DNA of 64,000 nucleotides from Eledone cirrhosa. Lineage: Eukaryota. Below the pieces are notes generated by a model. It saw only the letters and a list, made by a program, of their open reading frames with translations, was not told the DNA's origin and ran no database searches. Positions 1 through 64,000 of this stretch are shown here, piece by piece. Within the stretch, counting starts at the first letter, position 1. Every line of letters starts with the position of its first letter. The translations under genes were made by a program, and so were the position numbers. The DNA is taken from contig OZ024753.1 in the NCBI GenBank assembly GCA_964016885.1, positions 40,796,001-40,860,000 of the forward strand, read 5' to 3'.

Positions 1-54
1 TTGAAGCGATTCTTTGCTTAAACTTTAATCTGTTATTTTAATAAATATATATAT

Positions 55-123
<69 letters not shown>

Positions 124-245
124 AATATTAAAATTAAAATATAAATATAAATATAAATATATAAATATAAATTAGCGAGAATCGTATTTCAGCTTTGGAA
201 TTAGCGAAAAACACTAATGTGTTGTTATTTCCGTTTATCTTTTAC

Positions 246-335
<90 letters not shown>

Positions 336-389
336 GATAAACGGAAATAACAACACAATCGGTACAGAATATGGAAGGGATATATTGAT

Positions 390-460
<71 letters not shown>

Positions 461-462
<2 letters not shown>

Positions 463-665
463 AAGGAGTAGGACCCGGACGGCTGAGCTCAACCCATTTC
501 GACGGCTAATTCTGGACTAAAACATTTTACTCCAGAATTAGCCGTCGAAACGGCTTGAGCTCAGCCGTCGGGGTCCTACTCGTTCCTATTACCCACTCTA
601 CTACCCTAATCATTGAGTACTTTGGTGCGTTATGGTCCACCTGGTTCCTTACCACATTTCCTTCG

Positions 666-668
<3 letters not shown>
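461..668 (+). mobile_element. (TA)n-embedded Penelope/retrozyme-like 3' fragment, family P1 (3' half of a hammerhead plus inverted 5' copy)
   Basis: Hairpin GACGGCTAATTCTGGA..TCCAGAATTAGCCGTC, then GAAA-CGGCT TGAGCTC AGCCG-TC; the 5' part is an inverted copy; flanked by (TA)n; five further copies in the window. Confidence 0.75.
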
Positions 669-759
<91 letters not shown>

Positions 760-1054
760 ATCAATAGATATACATACAATATAATATATAGGAAATGAGA
801 CAATTCATGTCGGAAGGACTGCAAGACGAACAACCAGAAGAAGGAATAGAAAGATAGATAAGATAGATAAATAGAAAGAAAGTCAAAGACAGAGGAAAGC
901 AAAAGCAACCGAGGAATATAGCCAAGAGATAAACAACACATTAATGATATAAGGGTGTATTTTACTTGAGAAGAAACTATACATAGAAATGGTTATGGTA
1001 GGTGTATATATGTGTGTATATTTATCTATCTATCTATCTATCTATGAATTTATT

Positions 1055-1116
<62 letters not shown>

Positions 1117-1120
<4 letters not shown>

Positions 1121-1247
1121 CCGTCGAAACGGCTTGAGCTCAGCTGTCGGGGTCTTACTGGTTCCTATTACCCACTCTACTACCTCAAGTATTGAGTACT
1201 TTGGTGCGTTATGGTCCACCTGGTTCCTTACCACATTTCCTTCGTTA
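1117..1247 (+). mobile_element. P1 family 3' fragment
   Basis: Near-identical to 538-668, between (TA)n arrays. Confidence 0.8.
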
Positions 1248-1272
1248 TATATATATATATGTATATATATGA

Positions 1273-1392
<120 letters not shown>

Positions 1393-1752
1393 GGGGGTAC
1401 ACTCAAAAAACATTTGACAGCAGTCGAATTTTGAAAAGATTTCTGTCGTGGACATAACTAGTAATTTCCGCCTACCGTTCGCTCCCCCTTCTATATTCCA
1501 TTCTTTCAGTAAATTTGCAAGATGTGGGACAGAAGAGATGAAAGAATTCTCTTTCCTTCTAAAGATTTCCATTTCCAAAGCAAGCATTTATTCCTTTATT
1601 TACGTTACTTACTTATTCCATTCCTTCTTTGTAATTTTGTTTTATATCCTACTTTACTATTTACTATATACTCTTGTATTTTCGAATGTCTATAGATTTC
1701 GTTCTATTCAATTACACACACAGAAATACACAGAAACACACACACACAAACA

Positions 1753-1825
<73 letters not shown>

Positions 1826-1976
1826 ATATATACATAGATATTTATATATAAATATATATAAAATATATATAAATATATACATACATGTAATTGTATATAT
1901 GTATATATGTAAATATATTTATATATTTATATATAGAGAGATCTATGAATGTATATATATATATATATATATATAC

Positions 1977-2013
<37 letters not shown>

Positions 2014-2121
2014 TAATATATATATGTAACACATATATATATATAATATAATATAATATAATCTTGTTTAACTACCATTATTTTCTATTTATATTATTAT
2101 TATTATTCTTTCTTTATAATG

Positions 2122-2194
<73 letters not shown>

Positions 2195-2669
2195 TATTGT
2201 TATAATACAGGAAATTGTGTTTATATCTAGAAGACTTTGACATAGAAGTCTATAGCTATGTTCTAACACATTATTTAATACATTCTTTGGCAGTAATTTT
2301 ACGTATTGCTCAGGTTTATAATTTCCTCCTGTTTAATCATTCATTGGACATATATATCCGATAGTCATCTGTAAGACTCCTTCTGTGGAAGCCATATTTA
2401 AATTATTATAATGTCATGAAAATTGATGAGGCACAAGGCTGAATTGATGTTCACTGATATGTTTAATATATGTGTAGTCAGTAGAAATGGCAGAACGGAA
2501 CAATATAATTGACTATATATCCTTAAATTGGATGCTTCAAAATGGCCGCCGTATACATATATGACACATGTTGAACATAAATATAAATCCTCAAAGTCCC
2601 CTCTGGTATATATATCTCTATTTACCTTTCTCTAGTAGTTAAACCATATCTGTTAACCGCGTGTATGGA

Positions 2670-2806
2670 AGCGGGTAGCTTAGTGGTAAATGTGTCGGGT
2701 TTACGATCATAATTTCGTGGGCCCGATTCCTAGGCCATACTGCATGTTGTGTTCTTGACGACCAACACACTTCATATCACGTTGTTCCCAGCTGCAAATG
2801 AGTACA
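2670..2806 (+). mobile_element. Decayed tRNA-derived SINE (second family, CORE-like)
   Basis: A-box-like TAGCTTAGTGG; shares CACGTTGTTCC..AGCTG with 23574-23836. Confidence 0.55.
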
Positions 2807-3109
2807 AGCAATCGAGGATACTTTCAGGTTGAGCAGGCCTGACAGCTCCATATGCAAATACGGTTAATCAGCCCAGGTACACAGACGTAAATACTATATA
2901 TTTTCGCTTGTATTAAACTCCAGTAGAAAGCAGGGTAAGAGAAGCAGTGTTATGCTAACGGCCTTGAAACAGAAAGGCGTCGGCAGTTATCCTCTTCTGC
3001 TTCTGCTAGAATCTGCCAGATGGCGTTAGCCGCCAACTTCCAAAATTCATAGATAGAGGGTTTCAAATGTTTATTCGTAAACATATCGTATACAATTAGA
3101 TATACGAAA

Positions 3110-3155
<46 letters not shown>

Positions 3156-3157
3156 GG

Positions 3158-3232
<75 letters not shown>

Positions 3233-3306
3233 CAGTTACTGTTTTCTTTTACTCTGAGCCCACTCATATATATATATATGTATATACATATGTGTGTGTG
3301 TATGCG

Positions 3307-3359
<53 letters not shown>

Positions 3360-3394
3360 TTGTGTGTGTTTGTATGCGTATGCATCTGTGTGTG

Positions 3395-3431
<37 letters not shown>

Positions 3432-3805
3432 CACACATCATCCATCTGTTGAGCACACATGGCTAGTGACGCTACCGTGTTTATTCCTATAGCTACCAGA
3501 TCGCTCAGTCACTGTTCCTTGGGAACCAATGAGTCCAGTACCGGATGCCATCTGTCTTGGAATTAGTTCAGTTTGGTCAGTAACTACACAACCTCTAGCA
3601 GTAAATATCCTCCAACTACTACTCCAACTGGTACCCCCAATATTCCCTTACAGACCCACTTACCTCGTCCCTTTTTGTCTTCTTAGTTCTCGTATTTTTT
3701 GTTCTATTTTATTTGTATGTATTTTAAATGTAGTTTGATGTATTTTTTTTTTTTTACGTTAACTTTTAATATTTGCGCTTTCTATTTACTCACACAATGT
3801 ACTTC

Positions 3806-3882
<77 letters not shown>

Positions 3883-4013
3883 AAATATATATATATATGT
3901 ATAAATATATATATATATATATGTATAAATATATATATATATATGTATAAATATATATATATATATATGTATAAATATATATATATATATGTATAAATAA
4001 ATATATATATATG

Positions 4014-4047
<34 letters not shown>

Positions 4048-4203
4048 TAAATATATATATATATATATGTATAAATATATATATATATATATATATGTAT
4101 AAATATATATATATATATGTATATAAATATATATATATATATATATGTATAAATATATATATATATATATATATGTATAAATATATATATATATATATAT
4201 ATG

Positions 4204-4234
<31 letters not shown>

Positions 4235-4352
4235 TTATGTATAAATATATATATATATGTATATATAGTGACGAATATGTGTGAGTGTGTGTGTATGTTT
4301 ATTTGTTTGTGTGAGTGTGTTTGTTTGAGTGTGTACATATATATATTCATAT

Positions 4353-4407
<55 letters not shown>

Positions 4408-4629
4408 TATATATACTTACACACACACACACACATATCTATATAGATAGGTAGAGAAGGGTAGACAGAGAGAGAGAGTGAGTGCGAGAGAGAGAGAGAC
4501 ATTCTGAGTGTGACTGAGAGAGAGGGAGATTGGGAGATGAAGATAACAGAAAGAAAACTAATCTATACATATATGTAACCGCTTGTGTGTCGGAAAATAT
4601 GTTTTCTATTATTTCGTTAGGTGTATTGA

Positions 4630-4775
4630 GGTTTTGAGTTCAAATCCCACTGATATCTATTTTGTCTATTATCTTTCTGGGGTCGATAAAATAAAATATC
4701 AATCAATTACTTAGGTCGATGAACTTGGCTTTCTCCCTCCCTACAAATTGTCGCCTTTTGGCTAAATTAGAAATG
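4630..4775 (+). mobile_element. Meta-domain-type SINE, diverged long variant
   Basis: GAGTTCAAATCCC B box followed by GGGGTCGATAAAATAAA. Confidence 0.7.
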
Positions 4776-4796
4776 ATTGCTACATTTACTATATAA

Positions 4797-4975
4797 GGGC
4801 GTTGGATTGGCAGTATCGGTAGAGGGTCGGACGCCATGCTCTGCAGCATAGAGTTACGGCCCTTTACAGTGTGAGTTAACTTTGCCTTTCATCCTTACGG
4901 GGTCGATAAAATGAAGTACCAGTAATACACTGGGATAATTAATTGCTGGCCTTGGGCCAAAAGTAGAAACAATTA
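4797..4975 (+). mobile_element. Meta-domain-type tRNA-derived SINE
   Basis: GGATTGGCAGTATCGGTAGAG head, TTTGCCTTTCATCCTTACGGGGTCGATAAAATGAAGTACCAG core; flanking repeat TACATTTACTAT at 4781-4792 and 4977-4988. Confidence 0.88.
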
Positions 4976-5229
4976 TTACATTTACTATTATTGGTTCTGT
5001 TGTCGTCGTTGTTGTTGTTGTTGTTGTGATATTTCGAAAGATTTCAGTAGTTTCTACCCAAAAGGAAGAGTTAAGAAAAAGACGTATTTTTGCAGTGCTG
5101 TAATAATGAAACACTTTCCTCAATGATCAGACGTCACCAACTCAATTCATGTTAGTCTAATGGAAATATCATCAGAAACAAATCCACCTGCGTCTAATTG
5201 GATAGACGCACATTGGCAAATGAATAAAC

Positions 5230-5313
<84 letters not shown>

Positions 5314-5411
5314 CATATATATATATATATATATAATATACATATATATATATAATATACATTTATATATATATATATAATATACATTTATATATATATA
5401 TAATATACATT

Positions 5412-5450
<39 letters not shown>

Positions 5451-5742
5451 ATATATTGCCGCGTCTTCCTTAAATTGACTTTCTCCACAGCAATTTAAAC
5501 AGAAAAATATAATTTCCAGAAAATAAAATTAAATTGAATTCCAAGGTGATACAAGGTGCATTGGAGATGATGCCGGAAAATGTAATTTATTCGAATAATA
5601 TATGATGCATATATACAGTGCACATTTACATACAACATACGCAATTGCATACACACAAACATGCATAAGTTAAAACGTACATATATAGATACATACAATT
5701 ATGCCTGCTTGCTAAGATGTGCACACAACTACAAACATTGGT

Positions 5743-5830
<88 letters not shown>

Positions 5831-5865
5831 AAAGAACACAAGAGCGTCTACAACATATATATATA

Positions 5866-6246
5866 TGTCTAGGGCGAGTAACATTCCTGAGATCCATGGA
5901 CGAGTTCTCTCCAGCGGTCTCTGTCCCTCATTATCGCTGCCATGTCCTGCGTCTCCAAGAGACCAGTGTCTGTACTTTAACCTTGGTCTTCCTCTTCCAG
6001 TGTGTCCATGTATGGGCTCCCACAGGAGCACTGAGTGCAATGTCAACTCTGGATGTCGGTGAGCATGTCCAGCTAACCTCAGTCTCCTCTGTGTCACTTT
6101 TGAGCTGACTTTTGGGAGCCTCCCGTACAGCTCTGAGTTCTTCATCCTCAGTGTATACTGATTAATGTTCAGAGCCATCCTCAGCATTCTCGTGTAGCAC
6201 CCATCCACCATCTGAGTGAGTTTCTTGGTCAGTGTCCAAGTCTCAG
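5866..6246 (-). mobile_element. RTE-like LINE, 3' coding fragment
   Basis: Translation VDGCYTRMLRMALNI..LYGRLPKVSSKVTQRRLRLAGHAHRH..GRGRPR matches the post-RT C-terminal motif of RTE-type elements. Confidence 0.85.
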
Positions 6247-7475
6247 TATTATATGTATTATATGATCCACATATATATATATTGGTTAGTATATTTGTTG
6301 TAAAATATAGATATGTATGTATATATAATTTTTATACATATCATTTTTTATATCTACCTATCTCTCTTACATTCGGTTTATATACATATATATGCGTGAT
6401 TGTCTATTTGTGAGTTTGTGTTTTTGTCTGTGAGTCTGTTTACGAGTGTGTTTATGTGTTGTGTGTGTGTGGGAATATGGATGCACACTCATCTCCGAGT
6501 AAGTCTGTTTGAGACTATTTAAGAGAACCGTATTCGACAGTTGGTCTTTAAGCCGACCAGACACCTTCATGTATTATAGATAGAAGACTTTACCAAGAAA
6601 GTTATATATGTTCACGTCCATATGCTGTCTAGTATACTCATATATATATATATCTGAGTCTTGTTAATCCTCCAATTGATTTGCTGACGTGAACTACATG
6701 TTACGCTGTTTGTAATAGTGAACTTACTACAGTCAAACTTGTGCCTGGCCTTATAAATATTTTGATGACTAATCCCGCTATCTTTAGAACGCTTTACACT
6801 ACTACAAATACCACAATTTAACATATGTTTCTCAAAATTCCTTCAGGAACAGTATCTAACTCAAAATATTCCTGTGAGATGGATACTTACAGTTACTTCA
6901 CCAAAGAGCAACTATTTTCACCATTGTTTGCGATGTAAATATTTCTTTCGCAATTGTCTTCAGGTATTTGCATATCAAATGATTTCAAAGAGGACTTTTG
7001 CACAATATTTATACCGTAGCTTTGGCTAAAGTTAGGGACTCTTTCAACCTCTGTTTCGGGATCATCTGAGCTGTCAGGGCTGTTCTGACCAGTTTCTTGT
7101 ACTATGTTGATTGCACTAGGCTGAGCTCTTCTGGCCGGGATGGTTGGCTTTGCCTGTTCCTTGGACTCATTGCGATAATCTGCTTTGGCCCGAATAGTGG
7201 AGCTGGATAAGATCTTCTGGCCTTACTGGGCTGGATAATTCCAGTAAACCAGTTCCACCCATCCGTCCATGATCGCAGGTTCAAGCCTTGCCGACATAAT
7301 CAAGACTGAAGATCAGGCCGAAATGACCGGAATGTCCTGTCAGGTTTCAGCTAGCCTGCGAGACCTGGTTGATGAGAGCTGCACTGTCTGGCGTGGCTGA
7401 ACTAGGAGGGGAGATTTACAGGTGAAAAACCCATGGTTATATATATATATATATAATATATATACGTATGTATAA

Positions 7476-7538
<63 letters not shown>

Positions 7539-8019
7539 TGTATATATATAAATACACACACACAATCACACACACAATCACACACACATATGTATTGCAT
7601 ATGTATATATGTAAGTATATATATATATATATAATTATATACTCTTATACATAGACATATACATATATATATATATATACATATACATACATTTATACAC
7701 ACACACACGCACATACTTACATATACACATACACACAAAAGTTTTTTTTCTTATCTGCTCAGTCAGTGTTTTGTTATTTTTTGCCATTCATGCAGTTATT
7801 GTTACAGACCACGTGTGCCCTACCGTAGGGCAGTGACGCGTGTGGACACCGTGGCTCGGACACGCGTTTTCCATTGCAGGAGGTCTTATTTGATGTAACC
7901 TTCCGAGATGACAATCCCTCAGCACATGTTGGTGTTTTCTTTGTTTTCTACTTTTCATTGTTGTTTTTCTTCCCCCTTTTTTCTTCTTATTCGTAACTAA
8001 TGGTCTAATATTATTATAT

Positions 8020-8200
8020 TGGCAGAATCGTTAGAGGGTCTGACGCCATGCTTTGCAGCATAGAGTTACGGCCCTTTCCATTCTGAGTTCAAAATCCAGC
8101 CGAGGTTAACTTTGCCTTTCATCCTTACAGGGTCGATAAAATAAAGTACCAGTAATACACTGGGTAATTTGCTGACCTTGTGCCTAACGTAGAAACAATT
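8020..8200 (+). mobile_element. Meta-domain-type SINE
   Basis: Same head, core and 3' end as 12406-12589. Confidence 0.88.
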
Positions 8201-8333
8201 ATTATATTATATCTATATACGCTTTTTTCGCTCTTCGTCTCTCTTTCTTTCTTCAAACTGATGTGATTCTCTCTCACCCCCTCTCTCTTACCCTCTCTGA
8301 CACACACACACACACACTCTCTCTGTCTCTCTC

Positions 8334-8389
<56 letters not shown>

Positions 8390-8615
8390 CATACACATAT
8401 ATATATATATGAATGGATGAGTGTGTGTGTGTGTTCGTGTATTTATATTTATAAGCGGATATTTGGCTATACACACTAACACACACACTTACACAAACAC
8501 ACACAGATGCACGTGCGCACACACACACACATATTTATGTGTATATATTCATATATATATGCATATATATATGTATGTGTGTATATATATATATATGATG
8601 GGTCCGTCAACTCCT

Positions 8616-8715
<100 letters not shown>

Positions 8716-9026
8716 ATATACATATATGTGTATGTAAATAGAATTCACACGAACCTGCATCACGGTAAATTCGCAAATGAGGGCAACGCTAGCCAACACG
8801 CACCTTCATAAATGGACAACCATGAAATATTTAGTTGAACCCCGAACTATTGCTGTATATAACCCTTACATAAATGTAGAGGGTGGCTTTCATATGATGC
8901 ATTGGTCGTCTGTTCAGGGGCTGGCGTCATTCTTAATGCCCAAGTGTGTGTCTAGCTCTTCCAGTCTCTCCCATGTATACTCATATTGATGTAATATATT
9001 CATATGTATTATATATATATATATAA

Positions 9027-9105
9027 TTTCATCCTTACGGAGTCGATAAAATAAAGTACCAGTAATGCACTGGGTAATTGTTGGTCTTGTGCCAAAAGTA
9101 GAAAC

Positions 9106-9110
<5 letters not shown>
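9027..9110 (+). mobile_element. Meta-domain-type SINE, 3' half
   Basis: TTTCATCCTTACGGAGTCGATAAAATAAAGTACCAG..GTAGAAACAATTA. Confidence 0.85.
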
Positions 9111-9172
<62 letters not shown>

Positions 9173-9175
<3 letters not shown>

Positions 9176-9216
9176 TCCGGAGCAGAAACTTGTGGGTTCG
9201 AATCCCACCAGGGTCG
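9173..9216 (+). pseudogene. tRNA-Arg(CCG)-like 3' half
   Basis: T-CCG-GA-GCAG anticodon arm remnant, T arm GTGGG-TTCGAAT-CCCAC, acceptor strand CAGGGTCG; 5' half absent, replaced by (TA)n. Confidence 0.7.
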
Positions 9217-9220
9217 AAAT

Positions 9221-9271
<51 letters not shown>

Positions 9272-9441
9272 CATGTATCTATATTTTTTGAATTTTTGTG
9301 AAATTTTATGTGATTCTGTAACGAACTATATATTCTTACATTCTATACAGATTGTCTCTTGTTAAAGTTTATATGTCCTATTGTATATTTATATATATAT
9401 CATTAGATATTTATGTATATATGTCATTCACTATATTGTAA

Positions 9442-10188
<747 letters not shown>

Positions 10189-10639
10189 GTGTATGTATGT
10201 ACGTTTATATATATATATATATATATACTCACCCACTCATACATACATATATAAACACACCCATACATAATACCTATTTGTCGACTTAACGTACCGAGGG
10301 GTTAGCAGTATTTTTCCGAGTCACCGCCTGGCACATGTAGTGTAATTGATAGCAGTACATATATACTCAACAGCTGAGGTTGTTAGTTGAGCTGAGAACA
10401 ATACATACAGGATCACCTGCCCAATGAAACACACAGTCAGTATATTTTAATCTACGGATGTTCTTTGCTACTAGTTAATCCAATATGTCGTCACACCCAG
10501 GACATATTTATCTTTCTTTTTCACATTTATGTAATCATCAAAGATTTTTAATTTAACTTTGTAAATATTTGCAATATGTAAGATAGAGAGGTTGGCATGG
10601 GTGTCGATTTGTAGATAGATAGAGAATTAGATAGATAGG

Positions 10640-10694
<55 letters not shown>

Positions 10695-10788
10695 GTAGAT
10701 AGATAAATAGATATCTTAGATAGATAGAGATAGATAGGTAGATAGATATCTTAGATAGATAGATATAGAGAGTTAGATAGATAGATAG

Positions 10789-11140
10789 ATTTCTCTATTT
10801 GCCACAAGGACGCACAATAAAAGGGGACAATACAAAGACATATGGCGGGAGTTTTACATACAGTCGTGTAAAAAAAATGTTAACATGAAAATATAACAAT
10901 CGAAATCCTCAATAGGGGAGAGGCGTTACAAATGGGTTGTTTTATACCCCGTAGATAGAACAACCCTCAACTCTAGGAGCATGTTGTGCAAGTGCTCCTT
11001 TCTTCTTTTCGCTCTCTTCTTCAACCTACAGGTTTATATACAAAGAAGGCCCAATCACTCGGGCCATTTTCGCAATATTCACCCACCTTTCAGTAAATAT
11101 ACTGGGGTGCAGTACCTCTCACTCCACTCTGATTCTCCGA
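10789..11140 (-). mobile_element. Tx1/L1-clade LINE 3' end in (GATA)n
   Basis: Minus strand encodes RVEREVLHPSIFTERWVNIAKMARV, homologous to 51848-52366; 3' UTR ends CCTTGTGGCAAATAGAGAAAT then (CTAT)n. Confidence 0.8.
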
Positions 11141-11214
11141 AGATAAAGAGTTAGATAAATAGATAGGTAGTTAGCTACATAGATAGATAGATTAGATAAA
11201 TAGATCGATAGATA

Positions 11215-11322
11215 AATCCCGCCGAGGTTAACTTTGCCTTTCATCCTTACGGGGTCGATAAAATAAAGTACCAGTAATGCACTGGGTAATTGCTGGCCTT
11301 GTGCCTAAAGTAGAAACAATTA
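11215..11322 (+). mobile_element. Meta-domain-type SINE, 5'-truncated
   Basis: Core and 3' end match the family consensus. Confidence 0.88.
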
Positions 11323-11508
11323 TTTATATAACTGAGAATGATAAAAAAAAAAAACTTTTCTGTTGTGAAAAAGAAAAAAGTAACGAAACTTTCTTCTTTT
11401 GAATAGTAAAAACCATTGAAGTAGAAACTAAGTGGCTAATCAGCCTGTTAGAAATAGCAGCCAAATCACTATCAAATCCTGTGTACTTTTACCGTTTTCT
11501 TTCTCGTT

Positions 11509-11563
<55 letters not shown>

Positions 11564-11709
11564 CAGGGATGGGGGATTCGGAAAGGATGATTCAGTCAGT
11601 GGTGGTCACGGAACTGGAATGTCTTTGATTGTTAGTTGTTACTTCTACTCAATCTCATAGTTGACCTGACCTTGAAGACATTAAGAATTGCAACAAACAC
11701 AACAACAAA

Positions 11710-11808
11710 CTTTATTTTATCGACCCCGTAAGGATGAAAGGCAAAGTTAAGGGACGTAAAGGGACGTAACTCTATGCTGGAAAGCATGGCGTCCGACCCT
11801 CTACTGAT
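11710..11808 (-). mobile_element. Meta-domain-type SINE, internally deleted
   Basis: Reverse complement of head and core. Confidence 0.8.
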
Positions 11809-12405
11809 ATAAAATATTACCACAGGATCATATTAGGGAGTAGTAGTAGTAGTAGTAGGGACAGGATCAATAAACATACACACACACACATACGCACGTA
11901 CATATAACACAGAAACCCCTACAACTACAAATTCGCTAACAACAACAACGACTAATAAAAGAAATCTTGATAGAAAAAAATAACATAATAGAAAGAAAGA
12001 AATATATACAACAACAACAACAACAACAACAACAATAACAAAAAAACAACATTGAAACAAACCAAAAAATAGCAAGGCTATTAATTACAATCTATAGAAG
12101 CCGACACCTGGTGTTAGCTGCCTGGGTAGTGTGCTCAGTATGTAGAACGTAGATCAATGTTTGAAAACACCATTAACATATCCTGTGGACGTCTCAGCTG
12201 CAAACCAGGCGATACGCAGCTGCACAACCATTAGAGGGAGCTAAGATCCCAAATGAACACCTAACTAGAATCCCTACAAATTAATATCTTATGTTCACAG
12301 CCAGCTATTAACACAAGAAACAATATTTAATAAATAAAAGATATAAGAAAAAGGAAAAAAAAATACAAAAAATATAATAATATAACATTATTTTAATAAG
12401 AATAT

Positions 12406-12589
12406 GGCGGTGGATTGGCAGTATCGGTAGAAAGTCGGACGCCATGCTTTCCAGCATAGTTACGTCCCTTTACGATCTGAGTTCAAATCCCGTCGAGGTT
12501 AACTTTGCCTTTCATCCTTACGGGGTCGATAAAATAAAGTACCAGTAATGCACTGGGTATTTGCTGGCCTTGTGCCAAACGTAGAAACA
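12406..12589 (+). mobile_element. Full-length Meta-domain-type SINE with 19-bp TSD
   Basis: A/B boxes, core; ATTATTTTAATAAGAATAT at 12387-12405 and 12590-12608. Confidence 0.92.
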
Positions 12590-13028
12590 ATTATTTTAAT
12601 AAGAATATTTCTGATTTCTTATTTGACGAGAGAGCGGGACAATAATTAGGTTTTGTAGAGTGTACACAGCCCTTACAGAAATAGGAATAGTAGAGGGATC
12701 TAAACTATTTATATAAATATTTATAATAAAAAAATGATATGGTCATGTGTGAAGATGTTATAAAATAGGTTATAAAACGGGATGAAGACCCTTAAAGACG
12801 GGAAAAAATATTTACATCGGCCGCTAGGATGTAGCGAACCCCAAGATCTATCATATATATATATATAGAGAGAGAGAGAGAGTGAGAGAGAGAGAGAGAG
12901 AGAGATGTAAAATCCTGATCGTGGTGCCCAGCGATTTCGGCTTTTGTGGTCAGCAAGCCTTTTTAAAGGTGTAGTGGTCTCCCCGTAGTCTTAGCCCCGC
13001 AGACTCTCTCTCTCTCTCTCCCTCTCTA

Positions 13029-13070
<42 letters not shown>

Positions 13071-13171
13071 CAGGGTCTTCTTTAAAATGTAGACACATTT
13101 CAACACCATTCTAATAAATATTGTCCGTACAGGTAATCAAAGCGTGTATACATTTTTGGAGGGTCACCCTG
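13071..13171. mobile_element. Tc1/mariner-type MITE (~100 bp)
   Basis: TA-CAGGGT...ACCCTG-TA termini; homologous to 16894-16995. Confidence 0.7.
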
Positions 13172-13234
13172 TATATATGCAAGTATATATTTTCTTACAT
13201 ATACAGCTACCTTGCTGTAATTTTCCACGTCCCC

Positions 13235-13266
<32 letters not shown>

Positions 13267-13680
13267 CTATATCCCTCTCAAAGAACAGGCCCTCATTGTT
13301 GTTCTTCTCTCTGCGGTCGATAAATTAAGAACCAGTCATGAATGAAATTTAATCTCTTTTTATTCCTCTGCAACAAAATGAAATATATAATTAACCGCAG
13401 TGTGATTAATTATTTAATTATTTACACATTATTAATGATATTATTCATATCATTCTTATTATTATTGTTTGCTCGTCAGAATCAGTAGAGCGTCAGGCAG
13501 ATCATGATCAATCTCCTTTAGTTCTGAGTTCAAATCAAGTTATGGTCAACGTTTCCATTCATTCTTCATGGATCGATAAATGACGTCACATTCAAAGACT
13601 GTTTCTATTTAATCGATATTCCTCTCCTGCCCTTGTATCATTAATAGTAGATGTAGGGTGGTCGTGGATTGGCAGAATTG

Positions 13681-14270
13681 TTCATCATCATCAAAATGGA
13701 CTCAACAATTGATCTCCACGTGGGTCTGTCGCTCATTGCCGTTGCCAAGTCCTGAATTTCAATACCAGAATCTCTGGAGATGACATCAGGATAGGAGAGC
13801 TTGCGCACCCTGTTATTAGTGAATGCTTGTAGTTTCCAAAGCACTAATGGGGACACAGCCTCACAGGTGGCATGATGGCAGTGGCCAGCACATTGGGATA
13901 GGAGAGCTTGCGCACCCTGTTATTAGTGACTGCTTGTGGTTTCCAAAGCCCTAATGGGGACACAGCCTCATAGGTGGCTCGGTGGTAGTGGCCAGCAAAT
14001 CTTACTCTTCTTTTACGTACAACGACTGATATGCGTGGGAGGCCAGCATATATCTCTCTCAAAGGCAGATGTCACCAGCTTATGTTCTGAATGCGTTGAA
14101 GCAGGGGAGTGTTTTTGTTGTTTGAATGAAAGCAGAATAGTTAGATCGATGGACAAACTGCTTCTTGCTATTGGGTTACAACTCTTTATCATCTTAGTTA
14201 ACGTTTCCTTTCATCTTTCTGAGTTCGATGAAGTAATTCTGAGCTCTAATATGTTTTAAGAAACTATAAC
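13681..14270 (-). mobile_element. RTE-like LINE 3' fragment with (GAT)n tail and internal duplication
   Basis: IYAGLPRISVVVRKRRVRFAGH..LATAMSDRPTWRSIV; about 100 bp duplicated (13790-13890 and 13897-13997). Confidence 0.82.
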
Positions 14271-14339
14271 ACTGCATTCCTCCCTAGCGTTATTATCAGA
14301 AAGCAAAAAGACTAGGACAGATATTGTGTGGCTTTATAG

Positions 14340-14539
14340 CAGTCATGTCGAACATCCCGCCCTTTACAAGCACACCTGCGGCCCACACAAAGGTTTTTAC
14401 AGTGCGAACATGTTTTTTCTTCGTAATAAAAAATGTTAAAAATTATTGTAATGTGTGCAATTAGCTGTCGTGTGTGACCCTCAGACAACACATATGTGAC
14501 CCACGTGGCCCTCGGGAGACCCTTAATTTGACATGCCTG
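14340..14539. mobile_element. hAT-type MITE
   Basis: Termini CAGTCATGTCGAA / TTTGACATGCCTG, subterminal GCGGCCC/GTGGCCC; right flank ATCTAGAC is a typical hAT target; TSD degraded. Confidence 0.65.
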
Positions 14540-15199
14540 ATCTAGACTATATTTTAACCTGTAATCCATATATATATATATATATATTATTTGTTTGTTA
14601 AAATGATTAAATTAAATTGATTCAACAGTTAAATAAACAGCGGAATAATAAGGTTGTTACCAAAGAGCCAGAAGATTGACAAGTCGACCCTAAATATGAC
14701 TAATAGGAAAGTCATGAACGACACCACATCTTTTTAACTTTGATTTTGAAAGTAGGTTTATAATAATTAATTTTCATTATACTTATGTAGCTGTCATGGC
14801 GGCCTAGATGGAGGAATCGTAGACGGTGGTGATCCTGGTCGGGAGTAGAGTTCCCGGTAAACTTTTCAATTTTTTTCTATGGGATGTAAAATAAAAACTG
14901 AATAAATTACATGCACCTCTTGACCAGGATTGAACCCAAGACCAGGTTCTCCACTGTCTCTAGTACCTACAGCTAGGCCACTGAGACGTGTACGAAAAAT
15001 CTATTGAAAATTCATACTTATAAACCTACTTTCAAAGTTTTCAATACAAAATGATGCGGTGTCGTTCATGTCTTTCTTAATGTTATTGCTCCTACTTAAG
15101 GTCGACTTCTAAATCACTTGGGTGCTCTACAAACTACATCCTTGTTTTGTTTCTCATCTATCTAGACTCTAGATAGATGAGATATAGTTGATTGCATTA

Positions 15200-15345
15200 A
15201 CTGAGTTCAAATCCCGCCAGATTAGCTTTGTGTTTCAACCTTACGGGCTCGATAAAATAAAGCACCAGTAATGAACTGGGGTCGATTTAATCGACTTTCC
15301 TCTAACCCCAAAATTGTTGGCCTTGTGCCTAAGGTAGAAACTATT
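15200..15345 (+). mobile_element. Meta-domain-type SINE, long variant
   Basis: Core plus GTCGATTTAATCGAC palindrome segment. Confidence 0.82.
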
Positions 15346-15966
15346 CCTTATATACCATATTTTACTTATTTAATGATATCGAAATGCTGAAAAAGAAAAT
15401 GTGATTAGATGGTATTCGAACTTAGAACCTTATTATAAGGAATGATTTGCTCCTGCGCGTAAATGCTACAAATAGCTTATAAAATAAGGTGAATATACTT
15501 AAAAGACGGAAAAAGAAGCTGCCATTGGCCGCTAGGAGAAATCAAATCCAATTCAGCACTTTGCAAGTGTCCTAGAGTTCGGCGACGTATACACGATGCC
15601 TAGAACTTTATATTTTACTGGAGCCAGTTACTAAACTCTGACAAAGTTTAAGCTGCGACTTATATGGTATAACCAATCAGTTACGTCGCTATAAATATTT
15701 TAAAAATGGGTAAAATAAAATTGGACAGGATTTGAATATCGATGTAAAGGGACAGGAATAATTAATCGAAGCTTTACCGGTGTCCTTTAGAAGTATTTAT
15801 TTATTTGTCTGTTATACAAACAGAACTGTCATGTACCTCTCACGCGAAAGTTCGCTCTCTAGATTGTGTTGTTTGTTATTGTTGCTATTTACGGAGAGAT
15901 AAAAAAACAAAAAAAACATGAAACAGTAGAAGGAGAGAGAGAAAGAGAGAAAGAGAGGGAGAGAGG

Positions 15967-16023
<57 letters not shown>

Positions 16024-16094
16024 AATTCGTGGAAAGCCGAGAGATTATGGCTTTCAGATTTCCCTGCTGTCGCTGATATTTCGTTTCACATTGA

Positions 16095-16675
16095 ATGTGA
16101 ACTGAGTGTGTATGTATATATACTGAGTGTGTATGTATGTGTACTGAGTGTGTATGTATGTATGTGTACTAAGTGTGTGTATATGTATGTGTACTGAGTG
16201 TGTATGTCTGTATATATGTTAACTGAGTGTATATGTATGTGTGTGTACTGAGTGTGTATGTCTGTATATGTACTGAGTGTGTATGTATGTGAGTATGTGT
16301 ACTGAGTGTGTATGTATGTATGTGTACTGAGTGTGTATGTATGTGAGTATGTGTACTGAGTGTGTATGTATGTATATGTACTGAGTGTGTATGTATGTGA
16401 GTATGTGTACTGAGTGTGTATGTATATGTACACTGAGTGTGTATGTATGTGAGTATGTGTACTGAGTGTGTATGTATGTATGTATACTGAGTGGGTATGT
16501 CTGTCTGTATGTATACTGAGTGTGTGTATATGTATGTGTACTGAGTGTGTATGTCTGTATGTATGTGAACTGAGTGTGTATGTATGTGTGTGTACTGAGT
16601 GTGTATGTCTGTATATATGTGAACTGAGTGTATATGTATGTGTGTGTACTGAGTGTGTATGTCTGTGAGTATGTG
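16095..16675. repeat. Minisatellite based on ACTGAGTGTGTATGTATGTGT
   Basis: Direct tandem reiteration, variable 21-33 bp units. Confidence 0.9.
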
Positions 16676-16768
16676 TGCTGGCATAAATGCTGCTGCTACT
16701 ACTACTTCCAATACTACTACTGCTACTACTACTACTACTACATTGAAGCGACAGATACAGACAAGCAG

Positions 16769-16814
<46 letters not shown>

Positions 16815-16893
16815 ACATATACATATATATATATATATATACATACATATACATATATATATACATATATATATCTACATATATATATAGAGA

Positions 16894-16992
16894 GAGGGGG
16901 GTTATTAAAAATGTATACACACTCATCAACAGCATTCTAATAAATATTGCCTGTACAGGTTTTCGAAGTGTGTATACACTTTTTGGGACACC

Positions 16993-16995
<3 letters not shown>
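16894..16995. mobile_element. Tc1/mariner-type MITE (~100 bp)
   Basis: Right end GTGTATACACTTTTTGGGACACCCTG-TA, inverted match AAAAATGTATACAC at left. Confidence 0.7.
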
Positions 16996-17062
<67 letters not shown>

Positions 17063-17094
17063 TATATATATATATATTACAATGTTTAATATAG

Positions 17095-17202
17095 AGATGA
17101 TTTCTACAGGGCGAAACAGTTCTAGTCCTGTAAAAACCATGTGAAATATTAATGTTTACACTCTACTTACTGTGGTTACCCCCGATTGAACCCGGGACTC
17201 AC
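17095..17202 (+). mobile_element. Hammerhead-associated family P2, diverged copy
   Basis: GATGA..GAAACAGTTCTAGTCCTGTA..TACTTACTGTGGTTACC.CCGATT.AACCCGG shared with 34552-34676 and 19333-19460. Confidence 0.7.
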
Positions 17203-17235
17203 ATATATGTATATATATATGTGTGTGTGTGTGTG

Positions 17236-17275
<40 letters not shown>

Positions 17276-17651
17276 GTGTGTGTGTGTAGATACAAACCTA
17301 TACGCACCACATACCCACATATACAGTATAAGTAATTATATATATATTTAGTGTGTGAGTGCGTGTGTGTTTGTATGTGATTGTGTGTATGTGTTTGTGT
17401 TTTTCTCTGTGTGTGTGTGTGTGTGCGCGTGAGAGAGCGTGAGTGAGTGTGTGTGTTTGTGTGTGTGTAAGCGTGTGTGTGTTTATATATGAGTGAGAGA
17501 CTATATGTTTTGTGCATTCCAGATACGCTGTAGAAATACCCATGTCAGAATATAAATACATAACTTGATTAGCAAGTCCGAAGGAAGGGAGATAATTATG
17601 TATCGCTGCCTGTGTCAGGATAAACACTGCTGGAGATTATTGAAGAATCCA

Positions 17652-18362
17652 TATACACATACACTCACACACACTCACGCACACTCACGCACACTCATGC
17701 ACGCAATCACGTGTACACATACACTCACACACACTCACGCACACTCACGCACGCAATCACATGTACACATACACTCACACACACTCACGCACACTCACGC
17801 ACACTCATGCACGCAATCACGTGTACACATACACTCACACACACTCACGCACACTCACGCACGCAATCACATGTACACATACACTCACACACACTCACGC
17901 ACACTCATGCACGCAATCACATGTACACATACACTCACACACACTCACGCACACTCATGCACGCAATCACATGTACACATACACTCACACATACTCACGC
18001 ACACTCACGCACACTCATGCACGCAATCACATGTACACATACACTCACACACACTCACGCACACTCACGCACGCAATCACATGTACACATACACTCACAC
18101 ACACTCACGCACACTCACGCACACTCATGCACGCAATCACATGTACACATACACTCACACACACTCACGCACACTCACGCACGCAATCACATATACACAT
18201 ACACTCACACACACTCACGCACACTCACGCACACTCATGCACGCAATCACATGTACACATACACTCACACACACTCACGCACACTCATGCACGCAATCAC
18301 ATGTACACATACACTCACACACACTCACGCACACTCATGCACGCAATCACATATACACATAC
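17652..18362. repeat. Minisatellite of 50/60-bp units built from 10-mers
   Basis: ACACTCACGC/ACACTCATGC/ACGCAATCAC/ATGTACACAT modules in register. Confidence 0.92.
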
Positions 18363-18554
18363 ACACGAACACCTACACACATATACACAATATTGCAGAT
18401 TCCTACATACATAGGTGTATATATGTATACATACACATATATAGGTGTATATATGTATACATACATATAAAAATACCTTAGGCACATAAATAATTTCTAG
18501 TTGTTAGGATTATATGCAATGAACTTATAGTATACATATATGTATGTATCTATG

Positions 18555-18644
<90 letters not shown>

Positions 18645-18680
18645 ATTAACAAATGGAAACTATATTTATAAAACCATATT

Positions 18681-18745
18681 TATTTCATTATACATATTTC
18701 AAGGACACCAAGTTAAATTATGGTGTGCTTTCATCAGATAAAATA
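18681..18745 (-). ncRNA. Minimal type I hammerhead ribozyme (family P3, inverted copy)
   Basis: Reverse complement of 18846-18910. Confidence 0.78.
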
Positions 18746-18845
18746 TAATATAGATCAGTTTTATAAATAAATATTGACATACCCTTAAAGAATGCAACCA
18801 TTACTGTTGGAAGCTCCCGGATATTTATAAAACTGATCTATATTA

Positions 18846-18910
18846 TATTTTATCTGATGAAAGCACACCATAATTTAACTTGGTGTCCTTGAAATATGTA
18901 TAATGAAATA
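18846..18910 (+). ncRNA. Minimal type I hammerhead ribozyme (family P3)
   Basis: TATTTTAT-CTGATGA-AAGCACACCA..TGGTGTCCTT-GAAA-TATGTA-TA-ATGAAATA; 8-bp stem I. Confidence 0.8.
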
Positions 18911-19088
18911 AATATGGTTTTATAAATAAAGTTTCCATTTGTTAATATCGTATTTTTACTCCAATTATTTGTTGTGTGCTTTATATCAGTTATAAAAATA
19001 TTTGCTTGTTGTATCCCAACAATTTAAATAGAACTTTTACATATATATATATATATATATGTATGTATATATATGTATATATATATAT

Positions 19089-19134
<46 letters not shown>

Positions 19135-19135
19135 G

Positions 19136-19262
<127 letters not shown>

Positions 19263-19290
19263 AAATAACAGTCTTCAATTTTATTATTAT

Positions 19291-19332
<42 letters not shown>

Positions 19333-19334
<2 letters not shown>

Positions 19335-19459
19335 GTTATTCCGGGTTGAATCGGAGGTAACCACAGTAAGTAAGGTACTCAATACATAGCAGAGTATAAA
19401 AGTTTTAATATAGATGAGATTCTACAGGACTAGAACTGTTTCATTCTTTAGAAATCATC

Positions 19460-19460
<1 letters not shown>
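19333..19460 (-). mobile_element. Hammerhead-associated family P2 copy
   Basis: Reverse complement of 34553-34673, truncated at TGATGA next to (TA)n. Confidence 0.78.
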
Positions 19461-19502
<42 letters not shown>

Positions 19503-19506
<4 letters not shown>

Positions 19507-19935
19507 TGATGAGCAGAACAAACAAACATTAATTAATCCTTTAAATAAATTAAAAAATGATTTAAATATCTACCTGTTCATAATGTTATTACCGGCGGTT
19601 TCCATTTACAAAAGATTAGAAATTCAGAGAATTTCCAACGGAAAGTAAATTTCATCAGATAGCTATTTCCTTTCTATAGGACATACGTCCCACGGTCTGC
19701 AAATATAATGCCAACTACCAGCTCGTATGAGTTATGGCCGTTAAAGTGACTCCCACGTGAACCGGCCGCTAGTGAAAGCGGGAATATTACAGACTTGTTG
19801 ACAGGTAGATATTTAAATCATTTTTTAATTTATTTAAACGATTGTTTAATGTTTGTTTGTTCTGCTCATCAATTTTTATAGTTCTGGTATCTCGAATTAG
19901 TACCATAGAACAACAATTATATTATAGACACCCTA
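19503..19935. mobile_element. Inverted-repeat (MITE-like) element
   Basis: About 75-bp inverted arms at 19503-19577 and 19801-19875; Tc1-like GACACCCT end near 19934; left end lost in (TA)n. Confidence 0.6.
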
Positions 19936-20031
19936 TATATCTCTATGGGTACTTAGTACTCAGTGAGATATTCACCTCATTTTTATATATATATATATAT
20001 ATATATAAATATATACACACACACATATATT

Positions 20032-20103
<72 letters not shown>

Positions 20104-20105
<2 letters not shown>

Positions 20106-20266
20106 ACAAAGAGCGTGTGGTAAGATGCCAGGTGGACCATAACGCACCAGTGTACTCGATACTTCCAGTAGTACAGTCGGAAATAGGAAAAGAGTCAGGA
20201 CCCCGACGGCTGAGCTCCGGCCGTCTCGACAGCTAGATCCGAACAGTTCAGCTCTAGCTGTCGAGA
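20104..20266 (-). mobile_element. P1 family, diverged subfamily
   Basis: Same 3' body; hairpin GACAGCTAGA..TCTAGCTGTC shows paired changes relative to 500-546. Confidence 0.75.
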
Positions 20267-20479
20267 TGTCATGCTAGCCAATTTCACACACACACAAGCA
20301 CAATCGCACGCCCAGTCGCACACACATGTTCTCATATATACACACATAAAAACACTCACTCAACCACACACCAAATCACTCTTAATTTGAAGGCTGTTGT
20401 TCATGTTTACTACGAGCGTGTTATACACACGGATATGCCTGTGTATGCATCCATATATGTGTGTTATACACAAGTACAT

Positions 20480-21660
20480 GCATGTGTATGTATTCATACA
20501 TGCGTGTTGTACACATGACATGCATATGTATGTATCCATACACGCGTTTATACACAGGTACATCTGTGTGTATTTATCCATACACGCGTGTTATACACAA
20601 GGACATGCATGTGTATTTATCTATACACGCGTGTTATACACAGGGACATGTCTGAGTATTTATCTATACACAGGGACATGTCTGTGTATTTATCTATACA
20701 CGCGTGTTATACACAAGGACATGCATGTGTATTTATCTATACACACGTGTTATACACAGGGACATGTCTGAGTATTTATCTATACACAGGGACATGTCTG
20801 TGTATTTATCTATACACGCGTGTTATACACAAGGACATGCATGTGTATTTATCTATACACACGTGTTATACACAGGGACATGTCTGAGTATTTATCTATA
20901 CACAGGGACATGTCTGTGTATTTATCTATACACGCGTGTTATACACAAGGACATGCATGTGTATTTATCTATACATGCGTGTTATACACAGGGTCATGTC
21001 TGAGTATTTATCTATACACAGGGACATGTCTGTGTATTTATCTATACACGCGTGTTATACACAAGGACATGCATGTGTATTTATCTATACACACGTGTTA
21101 TACACAGGGACATGTCTGAGTATTTATCTATACACAGGGACATGTCTGTGTATTTATCTATACACGCGTGTTATACACAAGGACATGCATGTGTATTTAT
21201 CTATACACACGTGTTATACACAGGGACATGTCTGAGTATTTATCTATACACAGGGACATGTCTGTGTATTTATCTATACACGCGTGTTATACACAAGGAC
21301 ATGCATGTGTATTTATCTATACACGCGTGTTATACACAGGGACATGTCTGAGTATTTATCTATACACAGGGACATCTGTGTATTTATCTATACACGCGTG
21401 TTATACACAAGGACATGCATGTGTATTTATCTATACACACGTGTTATACACAGGGACATGTCTGAGTATTTATCTATACACAGGGACATGTCTGTGTATT
21501 TATCTATACACGCGTGTTATACACAAGGACATGCATGTGTATTTATCTATACACACGTGTTATACACAGGGACATGTCTGAGTATTTATCTATACACAGG
21601 GACATGTCTGTGTATTTATCTATACACGCGTGTTATACACAAGGACATGCATGTGTATGT
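20480..21660. repeat. 116-bp higher-order minisatellite (43+43+30 bp)
   Basis: Period 116 visible in the sequence and in ORF offsets 20588, 20704, 20820... Confidence 0.95.
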
Positions 21661-22079
21661 GTTCATATGCGCGTGTTCGGTTGTCATCTTTGAAATATGT
21701 TCCTCTCTCTTGGAAATAAAAAGACTAAATTAATCTATATATATATAATCTATAAACAGCCTCTTTATCAACCACCTGGCCTGTTGATGGTCAGATAGTA
21801 GACGGGATTGTCTGTTTCACTGGTTACACTCGCTGCCCGTCAATCAGACAGCTTAACAAGCTAAACTAATTGACCAGCTGGAAAAGTTATGCTTCAATCT
21901 TAATCCTCCAATTAATCCATCAAGTTTGTCAGAAAATGATGCTGTTGCTGGTTTGTTATGTTTAGATTTTAAACACGTTGATTTTCGTTCACTAATTTTT
22001 TGGATAATCTCAGTTGAACGAAGGTTTTTAGCTTACTATATTAAACATGAGTCCTAGCTTAGTATTTAATATGCAGTAG

Positions 22080-22592
22080 GGTGGTGGATTAGCAATATAG
22101 GTAGAGCATCTAACAATATGCTTTGCGGCATACAAATACATCCCTATATCACTGTGAAATATCAATAGCTGCTTGGTTGCTAATAACTTGCTCTGGACTT
22201 CTACTTGTTTTATGTCAATGTTTTACAAAATAAGTAGCAGTTAAGTACCAAACATGATAGAATCGACTATACACTTCAAGCCCTGTGCTTTGTCAGTTTA
22301 AATCCTGTCACAGTCAGCTTTGCCTTTCATCCTTACGAGGTCGATAAATTAAAGTACCAGCAATGAACTGGGTAAAATTTATTAGACGTTCCCCTGCACC
22401 AAAATTGTTGACCCGGTGCCTAAATCAGAAACCATTATTTATTATGATCTGAGTTCAAATCCCACCAAGGTTAACTTTGCCTTTCATCCTTACGGGGTCA
22501 ATACAATAAAGTACCAGTCATGCACTTGGGTCGGTTTAATCGATTTTCCCCTCCCTCAAAATTGCTGGCCTTGTGCCTATATAAGAAACCAA
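22080..22592 (+). mobile_element. Tandem decayed Meta-domain-type SINEs
   Basis: Head at about 22080; cores at about 22320 and 22480. Confidence 0.78.
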
Positions 22593-22806
22593 TATTTAGT
22601 ATACAGAAAGCTCCACTGTGTTGTTTTACCTTAGTTATATTGATAATGTTCAATATGACTAAGGTATCACTTAGTTATATAATATTGGTATCACTTCTTT
22701 TTTTTTGTATATTTACTAGTATTGATCTCCCTTCCTCTTGTTAACTCAGTAGAATGAGTTTTGCCACTTTGGTTTAAAGACTACACTCGCTTCAATCTAC
22801 ACTGTT

Positions 22807-23310
22807 TGGTATGGTATGGTATGGTATGGTATGTTATGGCATAGTGTGGTATGGTATGGTATGGTATAGTGTGGTATGGTATGGTATGGTATAGTGTGGT
22901 ATGGTATGGTATGGTATGGTATAGTGTGGTTTCATGTGGTATGGTATGGTATGGTATGGTATGGTATGGCATGATATAGTATGATATGGTATGGTGTGGC
23001 ATGATATGGTATGACATGATATGGTATGGTATGGTATGATATGGTATGGTATGGTATAATGTGGTATAATGTGGTATGGTATGGTATGGTATGGTATGGT
23101 ATGGTATGGCATGATATGGTATAATGTGGTATGGTATGGCATGATATGGTATGATATGGTATAATGTGGTATGGTATGGCATGATATGGTATGGTATGGT
23201 ATGGCATGATATGGTATGGTATGGCATGATATGGTATAATGTGGTATGGTATGTCATGATATGGTATGATATGGTATAATGTGGTATGGTATGGCATGAT
23301 ATGGTATGAT
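22807..23310. repeat. (ATGGT)n pentamer satellite
   Basis: Direct reading with ATGAT/ATGGC/GTGGT variants. Confidence 0.95.
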
Positions 23311-23499
23311 AAGGTAATCACAGTTGTTTCTGCAACCTATCAACTTGTATGATTTATGATAATAACAAAACATTATATTTTGCAAATAACTCAGTAATCC
23401 TTAACGCAAAATTCTCCTTTGATTAAACCAAATAAAAGAAAATAGATGTGCGCGTGTCTGCGTTTAGGTGTCACACACATAATTGTGTACGAAGATATG

Positions 23500-23553
<54 letters not shown>

Positions 23554-23573
23554 ATATATATGTGTGTGTGTGT

Positions 23574-23836
23574 AAGGTGTGTGATTTATGGTTAGGGTAT
23601 TCGGCACATGATCGTAAGGTCGTGAGTTCGATTCACGTTGTTCCAGTCCACTTAGCTGACAAAAACCTGTAATTCAATGGGGCAGCCTTGTCATGTTCTG
23701 TGTCACACTGAATCTTCTTGAGAACTACTTTAAAGGTATACGTGTTTGTGGAATGCTCAGCCACTTGCACATTAATTTCACGAACAGCTTGTTCTGTTAT
23801 CAACAGAATACTCATCTTAACCGATCGAGTGCCACT
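23574..23836 (+). mobile_element. tRNA-derived SINE (second family), internally deleted
   Basis: TGGTTAGGGT A box, GAGTTCGATTC B box, body GCCACTTGCACATTAATTTCACG. Confidence 0.7.
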
Positions 23837-23851
23837 ATATATATATGTATG

Positions 23852-23883
<32 letters not shown>

Positions 23884-23895
23884 CACATACATATG

Positions 23896-23934
<39 letters not shown>

Positions 23935-24019
23935 TATAATAAAAGATTTATTATAATAAAATATTAAAGTTAAGGGTGAAAGCAGCGATTCTTTGCTTAA
24001 ACTTTAATATGTTATTTTA

Positions 24020-24084
<65 letters not shown>

Positions 24085-24184
24085 ATATTAACAAATGGAA
24101 ACTATATTTATAAAACCATATACTTTATATCAGTTATAAAAATATTTGCTTGTTGTATCCCAACAATTTAAATAGAACTTCTAC

Positions 24185-24218
<34 letters not shown>

Positions 24219-24220
<2 letters not shown>

Positions 24221-24389
24221 CGAAGGAAATGTGGTAAGGAACCAGGTGGACCATAACGCACCAAAGTACTCAATACTTGGGGTAGTAGAGTGGGTAATAG
24301 GAACCAGTAAGACCCCGACGGCTGAGCTCAAGCCGTTTCGAATTAGCCGTCGAAACGGCTTGAGCTCAGCCGTCGGGGTCTTACTGGTT

Positions 24390-24392
<3 letters not shown>
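24219..24392 (-). mobile_element. P1 family copy with inverted 5' segment
   Basis: Palindromic arrangement centred near 24340; flanked by (TA)n. Confidence 0.8.
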
Positions 24393-24423
<31 letters not shown>

Positions 24424-24424
<1 letters not shown>

Positions 24425-24609
24425 AATTGTTTCTACTTTTGGCACAAGACCAGCAAATGCCCAGTCTATTACTGGTACTTTATTTTATCGACCCATTAAG
24501 GATGAAAGGCAAAGTTAACCTCGGCGGGATTTGAACTCAGAATGGCAAGGGCCGTAACTCTATGCGTCAAAGCATGGCGTCCGACCCTCTACCGATACTG
24601 CCAATCCAC
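24424..24609 (-). mobile_element. Meta-domain-type SINE
   Basis: Full reverse-complement match to the family. Confidence 0.9.
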
Positions 24610-24856
24610 ATATATACATACATACATATATACGCATTCACATATGCAGGTGTGCTATTTATATATTTAATATATGCATAGAAGTATCCTCTGCACCTGT
24701 GAGCGATTCTCCACGAGTATATGGTTGTACGTACAGTGGCGGCCGCATACGTACATGCATGCGGTGTGTTACGTGAGCTTACGTGAATCGACGGACGGGG
24801 GACATATACGTACAAATGCATGTCATTCGTGGCCGTTTGCACGTGTCTGTGGGCCC

Positions 24857-24895
<39 letters not shown>

Positions 24896-24903
24896 TTTCT
24901 CTA

Positions 24904-24972
<69 letters not shown>

Positions 24973-25264
24973 CTCTCTGTATGTATGTACCCTTACACGC
25001 CGGTACAGGAGGATCACGTGTGCACGTGTTTCATTTATGTCATTGTTTTGTTGTTTGCGTGTGTTCCGATGTCTCCCGACTACGATGGAGGTAGGAGGTA
25101 GGAGGTAGAGGGAAGAGGGAAAGAGAAGCAGAGAGAGTTAGTAAAGTAGAAGAGGAGGACGGTGAGGCAAAGAATAAGAAAAATAAGGAGCTGGGCGATG
25201 AGGAGAGGGTGGAGGAAAAGTGAGGAAAGGGAAGTAGACAGGAGCAAGAGATGACAACAGCAAG

Positions 25265-25379
25265 AGTAGTAGTAGTAGTAGTAGTATTTGTAGTAGTAGT
25301 AGTAGTAGTGGTGGTGGTGGTGATAGTAGTAGTAGTAGTATTTGTAGTAGTAGTAGTAGTAGTGGTGGTGGTGGTGATG

Positions 25380-25410
<31 letters not shown>

Positions 25411-25457
25411 CAATAGTAGTATTTGTAGTAGTAGTAGTAGTGGTGGTGGTGGTGATG

Positions 25458-25491
<34 letters not shown>

Positions 25492-25538
25492 CAATAGTAG
25501 TATTTGTAGTAGTAGTAGTAGTGGTGGTGGTGGTGATG

Positions 25539-25601
<63 letters not shown>

Positions 25602-25647
25602 ATAGTAGTATTTGTAGTAGTAGTAGTAGTGGTGGTGGTGATGATAA

Positions 25648-25686
<39 letters not shown>

Positions 25687-25723
25687 GAGCAGCAGCAGTA
25701 GCAATTAACATTATGAACATTAC

Positions 25724-25811
<88 letters not shown>
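25265..25811. repeat. Compound (TAG)n/(TGG)n, (CAT)n and (CAG)n microsatellite
   Basis: Direct reading. Confidence 0.95.
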
Positions 25812-25813
<2 letters not shown>

Positions 25814-25905
25814 TGTCTTCATCGCCGACGCCACCATCACCTGACTGTCTTGACTTATTTAGAAGATTTCTCTAGAACTCTACACGGCTGCTTTGTGTTT
25901 AGAGA

Positions 25906-26029
25906 TTTACGTTCTGAGTTCAAATCCCGCCGAGGTTAACTTTGCCTTTCATCCTTTCGGGGTCGATAAAATAAAGTACCAGTAATGTACTGGGTATTTG
26001 CTGGCCTTGTGCCAAAAGTAGACACAATT
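25906..26029 (+). mobile_element. Meta-domain-type SINE, 5'-truncated
   Basis: B box, core and 3' end. Confidence 0.88.
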
Positions 26030-26169
26030 GTGATTGTTTTTGTTATTGTTATTGTTATTGTTATTTTTGTTGTCGTTGTAGTCGTTGTTGATGTTGTTAT
26101 GATAATCAGGATGATAATGAAGATGTTATTGGTGTTGATTATGGTTATGATGATGATGATAATGATATC

Positions 26170-26358
26170 AATTGTTTCTACTTTTGGCACAAGGCCAGCA
26201 ATTAAGCAGTACATTACTGGTACTTTATTTTATCGACCCCCCGGTAAGGATGAAAGGCAAAGTTAACTTCGACGGGATTTGAACTCAGACCGTAAAGGGA
26301 CGTAGATATGCTAGAAAGCATGGCGTCCGACCCTTCTAACGATACTGCCAATTCACCG
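26170..26358 (-). mobile_element. Meta-domain-type SINE
   Basis: Reverse-complement match to the family. Confidence 0.88.
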
Positions 26359-26745
26359 ATATTGATGATAATATTAATGACACCTCCATCCTACCCCCAT
26401 ACATCATCATATATATATTTTTTTGTCCATAGAAACCTCTATCGAAAGAGATCTATTGTAGATGAATGACAGACACATAACTATAATCAAATATTAACAG
26501 ACAATTTATTCGATAAGATGTATAAAGCTAATTTAGGCAGGCTCGGTTTCGACTAGAAATGTTGTACTGTCTCTATTACCTCCCTTGAGACAAGAACAAA
26601 ACATGGCTTCCCCAAATGGAAAAAAATAATCGATTTTTGTTACACACACACAGAGAGAGGGAAATCTTATAAAACGCATATATGAATCTTTTTTCAGTTA
26701 TACAAAAACACATACACTCACACATGCACACACACAGACATACAC

Positions 26746-26782
<37 letters not shown>

Positions 26783-26799
26783 CACTCTCTCTCACACAA

Positions 26800-26844
<45 letters not shown>

Positions 26845-26883
26845 ATATATAATACATACATATATATATATTATATATATATA

Positions 26884-27040
<157 letters not shown>

Positions 27041-27143
27041 TATAGAGAGAGAGATATATAATACATACATATATATATACATATATATATAGAGATATAT
27101 AATACATACATATATATATACATATATATATAGAGATATATAA

Positions 27144-27227
<84 letters not shown>

Positions 27228-27270
27228 CATACCTATATATACATATATATATATATATACATATATATAT

Positions 27271-27312
<42 letters not shown>

Positions 27313-27699
27313 AGGGTGAATATATGCTTGTATATATATGTCTGATTATATGCATACTTGGATGCACAATACCTAGAAACTCTATAATTTGCAAAACCGA
27401 AATATATTTCCCGAGATTACCATCTGACAGTATGACAGAAATATAAAAAATTTATAAAAAATACAAAAGTCAAATTACGAGCGTTATTAGCTATAATATT
27501 ATTAACGTAAATACAACAACATACAGTCATATACGTTATAAATACACATACACACGTACTCACACATGGTCACACACATGCTCACTCATGCATTCACATA
27601 CACACACATTCACACACACACACACACACATTTATTCATAAACACGCACCCTCCTATACTTATTTTCAATCACACTACACATACATAGACATATATGTA

Positions 27700-27751
<52 letters not shown>

Positions 27752-27810
27752 TGTGTTTATTCCTATATATATATATGTGTATATATATATACATATGCAT
27801 GTGTTTATTC

Positions 27811-27850
<40 letters not shown>

Positions 27851-27866
27851 GCATGTGTTTATTCCC

Positions 27867-27899
<33 letters not shown>

Positions 27900-28556
27900 C
27901 ATATGCATGTATTTATTCCCATATATATATATATATATATATACTTACATATGCATATATATGTGTGCGTATATATATATATATACATATAAAATATGCC
28001 TATATACGCATACACACACATGAAATATGCGTTTATGCATGGATATGGATATATTTATATACGTATATGTATATGTACGTATGTATGAATATGTATATGT
28101 CTATATGTCTATATGTCTATATGTCTATATGTATGTATGTATGATGCAGGAGTATGTATAAATAGATGTGTATATACATGCATGATGCATGTGTATATAT
28201 ATATATTTTCAACCACATTTGACGGTATTGTCAGCTTAACAGATATATTCTAATTCAATAATACAATATCTGATTACTTTTATCACTTCAACTACGATCA
28301 CTCCAATATCTCTAATATTTCCCAATGTACTGTATCATGTCGGAGTTCCATATGTCTGACAATATGAATGTTTATGGGTTGGGGTCACCCAGGGTGAGGT
28401 GGGTAGGTTTTAATTGACGATCTAACTGTCATCAAGGCACGTCTTTTTCCACGAATATTTCATTCAAATACTTTTGTATCATATTTCGTCGTTGAAGCGG
28501 TGCGTTTTCGTGTAGCTGAGGTTTGTCTGCATCTTTTGCAGACGTACAATGCCTTA

Positions 28557-29313
28557 TAGGGCCGATAAAATAAAACACCAGTAATACACTGAGGTCGATA
28601 TAATCGACTGTCCCCTCCCCTTCAAATTACTGGCCTTGTTTCTAAATCAGAAATTATTATTATTATTATAATGTTGGATTGTCAGTATCGGTAGAGGGTC
28701 GGACGCCATGCTTTCCAGCATAGTTATGTCCCTTTATATTCTGAGTTCAAATCCCACCACCAAGGTTAGCTTTGCCTTTCATCCTTATGGGGTCAATAAA
28801 ATAAAGTACCAGTAATGCACTGGGGTTCGATTCAACTGACTTGCCCCTCCTTACAAAATTGTTGGCCTTGTGCCTAAATCAGAAACCATTATTACTTCTT
28901 CAAGGTCGGTGGATTGGCAGTATCGGTAGAGGGTCGGACGCCATGCTTTCCAGCATAGTTACGTCCCTTTACGATCTGAGTTCAAATCCCGCCGAGGTTG
29001 ACTTTGCCTTTCATCCTTACGGGGTCGATAAAATAAAGTACCAGTAATACACTGGGTAATTGCTGGCCTTGTGCCTAAAGTAGAAACAATTATTATTATT
29101 ATTATTATTATTATTGTTAGCGTGCGTCAGACGCCATGTTTTGCAGCATAGAGTTATGGGCATTTACGATCTGAGTTTAAATCCCACCAAGGTTAACATT
29201 GCCTTTCATCCCTATGGGGTTGATAAAATAAAGTACCAGTCACGCACTGGTGTCGATTTAATCGACTTTCTCCTCCCCCAAAATTGCTGGCCTTGTGCCT
29301 ATAGTAGAAACCA
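28557..29313 (+). mobile_element. Four head-to-tail Meta-domain-type SINEs
   Basis: Copies at about 28557-28655, 28673-28890, 28904-29092 and 29115-29313, separated by (TTA)n. Confidence 0.88.
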
Positions 29314-29340
29314 TTATTATTATTATTATTATTATTATTA

Positions 29341-29507
29341 TGTCCCTCCGAAGTCTCCCCCCTATTGGGGAATTTTTCATTGTTATTTTTTGTTACATCC
29401 TCTATTTTTGTTTTTTACACGCAGAAATGCCCATTTGTACCGTCCTGTATTGTCCTGCACTGTCCTTAATGTCTACTTTATGTAAACCCTTGTGGTTAAT
29501 AAAGAAA

Positions 29508-29510
<3 letters not shown>
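29341..29510 (+). mobile_element. Tx1/L1-clade LINE 3' UTR in (TTA)n
   Basis: Matches 39538-39705 (reverse complement) and 40527-40628; ends AATAAAGAAATC-(ATT)n. Confidence 0.8.
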
Positions 29511-29553
<43 letters not shown>

Positions 29554-30008
29554 CAGCATAATTATCAAATTCCAAATATTGGACATATTCCAATTTTAAA
29601 ATAATGAATGAATGTACAGAAGATTCTTGGCAGAATCTAATACAATATATTCCATTGTGATTTTAAAAAAATGTATCTACGTGTGTCTACGTGTGTCTAC
29701 GTGTGTCTTCGTATGTCTGCGTCTGTCTACGTGTGTCTTCGTGTGTCTTCGTGTGTCTACGTGTGTCTAAGTGTGTATGTATGCCTTATACGGTGAGTAC
29801 GGTGACTGTGTTTTGTTGTGATTTTCTTTTTACAGAATATAATATAGAAAAAGAGTTTATATATTTTGTAAATAACACTGCACTCATTGTTTTCGTACCT
29901 CACCCTCTTTACCCCTTACACTCTATCGGTCTATCCATCAGTCTATAAACGGAAACAACAACAAAAATAACACAGTACAGTTTAACTCCTGATATTGTAG
30001 GAAAAGAG

Positions 30009-30044
30009 ATTTTACGTTTCGGACACTATCCCTTCGTCAGAAGA
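30009..30044 (-). ncRNA. Very small hammerhead-like motif (family P4)
   Basis: Minus strand CTGACGA-AGGGATAGTGTCC-GAAA-CG-TA; stem I weak; homolog at 61363-61398. Confidence 0.55.
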
Positions 30045-30331
30045 AAGAAAGAGAAATGAAGAATGAAATAGAAAAATAGAAAAAAGAACAGGGGAAGAAA
30101 AACTTCAAAAAACATAAGTGTTCAGTAAGCTCTTATATATATATATAGGTGTGTTGGTTCACTACTGGATAGAACTGGTCATTCCGTATAATTGATGTAA
30201 TATTAGGGAGAACACTCGACATAATGCAACTCACGCGTCTTCGTTTGTGTTGTTGGTGGTGCGAGTACGGAGTTAATTATTATAAAATAACAGGAGGCTG
30301 GGCTGGACTGGTAATTCCTTAAAGGTTTATT

Positions 30332-30389
30332 ATACTATGAACATTTCAATGACCGGGTTCAGTACTAATCCGGTGACATCATCAGGTAT
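30332..30389 (-). ncRNA. Minimal type I hammerhead (family P5, inverted copy)
   Basis: Reverse complement of 30542-30599 with few loop changes. Confidence 0.75.
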
Positions 30390-30541
30390 TCCGAAATTTA
30401 ACAAAGGAATATAAGTCCGTGTGGCCGCCTTCGCCCACACGGACTGGCAACTTCTCATTTTTTGGGGCGCCTTCTCGTCTTGGGCATCTTTCAGCCCCTT
30501 GGATTGTGTCTATTATATTCCGTTGTTGGATAAATTTCGGA

Positions 30542-30599
30542 ATACCTGATGATGTCACCGGATTCATACTGAACCCGGTCATTGAAATGTTCATAGTAT
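30542..30599 (+). ncRNA. Minimal type I hammerhead (family P5)
   Basis: ATAC-CTGATGA-(ACCGG..CCGGT stem II)-GAAA-TGTTCA-TA-GTAT, followed by AATAAA. Confidence 0.78.
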
Positions 30600-30650
30600 A
30601 ATAAATCTTTAAGGAATGACACCAGTCCAGCCTCCTGTTATTTTATAATG

Positions 30651-30758
<108 letters not shown>

Positions 30759-30766
30759 CATTGTTG

Positions 30767-30798
<32 letters not shown>

Positions 30799-32150
30799 AG
30801 CATTGTTGAGGCTTCCAAAATTACCAAATTTTATATATATATATATGTATGTATATATGTATGTATGTGTGTGTGTGTGTGTGTGTCTGTGTGTGTATAT
30901 GTATATGTGTATATATGTGTGTATGCATAAAACATCTGTATAACAATACAATGCTGACATGCATGTATGTGTATATTTGTATGTTTACACAAGCTTTACT
31001 ACGACTATATAGAAATGAATGTACGACATTTGTTTAATGTATGCCTGCGAGTGCACGTGCTTTTGTTTGTATGTGTAAGCATGCTATTCATTACCTAATA
31101 AGGATATCTCACCATATTCATGTTTGTTGTTTATTTTGTTAGTTTTGAGGGGTTTTTCTTTTACATAATTCTCCTTTGTAAGGTGATACACCAAAGAACA
31201 TTTTTGGCACCTATTTTTGAAAATATGGAATATTTCACTGCATCTTCGAAATAAAAGTACGACTAATGATAATAATAATAATAACAATAATAACAACAAT
31301 AATAATAATATGTAAAATTATACATATAACATATCACGTAAAATAAATATATCGAGTAAAATACACAGAGCTTTCAGCGAACAGAGAGCAACAAATATAT
31401 ATTATTAATAATAAGTGTTTACCTGTTCAATATATTTAGTTTGTATTTTTTGAAAATACAATTGATTAAGTTTTCTCACACGTAATAATAGAGAAAGAAT
31501 GAAGATGAATGCCAACAAATATATATATAAAACAAACAGAATTGTTTGGTTTCCTCGTTTCTATATGAAAACGTATAAAAATAAATTAGAGACAAAAACC
31601 CAGCATTAAATATTAACGGAAGAATTTTTGTTTGAGAATCTATTTGCTTTGTTTTTCATTCTCAATATTTTTTAATATATTTATTCTCTTCAGTCCTTCA
31701 AGAACATCAGAAATTTAGTGATTGTTATCTTTTCTTGTTCCTCAACTTTTACAATTAAATTATTTACTTATTCGTCATTACAATTATTATTTTATTTTAT
31801 TTTATTTTTTGTCGACGTCATCGTCATGATAATCATCATCATCACCACCACTAGTGACATCGATATTTTTTTTTTTTAAAGTTGCTTACTAGTCGTAAAC
31901 AATGAATACACAAATGTACACATCCACGTATACATATACAGACACACACACACACACATACATACATATATAAATATATATATATATGACACGCACTCAC
32001 ACACAAAAACAACCATTTGGTAGTAATATCCAAGGGTAAGAGCACCGAGTCCATAGGCCAAGTTAAGTATAATTAGTTACAGCAGTGACATATACAGGTA
32101 CTTAAGTTTCGTTGGGCTATACAACCCAACTCATTCAGCCTATTATATAA

Positions 32151-32181
<31 letters not shown>

Positions 32182-32353
32182 TATGATTGCTTTTGAAAAC
32201 AGCTGGTGATATTCTCTTTATCTGATGTTTTGTAACTAACCTTACATAGATCAATAACGAAGTATAGCTACAATGTATTATCATCATCTAGAAACGATCG
32301 TAAAGCAGTGAAGTATATCTCTAATGACTTGATTTTTTATTTCATTGTTTTAA

Positions 32354-32397
<44 letters not shown>

Positions 32398-33322
32398 TAT
32401 ATATATAAAATTACAAGAAACGAAGCGAGCTGTGTGGTTACTGGAAACAAAGTTTAAGATGGTAGTATTGACGAAACTAGAGAAGGACTCCTTTGTCAGC
32501 TGTTAACTGCGATCAGCAGCGCTCCCAAGACCTTTTATCGATCAAAAGGATGCATATATATATATATATATATATATATACATGAAATATTGTGCCCATG
32601 CTAACAAACCTGTGGAACATTTGTATACATTGCACACTTGCTAATAGTAATTGGAAGGGACCGTAAACCTGCTTTTGAAAGGCTTACTCTTATTGCAGGG
32701 ATTGATGCGGTTTATTTTCATCTGTTATTCTTCCCTTAAATTAATAACCCTCTATCATATCATGGTGTCTGGTAAAAGAGCAGTGTCTTACACACCTTCT
32801 CTCAAATCTGGTTTCCTACGAAGTTCTTTATGGTGCTCTAATATGTATATAAACAACATACATCATGCTATCACCTGCAATAAAGAAGATGTCACATATT
32901 ATGTTGAAGCTTTAACCTTCCACATGCAAAAGTCATCCACATGAAACCTAGAGGTCTCACGCCAAACTTTGCACGGAATCCATTAGCTAACACCTATGTA
33001 TGTGTGTATGTGCATGCTTGCTTGTTTGTTTGTCTGTGCGTGTGTGTATATATCATATATGTGTAGGTGTGCACTGGAGTTTCTGCGTGCCTGTATATGT
33101 GTGTGTTTATCTCGTAAATGTACTTCGTTGAAGGTAAAAATCCAAACGTTTGAAGTAATGGAATACGTTCTGATGACTCATGGTGAATGTATAGTATTTT
33201 GCCAGTTTAACCTTTTAGCTATTTTTGTTATGTATTATGTATTTTAAAAATCAAACTTATATTTACATTTCTTTTTGTTATATTTTTTGCTGTTCTTTTT
33301 CTTTTATTGTTTTTTGTGTTTT

Positions 33323-33368
<46 letters not shown>

Positions 33369-34301
33369 CCACCTTGTTATTTTCTGAAAATATAGGCATC
33401 TTACAATTTTTCAATTGTAAACTAAAGATAGAACGATAAAAAATACTTTTTCATCATTCTCTAATGTAAATTCTAATAAATAAATAAACATAACCAATGG
33501 CTAAAAGTACATGATTGCCAAGCGGAAAAAAACAATCACAAGTTATAAAAACACAAAGAATTACATATATGAATGGTGATGTAATATATAAGATAATTTG
33601 AACAATGTGTATTTTAGTGGAAATGAAGAAACTTGGTCTTTTTTTCTGCTTTTTGTTCAGTGCAACGACCAATTTATTTCTTGAAGAATGTACCAGACCT
33701 GCGAGGAAAAGGTAGGAATTAGCAATGATTTATAGACAATGAACTTATCCAAATTCTTGGAACTGTGTGGATTTCGTAAAGAATTATTATCGAAGCTGAA
33801 CTACCGGGATTGAACTTACGTTCCACTCGTGAAGAGAATGTTATCAAAATATAGAAATAACTGATATATATGTTGGGAAATAAACACAAAACATTTATAT
33901 TCTACCAGAGTCAAATATTTGAGTATTGCTGATTGGATAATGTAGTTTACAACAAAGATTGGATTATGGGTTAACTTACTTTTTCGGAACAGATATTTCT
34001 GATGAATATTTCAAGAGAAAAATACAGTAAATATATGTTATTGGTATAGTAGGGAAATTTGAGAAACGGAAACTGGATGGTAGACAGAAAAGACACAGAT
34101 GCCTGCCGAATACATAGACATTCTGCAGGATAAATCAATAGGGAGTTTAAGCTTATAGATATAGCCCCAGTCACATACACGCACATGCATAAATAAATAT
34201 ATATATATATATATTAGATGTGGTCTACAATTTGGTGGTAGGGTTTAGAACCTACCTCGAAAGGTAGAGCACGTTGAGTATATATATACATACATACATA
34301 T

Positions 34302-34383
<82 letters not shown>

Positions 34384-34428
34384 ATGTGCATATGCATATA
34401 TATTTATATATATATATGTATATATATA

Positions 34429-34797
<369 letters not shown>

Positions 34798-35370
34798 GCA
34801 TGGGCTGTAAATTGTTAATGAGACTACATTACACACTATTCCGATGCGTTTCCACGTGCACAATCGCACATGTATATACACACACACATATGCGCACACA
34901 CACATATGCGCGCACACAAACACGCATACAAAGACATACACACATACACTTGTGCATGCTTTCAGACGAACATTTCGAAGTTACTTTTATGAATCTTATT
35001 CATGTGTGGACGTTTTTTTGCATATTCGCGGATTCGTTGGTATGAGAGCAGTTGTGTGTGTATGCTTGTGTATGTCTGTGTGGGTGTTTGCTTATGTGTG
35101 TGTATGTCACTGTGTGTGTGTTTCTTTGTTTGTCTGTGTGTGTAAGTCAGACCGTCTAATTATCTGAATGTTCGGTTTCAATACAGTGCTAATGAAAGCT
35201 TTCACAAGAAAGAATAAAAATCATCAAATTACGGATAAAAACAAACAAGGGAGTGGACTCAAAGGAAGAAACGGCAGGTGGCTGTTAGCCAAGCTCTTAC
35301 CATTGCTGTCTATCAAATTAAGTCCCTATGGTATGTAGTTGATTGACACCAATCTGGGAAGGGGTTTATT

Positions 35371-35418
35371 AATAACTGATGAGGCGAGGAATATTCTGTG
35401 TTTAGAAACACTTATGTA
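35371..35418 (+). ncRNA. Degenerate hammerhead-like motif ending at a (TA)n array
   Basis: CTGATGA-GGCGAGGAATATTCTGTGTTTA-GAAA-CACTTATG-TA; 3' strand of stem I missing. Confidence 0.45.
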
Positions 35419-35450
35419 TATATATATATATCTATATATATCTATATATC

Positions 35451-35486
<36 letters not shown>

Positions 35487-35516
35487 TATATATATATATC
35501 TATATATATATATATA

Positions 35517-35553
<37 letters not shown>

Positions 35554-35869
35554 ATATATATATATCTATATATATATCTATCTATATATATATATATATA
35601 TGATATATATATATATATATATATATGATATATATATGATATATATATATATATATATATGATATCATAAATATATATATATATATATATGATACCAGTT
35701 ATATATATATATATCCATTTATATATATATATATATATATGATATATATATATATATATATGATATATATATATGATATCATAAATATATATATATATGA
35801 TACCAGTTATATATATATATATCCATTTATATATATATATATATTTATGATTCCAGTTATATATATATA

Positions 35870-35931
<62 letters not shown>

Positions 35932-36015
35932 AATATATATATATATAATTAAATATATATATATAAATATATATATAAATATATATATAAATATATAAAT
36001 ATATATATATATATA

Positions 36016-36051
<36 letters not shown>

Positions 36052-36163
36052 ATTCCAGTTCTTCAGTGAAATAACAACCCAACCAGGAACTGGGTATATC
36101 AGAGTATTGACAAAATTATACACCTCAACAACATATGTACTTGTCTATACCACACTAATTCGG

Positions 36164-36218
36164 ACTGCCTGAAGAGGTCACAGCCAAAGATGGCTGTCAC
36201 CGAAATATATATAGCAGT
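36164..36218 (+). ncRNA. Minimal type I hammerhead ribozyme (family P6)
   Basis: ACTGC-CTGAAGA-GGT.ACAGCCA AAGA TGGCTGT.ACC-GAAA-TATATA-TA-GCAGT, then AATAAA. Confidence 0.85.
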
Positions 36219-36642
36219 AATAAACGAAGCTAAATTTTAAACATTTGACTTTTTATTTTACTTTATTTTATATATATATATATCTATATTACATCACGGT
36301 TGACAATACGAAATGACCACTTCTATCCAGTGGTGAACCAGCAAACCTAAATATATATATACATATGTATATGTATTGTTAATGTACTCTTCCTTTCTCA
36401 AAACTCATTTCTCAATGCCTCTTTAATTATTGGACTATTCTCTTGTTTTATCTGTTGCATGTATTCCACTCTGTGCCTTTAATTGGAATTGGAATTTGTG
36501 TACAAGTATTGTACAATTCTCTTAAAATATGTCACATCCATTCGACCCTGTAAATACGAAACTGTTGCTCACAACAACAATATATATGTATCTATATTAT
36601 TGTTCAGTTGGATAGGAGGTTAATTATATGTACACACATTGA

Positions 36643-36696
36643 TAATGCTCCGATGATTCCAAACGAGAGTTTGGAAGAAACGATTGTCAGCTATTA
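36643..36696 (+). ncRNA. Hammerhead with CCGATGA core (family P7 relative)
   Basis: GCT-CCGATGA-TTCCAAAC GAGA GTTTGGAA-GAAA-CGATTG-TC-AGC. Confidence 0.72.
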
Positions 36697-36914
36697 AATG
36701 ATTTGAACACAACTTTGATAATTGTCTAATTTATTTATTTTCCTGCCCTGTAAAACGACTGATGTTCTTACATTGAGCTATTTCTCTTACTGGTAATAAG
36801 GTAGTAGGGAATTACTCACCTTTCCTGTTTATAGTTGTTTATAGTATATACATAACTATAAATAGTATTATTATTACATATGTGTGTGTATATGAGAACA
36901 GTTTTGATCGACTC

Positions 36915-37033
36915 GTAATGATGAAAGTCAAAGCTAACCTGGAGTGGATTTGAACTCAGAACGTAACTATATATAAATATATACTGCAAATCCTGTTGTC
37001 CAACGCTCTACCGATACTGCCAATCTAACGCCC
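36915..37033 (-). mobile_element. Diverged Meta-domain-type SINE 5' part
   Basis: GATTTGAACTCAG..CTCTACCGATACTGCCAATC. Confidence 0.7.
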
Positions 37034-37205
37034 TTGTTAACTTAAGTAATATCAGCTAGAAAAAAAGCCTGAAATTCGATATCGTTACGATTAGATCTCG
37101 CAACCTAAAGAAATGTTAGTTTTTGTCAAGAATCTGTTTTATTCAGTACAATGCTGTACCGAAGACGAAATCTAAGGCCAGAAAATATGTATTTATGTGT
37201 ATATA

Positions 37206-37239
<34 letters not shown>

Positions 37240-38122
37240 TATTTTTTTTTTTTTTATTCACAAATACATACACAAACACACACACACATACACACACACA
37301 CAAACACACACGTACACACACTCACAAAGCATCTGTCTAAAGCGAACGGATATAAATCCCGTGTCAGCGATGAGATGCCAGTACGTTTTTAAAAGAATCA
37401 AGTAGCTCTTGTAGGAAACACAATTATCTATTCTTTAACGAACAGAGAATGCTATGGTTAACGATGTTTCTGCTCTGAGGTGAGAATTCTTTATTAAAGC
37501 TGACAGTCATCCTCTTTTCAGTTCTACGTAAAAGCACTCCTTCAAAGCATTGTTTTCTAATTCACAGGCAATCCATCAGATTTATGCTATTCTAACAAAC
37601 AAAACAATCTACTTTTTCCTGCAAAATATCTATGTCTGCCATTATTTCTGTTTTTCACTCTTTCAGCTTTCCATCCTTTCCGTTTTCCCCTTCTTCAGCT
37701 TTCTTCCCTCTCAATCTTTTCCTTTTGTTCTGTACATGTTTATCTCCCTTTTTTATGTATATTTTTCCTTTTACGTTCACAAAGAACTATATAGTCTTTC
37801 TCCCTACGCCTTACGTTCATATCATCTGCTGTCTCTTTTACACCTTGTTCATTCTTTTTAGCAGAAGTTTGGCCTTTGATTAAGGATGCTTCTGGTAAAT
37901 ATAAGAGTTTGTTTGAGGAATTGGTGGCAAGAGAATAATGACAAAAGACGACACGTAAGATGATTTGAAAATAAATGAATGAATGAAAGAAAAAAATACA
38001 TACAACAAACAGACAAACACAATATATATATATATATATATATAATTCTCTATATAAGTATAACTATATTTATATATATATATATATAATTCTCTATATA
38101 TATATAAGTATAACTATATTTA

Positions 38123-38188
<66 letters not shown>

Positions 38189-39380
38189 CGAATTTAGGAT
38201 GACTGCGAAAATAAGTGAATGAGAATTGTTGCCGGAATTCCGGTTAGTAGAAAATTGGAAAGAAAAATGACAAAAGCATCAAGGGAGATACAAGAGAGCG
38301 GTGAGGATAAAAGCAGGGAGAGTGTGATAGAAATTTGAAAGAAAATGCCGAGTTTCATTTAAATAGAGCACAAGCAATCATACACTTCATTTCCTTATTT
38401 TGAAAGTTCTCTTTTGGCATTTTTTGATAATTTGACCATTTTTATTTTGAGATTTTTATATTTTTATATTTTTATATTTTTATTTCATTTATTTTAAGAA
38501 CTGTTGTTATTGTTGCTGTTGTTGTTTGTGTCTATGTCTCTGTCATTATTTGGCAATGTTTGTTATTGATTTTATTTATTTTTCACCAATTTATTTCTAT
38601 TTGTATTTTATTTTATTTTATTTTATTTTATTTTATTTTATTTCCTTTCTCTTCAATTCGAATAAAGAAACAGTGAACTTTATTGATTCGGCGTCACTGT
38701 CAGAAATAATGAACTCGTTTTATATATACATAGAATCCACCGTATATATGTGTATATTGTATGTGTGTATATATATATATGTGTGTGTGTCTGTGTCTGT
38801 GTATATATATATATAAATATATATATATATACACAGACACACACACACATATATATATATATACATATATATGTATATATATATATACATGTATATATAT
38901 ATATATATATATGTACATACATATATATATGTATATGTATATATGTATATATATATGTATATATATATATGCATATATATATATGTGTGTGTATATATGT
39001 ATATATATAATTGTACGTGTGTTAGAGTGCGTCTTTCTCTCTCTCTCTCTCTCTCCATCTCTCTGTATATTTATAAATATATATACACATACACGTATAT
39101 ATATATATATTATATATATATATATATATATAGTAAATGTATTTACTTCATATGATGGGCTTTTATAGTTTATAGTCTCTCTAACGTATTGTCATAAATG
39201 TCTTTTTAAGAAGAAGATAAGTGTGTGTATGGGGAGGGGGCTAATTGTTTGCTCTGACTCTGTGGTTTTCATGACAGTACTACATGAGAAGACAGGGCAT
39301 ACACATCACACGGATAGTTTGTATTGAAAACACATATGGTGTTGAAATCGAACAATATCATTATATATATATATATATAT

Positions 39381-39529
39381 AATTGTTTCTACTTTAGGCA
39401 CAAGGCCAGTAATTACCCAGTACATTACTGGTACTTTATTTTATCGACCCCGTAAGGATGAAAGGCAAAGTCAACCTCGGCGGGATTTGGACTCAGATCG
39501 TAAAGGGACCTAACTATTCTGGAAAGCAT
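39381..39529 (-). mobile_element. Meta-domain-type SINE
   Basis: Reverse-complement match to the family. Confidence 0.88.
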
Positions 39530-39537
39530 ATATATAA

Positions 39538-39790
39538 TGCTTTCTTTATTAACCACAAGGGTTTACATAAAGTAGACATTAAGGACAGTACAGGACAATA
39601 CAGGACGGTACAAATAGGCATTTCTGCGTGTAAAAAAACAGAGGATGTAATAAAAAATAACAATGAAAAATTCCCCAATAGGTGGGAGACTTCCGAGGGA
39701 CATTTGTGGAGAAACCCCATTAAAAGGCCACAGTGACCCTGACCACTAGGGCAAGTGCCCTCTCCCAGTTTTCCACCTTTAATTTACAGA
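39538..39790 (-). mobile_element. Tx1/L1-clade LINE 3' UTR
   Basis: Homologous to 29341-29510 and 40211-40340. Confidence 0.8.
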
Positions 39791-39883
39791 TATAATGTTA
39801 TTCAAAATGTTAATAAATGAAAAATATTCTCATGATCAAAATATATATTTTATTATACATATTTCAAGGGTAAAATGGTGTTT

Positions 39884-40180
39884 GAGTCCTTGAAATCTCT
39901 TTGGGATAGTATCTTGTGCTCCTATGACAATCGGGACGACCTTGATCTCAAGTCGTTACCTGCAGCCTCAAATATTCAGAACGTTTCGGAGGGATCTTGC
40001 TGTTCCCAGCAAGCATGCCTTTTGAAGTGTTTCAAAAAAAAAGGGGACTAGACAAATCTTCTTTAACCATCCTTGGAAACTCTTTGAGATAATACCTTGT
40101 GCTCCTATGACAACTGGGACGACCTTGATGTCATGACAGTCGCAAATCCTTTTTAACTCCCACTTTAAATCTTGGTATCG
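39884..40180 (-). mobile_element. R4/Dong-clade non-LTR retrotransposon, C-terminal fragment
   Basis: 40180-39968 translates RYQDLKWELKRICDCHDIKVVPVVIGAQG..LQKACLLGTARSLRNVLNI*, the characteristic R4/Dong C-terminus; partial second copy at 39884-39945. Confidence 0.82.
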
Positions 40181-40210
40181 TTATTGTTATTATTATTACT
40201 ATGATTATTA

Positions 40211-40628
40211 ACAAAGAAAAATTCCCCAATAGGGGGGAGACTTCCAAGGGACATTTGTGGAGAAAGCCCATTAAAAGACCACAGTGGCCCTGACCACCAG
40301 GGCAAGTGCCCTCTCCCAGTTTTCCACCTTTAATTTACAGACACATACTCAGAGTAGGCCCATTCACTCGGGCCATACTTGCTTCTCTCACCCATCTTTC
40401 AACAAAATGCTGGGAAGAGAGCACTTCCCTCTCTACCCTGATTTTCCTTTTCAAATGAAATTTGAAAAAGTTAATCAGGGCATCACCGAAGAGGTAAGTG
40501 CTCGTCTTCAGCCCTTTCAACCTCCGTTTTTTTTTACACGCAGAAATGCCCATTTGTACCGCCCTGTATTGTCCTGTACTGTCCTTAATGTCTACTTTAT
40601 GTGAACCCTTGTGGTTAATAAAGAAAAC
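40211..40628 (+). mobile_element. Tx1/L1-clade insertion with 5' inversion and 22-bp TSD
   Basis: 40211-40526 antisense, 40527-40628 sense; ATTATTATTACTATGATTATTA at 40189-40210 and 40629-40650. Confidence 0.85.
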
Positions 40629-41012
40629 ATTATTATTACTATGATTATTATAAATATTATTATTATTACCTTCATAATTATTATTAGTATGACATACGAC
40701 GTCACTCTGTCGCCTTTTCTCATACTTTAGAGCTTAATTTTCTATCCAACATCTGACCTATTTGTAATGTTGCAATGAATCGGCCGGACAGAGATTATCT
40801 CCTATAAGACTTATGACCATTTTAAAGACAGGATTACAAATCTGTTTTATAGCCACCATCACTCTAATGACAGAAAGAAGCTCCACCTCCTCCCCCCACC
40901 CCTGTCACGCAACCAGCGCCATTTATTATTAATACTGTTGGCATTGCCACCACAACACAAAAATAGAAGTAATAACAGCTGTAGCTGTAGACATTAATAC
41001 TGTTAGCCGTTG

Positions 41013-41098
<86 letters not shown>

Positions 41099-41141
41099 GT
41101 GTGTGTGTGTGTATGTATGTATATATATATATATATATATG

Positions 41142-41560
41142 AAGTGACAATAAGAATTGCAGCTTTTTGTAATATATATATACATACACACATATATACA
41201 TACATATATGTATATATATATACATTTATATACATAAATATATGTATATTTATACATATATATATATGTGTGTGTATGCATGTATATATTTATATATATA
41301 TGTGTGTGTATGAGTGTGTGTGTGTGTGTGTGCATGTGTGTGTATGTATATATATATATATATATAAAGTGACAATAAGAATTGCAGCTTTTTGTAATAT
41401 ATATATACATACACACATATATACATACATATATGTATATATATACACATTTATATACATAAATATATGTATATTTATACATATATATATATATGTGTGT
41501 GTATGCATGTATATATTTATATATATATGTGTGTGTATGAGTGTGTGTGTGTGTGCGCAT
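41142..41560. repeat. Local tandem duplication, period about 225 bp
   Basis: AAGTGACAATAAGAATTGCAGCTTTTTGTAATA at 41142 and 41367 with matching downstream sequence. Confidence 0.85.
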
Positions 41561-42294
41561 GTGTGTGTATGTGTATATGTATGTGTGTGTATGTGTGTGT
41601 ATGTGAGTGTGTGTGTGTGTGAGTGTGTAGGTATAAGTAAGAAATAATATGATATATTTGTGTAATAAATAGCATCAATTGTCATGCGCCATTGAAACAT
41701 ATGGCTTAGAGCAAAGGGAGAGAAGAAAGGAGAACATTTCTCCGTCCACAAGGAAAAAATATAAAAGAAGAAAAAATATAAAAATCCTAAACAACAATAA
41801 AACCATAAATAGATTAACAAATAGATTAACAGAGAAATAATGGAGATCAGTTGTTTGGTATTTGGGAGTTTTCGATCGATATATACACACAACTGACCAG
41901 AAGGGCGTATAAAAACATAAATATATTGTGTTTATATATATATTAGCTAATCTATAGTATTTCTGCGCATAAGCATACCATTCTTTATATATATTTACAT
42001 ATATATATATATATTCATATGCATATATATATATACATATATATATATTAAAGTGTTGAACAATATTCAATGAGTATGTCAAAGAATGAGTTTTACAGTA
42101 GATTGGAAGCACTCTACGGTTTAAATAATTTTCCGGAGTTATTAATATTAAAATATAAATATTAATAAAATAGATGTTCTTTTTATCAATTACATTTTAT
42201 TTTACATATTTCGGATGTACAACAGTACGTCCTCATCTACTACCTTGATTAAATCTTAACCATTTAACATCTCAGGGTATGTCATGTATCATTA

Positions 42295-42349
42295 TATTTT
42301 GTCTGATGAGGACGTACTGTTGTACATCGGAAATATGTATAATAAAATG
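42295..42349 (+). ncRNA. Minimal type I hammerhead (P3-related family)
   Basis: TATTTTGT-CTGATGA-GGACGTAC TGTT GTACATCG-GAAA-TATGTA-TA-ATAAAATG; inverted partial copy at about 42147-42237. Confidence 0.75.
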
Positions 42350-42674
42350 TAATTGATCAAAAGAACATCTATTTTATTAATATTTATATATATATATATA
42401 TAAGTATATCTCTCGGCTGAAGAGGAGGTCATATAACTGTCCATGCATTAATAAATTGCTATAACCACTTATCTTCATGTTGTACTTTAACCTATATCTT
42501 TGATTTTTGATTGTACCTATTAATATAAATGTAATCTCGAAGTGTGTACTGCCACTCTAAATTCTGTAATGAATGTTGACCCACAATGTTTGAATATGTA
42601 TCAATGTTTGAATATGTATTGGTATATCTCTCGGCTGAAGAGGAGGTCATATAACTGTCCATGCATTAATAAAT

Positions 42675-42721
42675 TGCTCCGAAGAATCCAAACCTCGGTT
42701 TGGAGGAAACAGCTGTAAGCA
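42675..42721 (+). ncRNA. Hammerhead with CCGAAGA core (family P7)
   Basis: TGCT-CCGAAGA-ATCCAAAC CTCG GTTTGGAG-GAAA-CAGCTG-TA-AGCA inside element 42406-42760. Confidence 0.75.
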
Positions 42722-42752
42722 CAATAATGTTTTGAACAGTTCTTTGATTCTT

Positions 42753-42790
<38 letters not shown>

Positions 42791-42794
<4 letters not shown>

Positions 42795-42978
42795 AAAAAA
42801 GTCAGGACTCCGAAGGCTGAGCTCCAGCCGTTTCAGCAGTTAGTTCGGATCTAGCTGTCGAAACGGCCGGAGCTCAGCCGTCGGATTCATGACTTTTTTC
42901 CTATTACCCACTCTACTACCCGAAGTATTGAGTACTCTGGTGCGTTATGGTCCACCTAGTATCTTACCGCAACCTCTT

Positions 42979-42984
<6 letters not shown>
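42791..42984 (+). mobile_element. P1 family (diverged subfamily) with inverted 5' segment
   Basis: Matches 20104-20266 reverse complement. Confidence 0.78.
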
Positions 42985-43050
<66 letters not shown>

Positions 43051-43095
43051 GTATATATATATATGTCTATATATATATATATATATATATATACA

Positions 43096-43282
43096 TGAAG
43101 GAAATGTGGTAAGGAACCAGATGGACCATAATGCACCAAAGTACTCAATACTTAGGGTATTAGAGTGGGTAATAGGAACGAGTAGGACCCCGACGGCTGA
43201 GCTCAAGCCGTTTCGACGGCTAATTCTGGACGGAATTAGTCGTCGAAACGGCTTGAGCTCAGCCGTCGGGGTCCTACTCGTT

Positions 43283-43286
<4 letters not shown>
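43096..43286 (-). mobile_element. P1 family copy with inverted 5' segment
   Basis: Matches 461-668 reverse complement. Confidence 0.8.
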
Positions 43287-43331
<45 letters not shown>

Positions 43332-43789
43332 AGTGAAGCAATCGTGGTACATCGCCGGTACGAGTCAACTTCTTTCGTTTTTCCCTGTAATATAGAAGCC
43401 TCAGAAATGTGTCATGGAATCATGGACGCCTTCTTCTGTGAGTCTTCTCTTGAGTCTTTATTAGGCATCATCAAATACTACATATTAGGATATCCGCCTT
43501 GGACTGATTTGGGAGCAGACAAATATTCTGTGCTGCAAAGGAACCTCGCCCTTTACTGGTGAAGCATTGGAGCAGACATTAAAATCTTTTAGATTATTCC
43601 CTGGAGCAAAGAACTGCTATCATGTGTTAATAATCCACCAAAATGATATAATAATTAGCCATGTCTGCTCCACTTCCTATGTTTCTTACTGACTATTGTT
43701 ATGATTCCTCCTTTAGGTTATCATCTCATTCCATTTCTCATCCAAGAAGAAATCTCGAACGGACGAGGGTATATGTATTTGAATTACTA

Positions 43790-44006
43790 CAGGGTGACCA
43801 CAAAAACACTCCTTGATTTCAAGTACTATAATATAAAAACCTTAATGAATATTTTTACAATATCAGTGGCTACTGTTACATAAACTAACAAAGTTTCTTG
43901 TGGTATTGGTTGATTACGAAGGCATTCGATGTGTGGCCCTTTTGTTTCTCGGCATACTACATCAATACGATTATCGAGCTCAGAGTATTTTTGTGGTCAA
44001 CCCCTG
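43790..44006 (-). mobile_element. Internally deleted Tc1/mariner element
   Basis: TA-CAGGGTGACCACAAAAACACTC..GAGTATTTTTGTGGTCAACCCCTG-TA; minus strand ELDNRIDVVCRETKGPHIECL resembles the transposase C-terminal motif. Confidence 0.82.
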
Positions 44007-44289
44007 TAGTTGCTACGCTACAAATTCCTACTTTTGTTACCATATCGTTTGAGTTGTATAAACTGGGTTCTTACATAGAAAGATATCGCTTCCGCCAGGT
44101 TTAAAATGGCCAAGACACAGAGTTTAACAGAAAAGCGCTCCAACGATGCCATCATGATTAAAATAAGAACTCTTTACTTCAATCGTACAGGGATACAGAG
44201 AGGAGGAGAGGGGGAGAGATAGTTGTAGGTATGTAAGTGTGTATTATTGTAGTCGTGTCAGTGTGTGTGTTATATGGGGAGAGAGAGGA

Positions 44290-44678
44290 GCAGAGAGGGG
44301 GAAAGAGATGTAGGTATGTATTCCTGTATTCTTCTATTCGTGTATGTTATATGGAGATAGAGAGGAGGAGAGAGATGTATGTATGTATTCCTGTATTCTT
44401 CTATTCGTGTATGTTATATGGAAATAGAGAGGGGGAAAGAGATGTAGGTATGTATTCCTGTATTCTTCTATTCGTGTATGTTATATGGAGATAGAGAGGA
44501 GGAGAGAGATGTAGGTATGTATTCCTGTATTCTTCTATTCGTGTATGTTATATGGAAATAGAGAGGGGGAAAGAGATGTAGGTATGTATTCCTGTATTCT
44601 TCTATTCGTGTATGTTATATGGAGATAGAGAGGAGGAGAGAGATGTAGGTATGTATTCCTGTATTCTTCTATTCGTGT
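44290..44678. repeat. 67-bp minisatellite, about 6 copies, alternating variants
   Basis: Units in register at 44311, 44378, 44445, 44512, 44579. Confidence 0.92.
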
Positions 44679-45406
44679 ATATGAGTATCTGAGAGAATGT
44701 TTCTGTTTTATATATGTGTATGTGAAATCGTTACGAACATTATATAGACAATCGCTGTCTATTGTTTTATTCTCTGTTGTCACACTGAGTTTCTTGAATT
44801 ATTCATAAAGTTATCATTGCCAAAATATCATTATGAAAACAAAAGCAATAATGATACCAGCACCGCCACCACCACCACCACAACACCACCACCAACAACA
44901 ACAACAACAACACCACCACCACCAACAACACCACCACCACCAACAACAACAACAGCATCAACAACACCACCGCTAACACCACCACCACCACCACCAACAA
45001 TACCACCAACACCACCACTAACACCACCACCACCAACAACACCACCAATACCACCACTAACACCACCACCAACACCAACAACAACACCACCAACACCACC
45101 ACCACCACCAAAGCCGCCCATTAATATTTACGAAAACAATTGTAGTAATGCCAAAACGTAAAAGAAACGATCCACAACAAAACAACAATTCTAAAGATTA
45201 TTATAACCTTACTACTACTACTACTACTACTACCACTACCATGACTACTACTACTACTACCACTACCATGACTACTACTACTACTACTACTACTGTTACT
45301 GCTACCACTACTATGATTACTACTACTACTACTGTTACTACTACTACTACTACCACTACCATGACTATTACTACTACTACTAATACTACTACTACTACTA
45401 ATGATA

Positions 45407-45585
45407 AGTGTTTCGACTTTTGGTTCAAAGCCAGTAATTTGAAGAGAAGGAAAAATCAACCCAGTACATTACTGGTACTTTTATTTTATCGACCCCGTAA
45501 GGATGAAAGGCAAAGTTAACCTCGGCGGGATTTGAACTCAGACCATAAAGGGCCGTAACTCTACCGATACTGCCAATCCACCGCC
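45407..45585 (-). mobile_element. Meta-domain-type SINE with deleted head segment
   Basis: Reverse-complement match to the family. Confidence 0.85.
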
Positions 45586-46129
45586 TTAATAATTCAAATA
45601 ATAAGTAAGTATAAAAAAATGGTGTGATGCTGTGATGTGTTCGAAAGAACCATGAATGACTGAAGAATCAATAATACTTTAGAAATTATTTATATTCTTC
45701 AGATTCTTTGTCTGTTCCATTGTCACTTTGTCAGTTGGAGATATTTTGAGTATTTTTTTTATTCCTTCCATTGTTTTGGAGTTTCTGTTTAGCAATCTTA
45801 ATATTTTGTTAGCCCGCATTTACACACTATGTGCTGTAGGGGTTGCATGGGTGTATATGTATAGATATAGATATTATATGTCTGTGTATATAATATGGTA
45901 TAATGTGTGTTTGTTTATATATATATAATGCGATGAAATATCAATGATGGTTGGCAAATCACTGACGAGGGACTAATTTTATCATATGTAACCCATGTGC
46001 AACCGCGCAGTATTCTTCTTTCTTCTCATGTTTTATATATATATTAGTTTTGCGAGGTTTTTGATATGAAATCGTGTGTCGAAACATGAAAGATGGCGTA
46101 AGCATACAATGCAACGGGAGGAAACATAA

Positions 46130-46176
46130 TATCACCACTGACGATGTTGCAGATGTGCAACGAAAGAACTTTGATA
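46130..46176 (+). ncRNA. Hammerhead-like motif (family P8)
   Basis: CTGACGA-T-GTTGCA GATG TGCAAC-GAAA-GAAC-TT; stem I imperfect (TATCA/TGATA offset). Confidence 0.55.
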
Positions 46177-47116
46177 GACTATATATATGTGTTTGTGTCT
46201 ATATTGTATCTGTATTTTTGACCGTTGGTCAGTCAATGGCAACATTGAGGACCGAATAAATTAAATTAACCGATATAAAAGACACAGAAGCGAAAACCAA
46301 CCAAACAGTGAGTGTGTTCTGTTATTAATTCTGGCAATATTATTACACAAATATGACCCTCCCCAAGTATAGATAGTTAGATAGATAGATAGATATAGAT
46401 ATATATAGATATGTATACGAATATAAACAATAAAATATATTTAATCAACAGCTAAGAAATTTAGTAGATAAATTATGTAATATTCATTCAATATTTATTC
46501 TAAGTAATCCAACTTATTTTACTAATGGGTTAAACAATTATAAACCGTACGCAGTCCCGCACTCCTTACGTTATTATAGTTTAGATTGCTGGAACACCAT
46601 GGAACACCATGTAACACCATTGTAGACACAATAGTGGATAAATTGACTTGATATTTTTCCTACATCCATTACGTTATATGATTAAATCTAACCATCTTTT
46701 CAAATTGATGTAAAAGCTATCAGTCAAGTTCTGAGGTAATTTATTGATTTGATTTCCTAGAACGGAAAAATATTGTTTGGTCATGTGCCAACATAAGAAT
46801 TCATTATTTCATAGATTTTAACATTATTCAAAACAATAAAAAAAGAATTCGAGGTTTTATTGTGAAAAGTATCCTAAAAAATAAAACTCTATCACCGCAA
46901 ATATCTCTCCATTAAAACAATGTACAACGTGTAATGGAGACAAAAACTAGAATATTCCAACTATAAACAGGATAAACAATACACACATACACACACACTC
47001 ACACACACATAAGCACGTACAGATTAGTATATATCAATAGATGTGTATGTACGCATGTATATATATATATATATGTATACTCATATACATATATACATAT
47101 ACTGATCTACATGTAT

Positions 47117-47149
<33 letters not shown>

Positions 47150-47200
47150 AGTATATGTATGTATAGTTATATTCATATACTTATATTCTTATATTTGTAG

Positions 47201-47249
<49 letters not shown>

Positions 47250-48005
47250 AGTACATGTATGTATAGTTATACTTATATACTTATACTCTCATATTTGTAG
47301 GTGTATATATAAAAATATATATACGCACACTTGCACACACTTAGACAGACACACAGACACCGACACACAAGCACACGTAGTCAAAAGTAGTAAACACATT
47401 AATATATACTAAACCGTTAAAAGAAACCAATAGAATTGTCCTTGCTTGTGTTGTTATGGTCCAACAATGAATTAAGAAGTGTTTGCACTGAAATATACTG
47501 TTTTAACAAGAAAAACTCTCTTGTATATTTACCAGGATTTTTTTCAACACGCTGACGTGTATATGTATATTTGTGTGCCTGTGTGTATGTGTATGTGGAC
47601 ACATTTATGTGTATGAGTGTATAAATATAAACTCGTAAACAAAGACACACTTACAAAGATACACACTCACAAACACACATTCACATTTATGTGTATGAGT
47701 GTATAAATATAAACTCGTAAACAAAGACACACTTACAAAGATACACACTCACAAACACACATTCACACAGACACACACATACATTCACACACATATCGTA
47801 GTTAATGAAACGCCACTGTTTTGCTATAGTTTATTCACCATCCCCTTCCTTTCTGTTACACATATACACATTCACACAAACAGACACACACATACATACA
47901 CACACATTGTATGGCGGATGGACGGGAGTCACACAAATTTATATATAGCAGGGTGGCCAGCGCTCTACCGATAATGCCAATGAGATATATAGGTAGGTAG
48001 GTAGG

Positions 48006-48084
<79 letters not shown>

Positions 48085-48115
48085 CTATATAGGTGGGTAG
48101 ATAGATAGATAGATA

Positions 48116-48764
48116 AATTTCTTTATTAGCCACAAGAGAACAAAAGAAGAGGACAAATACAAATGGGGAGTTTACATACAGGTACATTAAAATAAAACTA
48201 TAAATAAAATAACAAATAACAATAGAAATCCCCAATAGGGGGGAGGCGTTACACAGGGGTTGTACACCCCCCCCCCCCCCCAAAAAAAAATGTACAACCC
48301 TCATCTCCAGGAGCACCAAGAGTGAGTACTCCCTTCCTCTCTTCCTCTTTTTCCTCAAACCTACAGGCTTATATAGAGAGAAGGTCCAAACCTCTCGGGC
48401 CATCTTTGCCACATTCACCCATCTTTTATAAAATTTGCTGGGGTACAGCACCTCTCTCTCCATCCTGATTCTTCTTCCAAAATGATATTTGAAAAAACGA
48501 ATCGGTTGCTCGTCGTAGATAGATAGATATATTTCTTTATTTACCATAAAGGCATAAAAAGAAGGGACAAATACAAAGGGGGAGTTTACATAAAACCGAG
48601 TCGTCATAGATAGATAGATATGTTTCTTTTATTTGCCACCAGGGCATCAAAAGTGGGACAAGTACAATGGGGGGGGAGTTTACAAAACAAGGCGTCCTCA
48701 ATAAGGAGGAGGCAATAACAATATATAAAAATAAAATAAAATATAACAAAAAATAAAATTTGTC

Positions 48765-48765
<1 letters not shown>
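48116..48765 (-). mobile_element. Three stacked Tx1/L1-clade 3' ends in (GATA)n
   Basis: Copies at about 48116-48516, 48531-48606 and 48621-48765, each bounded by GATA repeats; the longest encodes FFKYHFGRRIRMEREVLYPSKFYKRWVNVAKMAR. Confidence 0.82.
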
Positions 48766-48805
<40 letters not shown>

Positions 48806-49087
48806 ATACAAATAACAATACTATTACTACCACTAGTATTAATAGTAATGGCCACTGATTCTGGCACAAGGCGAATAAGTTTAGCGTTCGAGGTCCTTAT
48901 TCTTAAACTGATGTTATCACGTCCATTGAATTATAGTACTATCTTCATTTCTTTATGAAACTGTATTAATGGTTTGGTTGGAGAGAAGAGGACATTGGTC
49001 TGTTTAGCGAGAGTGGACAACATAGTCCTTTCAGCACAGCTGCATCCTCTCGACTGTTGCCACGTGTGTATATCCAGTTAAATATCA

Positions 49088-49123
<36 letters not shown>

Positions 49124-49279
49124 GTGTGTATATGTATATACATATATTTCTTGATTAACGTTCGCAAAGAATACAAATACATAGACACACATATATATAT
49201 GTAAATATATATATATATGTATATACATACATGTATGTGTGTATATTATATTTATACATATATAACATATATATATTTA

Positions 49280-49347
<68 letters not shown>

Positions 49348-50470
49348 GTATGCATATGTATATGTGTATATGTGTGTATATATATATAGAGAGAGAGAGA
49401 GAAAGAGAGAAATAAATAAATATATATGTATATATATAAATATAATATACACACATACATGTATGTATATACATATATATATATACATAATACGTATATA
49501 TATTTACATATATATGTGTATATATGTGTATATATGTGTGTTTTCTGCGAACGTTAATCAAGAAATAAGACCTAAATGAAAATACAAAACAACTAAATAA
49601 AACAAAAAACAAAACAATATAACATTTTTAAAAGATACATCGTAAAATCTATTAACTACGAAAGGCTTCCACCATCTTTGTTCGGTAAATATCACTCTTC
49701 GACGTATGGAGTCAATAAATTGTTATATTGCAAAGAACCGTTATAAAACAGAGAATTTTATACATGTACTTAACTGTTAAACGGATTCAAGAGAGGAAGA
49801 AGCCTAACGGGGCCAGTCCCGCATCCTGAAGCAAGTAAAAGATGGATGAGAGTGGGGAAGCTACTGTATCAGAGTGGGGAAGCTACTGCATGAGAGTGGG
49901 GATGCTACGGTATAAAAGTGGGGAGCTGCCATATGAGTGTTGGGGAGCTGCCGCCACATAGATTTTTTTCGTTTGATTTTTGCCATGGTTTCTTCCCGTT
50001 TCCGACCTTCCATTCGCCGCTTCCTTAACAACGCTCCCGAGGTATTTGAGAGCTCAGGCAATGGCGTCGGAGGTCGAGAAGTAAATCCGCCATATCTTCG
50101 CCAGTATGACACAAAACACTAGACATTAAGACACTAAGACACTAGAAACTGGACTTAGAAGAGAAGAGGCTAGTCTACTAGGGAAATGGGGAAAGGCTGA
50201 AAACAATGAGAAAAGAAGAAGCGTTAGAAGTATCATGAGAACAAGTAATATAAATTACTGACTTTATAATGCGGCTTCTTCCATTATTGCTGCTATTGCT
50301 GCTGCTGGTAAAGTCATGGTGGATGTATCGTCTGCTGCTTTAAGAAGAATAAAAATCGCCGTTAATATTTGGTTGTGAGATGGACACACTCATAAAGGTT
50401 TTTAAGTAAGTTAGACGGAATAAACTCCCACATTTTATGAATACTTCTTAACATCATATAGAAAAACCCG

Positions 50471-50560
<90 letters not shown>

Positions 50561-50654
50561 CATCCATCCATCTATCTCTCTCTCTATCTATCTATATAGG
50601 TGCCATATCTATCTAGCCATATATCTATCTATCTATCTTTATATATATTTATAT

Positions 50655-50762
50655 ATAGTTTATTGTTATTCATTATTCTTAAAGATTTTATGTAAAACCC
50701 CTACCGTCACGTCTTGTAATGTCCCATTTTTGTACGCCCTTGTGGCAAATAAAGAAAGATAT
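50655..50762 (+). mobile_element. Tx1/L1-clade 3' UTR remnant
   Basis: TATGTAAAACCCC..TTGTAATGTCCC..CCTTGTGGCAAATAAAGAAA then (CTAT)n. Confidence 0.7.
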
Positions 50763-51473
50763 TCTCTATCTATCTATCTACCTATCTATCTATCTACCTA
50801 TCACTTCACTTCTACTTACTTCATATTAATATCGAAATACACTGACATAAATTGAAATACATTGAAACACATTGAAACTCATAGAAACACAGAAATACAT
50901 GAGTTCGCAGTATTATCCATATTTTTTCCTCTGCATACTTCAAAGTTGACTGAACATGCCATAGCGATTATACTAAATACACAGCTGCACCTCCATAAGA
51001 AAGTCTAAGAATTCAGTTTATGACAAATCTACCCGCTTCTTTTATATAAATCCATTTCTAGAGACTTAGAAGAGTTTTCGCTTTAAGTAAGGGAAGAATA
51101 AATCTCACCACAAATCAACAAAAACAAAGAACCAAAATCTCTTTGAAATTTTTCTCTTTAGCTTTCTTTGTTTTTGTTATTGTTGTTTTTCTTTGTTATT
51201 TATTTATTTATTTATTTATTTATTGTATGCCCTTATATGGTCGTATAACAAGCAGTTTAAGAAATGGTGATGCTTCTATATATATATCTCCTAGCTACTT
51301 GGAAAGGGGTTATTCCACATCAAAAGATAATCTATATGACATGGATATATATATATATATGTTTGGATTTAGAATCGAACAACGGATAGGAATTCTACAC
51401 AGATTTAGTCCCAGGCTTTTAGGATAATAAATAATAATATTATTGATAATGATAATACTACTACTACTACTAC

Positions 51474-51508
<35 letters not shown>

Positions 51509-51510
51509 AA

Positions 51511-52527
51511 TGATTTCATTTATTGGCCTCAAGGGCCGACATATAGGGGACAATACAAAAGACTGGGACAGTGGGGTTTTACAGAAAAATCGAGTAAACA
51601 ATATGAATAACAATAACAAAGTAACAATAACAAAGTAACAATAAAGTAACAATAAAATTACAACAAGAAAAAATTCCCCAATGGGGGGATGACCACCTAG
51701 GGTTCGCTCAGGTACCCCACCAGTTCTGAACGACCAGGCGCTTCGAGAGCACCCTGGAAGGGCACCCCTCTCCTCTTCAAATGTACCTACCTACAGCCGC
51801 ATGACCAGAGTAGACCCACTCACACGGGCCATTCTCTCCACATTCACCTACCTTTCATCAAATGTACTGGGGGGCAGCACTTCTCTCTCCACCCTCACCT
51901 TCCTTTCCAAGTGAAACTTGAAAAAGTTGATGAGGGATTGGCCGAAGAGAAAAGTGTCTGTCTTCAGTCCTTTCAACCTCGTCCACCATACAACCTCTTT
52001 CGCCACCACTAATCCTCTATAGAACTCGAGAGTGGAAGTTCCACTGACCGCATTGCCAGCCTGGTAGAGGGCAGTAGGTGCCTGGCAACATTCCAGATGC
52101 CAGTCACCTAGTCTCGGTCTCTTCTTGAAACAGGACTGCAACTCAGTCAAAGAAACGAGCTGCGGAAAGGTCCGTCTGACAAACGGCGACCACACCTGTT
52201 CACCGTTTAGGCAGAATATCTGGAGATGCCGCAGCCTCAGCGCGTGCCTACGCATCATTAACCACGGCATGCACAGCCCTCCACGTAGAGGGTGCTGGCA
52301 GCAGATGGACCGCCTCACCAGCGGAACTTGACCCCTCCACAAGAATTTGAAGAGGAGCCGCTCCAAGATGGCGAGGCGCGAACGGGGGCAAGGGACGACA
52401 GTCAGACGGTATTAGATGACGGACGCGATGTACGCGTTCGCCACCTCCGCCCGACCTTTCAGTGATATCTTCATCCCAGCCCATTTCTGAGTGAGACTGA
52501 CTACCCTGCCCGTCACCTCGTCCCAAT
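51511..52527 (-). mobile_element. Tx1/L1-clade LINE ORF2 3' fragment, internally deleted
   Basis: WAGMKISLKGRAEVANAYIASVI..LLFKFLWRGQVPLVRRSICCQHPLRGGLCMP is the typical L1/Tx1 post-RT region; joined to the C-terminus and 3' UTR. Confidence 0.88.
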
Positions 52528-52557
52528 TCTTCTTCTTATTATTATTCTTATTCTTCT

Positions 52558-52603
<46 letters not shown>

Positions 52604-52623
52604 GGCACATCTTCTTCTGTATA

Positions 52624-52838
52624 TTGGCAAAATCGGTAGACCATCGGGCAACCTGCTTTGTGGCATATAGATATTGTCCTTTACTTTCTTAGTTCAAGTC
52701 CAGCCGAGGTTAGCTTTGCTTTTCATCCTTACGGGGATCGATAAAATAAAGTACCAGTAATACATTGGAGTCGATTTAATCAACTCCCACCCCCTTCTCC
52801 CAAAATTGCTGGCCTTGTGCCTAAATTATAAACCAATA
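52624..52838 (+). mobile_element. Meta-domain-type SINE, long variant
   Basis: Head, core and GTCGATTTAATC segment. Confidence 0.82.
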
Positions 52839-53018
52839 TTAAAAGATAGAGAATATCTTGCAGGAAGAAAAGAGTGCCTCAAACCTTCGGGAAAGGATTT
52901 GCAAGGAATAGATTGTGATGAGTAAATTGGGGTGGCGGTGATGTGGATAGTATGGGGGGTATTTTAGGGGTGTACAGTGTGTGACTGGGTGGTGGGGGAG
53001 TCTTTTCTTCTCCTCATA

Positions 53019-53050
<32 letters not shown>

Positions 53051-53194
53051 AGTTGTTGTTGTTGTTGGTATTGCTGTTCTTCTTGTTGCTGTTGTTGTTG
53101 ATGACGCTGTTGCACTTGTCGTTGTTGTTGCTGCTGTTGTTGTTGTTGTTGCTATTGCTGTTGTTGTTGTTGTTGTTGTTGTTGCTGCTGCTGC

Positions 53195-53254
<60 letters not shown>

Positions 53255-53353
53255 CAGTGATAATATTGATGGAAACGATAGTTTTGGGTAATTTTGCTAT
53301 TGTGTTTTTTAATGTGTCGTTGTTATTGTTGTTGTCGTTGTTGTTGTTGGTGC

Positions 53354-53395
<42 letters not shown>

Positions 53396-53587
53396 CGTCG
53401 TCGTCAACGTTGTTGTGCTATGGCTGTTATTGTTGTTGTTGTTGTCAACATCGTTTTGCTGTGGTTGTTATTGTATCATTTTTGCTGAGACTAACGTATG
53501 CTTCTCTCTTCTAATGGGCGCGGGACAATAGCCAAAATGGCTACCGTTGAGATGCTGACAAATATTCGACAAAACATATAAAGCCCA

Positions 53588-53670
53588 TCATTATCATCAT
53601 CATCATTATCATCATCATCATCATCATCATCATCATAATCATCATCATCATCATTTAACGTCCGTTTTCC
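53588..53670 (-). mobile_element. RTE-type 3' tail remnant with (GAT)n
   Basis: Minus strand GGAAAACGGACGTTAAATGATGATGAT. Confidence 0.55.
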
Positions 53671-53943
53671 CTACTTGTCAAATGTGTGCTATTACATCAA
53701 ACTCTAATTCACAATTTCAAGAACAAGCAATAATGAGAAATATATTAACGGAAGCGGGACACAGGATATCCAGTATACCACGCACTCCCACACACACCAT
53801 CACTATCATCCCATCCCCAACGTCATCACCATCATCCTCTTTGCATCATCATCCTCTCCACCACCATCGCTATTATCACTACAAACCGCCACCACAACTA
53901 CCACGGGGCCGACTTCAGTTGTTGAATAGACAAAACACAAAGC

Positions 53944-53976
<33 letters not shown>

Positions 53977-54316
53977 AACTAATGCAAATGGCAACAATGT
54001 GGAATGTAAAATTAGAGGAGATTCATGCAGGCGGAAACGAAGAGGCAACCTATGAAAGGTCACGTGACTGGTCTCATTTAGAGCCTGAAATTTGTAGTAT
54101 TTTCTTCGACGGAAAAATTGTTACATTAAAAACGTCAAAGAAAAGATGAGGCGAGATTGATATAAAGGGTGTTGTAGTGAGCGGGGAGGGAGGGGGGTGA
54201 TGTTGGAGGGAGGGTCACGGAAGGGAGGGCGAAGGATTGAAGTAGGAAATGAGGATGAGAGAGATGCAAAGGGAGAGATAGATGGGTAGATGGATAGATA
54301 GATAGATAGATAGATG

Positions 54317-54382
<66 letters not shown>

Positions 54383-54579
54383 CAGATAGATACATAGATA
54401 GATAGATAGATAAATGCATTCACGTAAATAGACAGAGACTGAGAGCGCATGTCTATATATATATCTATATATCTATATATATATATGACCGTTATATCGC
54501 GTGACTATCTCCCCCTCCGCCTTTTGGGATTCTTTCTCACGTCGTGTAGACGCGTTCTTGAGACTAGTAAAATGAGGTA

Positions 54580-54667
54580 TCCTCTTGATAAGTTGGCAGA
54601 CCTCGCAAGGACTCTATATCTTTGATATATTGTTTTTGTTTATGCCACGAAACTACGTAGTCGAGGA
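54580..54667 (+). ncRNA. Type I hammerhead, U3-A8 core variant (copy 1)
   Basis: TCCTC-TTGATAA-long stem II-GAAA-CTACGTAG-TC-GAGGA; predicted cleavage after 54662. Confidence 0.78.
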
Positions 54668-55170
54668 ATTTAGGAACAGTTTAGGTATGATACATTTTAT
54701 TACTAATTATATCTAAATGTTTCTTCTCTCTTCATAATGTATTTTTAACTCTGATACTGGTTCAGTCTGGTTCAAACTGAATTGGTCTGTCCCAGTCATT
54801 CATTGAGCAACATCGGTGAAGTTGGCACCCTTAACTCACAGTTGGGTGCGGATGCATTCATGTATATATGTGTGTGTCCGCATGTATCTGTGTGTTTTTA
54901 AATATATTAATAACTCCCTCTGGTCGAGCAATCTTTGAAGTGTGGGGACAACGGGAAAGCTTCCATTACTCATACTTCTCGCCTTCTTCACTACCTCTTC
55001 TACGGCCTCGATATGAATACCCCCTCCGCCTCCGTGGTATTTTCTTCGTGGTTATAAGAGGCTTAGCTCTGTTTCTCGACCGTTATATCGCGTGACTATC
55101 TCCCCCTCCGCCTTTTGGGATTCTTTCTCACGTCGTGTAGACGCGTTCTTGAGACTAGTAAAATGAGGTA

Positions 55171-55258
55171 TCCTCTTGATAAGTTGGCAGACCTCGCAAG
55201 GACTCTATATCTTTGATATATTGTTTTTGTTTATGCCACGAAACTACGTAGTCGAGGA
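55171..55258 (+). ncRNA. Type I hammerhead, U3-A8 core variant (copy 2)
   Basis: Identical to 54580-54667; predicted cleavage after 55253. Confidence 0.78.
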
Positions 55259-55489
55259 ATTTAGGAACAGTTTAGGTATGATACATTTTATTACTAATTA
55301 TATCTAAATGTTTCTTCTCTCTTCATAATGTATTTTTAACTCTGATACTGGTTCAGTCTGGTTCAAACTGAATTGGTCTGTCCCAGTCATTCATTGAGCA
55401 ACATCGGTGAAGTTGGCACCCTTAACTCACAGTTGGGTGCGGATGCATTCATGTATATATGTGTGTGTCCGCATGTATCTGTGTGTTTT

Positions 55490-55547
<58 letters not shown>

Positions 55548-55731
55548 TTAAAATAACAGATTAAAATTTAAGCAAAGAATCGCTGCTTTCTAAAGAGCTT
55601 CAGAAGATCCCGTCAAGGGTGAAAGCACCGATTCTTTGCTTAAACAGCCTTTCTATGTTCAATATTATATACCCTGCTTTGTATTGAGTACCTTACTTAT
55701 TATAGTTACCCCCGATTGAACTCGGGATAAA

Positions 55732-55785
<54 letters not shown>

Positions 55786-55793
<8 letters not shown>

Positions 55794-56070
55794 AAGAATC
55801 AAAGAACTGTTCAAAACATTATTGTGCTTACAGCTGTTTCCTCCAAACCGAGGTTTGGATTCTTCGGAGCAATTTATTAATGCATGGACAGTTATATGAC
55901 CTCCTTTTCAGCCGAGAAACATACCGATACATATTCAAACATTGATACATATTCAAACATTGTGGGTCAACATTCATTACAGAATTTAGAGTGGCAGTAC
56001 ACACTTCGAGATTACATTTATATTAAGAGGTACAATCAAAAATCAAAAATACAGGTTAAAATACAACATG
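55786..56070 (-). mobile_element. Family P7 element with hammerhead at 55825-55871
   Basis: Reverse complement of 42476-42760. Confidence 0.8.
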
Positions 56071-56100
56071 TATTTACATAACCATAAATAGTATAACTAA

Positions 56101-56271
<171 letters not shown>

Positions 56272-56382
56272 TATGTACACGTACATACATATATGTATAC
56301 AGATTTAAGTAACAGCCGTACTAAGAGTGGGAAATGAAATTTTGTTTCATTTTTTTCCGTTTATATATATATATATATATAA

Positions 56383-56555
56383 ATCGGTAGAGGATCGGAC
56401 GCCATGCTTTGACGCATAGAGTTACGGCCCTTGCCATTCTGAGTTCAAATCCCGCCAAGGTTAACTTTGCCTTTCATCCTTACGGGGTCGATAAAATAAA
56501 GTACCAGTAATGTACTGCGTAATTGCTGGCCTTGTGTCAATAGTAGAAACAATTA
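56383..56555 (+). mobile_element. Meta-domain-type SINE
   Basis: Match to the family. Confidence 0.88.
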
Positions 56556-56719
56556 TCAATGTTAATAGTGTTAATAAAATTAATATTATTATTATCACAC
56601 GACGAGAACTTTAACATTATCATCATCTATGTTATATCTAGTTTGTGTTTATATAGCTATATACGTTAAATATATTCTCTATCATGATCTCAATATGAAC
56701 TTCACTATAGCTAGTACAG

Positions 56720-56905
56720 GGCGGTGGATTGGCAGTATCGGTAGAGGGTCGGACGCCATGCTTTCCAGCATAGTTACGTCTCTTTACGATCTGAGTTCAA
56801 ATCCCGCCGAGGTTGACTTTGCCTTTTATCCTTACGGGGTCGATAAAATAAAGTACCAGTAATGTACTGGATAATTGCTGGCCCTGTGCCAAAAGTAGAA
56901 ACAAT
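56720..56905 (+). mobile_element. Full-length Meta-domain-type SINE with 14-bp TSD
   Basis: TATAGCTAGTACAG at 56706-56719 and 56906-56919. Confidence 0.92.
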
Positions 56906-57254
56906 TATAGCTAGTACAGCTTGAACATTTATAGAATTGTTTCTATATGTGTAGTTTATTGTTTACCACTGTCATTGTTACTAGTTTTTTGTCAATGTTC
57001 CAACGTTTCTTAAAAGAATATAGTTTATTTTTAACTCTGACAGCTATCATTTATTAAAACGGCTATATTTGTTAAATCAACTTAATTATTCAGAAGAGAT
57101 CTTTTTGTAAAAAATATATGAACAGGTAAACAGAAATTGAGAAGAAGCAAACACGCAAATGTATGCTTACATATATACGTGTGTGTATATATGTATATAT
57201 ATAATATATATATATATATATATTATATCTATACACACACACACATATATATAT

Positions 57255-57302
<48 letters not shown>

Positions 57303-57405
57303 TGACAGGGGCTCTGCTTCATAAATACATATTTATAAACAGAAAGAGAGAGAGAAAAAGAATGAGAGAAAAACTACAAGTGAGATTGACAGACATTCAT
57401 AGAGA

Positions 57406-57486
<81 letters not shown>

Positions 57487-57490
57487 GCAG

Positions 57491-57536
<46 letters not shown>

Positions 57537-57870
57537 GCAGGAGGAGAGAGAGAGAGAGAGAGATGAATATATCGATAGATATATAGATATTTAGATAGAT
57601 AAATAGATAGAAGATAGATGGATAGAAAGATAGATAGATAGAATCTCTGTTAGTAATTCCAGTCATCAGATTGTCACCAGGTGGCACCACAAATTTAGTC
57701 GATTATATCGGCTCCCAGTAATTAGTTCTGTCTCTTACATTATCTTCAAGAATAAAATTAACAAAACATCTGCAATATCAACTGTAAAACCTAAATTGGA
57801 AGAAACATTCCGAAGAAATGTTTTATTTAAAAAGAAAGTTTATTCATAATTAAAGGGATATTTAAAACGA

Positions 57871-57918
<48 letters not shown>

Positions 57919-58551
57919 TGCTATATATATATGGAAAGACCAGCCCACATCTTGCGCAAGATATTATAGATTTAGTAGCACAATTCAAATAGAACATTCT
58001 CCGGACACTCAACATATATTCTGTAAAATAACCCTCCAAAAAAGCAACACAACTCATGCATCTTTTACACCCACTGAAATAACACAACGTACATTACACA
58101 AGATTGATATAGTACACTAACAGAAGGCAGTGCTGTACTCCATATACAGCACTACATCCAAAACATTATAACACGCAATACTTTACACACTTCATGAAGT
58201 GCACCTGGGTATACAGTAAAATCTCACATGTACCTATCAATTAAAGGAAAATATAACAAGAAGAAGAAAAAGAAGAAATAGAAGAAGGATTTCAATATAT
58301 TCTTAATGCAATTTTATTTGAATGAATTATATTCATGACATGGCCATCTATACAGAGAGCTAACTAATAAAATATATATTTGTCATCCATCAATGACAAA
58401 ACAATATTTCCGTTCTGTTGACATATGATGTAACGTTAGCCTGATGTACGCCATGTTTGAATACAGGTGCAGATTTTCTTCAGATATCTAATTTGAAGTT
58501 AAATCTGTCATAATATTTAACTTTACTTTTACATCTAAAATATATATTTAG

Positions 58552-58598
<47 letters not shown>

Positions 58599-58599
58599 G

Positions 58600-58643
<44 letters not shown>

Positions 58644-58676
58644 CTAAATATATATTTTAGATGTAAAATATACATA

Positions 58677-58737
<61 letters not shown>

Positions 58738-58782
58738 CTAAATATATATTTTAGATGTAAAATATACATATATATGTATATA

Positions 58783-58850
<68 letters not shown>

Positions 58851-58943
58851 TATATATATAACTAAATATATATATATAACTAAATATATATATATAACTA
58901 AATATATATATAACTAAATATATATTTTAGATGTAAAATATAC

Positions 58944-59069
<126 letters not shown>

Positions 59070-59120
59070 ATATAACTAAATATATATTTTAGATGTAAAA
59101 TATACATATATATGTATATA

Positions 59121-59256
<136 letters not shown>

Positions 59257-59803
59257 TATATATATAACTAAATATATATATATAACTAAATATATATATA
59301 TAACTAAATATATATATAACTAAATATATATTTTAGATGTAAAATATACATATATATGTGTATATATGTGTATATATATGTATATATATATATATAGTGA
59401 GAGAGAGAGCGTGTATAGGCCACTTTATTTTATATATAAATGTTTTCTACCAGACGACGACTGTTTCAGTATATATATATATGTGTGTGTGTGAGTGTGT
59501 GTATCTGTGTGTGTGAGTGTCTGTGTGTGCGCATATGCGTCCTTGTGTTTGTGTGTGCGTGCGTTTGTGCGTTTATAATGGAATTACATCCTCCAATGCC
59601 ACTTATTTGAAAGGTAGATTATGATCTGGAGGAGAATTGGGGGGCTATTGCTAGCAAGTAGAATGACCACTACGTGGCATTGTTGATATTGCTCTTGTTC
59701 TTCCTATTGGTGCTGAATAAGGTAAATACAAGATTTTCAATGTTATAAGCGACAACGCGCAAGGAAACAATAAATATTACTGATGTTCTCAACACACACA
59801 CAG

Positions 59804-59942
<139 letters not shown>

Positions 59943-59943
59943 C

Positions 59944-60061
<118 letters not shown>

Positions 60062-60111
60062 ATAATAATATATTTGAAGACTAAAAACCAAAGAGGGCTC
60101 GATAAGGATAA

Positions 60112-60144
<33 letters not shown>

Positions 60145-60212
60145 CATGTACGTACGCACATGCACAAGCGCGCACACTCAAACTACCTCCGCTATATATA
60201 CATATATACTTA

Positions 60213-60297
<85 letters not shown>

Positions 60298-61362
60298 CCT
60301 TAATAACAGAGGAGGAAATTCTGTGAGAGAAGCTCAATGGAACAACAGAATTAATTTTTGTTGGTGTCGGAGTGGAGAGTATCGATATTTGACAAGATAG
60401 ATTAAACATCTGGAGAACTTCATCGTATGAGGCCAATTTACAATGCAAAGTGCTTATTTCTACATTTCATGTCAACTGTTTCCTTGCAGAACGATGAAAA
60501 TGAATATTTTACAGGAAATTGTAAGCAATCAGAAATTTTGATTTAATCCAGGAAAATAGAAAGGATGACTAAAATGAATTGCAGCACAGACACCAACAAT
60601 GAACTAAAATTGGACAGAAAAATTATTCTGGGTGGTGTGTGTTTCATTATAATCTATGATTTGCTATTCAATTTAACGCTTTAAATGCTGTGTTACTGAG
60701 ATTAATGTACTTAAAATATTAATAAATAAAATGGCTGACGGACAACAGAGTTAATCTAATTCTTTCTTAGTTGTATTGCTGCTCATTGATGTTTAATGTA
60801 AGTGAAGTCAGAAAAAGCTTGGTTACTTATCTATTTACTCTGTGTCGTAGTTGGTGATGTTATAAGTCGTAGGTAGGCGAGTTCGTATTCAATATGTCGT
60901 GCGATGTTTTTTCCAGATTTTTTTGGTTTTCAGTTTAAATTCAAACGAATTCAACTTTAATGTCTTTAATGTGTTTAGGATTGATAGATTTTTTAACAAC
61001 CTAAGGTGGAGAACTGCTGAAATCGTTGGACTACTGGATAAGATGCCATACATGATATATATTTCTGAAAGTTTTTCTTCCGAATAGGGATTATCTATCG
61101 TGGCTCTTTGCATTCTAACGGGAACGCCTGCGATGCCACTGAAGGCAAGCTGTATCGATCCTTGTCTTTCGGTGTGGATCTGCATGTTTTGAGTTATATG
61201 TGTACACCTGTATGTTTCTATATATGTGTATATGCAGTTATTACATGCAGAATTTCTGAAATGTATGTATATAAATATATATGGACCTGTTATTTTTATC
61301 TAAAGACATTTTTTCCAATTCCAACCCACCCATCTCCTCAATCTATCTTATTTCTCATTCTT

Positions 61363-61398
61363 TCTTCTGGTGAAAGACTAGTGTCCGAAACGTTAAGA
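61363..61398 (+). ncRNA. Small hammerhead-like motif, mutated core (family P4)
   Basis: TCTT-CTGGTGA-AAGACTAGTGTCC-GAAA-CG-TT-AAGA; downstream 61428-61484 matches the reverse complement of 331-386. Confidence 0.55.
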
Positions 61399-61482
61399 CC
61401 CTATTCCTGCTATATCAAGCGTTAACCTAATATATCCATTCCATATACTGTACCGATTGTGTTGTTATTTCTGTTTACCTTT

Positions 61483-61524
<42 letters not shown>

Positions 61525-61919
61525 GGTGTATGTGTGTGTGGGGGGGGAGGGGATACGTGTGTGTGTGTGTGTATGTCTGTATGAATGTGTGAGTGTGTCT
61601 AACGATCATCCATAGTTTCTGTCTCTCAAATGTCATTCACAAAGATTTTGTCAACCGCAGGCTGGTGAGCCCGGAATTACCCAGTTGCTATATCCCAATT
61701 AGGGGACGTCACATCATTAACAACAACAAAAGCAACAACAACAACAGCAACAACAACAAAATACTCTTATCACTTTGTTAGTTTCTTTATCTTTGGTTTT
61801 GACTTAACAGAATAGCTAATGTTTATAATAGTCAGAATTATATTCAGGTTTACCTTATCTACAGTAAATATAACCGACGTTTTTGCTTTATAACATTAAA
61901 AAAATATTGGATCATATCA

Positions 61920-61950
<31 letters not shown>

Positions 61951-62082
61951 TGTATGTATGTATGTATGTATGTATATATGTATATATATATGTATGTATG
62001 TATGTATGTATATAACTCTGTCTTTAAATGTGTGTGCATAACTATATATTTATTATATATATACAAACAATCACACAGACAC

Positions 62083-62210
<128 letters not shown>

Positions 62211-62509
62211 GTGTGTGTGTGTTTAATTTTTCTTCTGAAATATATTTTTCTTTATATTGTTGGCTTTTATTTTTATTTAATAACTATTATTTTCTCTTTT
62301 TCTATCTGTGTTTGTTTTATTTTTGTTTTATATGGTTTTGTTTGTTTGTTTGTTTGTTTTCCCCTTTCTTAATTTGCAGGTGACTTTAATTATGAGAAAG
62401 AAAATTCAAGAAAAGGTTTTAAAAATCACACTCACACAAACCACAAGATATAGAAAGAGTTTTCACTTGTGCTATTTCTTTAATAATATATTATGATAAT
62501 TAGAATAAT

Positions 62510-62700
62510 TAGTATGCCGAATTGGTAGAAATCGTAGAGGAGCGACCAAGATCGCCCTGCGGTGATTCGGTACGTCTCTTTGTCTTCGGAATTCCGAATC
62601 CCAACGCAATCGACTTTCAGCCAATATCCTTAACATTAACACCATAAATAAAAATTTTGACGAAATAATCGACTGCACTTTCTCCCAAAATGTGCTGTCT
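62510..62700 (+). mobile_element. Highly diverged SINE
   Basis: Head ATTGGTAGAAATCGTAGAG, remnant core and ATAATCGAC segment. Confidence 0.55.
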
Positions 62701-62705
62701 GTTAC

Positions 62706-62737
<32 letters not shown>

Positions 62738-62878
62738 ACAAATAGGGTGTAATAAGATCCCTGGTGGTAATGGAGTAGTTACATTTTGTGTTGTTCACTT
62801 TGTAATTAAATACCTCTGTTCTATACATAGAGCACTCTTTTTTCCTTTGCTTTTCCTTCGGAATTACTTAACACACAC

Positions 62879-62960
<82 letters not shown>

Positions 62961-63159
62961 AGGAAGTTATAGTTCACTTGAATTATTATGTAATGAGGTA
63001 TAAACGTTTGTAGTTGTAAGGCCAAAACAATGCAGGTTTGGATATAGAATATAAATGCAAATGCAAAAGATATTGTTCACAATTAGTCTTTTGCCATAAA
63101 TTTATTTAAATAAGGTAAAAGAATAATTGTCAACAATATCTATATATATATAACAATAT

Positions 63160-63198
<39 letters not shown>

Positions 63199-63238
63199 GA
63201 CAGCTGAAAATTGCACACTTGACTGTCACCACTGAATA

Positions 63239-63277
63239 TGAACCTGAAGATTGTGAAAGCATGAAAGTACTCGTTCA
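63239..63277 (+). ncRNA. Minimal type I hammerhead ribozyme, 39 nt (family P9)
   Basis: TGAAC-CTGAAGA-TTGT GAAA GCAT-GAAA-GTAC-TC-GTTCA. Confidence 0.82.
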
Positions 63278-63344
63278 ATTAACATTTAACATTTAATATT
63301 CTACCATACTATTCTACCATATAATATCATTATAATTTTAAAAA

Positions 63345-63530
63345 GGCGGTGGATTGGCAGTATCGGTAGAGGGTCGCACGCCATGCTTTGATGCATAGAG
63401 TTACGGCCCTTGCCATTCTGAGTTCAAATCCCGCCGAGGTTAACTTTGCCTTTCATCCTTACGGGGTCGATAAAATAAAGTACCAGTAATGCACTGTGTA
63501 ATTGCTGGCCTTGTGCTAAAAGTAGAAACA
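63345..63530 (+). mobile_element. Full-length Meta-domain-type SINE with 13-bp TSD
   Basis: ATTATAATTTTAA at 63329-63341 and 63531-63543. Confidence 0.92.
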
Positions 63531-63592
63531 ATTATAATTTTAATGGATTGTAAAAAATACGAGTAAATCAGACAAAGTTGGAATTCCTTTTA

Positions 63593-63666
<74 letters not shown>

Positions 63667-64000
63667 TGTGAGAGAGAGAGTGAGTGTGTGTAAGAGTGTA
63701 TATGTGTGTGCGTGTGAGTCTCTGTCTGCATGTGTCACTAAATAAAACCAATATAGGTTGCGTGTCTAATTTGACTTATAGGCTTGTATAAAATATAAGT
63801 AGAATATGTCTTTGTTATAGTCGTAGGTGGTGGCGTTGAGGATAGAGTATTGTGTTGTGGTAATAGTGTGTGTGTATAGCGCTTGTGATAGTGTGTGTGT
63901 GGTGCTTGTGGTAATGGTGTGTGCGTTTAGTGCTTGTGAAAGTGCCGTGGCACTAGTGTATGTGTGTGGTGTTCGTGATAGTGTTTAGAAGCTGGTAGAG

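What the first reader, a model, noticed from the sequence alone, without database searches (positions are those of the whole stretch)
461..668. P1 family: every copy is cut inside hammerhead stem II and most fold back there
Seen: six copies (461, 1117, 20104, 24219, 42791, 43096) retain stem II-GAAA-stem III (CGGCT TGAGCTC AGCCG)-TC-GGGG, but none has CUGANGA. In five, the 5' side continues as an inverted copy starting within or at the stem II hairpin. Two subfamilies show paired changes (GACGGCTA/TAGCCGTC vs GACAGCTA/TAGCTGTC). Inference: reverse transcription stalls in the strong stem II and switches to the nascent cDNA, giving a reproducible structure-driven route to the inverted termini known from Penelope-like elements.
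Basis: partly seen in the sequence, partly recalled or inferred. Interest (0 to 1): 0.7.

Follow-up and report, generated by a model that had tools for sequence, protein, structure and literature searches.

The report
Penelope stubs end at capped start
These small mirror-image repeats are stubs of a known kind of jumping gene (a Penelope-like element), and most stop at one point that often carries an extra G, likely the capped start of the element's RNA, so they are likely run-off copies made from both ends of a DNA cut, not copies that stalled in the ribozyme and folded back.

Summary
Six copies are real: none has CUGANGA, five have an inverted arm. They are stubs of an autonomous 3.54-kb Hydra-clade Penelope-like element (at least 25,076 tail ends genome-wide). 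Long copies hold a whole hammerhead with core YUGANAA, not CUGANGA. Stall plus fold-back fails. Ends pile up at -46..-35 from the cleavage site (101 of 166 arms), beyond the stable part of stem II. 24 of 24 arms arriving from 1.5 kb or more downstream read through -41. In 23 of 67 pairs neither arm contains the other. The peak at A(-41) carries an untemplated G (59 of 100; control 2 of 40; older subfamily 61 of 89), on both arm types. Best reading: reverse transcription starts at two internal sites near the 5' end of capped RNA, one per target end, runs off the cap, and the two cDNAs are joined; full-length arrays come from another, likely circular, template. No RNA data; one control was ambiguous. 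The scan had noted the two-start-site, two-arm model before on other DNA; its listings showed no capped-start reading.

The parts
461..521 (-). Copy 1, tail-less inverted arm, element positions +17 (start site A, before TAT) to -44 (0 = hammerhead cleavage site)
522..525 (.). Copy 1, 4-nt spacer between the arms
526..666 (+). Copy 1, tail arm, -44 to +97: inferred transcription start A(-41) at 529, stem II 3' strand 535-546, GAAA 547-550, stem III 551-567 with palindromic loop, predicted cleavage site 569/570, stem I 3' arm 570-586, start site A 586/587, 80-nt tail 587-666, start site B 666/667
1116..1245 (+). Copy 2, solo tail arm, about -33 to +97, (TA)n on both sides; 100% identical over 133 nt to the youngest subfamily with intact arrays
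20104..20244 (-). Copy 3 (older subfamily), tail arm ending at -40
   Evidence: end read by eye
20245..20266 (+). Copy 3, partner arm beginning at A(-41), lost after about -20
   Evidence: read by eye
24220..24341 (-). Copy 4, tail arm, +97 to -25
24340..24391 (+). Copy 4, tail-less arm, -35 to +17; 2-nt overlap with the tail arm; the arms are not nested
42793..42839 (-). Copy 5 (older subfamily), tail-less inverted arm, to about -23..-28
42840..42983 (+). Copy 5, tail arm from -43; A(-41) at 42842; 3' end approximate
43097..43231 (-). Copy 6, tail arm, +95 to -40
43233..43284 (+). Copy 6, tail-less arm, -35 to +17, after a 1-nt spacer

Best explanation
P1 copies are short stubs of an autonomous Hydra-clade Penelope-like element whose 5' ends pile up at one A inside hammerhead domain II, often with an extra G that likely records the RNA cap, so they are likely run-off cDNAs primed from both ends of a cut (TA)n target and then joined. 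Shown: parent element, two fixed 3' ends (+17, +97, each before TAT), 5' pile-up peaking at -41, extra G on both arm types, non-nested arms, read-through by long arms. Inferred steps: (1) Pol II starts at A(-41), so the 5' hammerhead copy is transcribed without its core and cannot cut. (2) The element's protein cuts (TA)n; one target end primes at site A, the other at site B, usually on RNA from the same source. (3) Each cDNA runs 58 or 138 nt to the cap and may copy it as C. (4) The two cDNA 3' ends are trimmed and joined by 0-7 nt microhomology or filler, giving the lopsided palindrome; if only one end is primed, a solo stub results. (5) Long arms and perfect tandem arrays come from a second template in which -41 is internal, most likely a hammerhead-cut circular monomer.
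For: Parent: 3542-nt unit, open 780-codon frame, arrays of 98.5-100% identical units in most loci; full-length copy L132 with whole 5' and 3' hammerheads. Pile-up: 49 of 99 tail arms and 52 of 67 tail-less arms end at -46..-35. TA-joined arms matching each pattern: 275 at -41, 11 at -45, 40 at -38, 95 at -36. Base before A(-41), genome-wide: G 5050, C 4275, A 827; native base is T, or C in one subfamily. TA-joined: G 59, T 27, A 9, C 5 in the first 100 of 275 rows, against G 2 of 40 at -38 (hand counts; Fisher p 8e-10). Older subfamily: G 61 of 89. No G at -42 seen in the 80 aligned whole hammerheads. 20 G-bearing loci have plain (TA)n flanks; 14 are tail-less and 4 tailed, 2 unresolved. G-bearing arms: 51 tail-less and 49 tailed in the first 100 of 4300 rows, with 5 tail/tail-less pairs carrying G on both arms (hand count). 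Non-nested arms: tail-less arm more than 5 nt longer at its 5' end in 23 of 67 pairs, shorter in 9. 59 of 71 inverted partners end exactly at site A. Read-through: 24 of 24 arms from 1.5 kb or more downstream (20 independent insertions) pass -46, whereas 49 of 63 A/B-primed arms reaching -41 stop in -41..-46. Arms share the subfamily loop in 34 of 40 pairs, shuffled mean 10.2. Papers: untemplated G as cap mark in L1/SVA (PMC4859970, passages); PLE start site lies in the pLTR (PMC8557442, passage); PLE RT starts at two internal sites defining the tail, extends both target strands and is predicted to be a dimer (PMC11167929, parts 1-2).
Against: No RNA evidence for a cap or a start site. The control at -36 is ambiguous: G 31, T 28, C 28 (native), A 8 of 95 (hand count), so an extra G is not unique to -41; a secondary start or an AG-to-AG slip could explain it, neither tested. 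Many stubs end at -40..-35, which needs trimming. In inverted pairs a G at -42 can be supplied by the partner arm. Long-arm read-through may partly reflect survivor bias of processive complexes. Shared subfamily variants between arms fit fold-back equally well. The Inr-like motif match rests on a recalled consensus (one search found no paper). The arm sample comes from the first 24.4 Mb of contig C1, and BLAST ends are good to 2-3 nt only. No circular RNA was observed.
Confidence: 0.7

Rival explanations
1. One reading: RT stalls in hammerhead stem II and switches to its own cDNA, which makes the inverted arm.
For: Breakpoints lie within domain II in the broad sense; 35 of 67 pairs have both arms ending within 5 nt of each other; arms share subfamily variants in 34 of 40 pairs.
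Against: Stop rate in the paired stem is background; 24 of 24 long arms read through; 23 of 67 pairs are not nested and 9 barely overlap; solo tail-less stubs exist; both arms carry an extra G in 5 listed pairs, with 0-6 nt between them.
Confidence: 0.07
2. The pile-up is a physical RNA 5' end but not a capped start of the autonomous mRNA. It is either a nuclease-cut end where RT adds a C, or the start of short SINE-like transcripts from the stubs themselves.
For: Run-off plus an added base explains the same DNA data; G also appears at -37; stubs reaching -43 keep the Inr-like motif and could be transcribed.
Against: By eye, the stub variants each have long counterparts, so no stub-only lineage is evident; this was not tested formally. 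The peak is at the same A in subfamilies that differ around it. A conserved bulged hairpin predicted just behind site B exists only in RNA that continues into the ORF, not in stub transcripts (weak fold, z -1.3; lead from earlier scan notes).
Confidence: 0.16
3. Copies were inserted longer, and the centres were later trimmed by DNA-level palindrome breakage and repair.
For: Centres vary, with overlaps of up to 27 nt called by BLAST and fillers of up to 27 nt; palindromes are known to be unstable (recalled).
Against: It cannot give a one-nucleotide peak with an extra G in solo copies; long palindromic insertions persist.
Confidence: 0.05

Closest known systems
Hydra clade of C-terminal EN+ Penelope-like elements (Craig et al. 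2021, PMC8557442; section 11 and passages read)
   Same: RT with C-terminal GIY-YIG-type EN, DKT, CxCX5C linker, CxxC and CxH, no CCHH, (TA)n target, hammerhead, tandems, inverted 5'-truncated copy, tail on one end
   Different: RWR instead of RWK; 3.54-kb unit (paper: generally under 3 kb); 80-nt tail (paper: 30-40); core YUGANAA; a fixed 5' end with an extra G is not in the passages read. Supplements not seen, so the family may already be listed there.
Poseidon PAc of Anolis, in vitro (Frangieh et al. 2024, PMC11167929; parts 1-2 read)
   Same: Two internal RT start sites bounding the tail, downstream of the hammerhead; both target strands extended
   Different: Here both start sites precede TAT, which could pair with a (TA)n primer (paper: no homology); here genomic signs that the products run off a capped 5' end and are joined in pairs
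L1 twin priming and cap-derived G (review PMC4859970, passages read)
   Same: Inversion by priming from both target ends; untemplated 5' G
   Different: In L1 the G marks full-length copies and the inverted part does not duplicate (recalled); here the G marks 58-138-nt stubs and the arms duplicate each other
PLE hammerheads and the RNA circle model (Cervera and de la Pena 2014, PMC4209133; parts 1-2 read)
   Same: Type I hammerhead in the pLTR, U3-A8 core variant (Schistosoma Cercyon), palindromic loop 3, opposed pairs, proposed circles for head-to-tail tandems
   Different: Domain II is about 56 nt long and holds the inferred transcription start; one abundant subfamily has C3 with A8, a mismatch

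Membership tests
EN+ Penelope-like elements | Single ORF with RT and C-terminal GIY-YIG-type endonuclease | tested here: met
   780-codon open frame with YRDD and VIY..YIG motifs; nearest Atlas clusters score 0.96-0.99, some with RVT_1 or GIY-YIG on part of their members. Pfam and PDB sequence scans of fragments gave nothing.
EN+ Penelope-like elements | pLTR tandems, inverted 5'-truncated copy, one-sided tail | tested here: met
Hydra clade | DKT motif, CxCX5C linker, CxxC and CxH around E and N, no CCHH | tested here: met
   Read by eye in the ORF against the criteria
Hydra clade | RWK motif near the N-terminus | tested here: inconclusive
   RWR at that place
Hydra clade | Insertion into (TA)n | tested here: met
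Hydra clade | Placement in the Hydra clade of an RT tree | not tested
   No reference proteins were fetched
Type I hammerhead ribozyme (parent element) | Stems I-III around the core, GAAA and a GUC site | tested here: met
   Constrained fold -26.6 versus free minimum -29.3 kcal/mol; two-sided changes in native stem II between subfamilies
Type I hammerhead ribozyme (parent element) | Canonical CUGANGA core with C3-G8 | tested here: not met
   0 of 80 whole copies collected (the pattern allowed G8); C3/A8 in 44 and U3/A8 with intact UGA in 30. U3-A8 is a known natural variant reported active in vitro (PMC3088659, passage).
Type I hammerhead ribozyme (parent element) | Self-cleavage | not testable with these tools
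   Needs an in vitro assay
Non-LTR retrozyme | Non-coding tandem monomers each with a whole hammerhead | tested here: not met
   Window copies are coreless stubs; the parent is coding
MITE or foldback DNA transposon | Fixed symmetric terminal inverted repeats, no RT parent | tested here: not met
   Lopsided arms, variable centres, RT parent

The most novel reading that the evidence does not exclude
This Penelope-like element starts transcription inside its own ribozyme and cuts off the priming sites at the 3' end of its mRNA. Its RT can then prime capped mRNA only near the 5' end, giving tens of thousands of strong-stop-like stubs, while ribozyme-made circles are the productive template. The ribozyme would thus separate an mRNA pool from a replication pool, and the same rule may hold across hammerhead-bearing PLEs.
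Probability: 0.4. Interest if true: 0.8.

Novelty: new variant of a known kind. Interest (0 to 1): 0.6.

Why it matters
How Penelope-like elements, the closest relatives of telomerase, make their tandem and inverted insertions, and what their hammerheads do, is stated as open in PMC8557442 and PMC4209133. This family gives nucleotide-level genomic marks: two fixed priming sites, a fixed run-off point with a cap-like G on both arms, and a separate read-through class. These turn the question into simple tests. It also shows that abundant MITE-like hairpins can be abortive retrotransposition products.

Tried and rejected
Rfam scan of the window at E up to 1: no hammerhead among the 150 of 320 matches listed. 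Canonical CTGANGA within 34 nt upstream: 52 genome matches with heterogeneous context, none native; the 30 inspected were junction filler or other elements. P1 as a stand-alone 150-nt SINE: rejected once long copies appeared. Neptune clade: my first guess, rejected on motifs. Pfam and PDB scans of ORF fragments: no hits. RNA runs: no RNA holder listed; this is no evidence either way, and no reads were laid. A compound (TA)(GA) target as source of the G: not seen next to the insertion in 20 loci. 3' splice-site or trans-splicing reading of the AG at -41/-40: no constant upstream sequence. MTE/DPE promoter matches: weak, recalled consensus, dropped. One search had a wrong gap length (0 hits; repeated). 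One search was mis-oriented and not used. One apparent subfamily chimera (L115) is anecdotal. Literature searches for a cap G or strong-stop product in PLEs listed no paper with those terms together; the library lacks most subscription papers.

Full report
Setting. The window is G000:C13:40796001-40860000 in a 3.0-Gb, microsatellite-rich animal genome. Positions below are relative to the predicted hammerhead cleavage site (0), measured on the real full-length copy L132. Counts marked 'hand count' were tallied by eye from the rows a search listed.

Observation. The six copies exist as described; none has CUGANGA and five have an inverted arm. The family is large: 25,076 exact matches to a tail-end pattern, 0 for the control. 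The typical insertion is (TA)n, a short inverted arm ending at +17, a variable centre, a long arm with an 80-nt tail ending at +97, then (TA)n. 59 of 71 inverted partners end exactly at +17. In the native element both +17 and +97 are followed by TAT.

Parent element. A pattern with 60 upstream bases showed long copies. Walking upstream gave a 3542-nt unit with an open 780-codon frame and near-perfect head-to-tail arrays. The protein has DKT, RWR, a CxCX5C linker, CxxC and CxH, and no CCHH, matching the Hydra-clade description in PMC8557442 section 11; no tree was built. Long copies carry a whole type I hammerhead: core at -86..-80, stem II 5' strand -78..-67, about 35 nt of insert, 3' strand -35..-24, GAAA, stem III with palindromic loop, stem I. 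Of 80 whole copies collected from my loci (not a random sample), 0 have CUGANGA, 44 have C3/A8 and 30 have U3/A8 with position 7 free. U3-A8 is known from Schistosoma PLEs (PMC4209133) and reported active (PMC3088659). The youngest, array-forming subfamily has U3/A8. The paired changes cited came from the inverted copy; the native stem II shows genuine two-sided changes in the older subfamily.

Where the arms end. I took tail-anchored copies in genome order (30 loci returned, 60 regions fetched covering all but one of the other 70 listed rows), giving 99 distinct tail arms. 49 of 99 tail arms and 52 of 67 tail-less partners end at -46..-35. The stop rate there is 0.12 and 0.15 per nt, against 0.009 and 0.012 in the paired stem (-34..-24) and 0.003-0.007 downstream or far upstream. 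The distal sub-hairpin at the peak folds at -1.5 kcal/mol, all of domain II at -9.7. Of 30 loci where the hammerhead half continues into the ORF (first 30 of 189 matches), 27 read on upstream. All 24 that arrive from at least 1.5 kb downstream (20 independent insertions) pass -46; the three that stop extend only to +213 or +317. Among A/B-primed arms that reach -41, 49 of 63 stop within 5 nt. An intact stem II is therefore not a barrier.

Fold-back test. A fold-back arm must be contained in the first cDNA. The tail arm has 80 nt that the other lacks, so it must be first and at least as long at its 5' end. In 23 of 67 pairs the tail-less arm is more than 5 nt longer, in 9 shorter, in 35 about equal; 9 pairs overlap by 3 nt or less, the pattern of L1 twin priming. 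Window copy 24219 is such a case. Tail-less stubs flanked by (TA)n on both sides are common (14 of 20 loci), so site A primes on its own. Against over-reading: the arms share the subfamily loop in 34 of 40 pairs (shuffled mean 10.2), which fits one source RNA under either model.

The extra G. The native base before A(-41) is T (C in one subfamily) and was not G in the 80 aligned whole copies. Genome-wide it is G 5050, C 4275 and A 827 times; C is inflated by partner arms and the C subfamily. In arms joined directly to (TA)n it is G 59, T 27, A 9, C 5 (first 100 of 275). At -38 it is G 2 of 40; in the older subfamily G 61 of 89, of which 6 look like segmental duplicates; only 11 such arms start at -45. 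These patterns miss flush joins. G-bearing arms are 51 tail-less and 49 tailed (first 100 of 4300), with five pairs carrying G on both arms. Flanks are plain (TA)n. Untemplated G is the accepted mark of a copied cap in L1 and SVA (PMC4859970), and PLE start sites lie in the pLTR (PMC8557442). The A sits in TTAGTY or TCAGTC, like a recalled initiator consensus (no paper found). Result against: at -36 the preceding base is G 31, T 28, C 28, A 8 of 95, almost all in one sequence variant; a second start or an AG-to-AG slip is possible but untested. No RNA run was available.

Mechanism. Most likely (0.7), capped RNA begins at -41, so the 5' hammerhead copy lacks its core. The protein cuts (TA)n, and each target end primes at one of two internal sites, as shown in vitro for Poseidon (PMC11167929). 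Both cDNAs run off the cap and are joined with short overlaps or filler. Long arms and perfect arrays, each array paired with an inverted partner where seen, need a template with -41 internal; circles, proposed in PMC4209133, fit best but were not observed. If the 3' hammerhead cuts at 0, capped mRNA keeps priming sites only near its 5' end, which would explain why about nine in ten arms are stubs (inference).

Novelty. Element class, inverted copy, tail, TA targeting, U3-A8 core and two start sites are known. Earlier scan notes describe two-armed insertions and twin start-site hairpins on other DNA of this genome. I reached the twin-priming reading before seeing them and took the hairpin lead from them (weak folds). 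A look-up for cap or strong-stop readings found no note holding all the words, and paper searches found none. Papers seen: PMC8557442 (passages, section 11), PMC11167929 (parts 1-2 of 4), PMC4209133 (parts 1-2 of 4), PMC3088659 and PMC4859970 (passages), 10.64898/2026.07.22.740005 (part 1 of 5). No supplements were read; those of PMC8557442 may list this family.

Verdict. Interest 0.6.

Noticed in passing
L303:7170-10000: The 5' end of a 3.5-unit array turns into at least 50 near-perfect tandem copies of a 55-nt piece of the ORF in the same orientation; repeated RT slippage or a minicircle.
   Followed up: no
L301:1785-4022; L314; L315: Arrays of 257-299-nt deleted derivatives spanning the hammerhead region and ORF start; the 299-nt unit keeps the core with a shortened domain II, a candidate retrozyme arising from this element.
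   Followed up: partly
L132:8609-8729 and 43 other copies: An abundant subfamily has C3 with A8 (mismatch) in the hammerhead core yet made many long copies; it may be a weak ribozyme or be mobilised in trans.
   Followed up: no
window 540-555: The stem II 3' strand can pair with the stem III 5' strand (-8.0 kcal/mol), an alternative hairpin favoured over the hammerhead fold and available to RNA starting at -41.
   Followed up: partly
L115: One arm joins one subfamily's core region to another subfamily's downstream part, with the switch near the start-to-cleavage interval; a possible strand transfer.
   Followed up: no
L333; L324: L333 has a 9-nt G-started fragment, (AT)7, then a second G-started arm; L324 has (TA)6 filler between its two arms.
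   Followed up: no
window 42303-42335; 42414-42792 and 55754-56070: Other repeat families with CTGANGA hammerhead-like motifs, one with a 317-nt second copy on the other strand.
   Followed up: no
window 4800-4980, 8018-8210, 12406-12600 and about 15 more: A very abundant SINE-like family of about 200 nt unrelated to P1.
   Followed up: no
L081, L085, L086, L098, L100: Several other Penelope-like RT/GIY-YIG families lie beside P1 insertions.
   Followed up: no

Follow-up and report, generated by a model that had tools for sequence, protein, structure and literature searches.

Tandem and inverted insertions of a Penelope-type hammerhead retrozyme family in Eledone cirrhosa point to circular RNA templates and two start sites

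A stretch of 64,000 nucleotides of Eledone cirrhosa DNA (contig OZ024753.1, positions 40,796,001 to 40,860,000, hereafter the window) contains two direct repeats within a run of TA, each with a hammerhead ribozyme motif, and the question is what kind of element this is and from which template it was copied. Based on the results of this study, the locus is a 5'-truncated copy, 1.7 units long, from a real retrozyme family. The kind is known, the ribozyme is a variant and the tail is unusually long; the value of the family is the mechanistic record held across its copies. The repeats described in the first-pass annotation (54487-54907 and 55078-55498) show no difference over their length of exactly 421 bp, at an offset of 591, while the 170 bp between them, which had been called unique, are in fact the remainder of a 591-nt unit. 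The right edge that had been given for the element (55498) is an end defined by the family, whereas the left one (54487) is a mere 5' truncation point. The absence of a recognisable protein was borne out, with no credible ORF among the 62 stop-to-stop frames of at least 40 aa in 53000-57000. The head-to-tail joint was also found in contigs from three of four public runs, and therefore the duplication is not an assembly artefact. Features of the locus are listed in Table 1. Elsewhere in the window, LINE-type ORF fragments were judged by eye at 47,942-48,628 and 51,851-52,411 (-) and at 5,732-6,331 (-).

Table 1. Features of the insertion and its target in the window (u, position in the repeat unit)
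Feature	Position	Strand	Remark
Whole insertion	54487..55498	+	Single arm, 1.71 units, 5'-truncated at unit position 1, 3' end at B
One 591-nt repeat unit (u1-u591)	54487..55077	+	At least 188 family matches among the best 40 of 543 candidates
Left part of (TA)n target	54454..54486	.	
Right part of (TA)n target	55499..55547	.	
Hammerhead 1, type I, U3-A8	54580..54667	+	Predicted cut between 54662 and 54663, after C
Hammerhead 2, identical to hammerhead 1	55171..55258	+	Predicted cut between 55253 and 55254, after C
Predicted 591-nt monomer RNA, probably ligated into a circle	54663..55253	+	Circular fold
Predicted hairpin before site A	54672..54724	+	Prediction only
Start site A	54736..54752	+	Family 3' end u256 = 54742; second copy 55333
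Predicted long hairpin just before site B, hiding an unused TATATAT	54833..54897	+	
Start site B	54901..54917	+	Family 3' end u421 = 54907

As annotated, the two repeats contain U3-A8 hammerheads 591 nt apart, which are of type I. Each consists of stem I (TCCTC/GAGGA), the core TTGATAA, a 57-nt stem II, GAAA and a stem III formed by the 10-nt palindrome ACTACGTAGT. The conserved core with the 3-8 pair, G10.1-C11.1 and GAAA..UH is present; the core columns were invariant in 17 of 17 aligned variants, which had been selected on the core pattern, and U3 occurred in 101 of the 101 cores that carry A8. In the helices 95.5% of cells were paired and two of 26 pairs were changed on both sides, with 13 of 500 shuffles as high, and the covariation is weak. 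Rfam returned no hammerhead among 52 matches at E<=10. The search for the C3-G8 form of the family, with 0 hits, was uninformative because the spacer of the pattern (20-50 nt) was shorter than the family's 57 nt. Six candidate hammerheads were found on both strands of the window, i.e., the family's two, three of the C3-G8 type elsewhere and a weak one. At 36,162-36,270 there is a solo minimal C3-G8 hammerhead followed by a TA run, which resembles sequence in locus L106.

The U3-A8 combination had been presented as a compensatory variant; it is present here, but was already known from the Cercyon elements of Schistosoma (PMC4209133). According to the accessible parts of that source, Cercyon hammerheads also share the U3-A8 covariation, a 5-bp helix I, a bulge near the base of helix II and a palindromic helix III that favours dimers, and the Schistosoma U3-A8 ribozymes showed low activity. 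However, the Cercyon motifs are mostly single and heterogeneous, whereas here 7,250 near-identical cores belong to a young tandem family. In agreement with the idea that the palindromic stem III would allow dimers, cofolding of two copies favoured an intermolecular stem III (-59.7 kcal/mol versus twice -23.1 for the monomers). The circular fold of the 591-nt monomer was predicted at -172.4 kcal/mol, with z=-5.6 relative to 60 shuffles, compared with -128.8 for the minus strand, and a predicted pairing of 54663-54667 with 54729-54733, 8 kcal/mol below the active fold, can block the ribozyme. Self-cleavage of the transcript is a prediction from folding and conservation.

The ribozyme core pattern had 7,250 matches in the 3.0-Gb host assembly and the reversed pattern, used as a control, had 0. 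The first 100 core matches represent 50 loci across 53.5 Mb of C1, which suggests a family of about 3,600 loci. A search with the unit gave at least 188 matches at 98-100% identity, many in head-to-tail arrays, among the best 40 of 543 candidates. Three samples were studied: sample 1 was the window plus 39 top-hit loci, sample 2 the 50 consecutive C1 loci from the first 100 core matches, and sample 3 consisted of 30 stretches of a subfamily 72-80% identical, five of which repeat an already sampled locus. Samples 1 and 2 were chosen for a full unit or an intact core, and their arm-length proportions are biased upward. The units are non-coding and tandem with one type I hammerhead each (128 full monomers), 107 of 127 monomers are 591 nt long, and subfamilies down to 72% identity retain the same design. 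Dispersal by retrotransposition is seen in the variable 5' ends, the fixed 3' ends, the strand-biased variants and the spread of 50 loci over 53.5 Mb. The earlier description of a young, non-autonomous, retrozyme-like element with a 591-nt monomer running from cleavage to cleavage fits this evidence and is supported at the sequence level. Its length, which had been called longer than typical, does exceed the 220-390 bp of the monomers of coral, mussel and axolotl (PMC7229834), but lies within the range of 51-972 bp given for retrozymes in the available part of bioRxiv 10.64898/2026.07.22.740005. In the public runs X1-X20, words of the unit occurred under 17 organism labels, 11 runs having half or more of them; no RNA run was among the public runs listed, which bears neither way on expression.

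The family resembles animal non-LTR retrozymes (PMC7229834; bioRxiv 10.64898/2026.07.22.740005), as far as these are described in the sections consulted, in its non-coding tandem units with a type I hammerhead each, low GC, dispersed short arrays and co-occurrence with Penelope-like elements, to which retrozymes have been linked (bioRxiv 10.64898/2026.07.22.740005). It differs from them in the Penelope-type U3-A8 core and the 57-nt stem II. The first-pass annotation had offered as its alternative a pseudo-LTR tandem left over from a 5'-truncated coding Penelope element, and Penelope traits are indeed seen in this family, namely the hammerhead architecture, the inverted arms, the tail and the (TA)n target. 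However, the junction at 54907/54908 is common to head-to-tail arrays genome-wide, with the 591-nt period repeated up to 7.5 times without an ORF, and an RT frame was reached from none of the 90 loci of samples 1 and 2 nor from the 30 older-subfamily stretches. The contrary case named in that annotation, a junction private to this locus with other copies attached to a coding element, therefore fails, and the pseudo-LTR reading, largely refuted for the window locus by the ORF-free 591-nt arrays, is hardly credible.

The ends of the insertions give a second kind of evidence. Insertions of the family sit in (TA)n with scattered 5' ends, and their 3' ends fall at u256 (site A) or u421 (site B), 165 nt apart in the unit. 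Many loci consist of two inverted arms joined 5'-to-5'. In samples 1 and 2 together, 52 of 55 two-armed insertions combined one A arm with one B arm, none being A+A or B+B and three having an odd end, and this exclusivity holds despite the symmetric TA target. Sample 1 contributed 24 of 25 two-armed loci, besides seven single B arms, including the window, and eight single A arms (the 3' end of L066 maps to A); sample 2 contributed 28 of 30, a count that takes a duplicated locus twice and includes one older-subfamily insertion, besides 22 single-armed loci. In sample 3, picked by a query ending at B, about 15 A+B loci were recognised by eye, with one odd locus and one B+B; the latter, L205 (the same as L214), is the sole B+B locus and belongs to the older subfamily. 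In the window, site A is not an end and the second copy of site B is the element's right end at 55498; this copy would be a case in which only the B-primed arm survived. The single A arm of L045 has a 14-nt inverted remnant of a B end in its left flank, and some single-armed loci may therefore hide a vestigial second arm. Sites A and B share a motif found nowhere else in the unit, which is looser in old subfamilies, and each is preceded by a predicted hairpin. Priming by the best TA microhomology was rejected, as the TA-rich positions u139, u220 and u377 are unused and A offers just three matching bases.

Among 25 arm joints, 13 overlapped by 1-4 bases, seven were blunt and five had inserted bases. 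In twin priming of LINE-1, two cDNAs are made from one RNA and meet in a 5'-to-5' microhomology joint. The two cDNAs and the 5'-to-5' joint are alike here, whereas in this family the two priming sites, both internal, do not vary in position, and an arm may span several units. Fold-back synthesis of the second arm was discarded as a general route because either arm can be the longer one and the 5' ends mostly differ; symmetric arm joints were found in two loci, L151 and L159. The 5' truncation points cluster at about u190, about u352 and u515-590, some at the 3' foot of predicted hairpins, and these clusters could possibly be pause sites of the reverse transcriptase. A two-ended design in another family was observed at 18,620-19,040 of the window, where a small two-armed inverted element has minimal C3-G8 hammerheads on opposite strands (18854 on the plus strand and about 18737 on the minus strand) and arms 98.5% identical over 132 nt that end at two points in (TA)n.

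Endonuclease-bearing Penelope-like elements, in the parts of PMC8557442 and PMC11167929 consulted, also show 5' truncation, an inverted arm, (TA)n targeting, a tail at only one end and, a short way downstream of the hammerhead, two RT start sites. Of these features, PMC8557442 describes the inverted arms, the TA targeting and a tail that is often found at a single end. In PMC11167929 a Penelope-like protein, predicted to be a dimer, was shown to cut both strands and to extend them, starting at two internal sites that delimit the tail. The two 3' ends defining a tail, the inverted 5'-truncated arm and the microsatellite target are all seen in the present family. Unlike autonomous Penelope-like elements, it has no ORF carrying RT and a GIY-YIG endonuclease, and its tail equivalent is 165 nt against 30-40 (PMC8557442, PMC11167929). 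Moreover, the anole protein in vitro made no difference between the strands in its choice of start site (PMC11167929), whereas the two arms here almost always start at different sites. Chlamys elements such as MRC1 are likewise non-autonomous with multicopy head-to-tail insertions, but most Chlamys elements, in the accessible text of PMC8557442, have no canonical hammerhead and are similar to an autonomous partner already known; no such partner was found here. Long RT + GIY-YIG ORFs do exist in the genome. None of the loci compared shared its ends with the unit; these were 40 GIY-YIG loci (40 of the 150 hits scored among 10,595 candidates), four other U3-A8 loci and 30 loci belonging to a second RT family. 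No match was found in 70 PLE-bearing stretches or in the four U3-A8 loci.

In a coding, Neptune-like family (loci L093 and L096), copies stop at two different points 3' of the ORF, downstream of a C3-G8 hammerhead-like motif, which suggests that this family has a tail of its own. A young and abundant RT family (L166 and L160-L189; 834-aa frame, 45,807 candidates, no Pfam hit) has no sequence in common with the unit and is possibly Naiad- or Hydra-like. More distant U3-A8 hammerhead families are represented by L220-L223 (62 pattern hits versus 26 control hits); L220 is about 70% like the unit, and L221 and L222 resemble each other. The hammerhead of L221 was considered as part of a nearby Penelope-type ORF and rejected, since it lies beyond a TA run in a separate insertion.

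The arm lengths bear on the template. With a linear self-cleaved monomer as template, an arm started at A could be no longer than 80 nt and one started at B no longer than 245 nt, yet 128 of 141 typed arms exceed these limits, reaching 4,433 bp or 7.5 units, in samples that both favour long arms. No 5' end was found at the cleavage site (u174-180) among 147, and no indel among 255 family cleavage junctions. Based on the long arms, the absence of cleavage-site 5' ends and the seamless junctions, the template was a circle or an uncleaved multimer. The units of a locus are of one haplotype: among 128 full monomers, two units differed on average by 0.74 when they came from the same locus, by 0.65 when they lay in opposite arms and by 6.0 when they came from different loci, and opposite arms agreed at 266 of 266 polymorphic-site comparisons in 39 loci, 32 of them involving minor alleles. 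Single-unit variants occurred at 6.8e-4 per base. In 67 young loci only one variant was shared by a subset of the units in its locus. Ten variants, including two A>G changes, occurred in a single arm, in each case one that covers the site once. Closed contigs of 621 and 620 nt were found in runs X1 and X7, which are of unrecorded kind; they were rejected as proof of circular RNA because low-coverage tandem DNA yields the same shape.

Growth or homogenisation of the arrays after insertion, by unequal crossing-over or gene conversion, or their collapse by the assembler, would also make the units of a locus alike. It is the standard route for satellites, unequal crossing-over has been discussed for retrozymes (bioRxiv 10.64898/2026.07.22.740005, in the part available), and one segmental duplicate, L123, was seen in sample 2. 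However, the homogeneity extends over the inverted arms of very young loci, single-unit variants survive and therefore the units were not collapsed by the assembler, and neither the A+B rule nor the strand-biased A>G variants described below would be explained, so that this possibility is very unlikely.

Two kinds of variants behaved differently in the 67 young loci. Of the 38 rare variants that are fixed within a locus, 17 are A>G on the ribozyme strand; among single-unit variants the share is 4 of 73 (p=1.4e-6). A>G changes on the transcribed strand are the mark of A-to-I editing. In L154, six A>G changes lie within 116 nt in all seven units of both arms, and the pair at u289/290 occurs at exactly seven places in the assembly, which are the L154 units, four in one arm and three in the other. 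Since editing acts per molecule, the fixed edits must go back to a single monomer, from which the units of both arms were then multiplied; it is possible that the assembly lacks a parent locus of L154, in which case this bottleneck would shift back one generation. The strand bias of A>G relies mainly on two loci, L152 and L154. Without them A>G versus T>C was 6:5 and not significant (p=0.21), but A>G was still enriched over single-unit variants (p=0.009). The A>G sites were not enriched in predicted paired regions (p=0.23), and the preference for a 5' U alone was not significant (p=0.21); the 5' neighbour was U or A at 18 of 20 sites (p=0.003, in a test chosen afterwards). Single-unit variants had biases of their own, with G>A exceeding C>T (18 versus 6, p=0.006) and T>C exceeding A>G (17 versus 4, p=0.05), as might be expected from wobble errors of a reverse transcriptase on separate passes.

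These patterns help to weigh the remaining templates. If no circle is involved, the template could be a linear multimer that is transcribed from an array already in the genome, stays uncleaved and is primed at both A and B. Such a template fits the seamless junctions and the lack of cleavage-site 5' ends equally well, and unprocessed RNA was the dominant substrate of the anole element in vitro (PMC11167929, as far as available). However, it would be edited unit by unit, whereas the changes in all seven L154 units need a one-unit bottleneck and hardly any variant is shared by only part of a locus; arrays could also only shrink with each cycle, yet the diverged subfamilies keep the design, and we regard it as unlikely. 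A single linear monomer re-used by precise end-to-end template jumping, or turned into an amplified DNA circle, would also yield a one-unit bottleneck and one haplotype per locus. Against it stand the indel-free junctions and the absence of 5' ends at the cleavage site, together with the RNA-strand bias of the single-unit variants, which suggests that each pass was a fresh reverse transcription and not DNA copying, and its probability appears a little lower still.

The explanation we consider probable is that the family is a non-autonomous retrozyme of the Penelope type, and that its edited circular RNA serves as a template on which reverse transcription starts at two sites and goes round repeatedly. 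Array transcripts would be cut into monomers by hammerheads acting as dimers, and the monomers would be ligated into circles, sometimes A-to-I edited, with a predicted fold that blocks the ribozyme by 8 kcal/mol. A Penelope-like RT/GIY-YIG protein, probably a dimer, would cut both strands of a TA repeat, and each of the two DNA ends would prime a cDNA on the same circle, the first at A and the second at B. Each cDNA may run several times round the circle, as in rolling-circle copying, before the two cDNA ends are joined through short microhomology. In this scheme hammerhead cleavage, expression, the circle and the helper enzyme are putative and deduced from genomic sequence; in vitro, hammerhead cleavage was dispensable for insertion (PMC11167929, in the sections available). 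The stricter statement, that each insertion records one covalently closed RNA circle, primed by a Penelope-like protein dimer at two non-equivalent fixed sites and copied by rolling circle, is given slightly better than an even chance.

In the available text of PMC8557442, the formation of tandem, inverted and tailed Penelope-like insertions is described as undefined. Retrozyme circles have been found in coral, mussel and axolotl, tandem cDNA from circles was proposed and editing was raised as a possibility (PMC7229834), and ribozyme-made RNA circles as a template for reverse transcription appear in the parts of PMC4209133 and PMC7229834 consulted as a proposal only. Within the sources covered by our literature search, which were seen in part, neither the A+B rule nor the fixation of edits across the units of a locus was found described, and older papers on Penelope structure may anticipate the arm asymmetry.

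Since this short and young family has thousands of copies, each locus can serve as a single-molecule record. The data are genome-level support for the circle model, previously proposed for such elements and not shown, and the rule of one A arm and one B arm is a sharp constraint on any mechanism. The unit also offers a small, defined RNA suited to in vitro tests. If the stricter statement is true, it would account for the way in which Penelope-like elements at large come to be tandem, inverted and tailed, and A-to-I edits would be written back into the germline genome and drive the sequence change of the family. The results thus suggest a route by which RNA edits may become inherited DNA changes in a mobile element.
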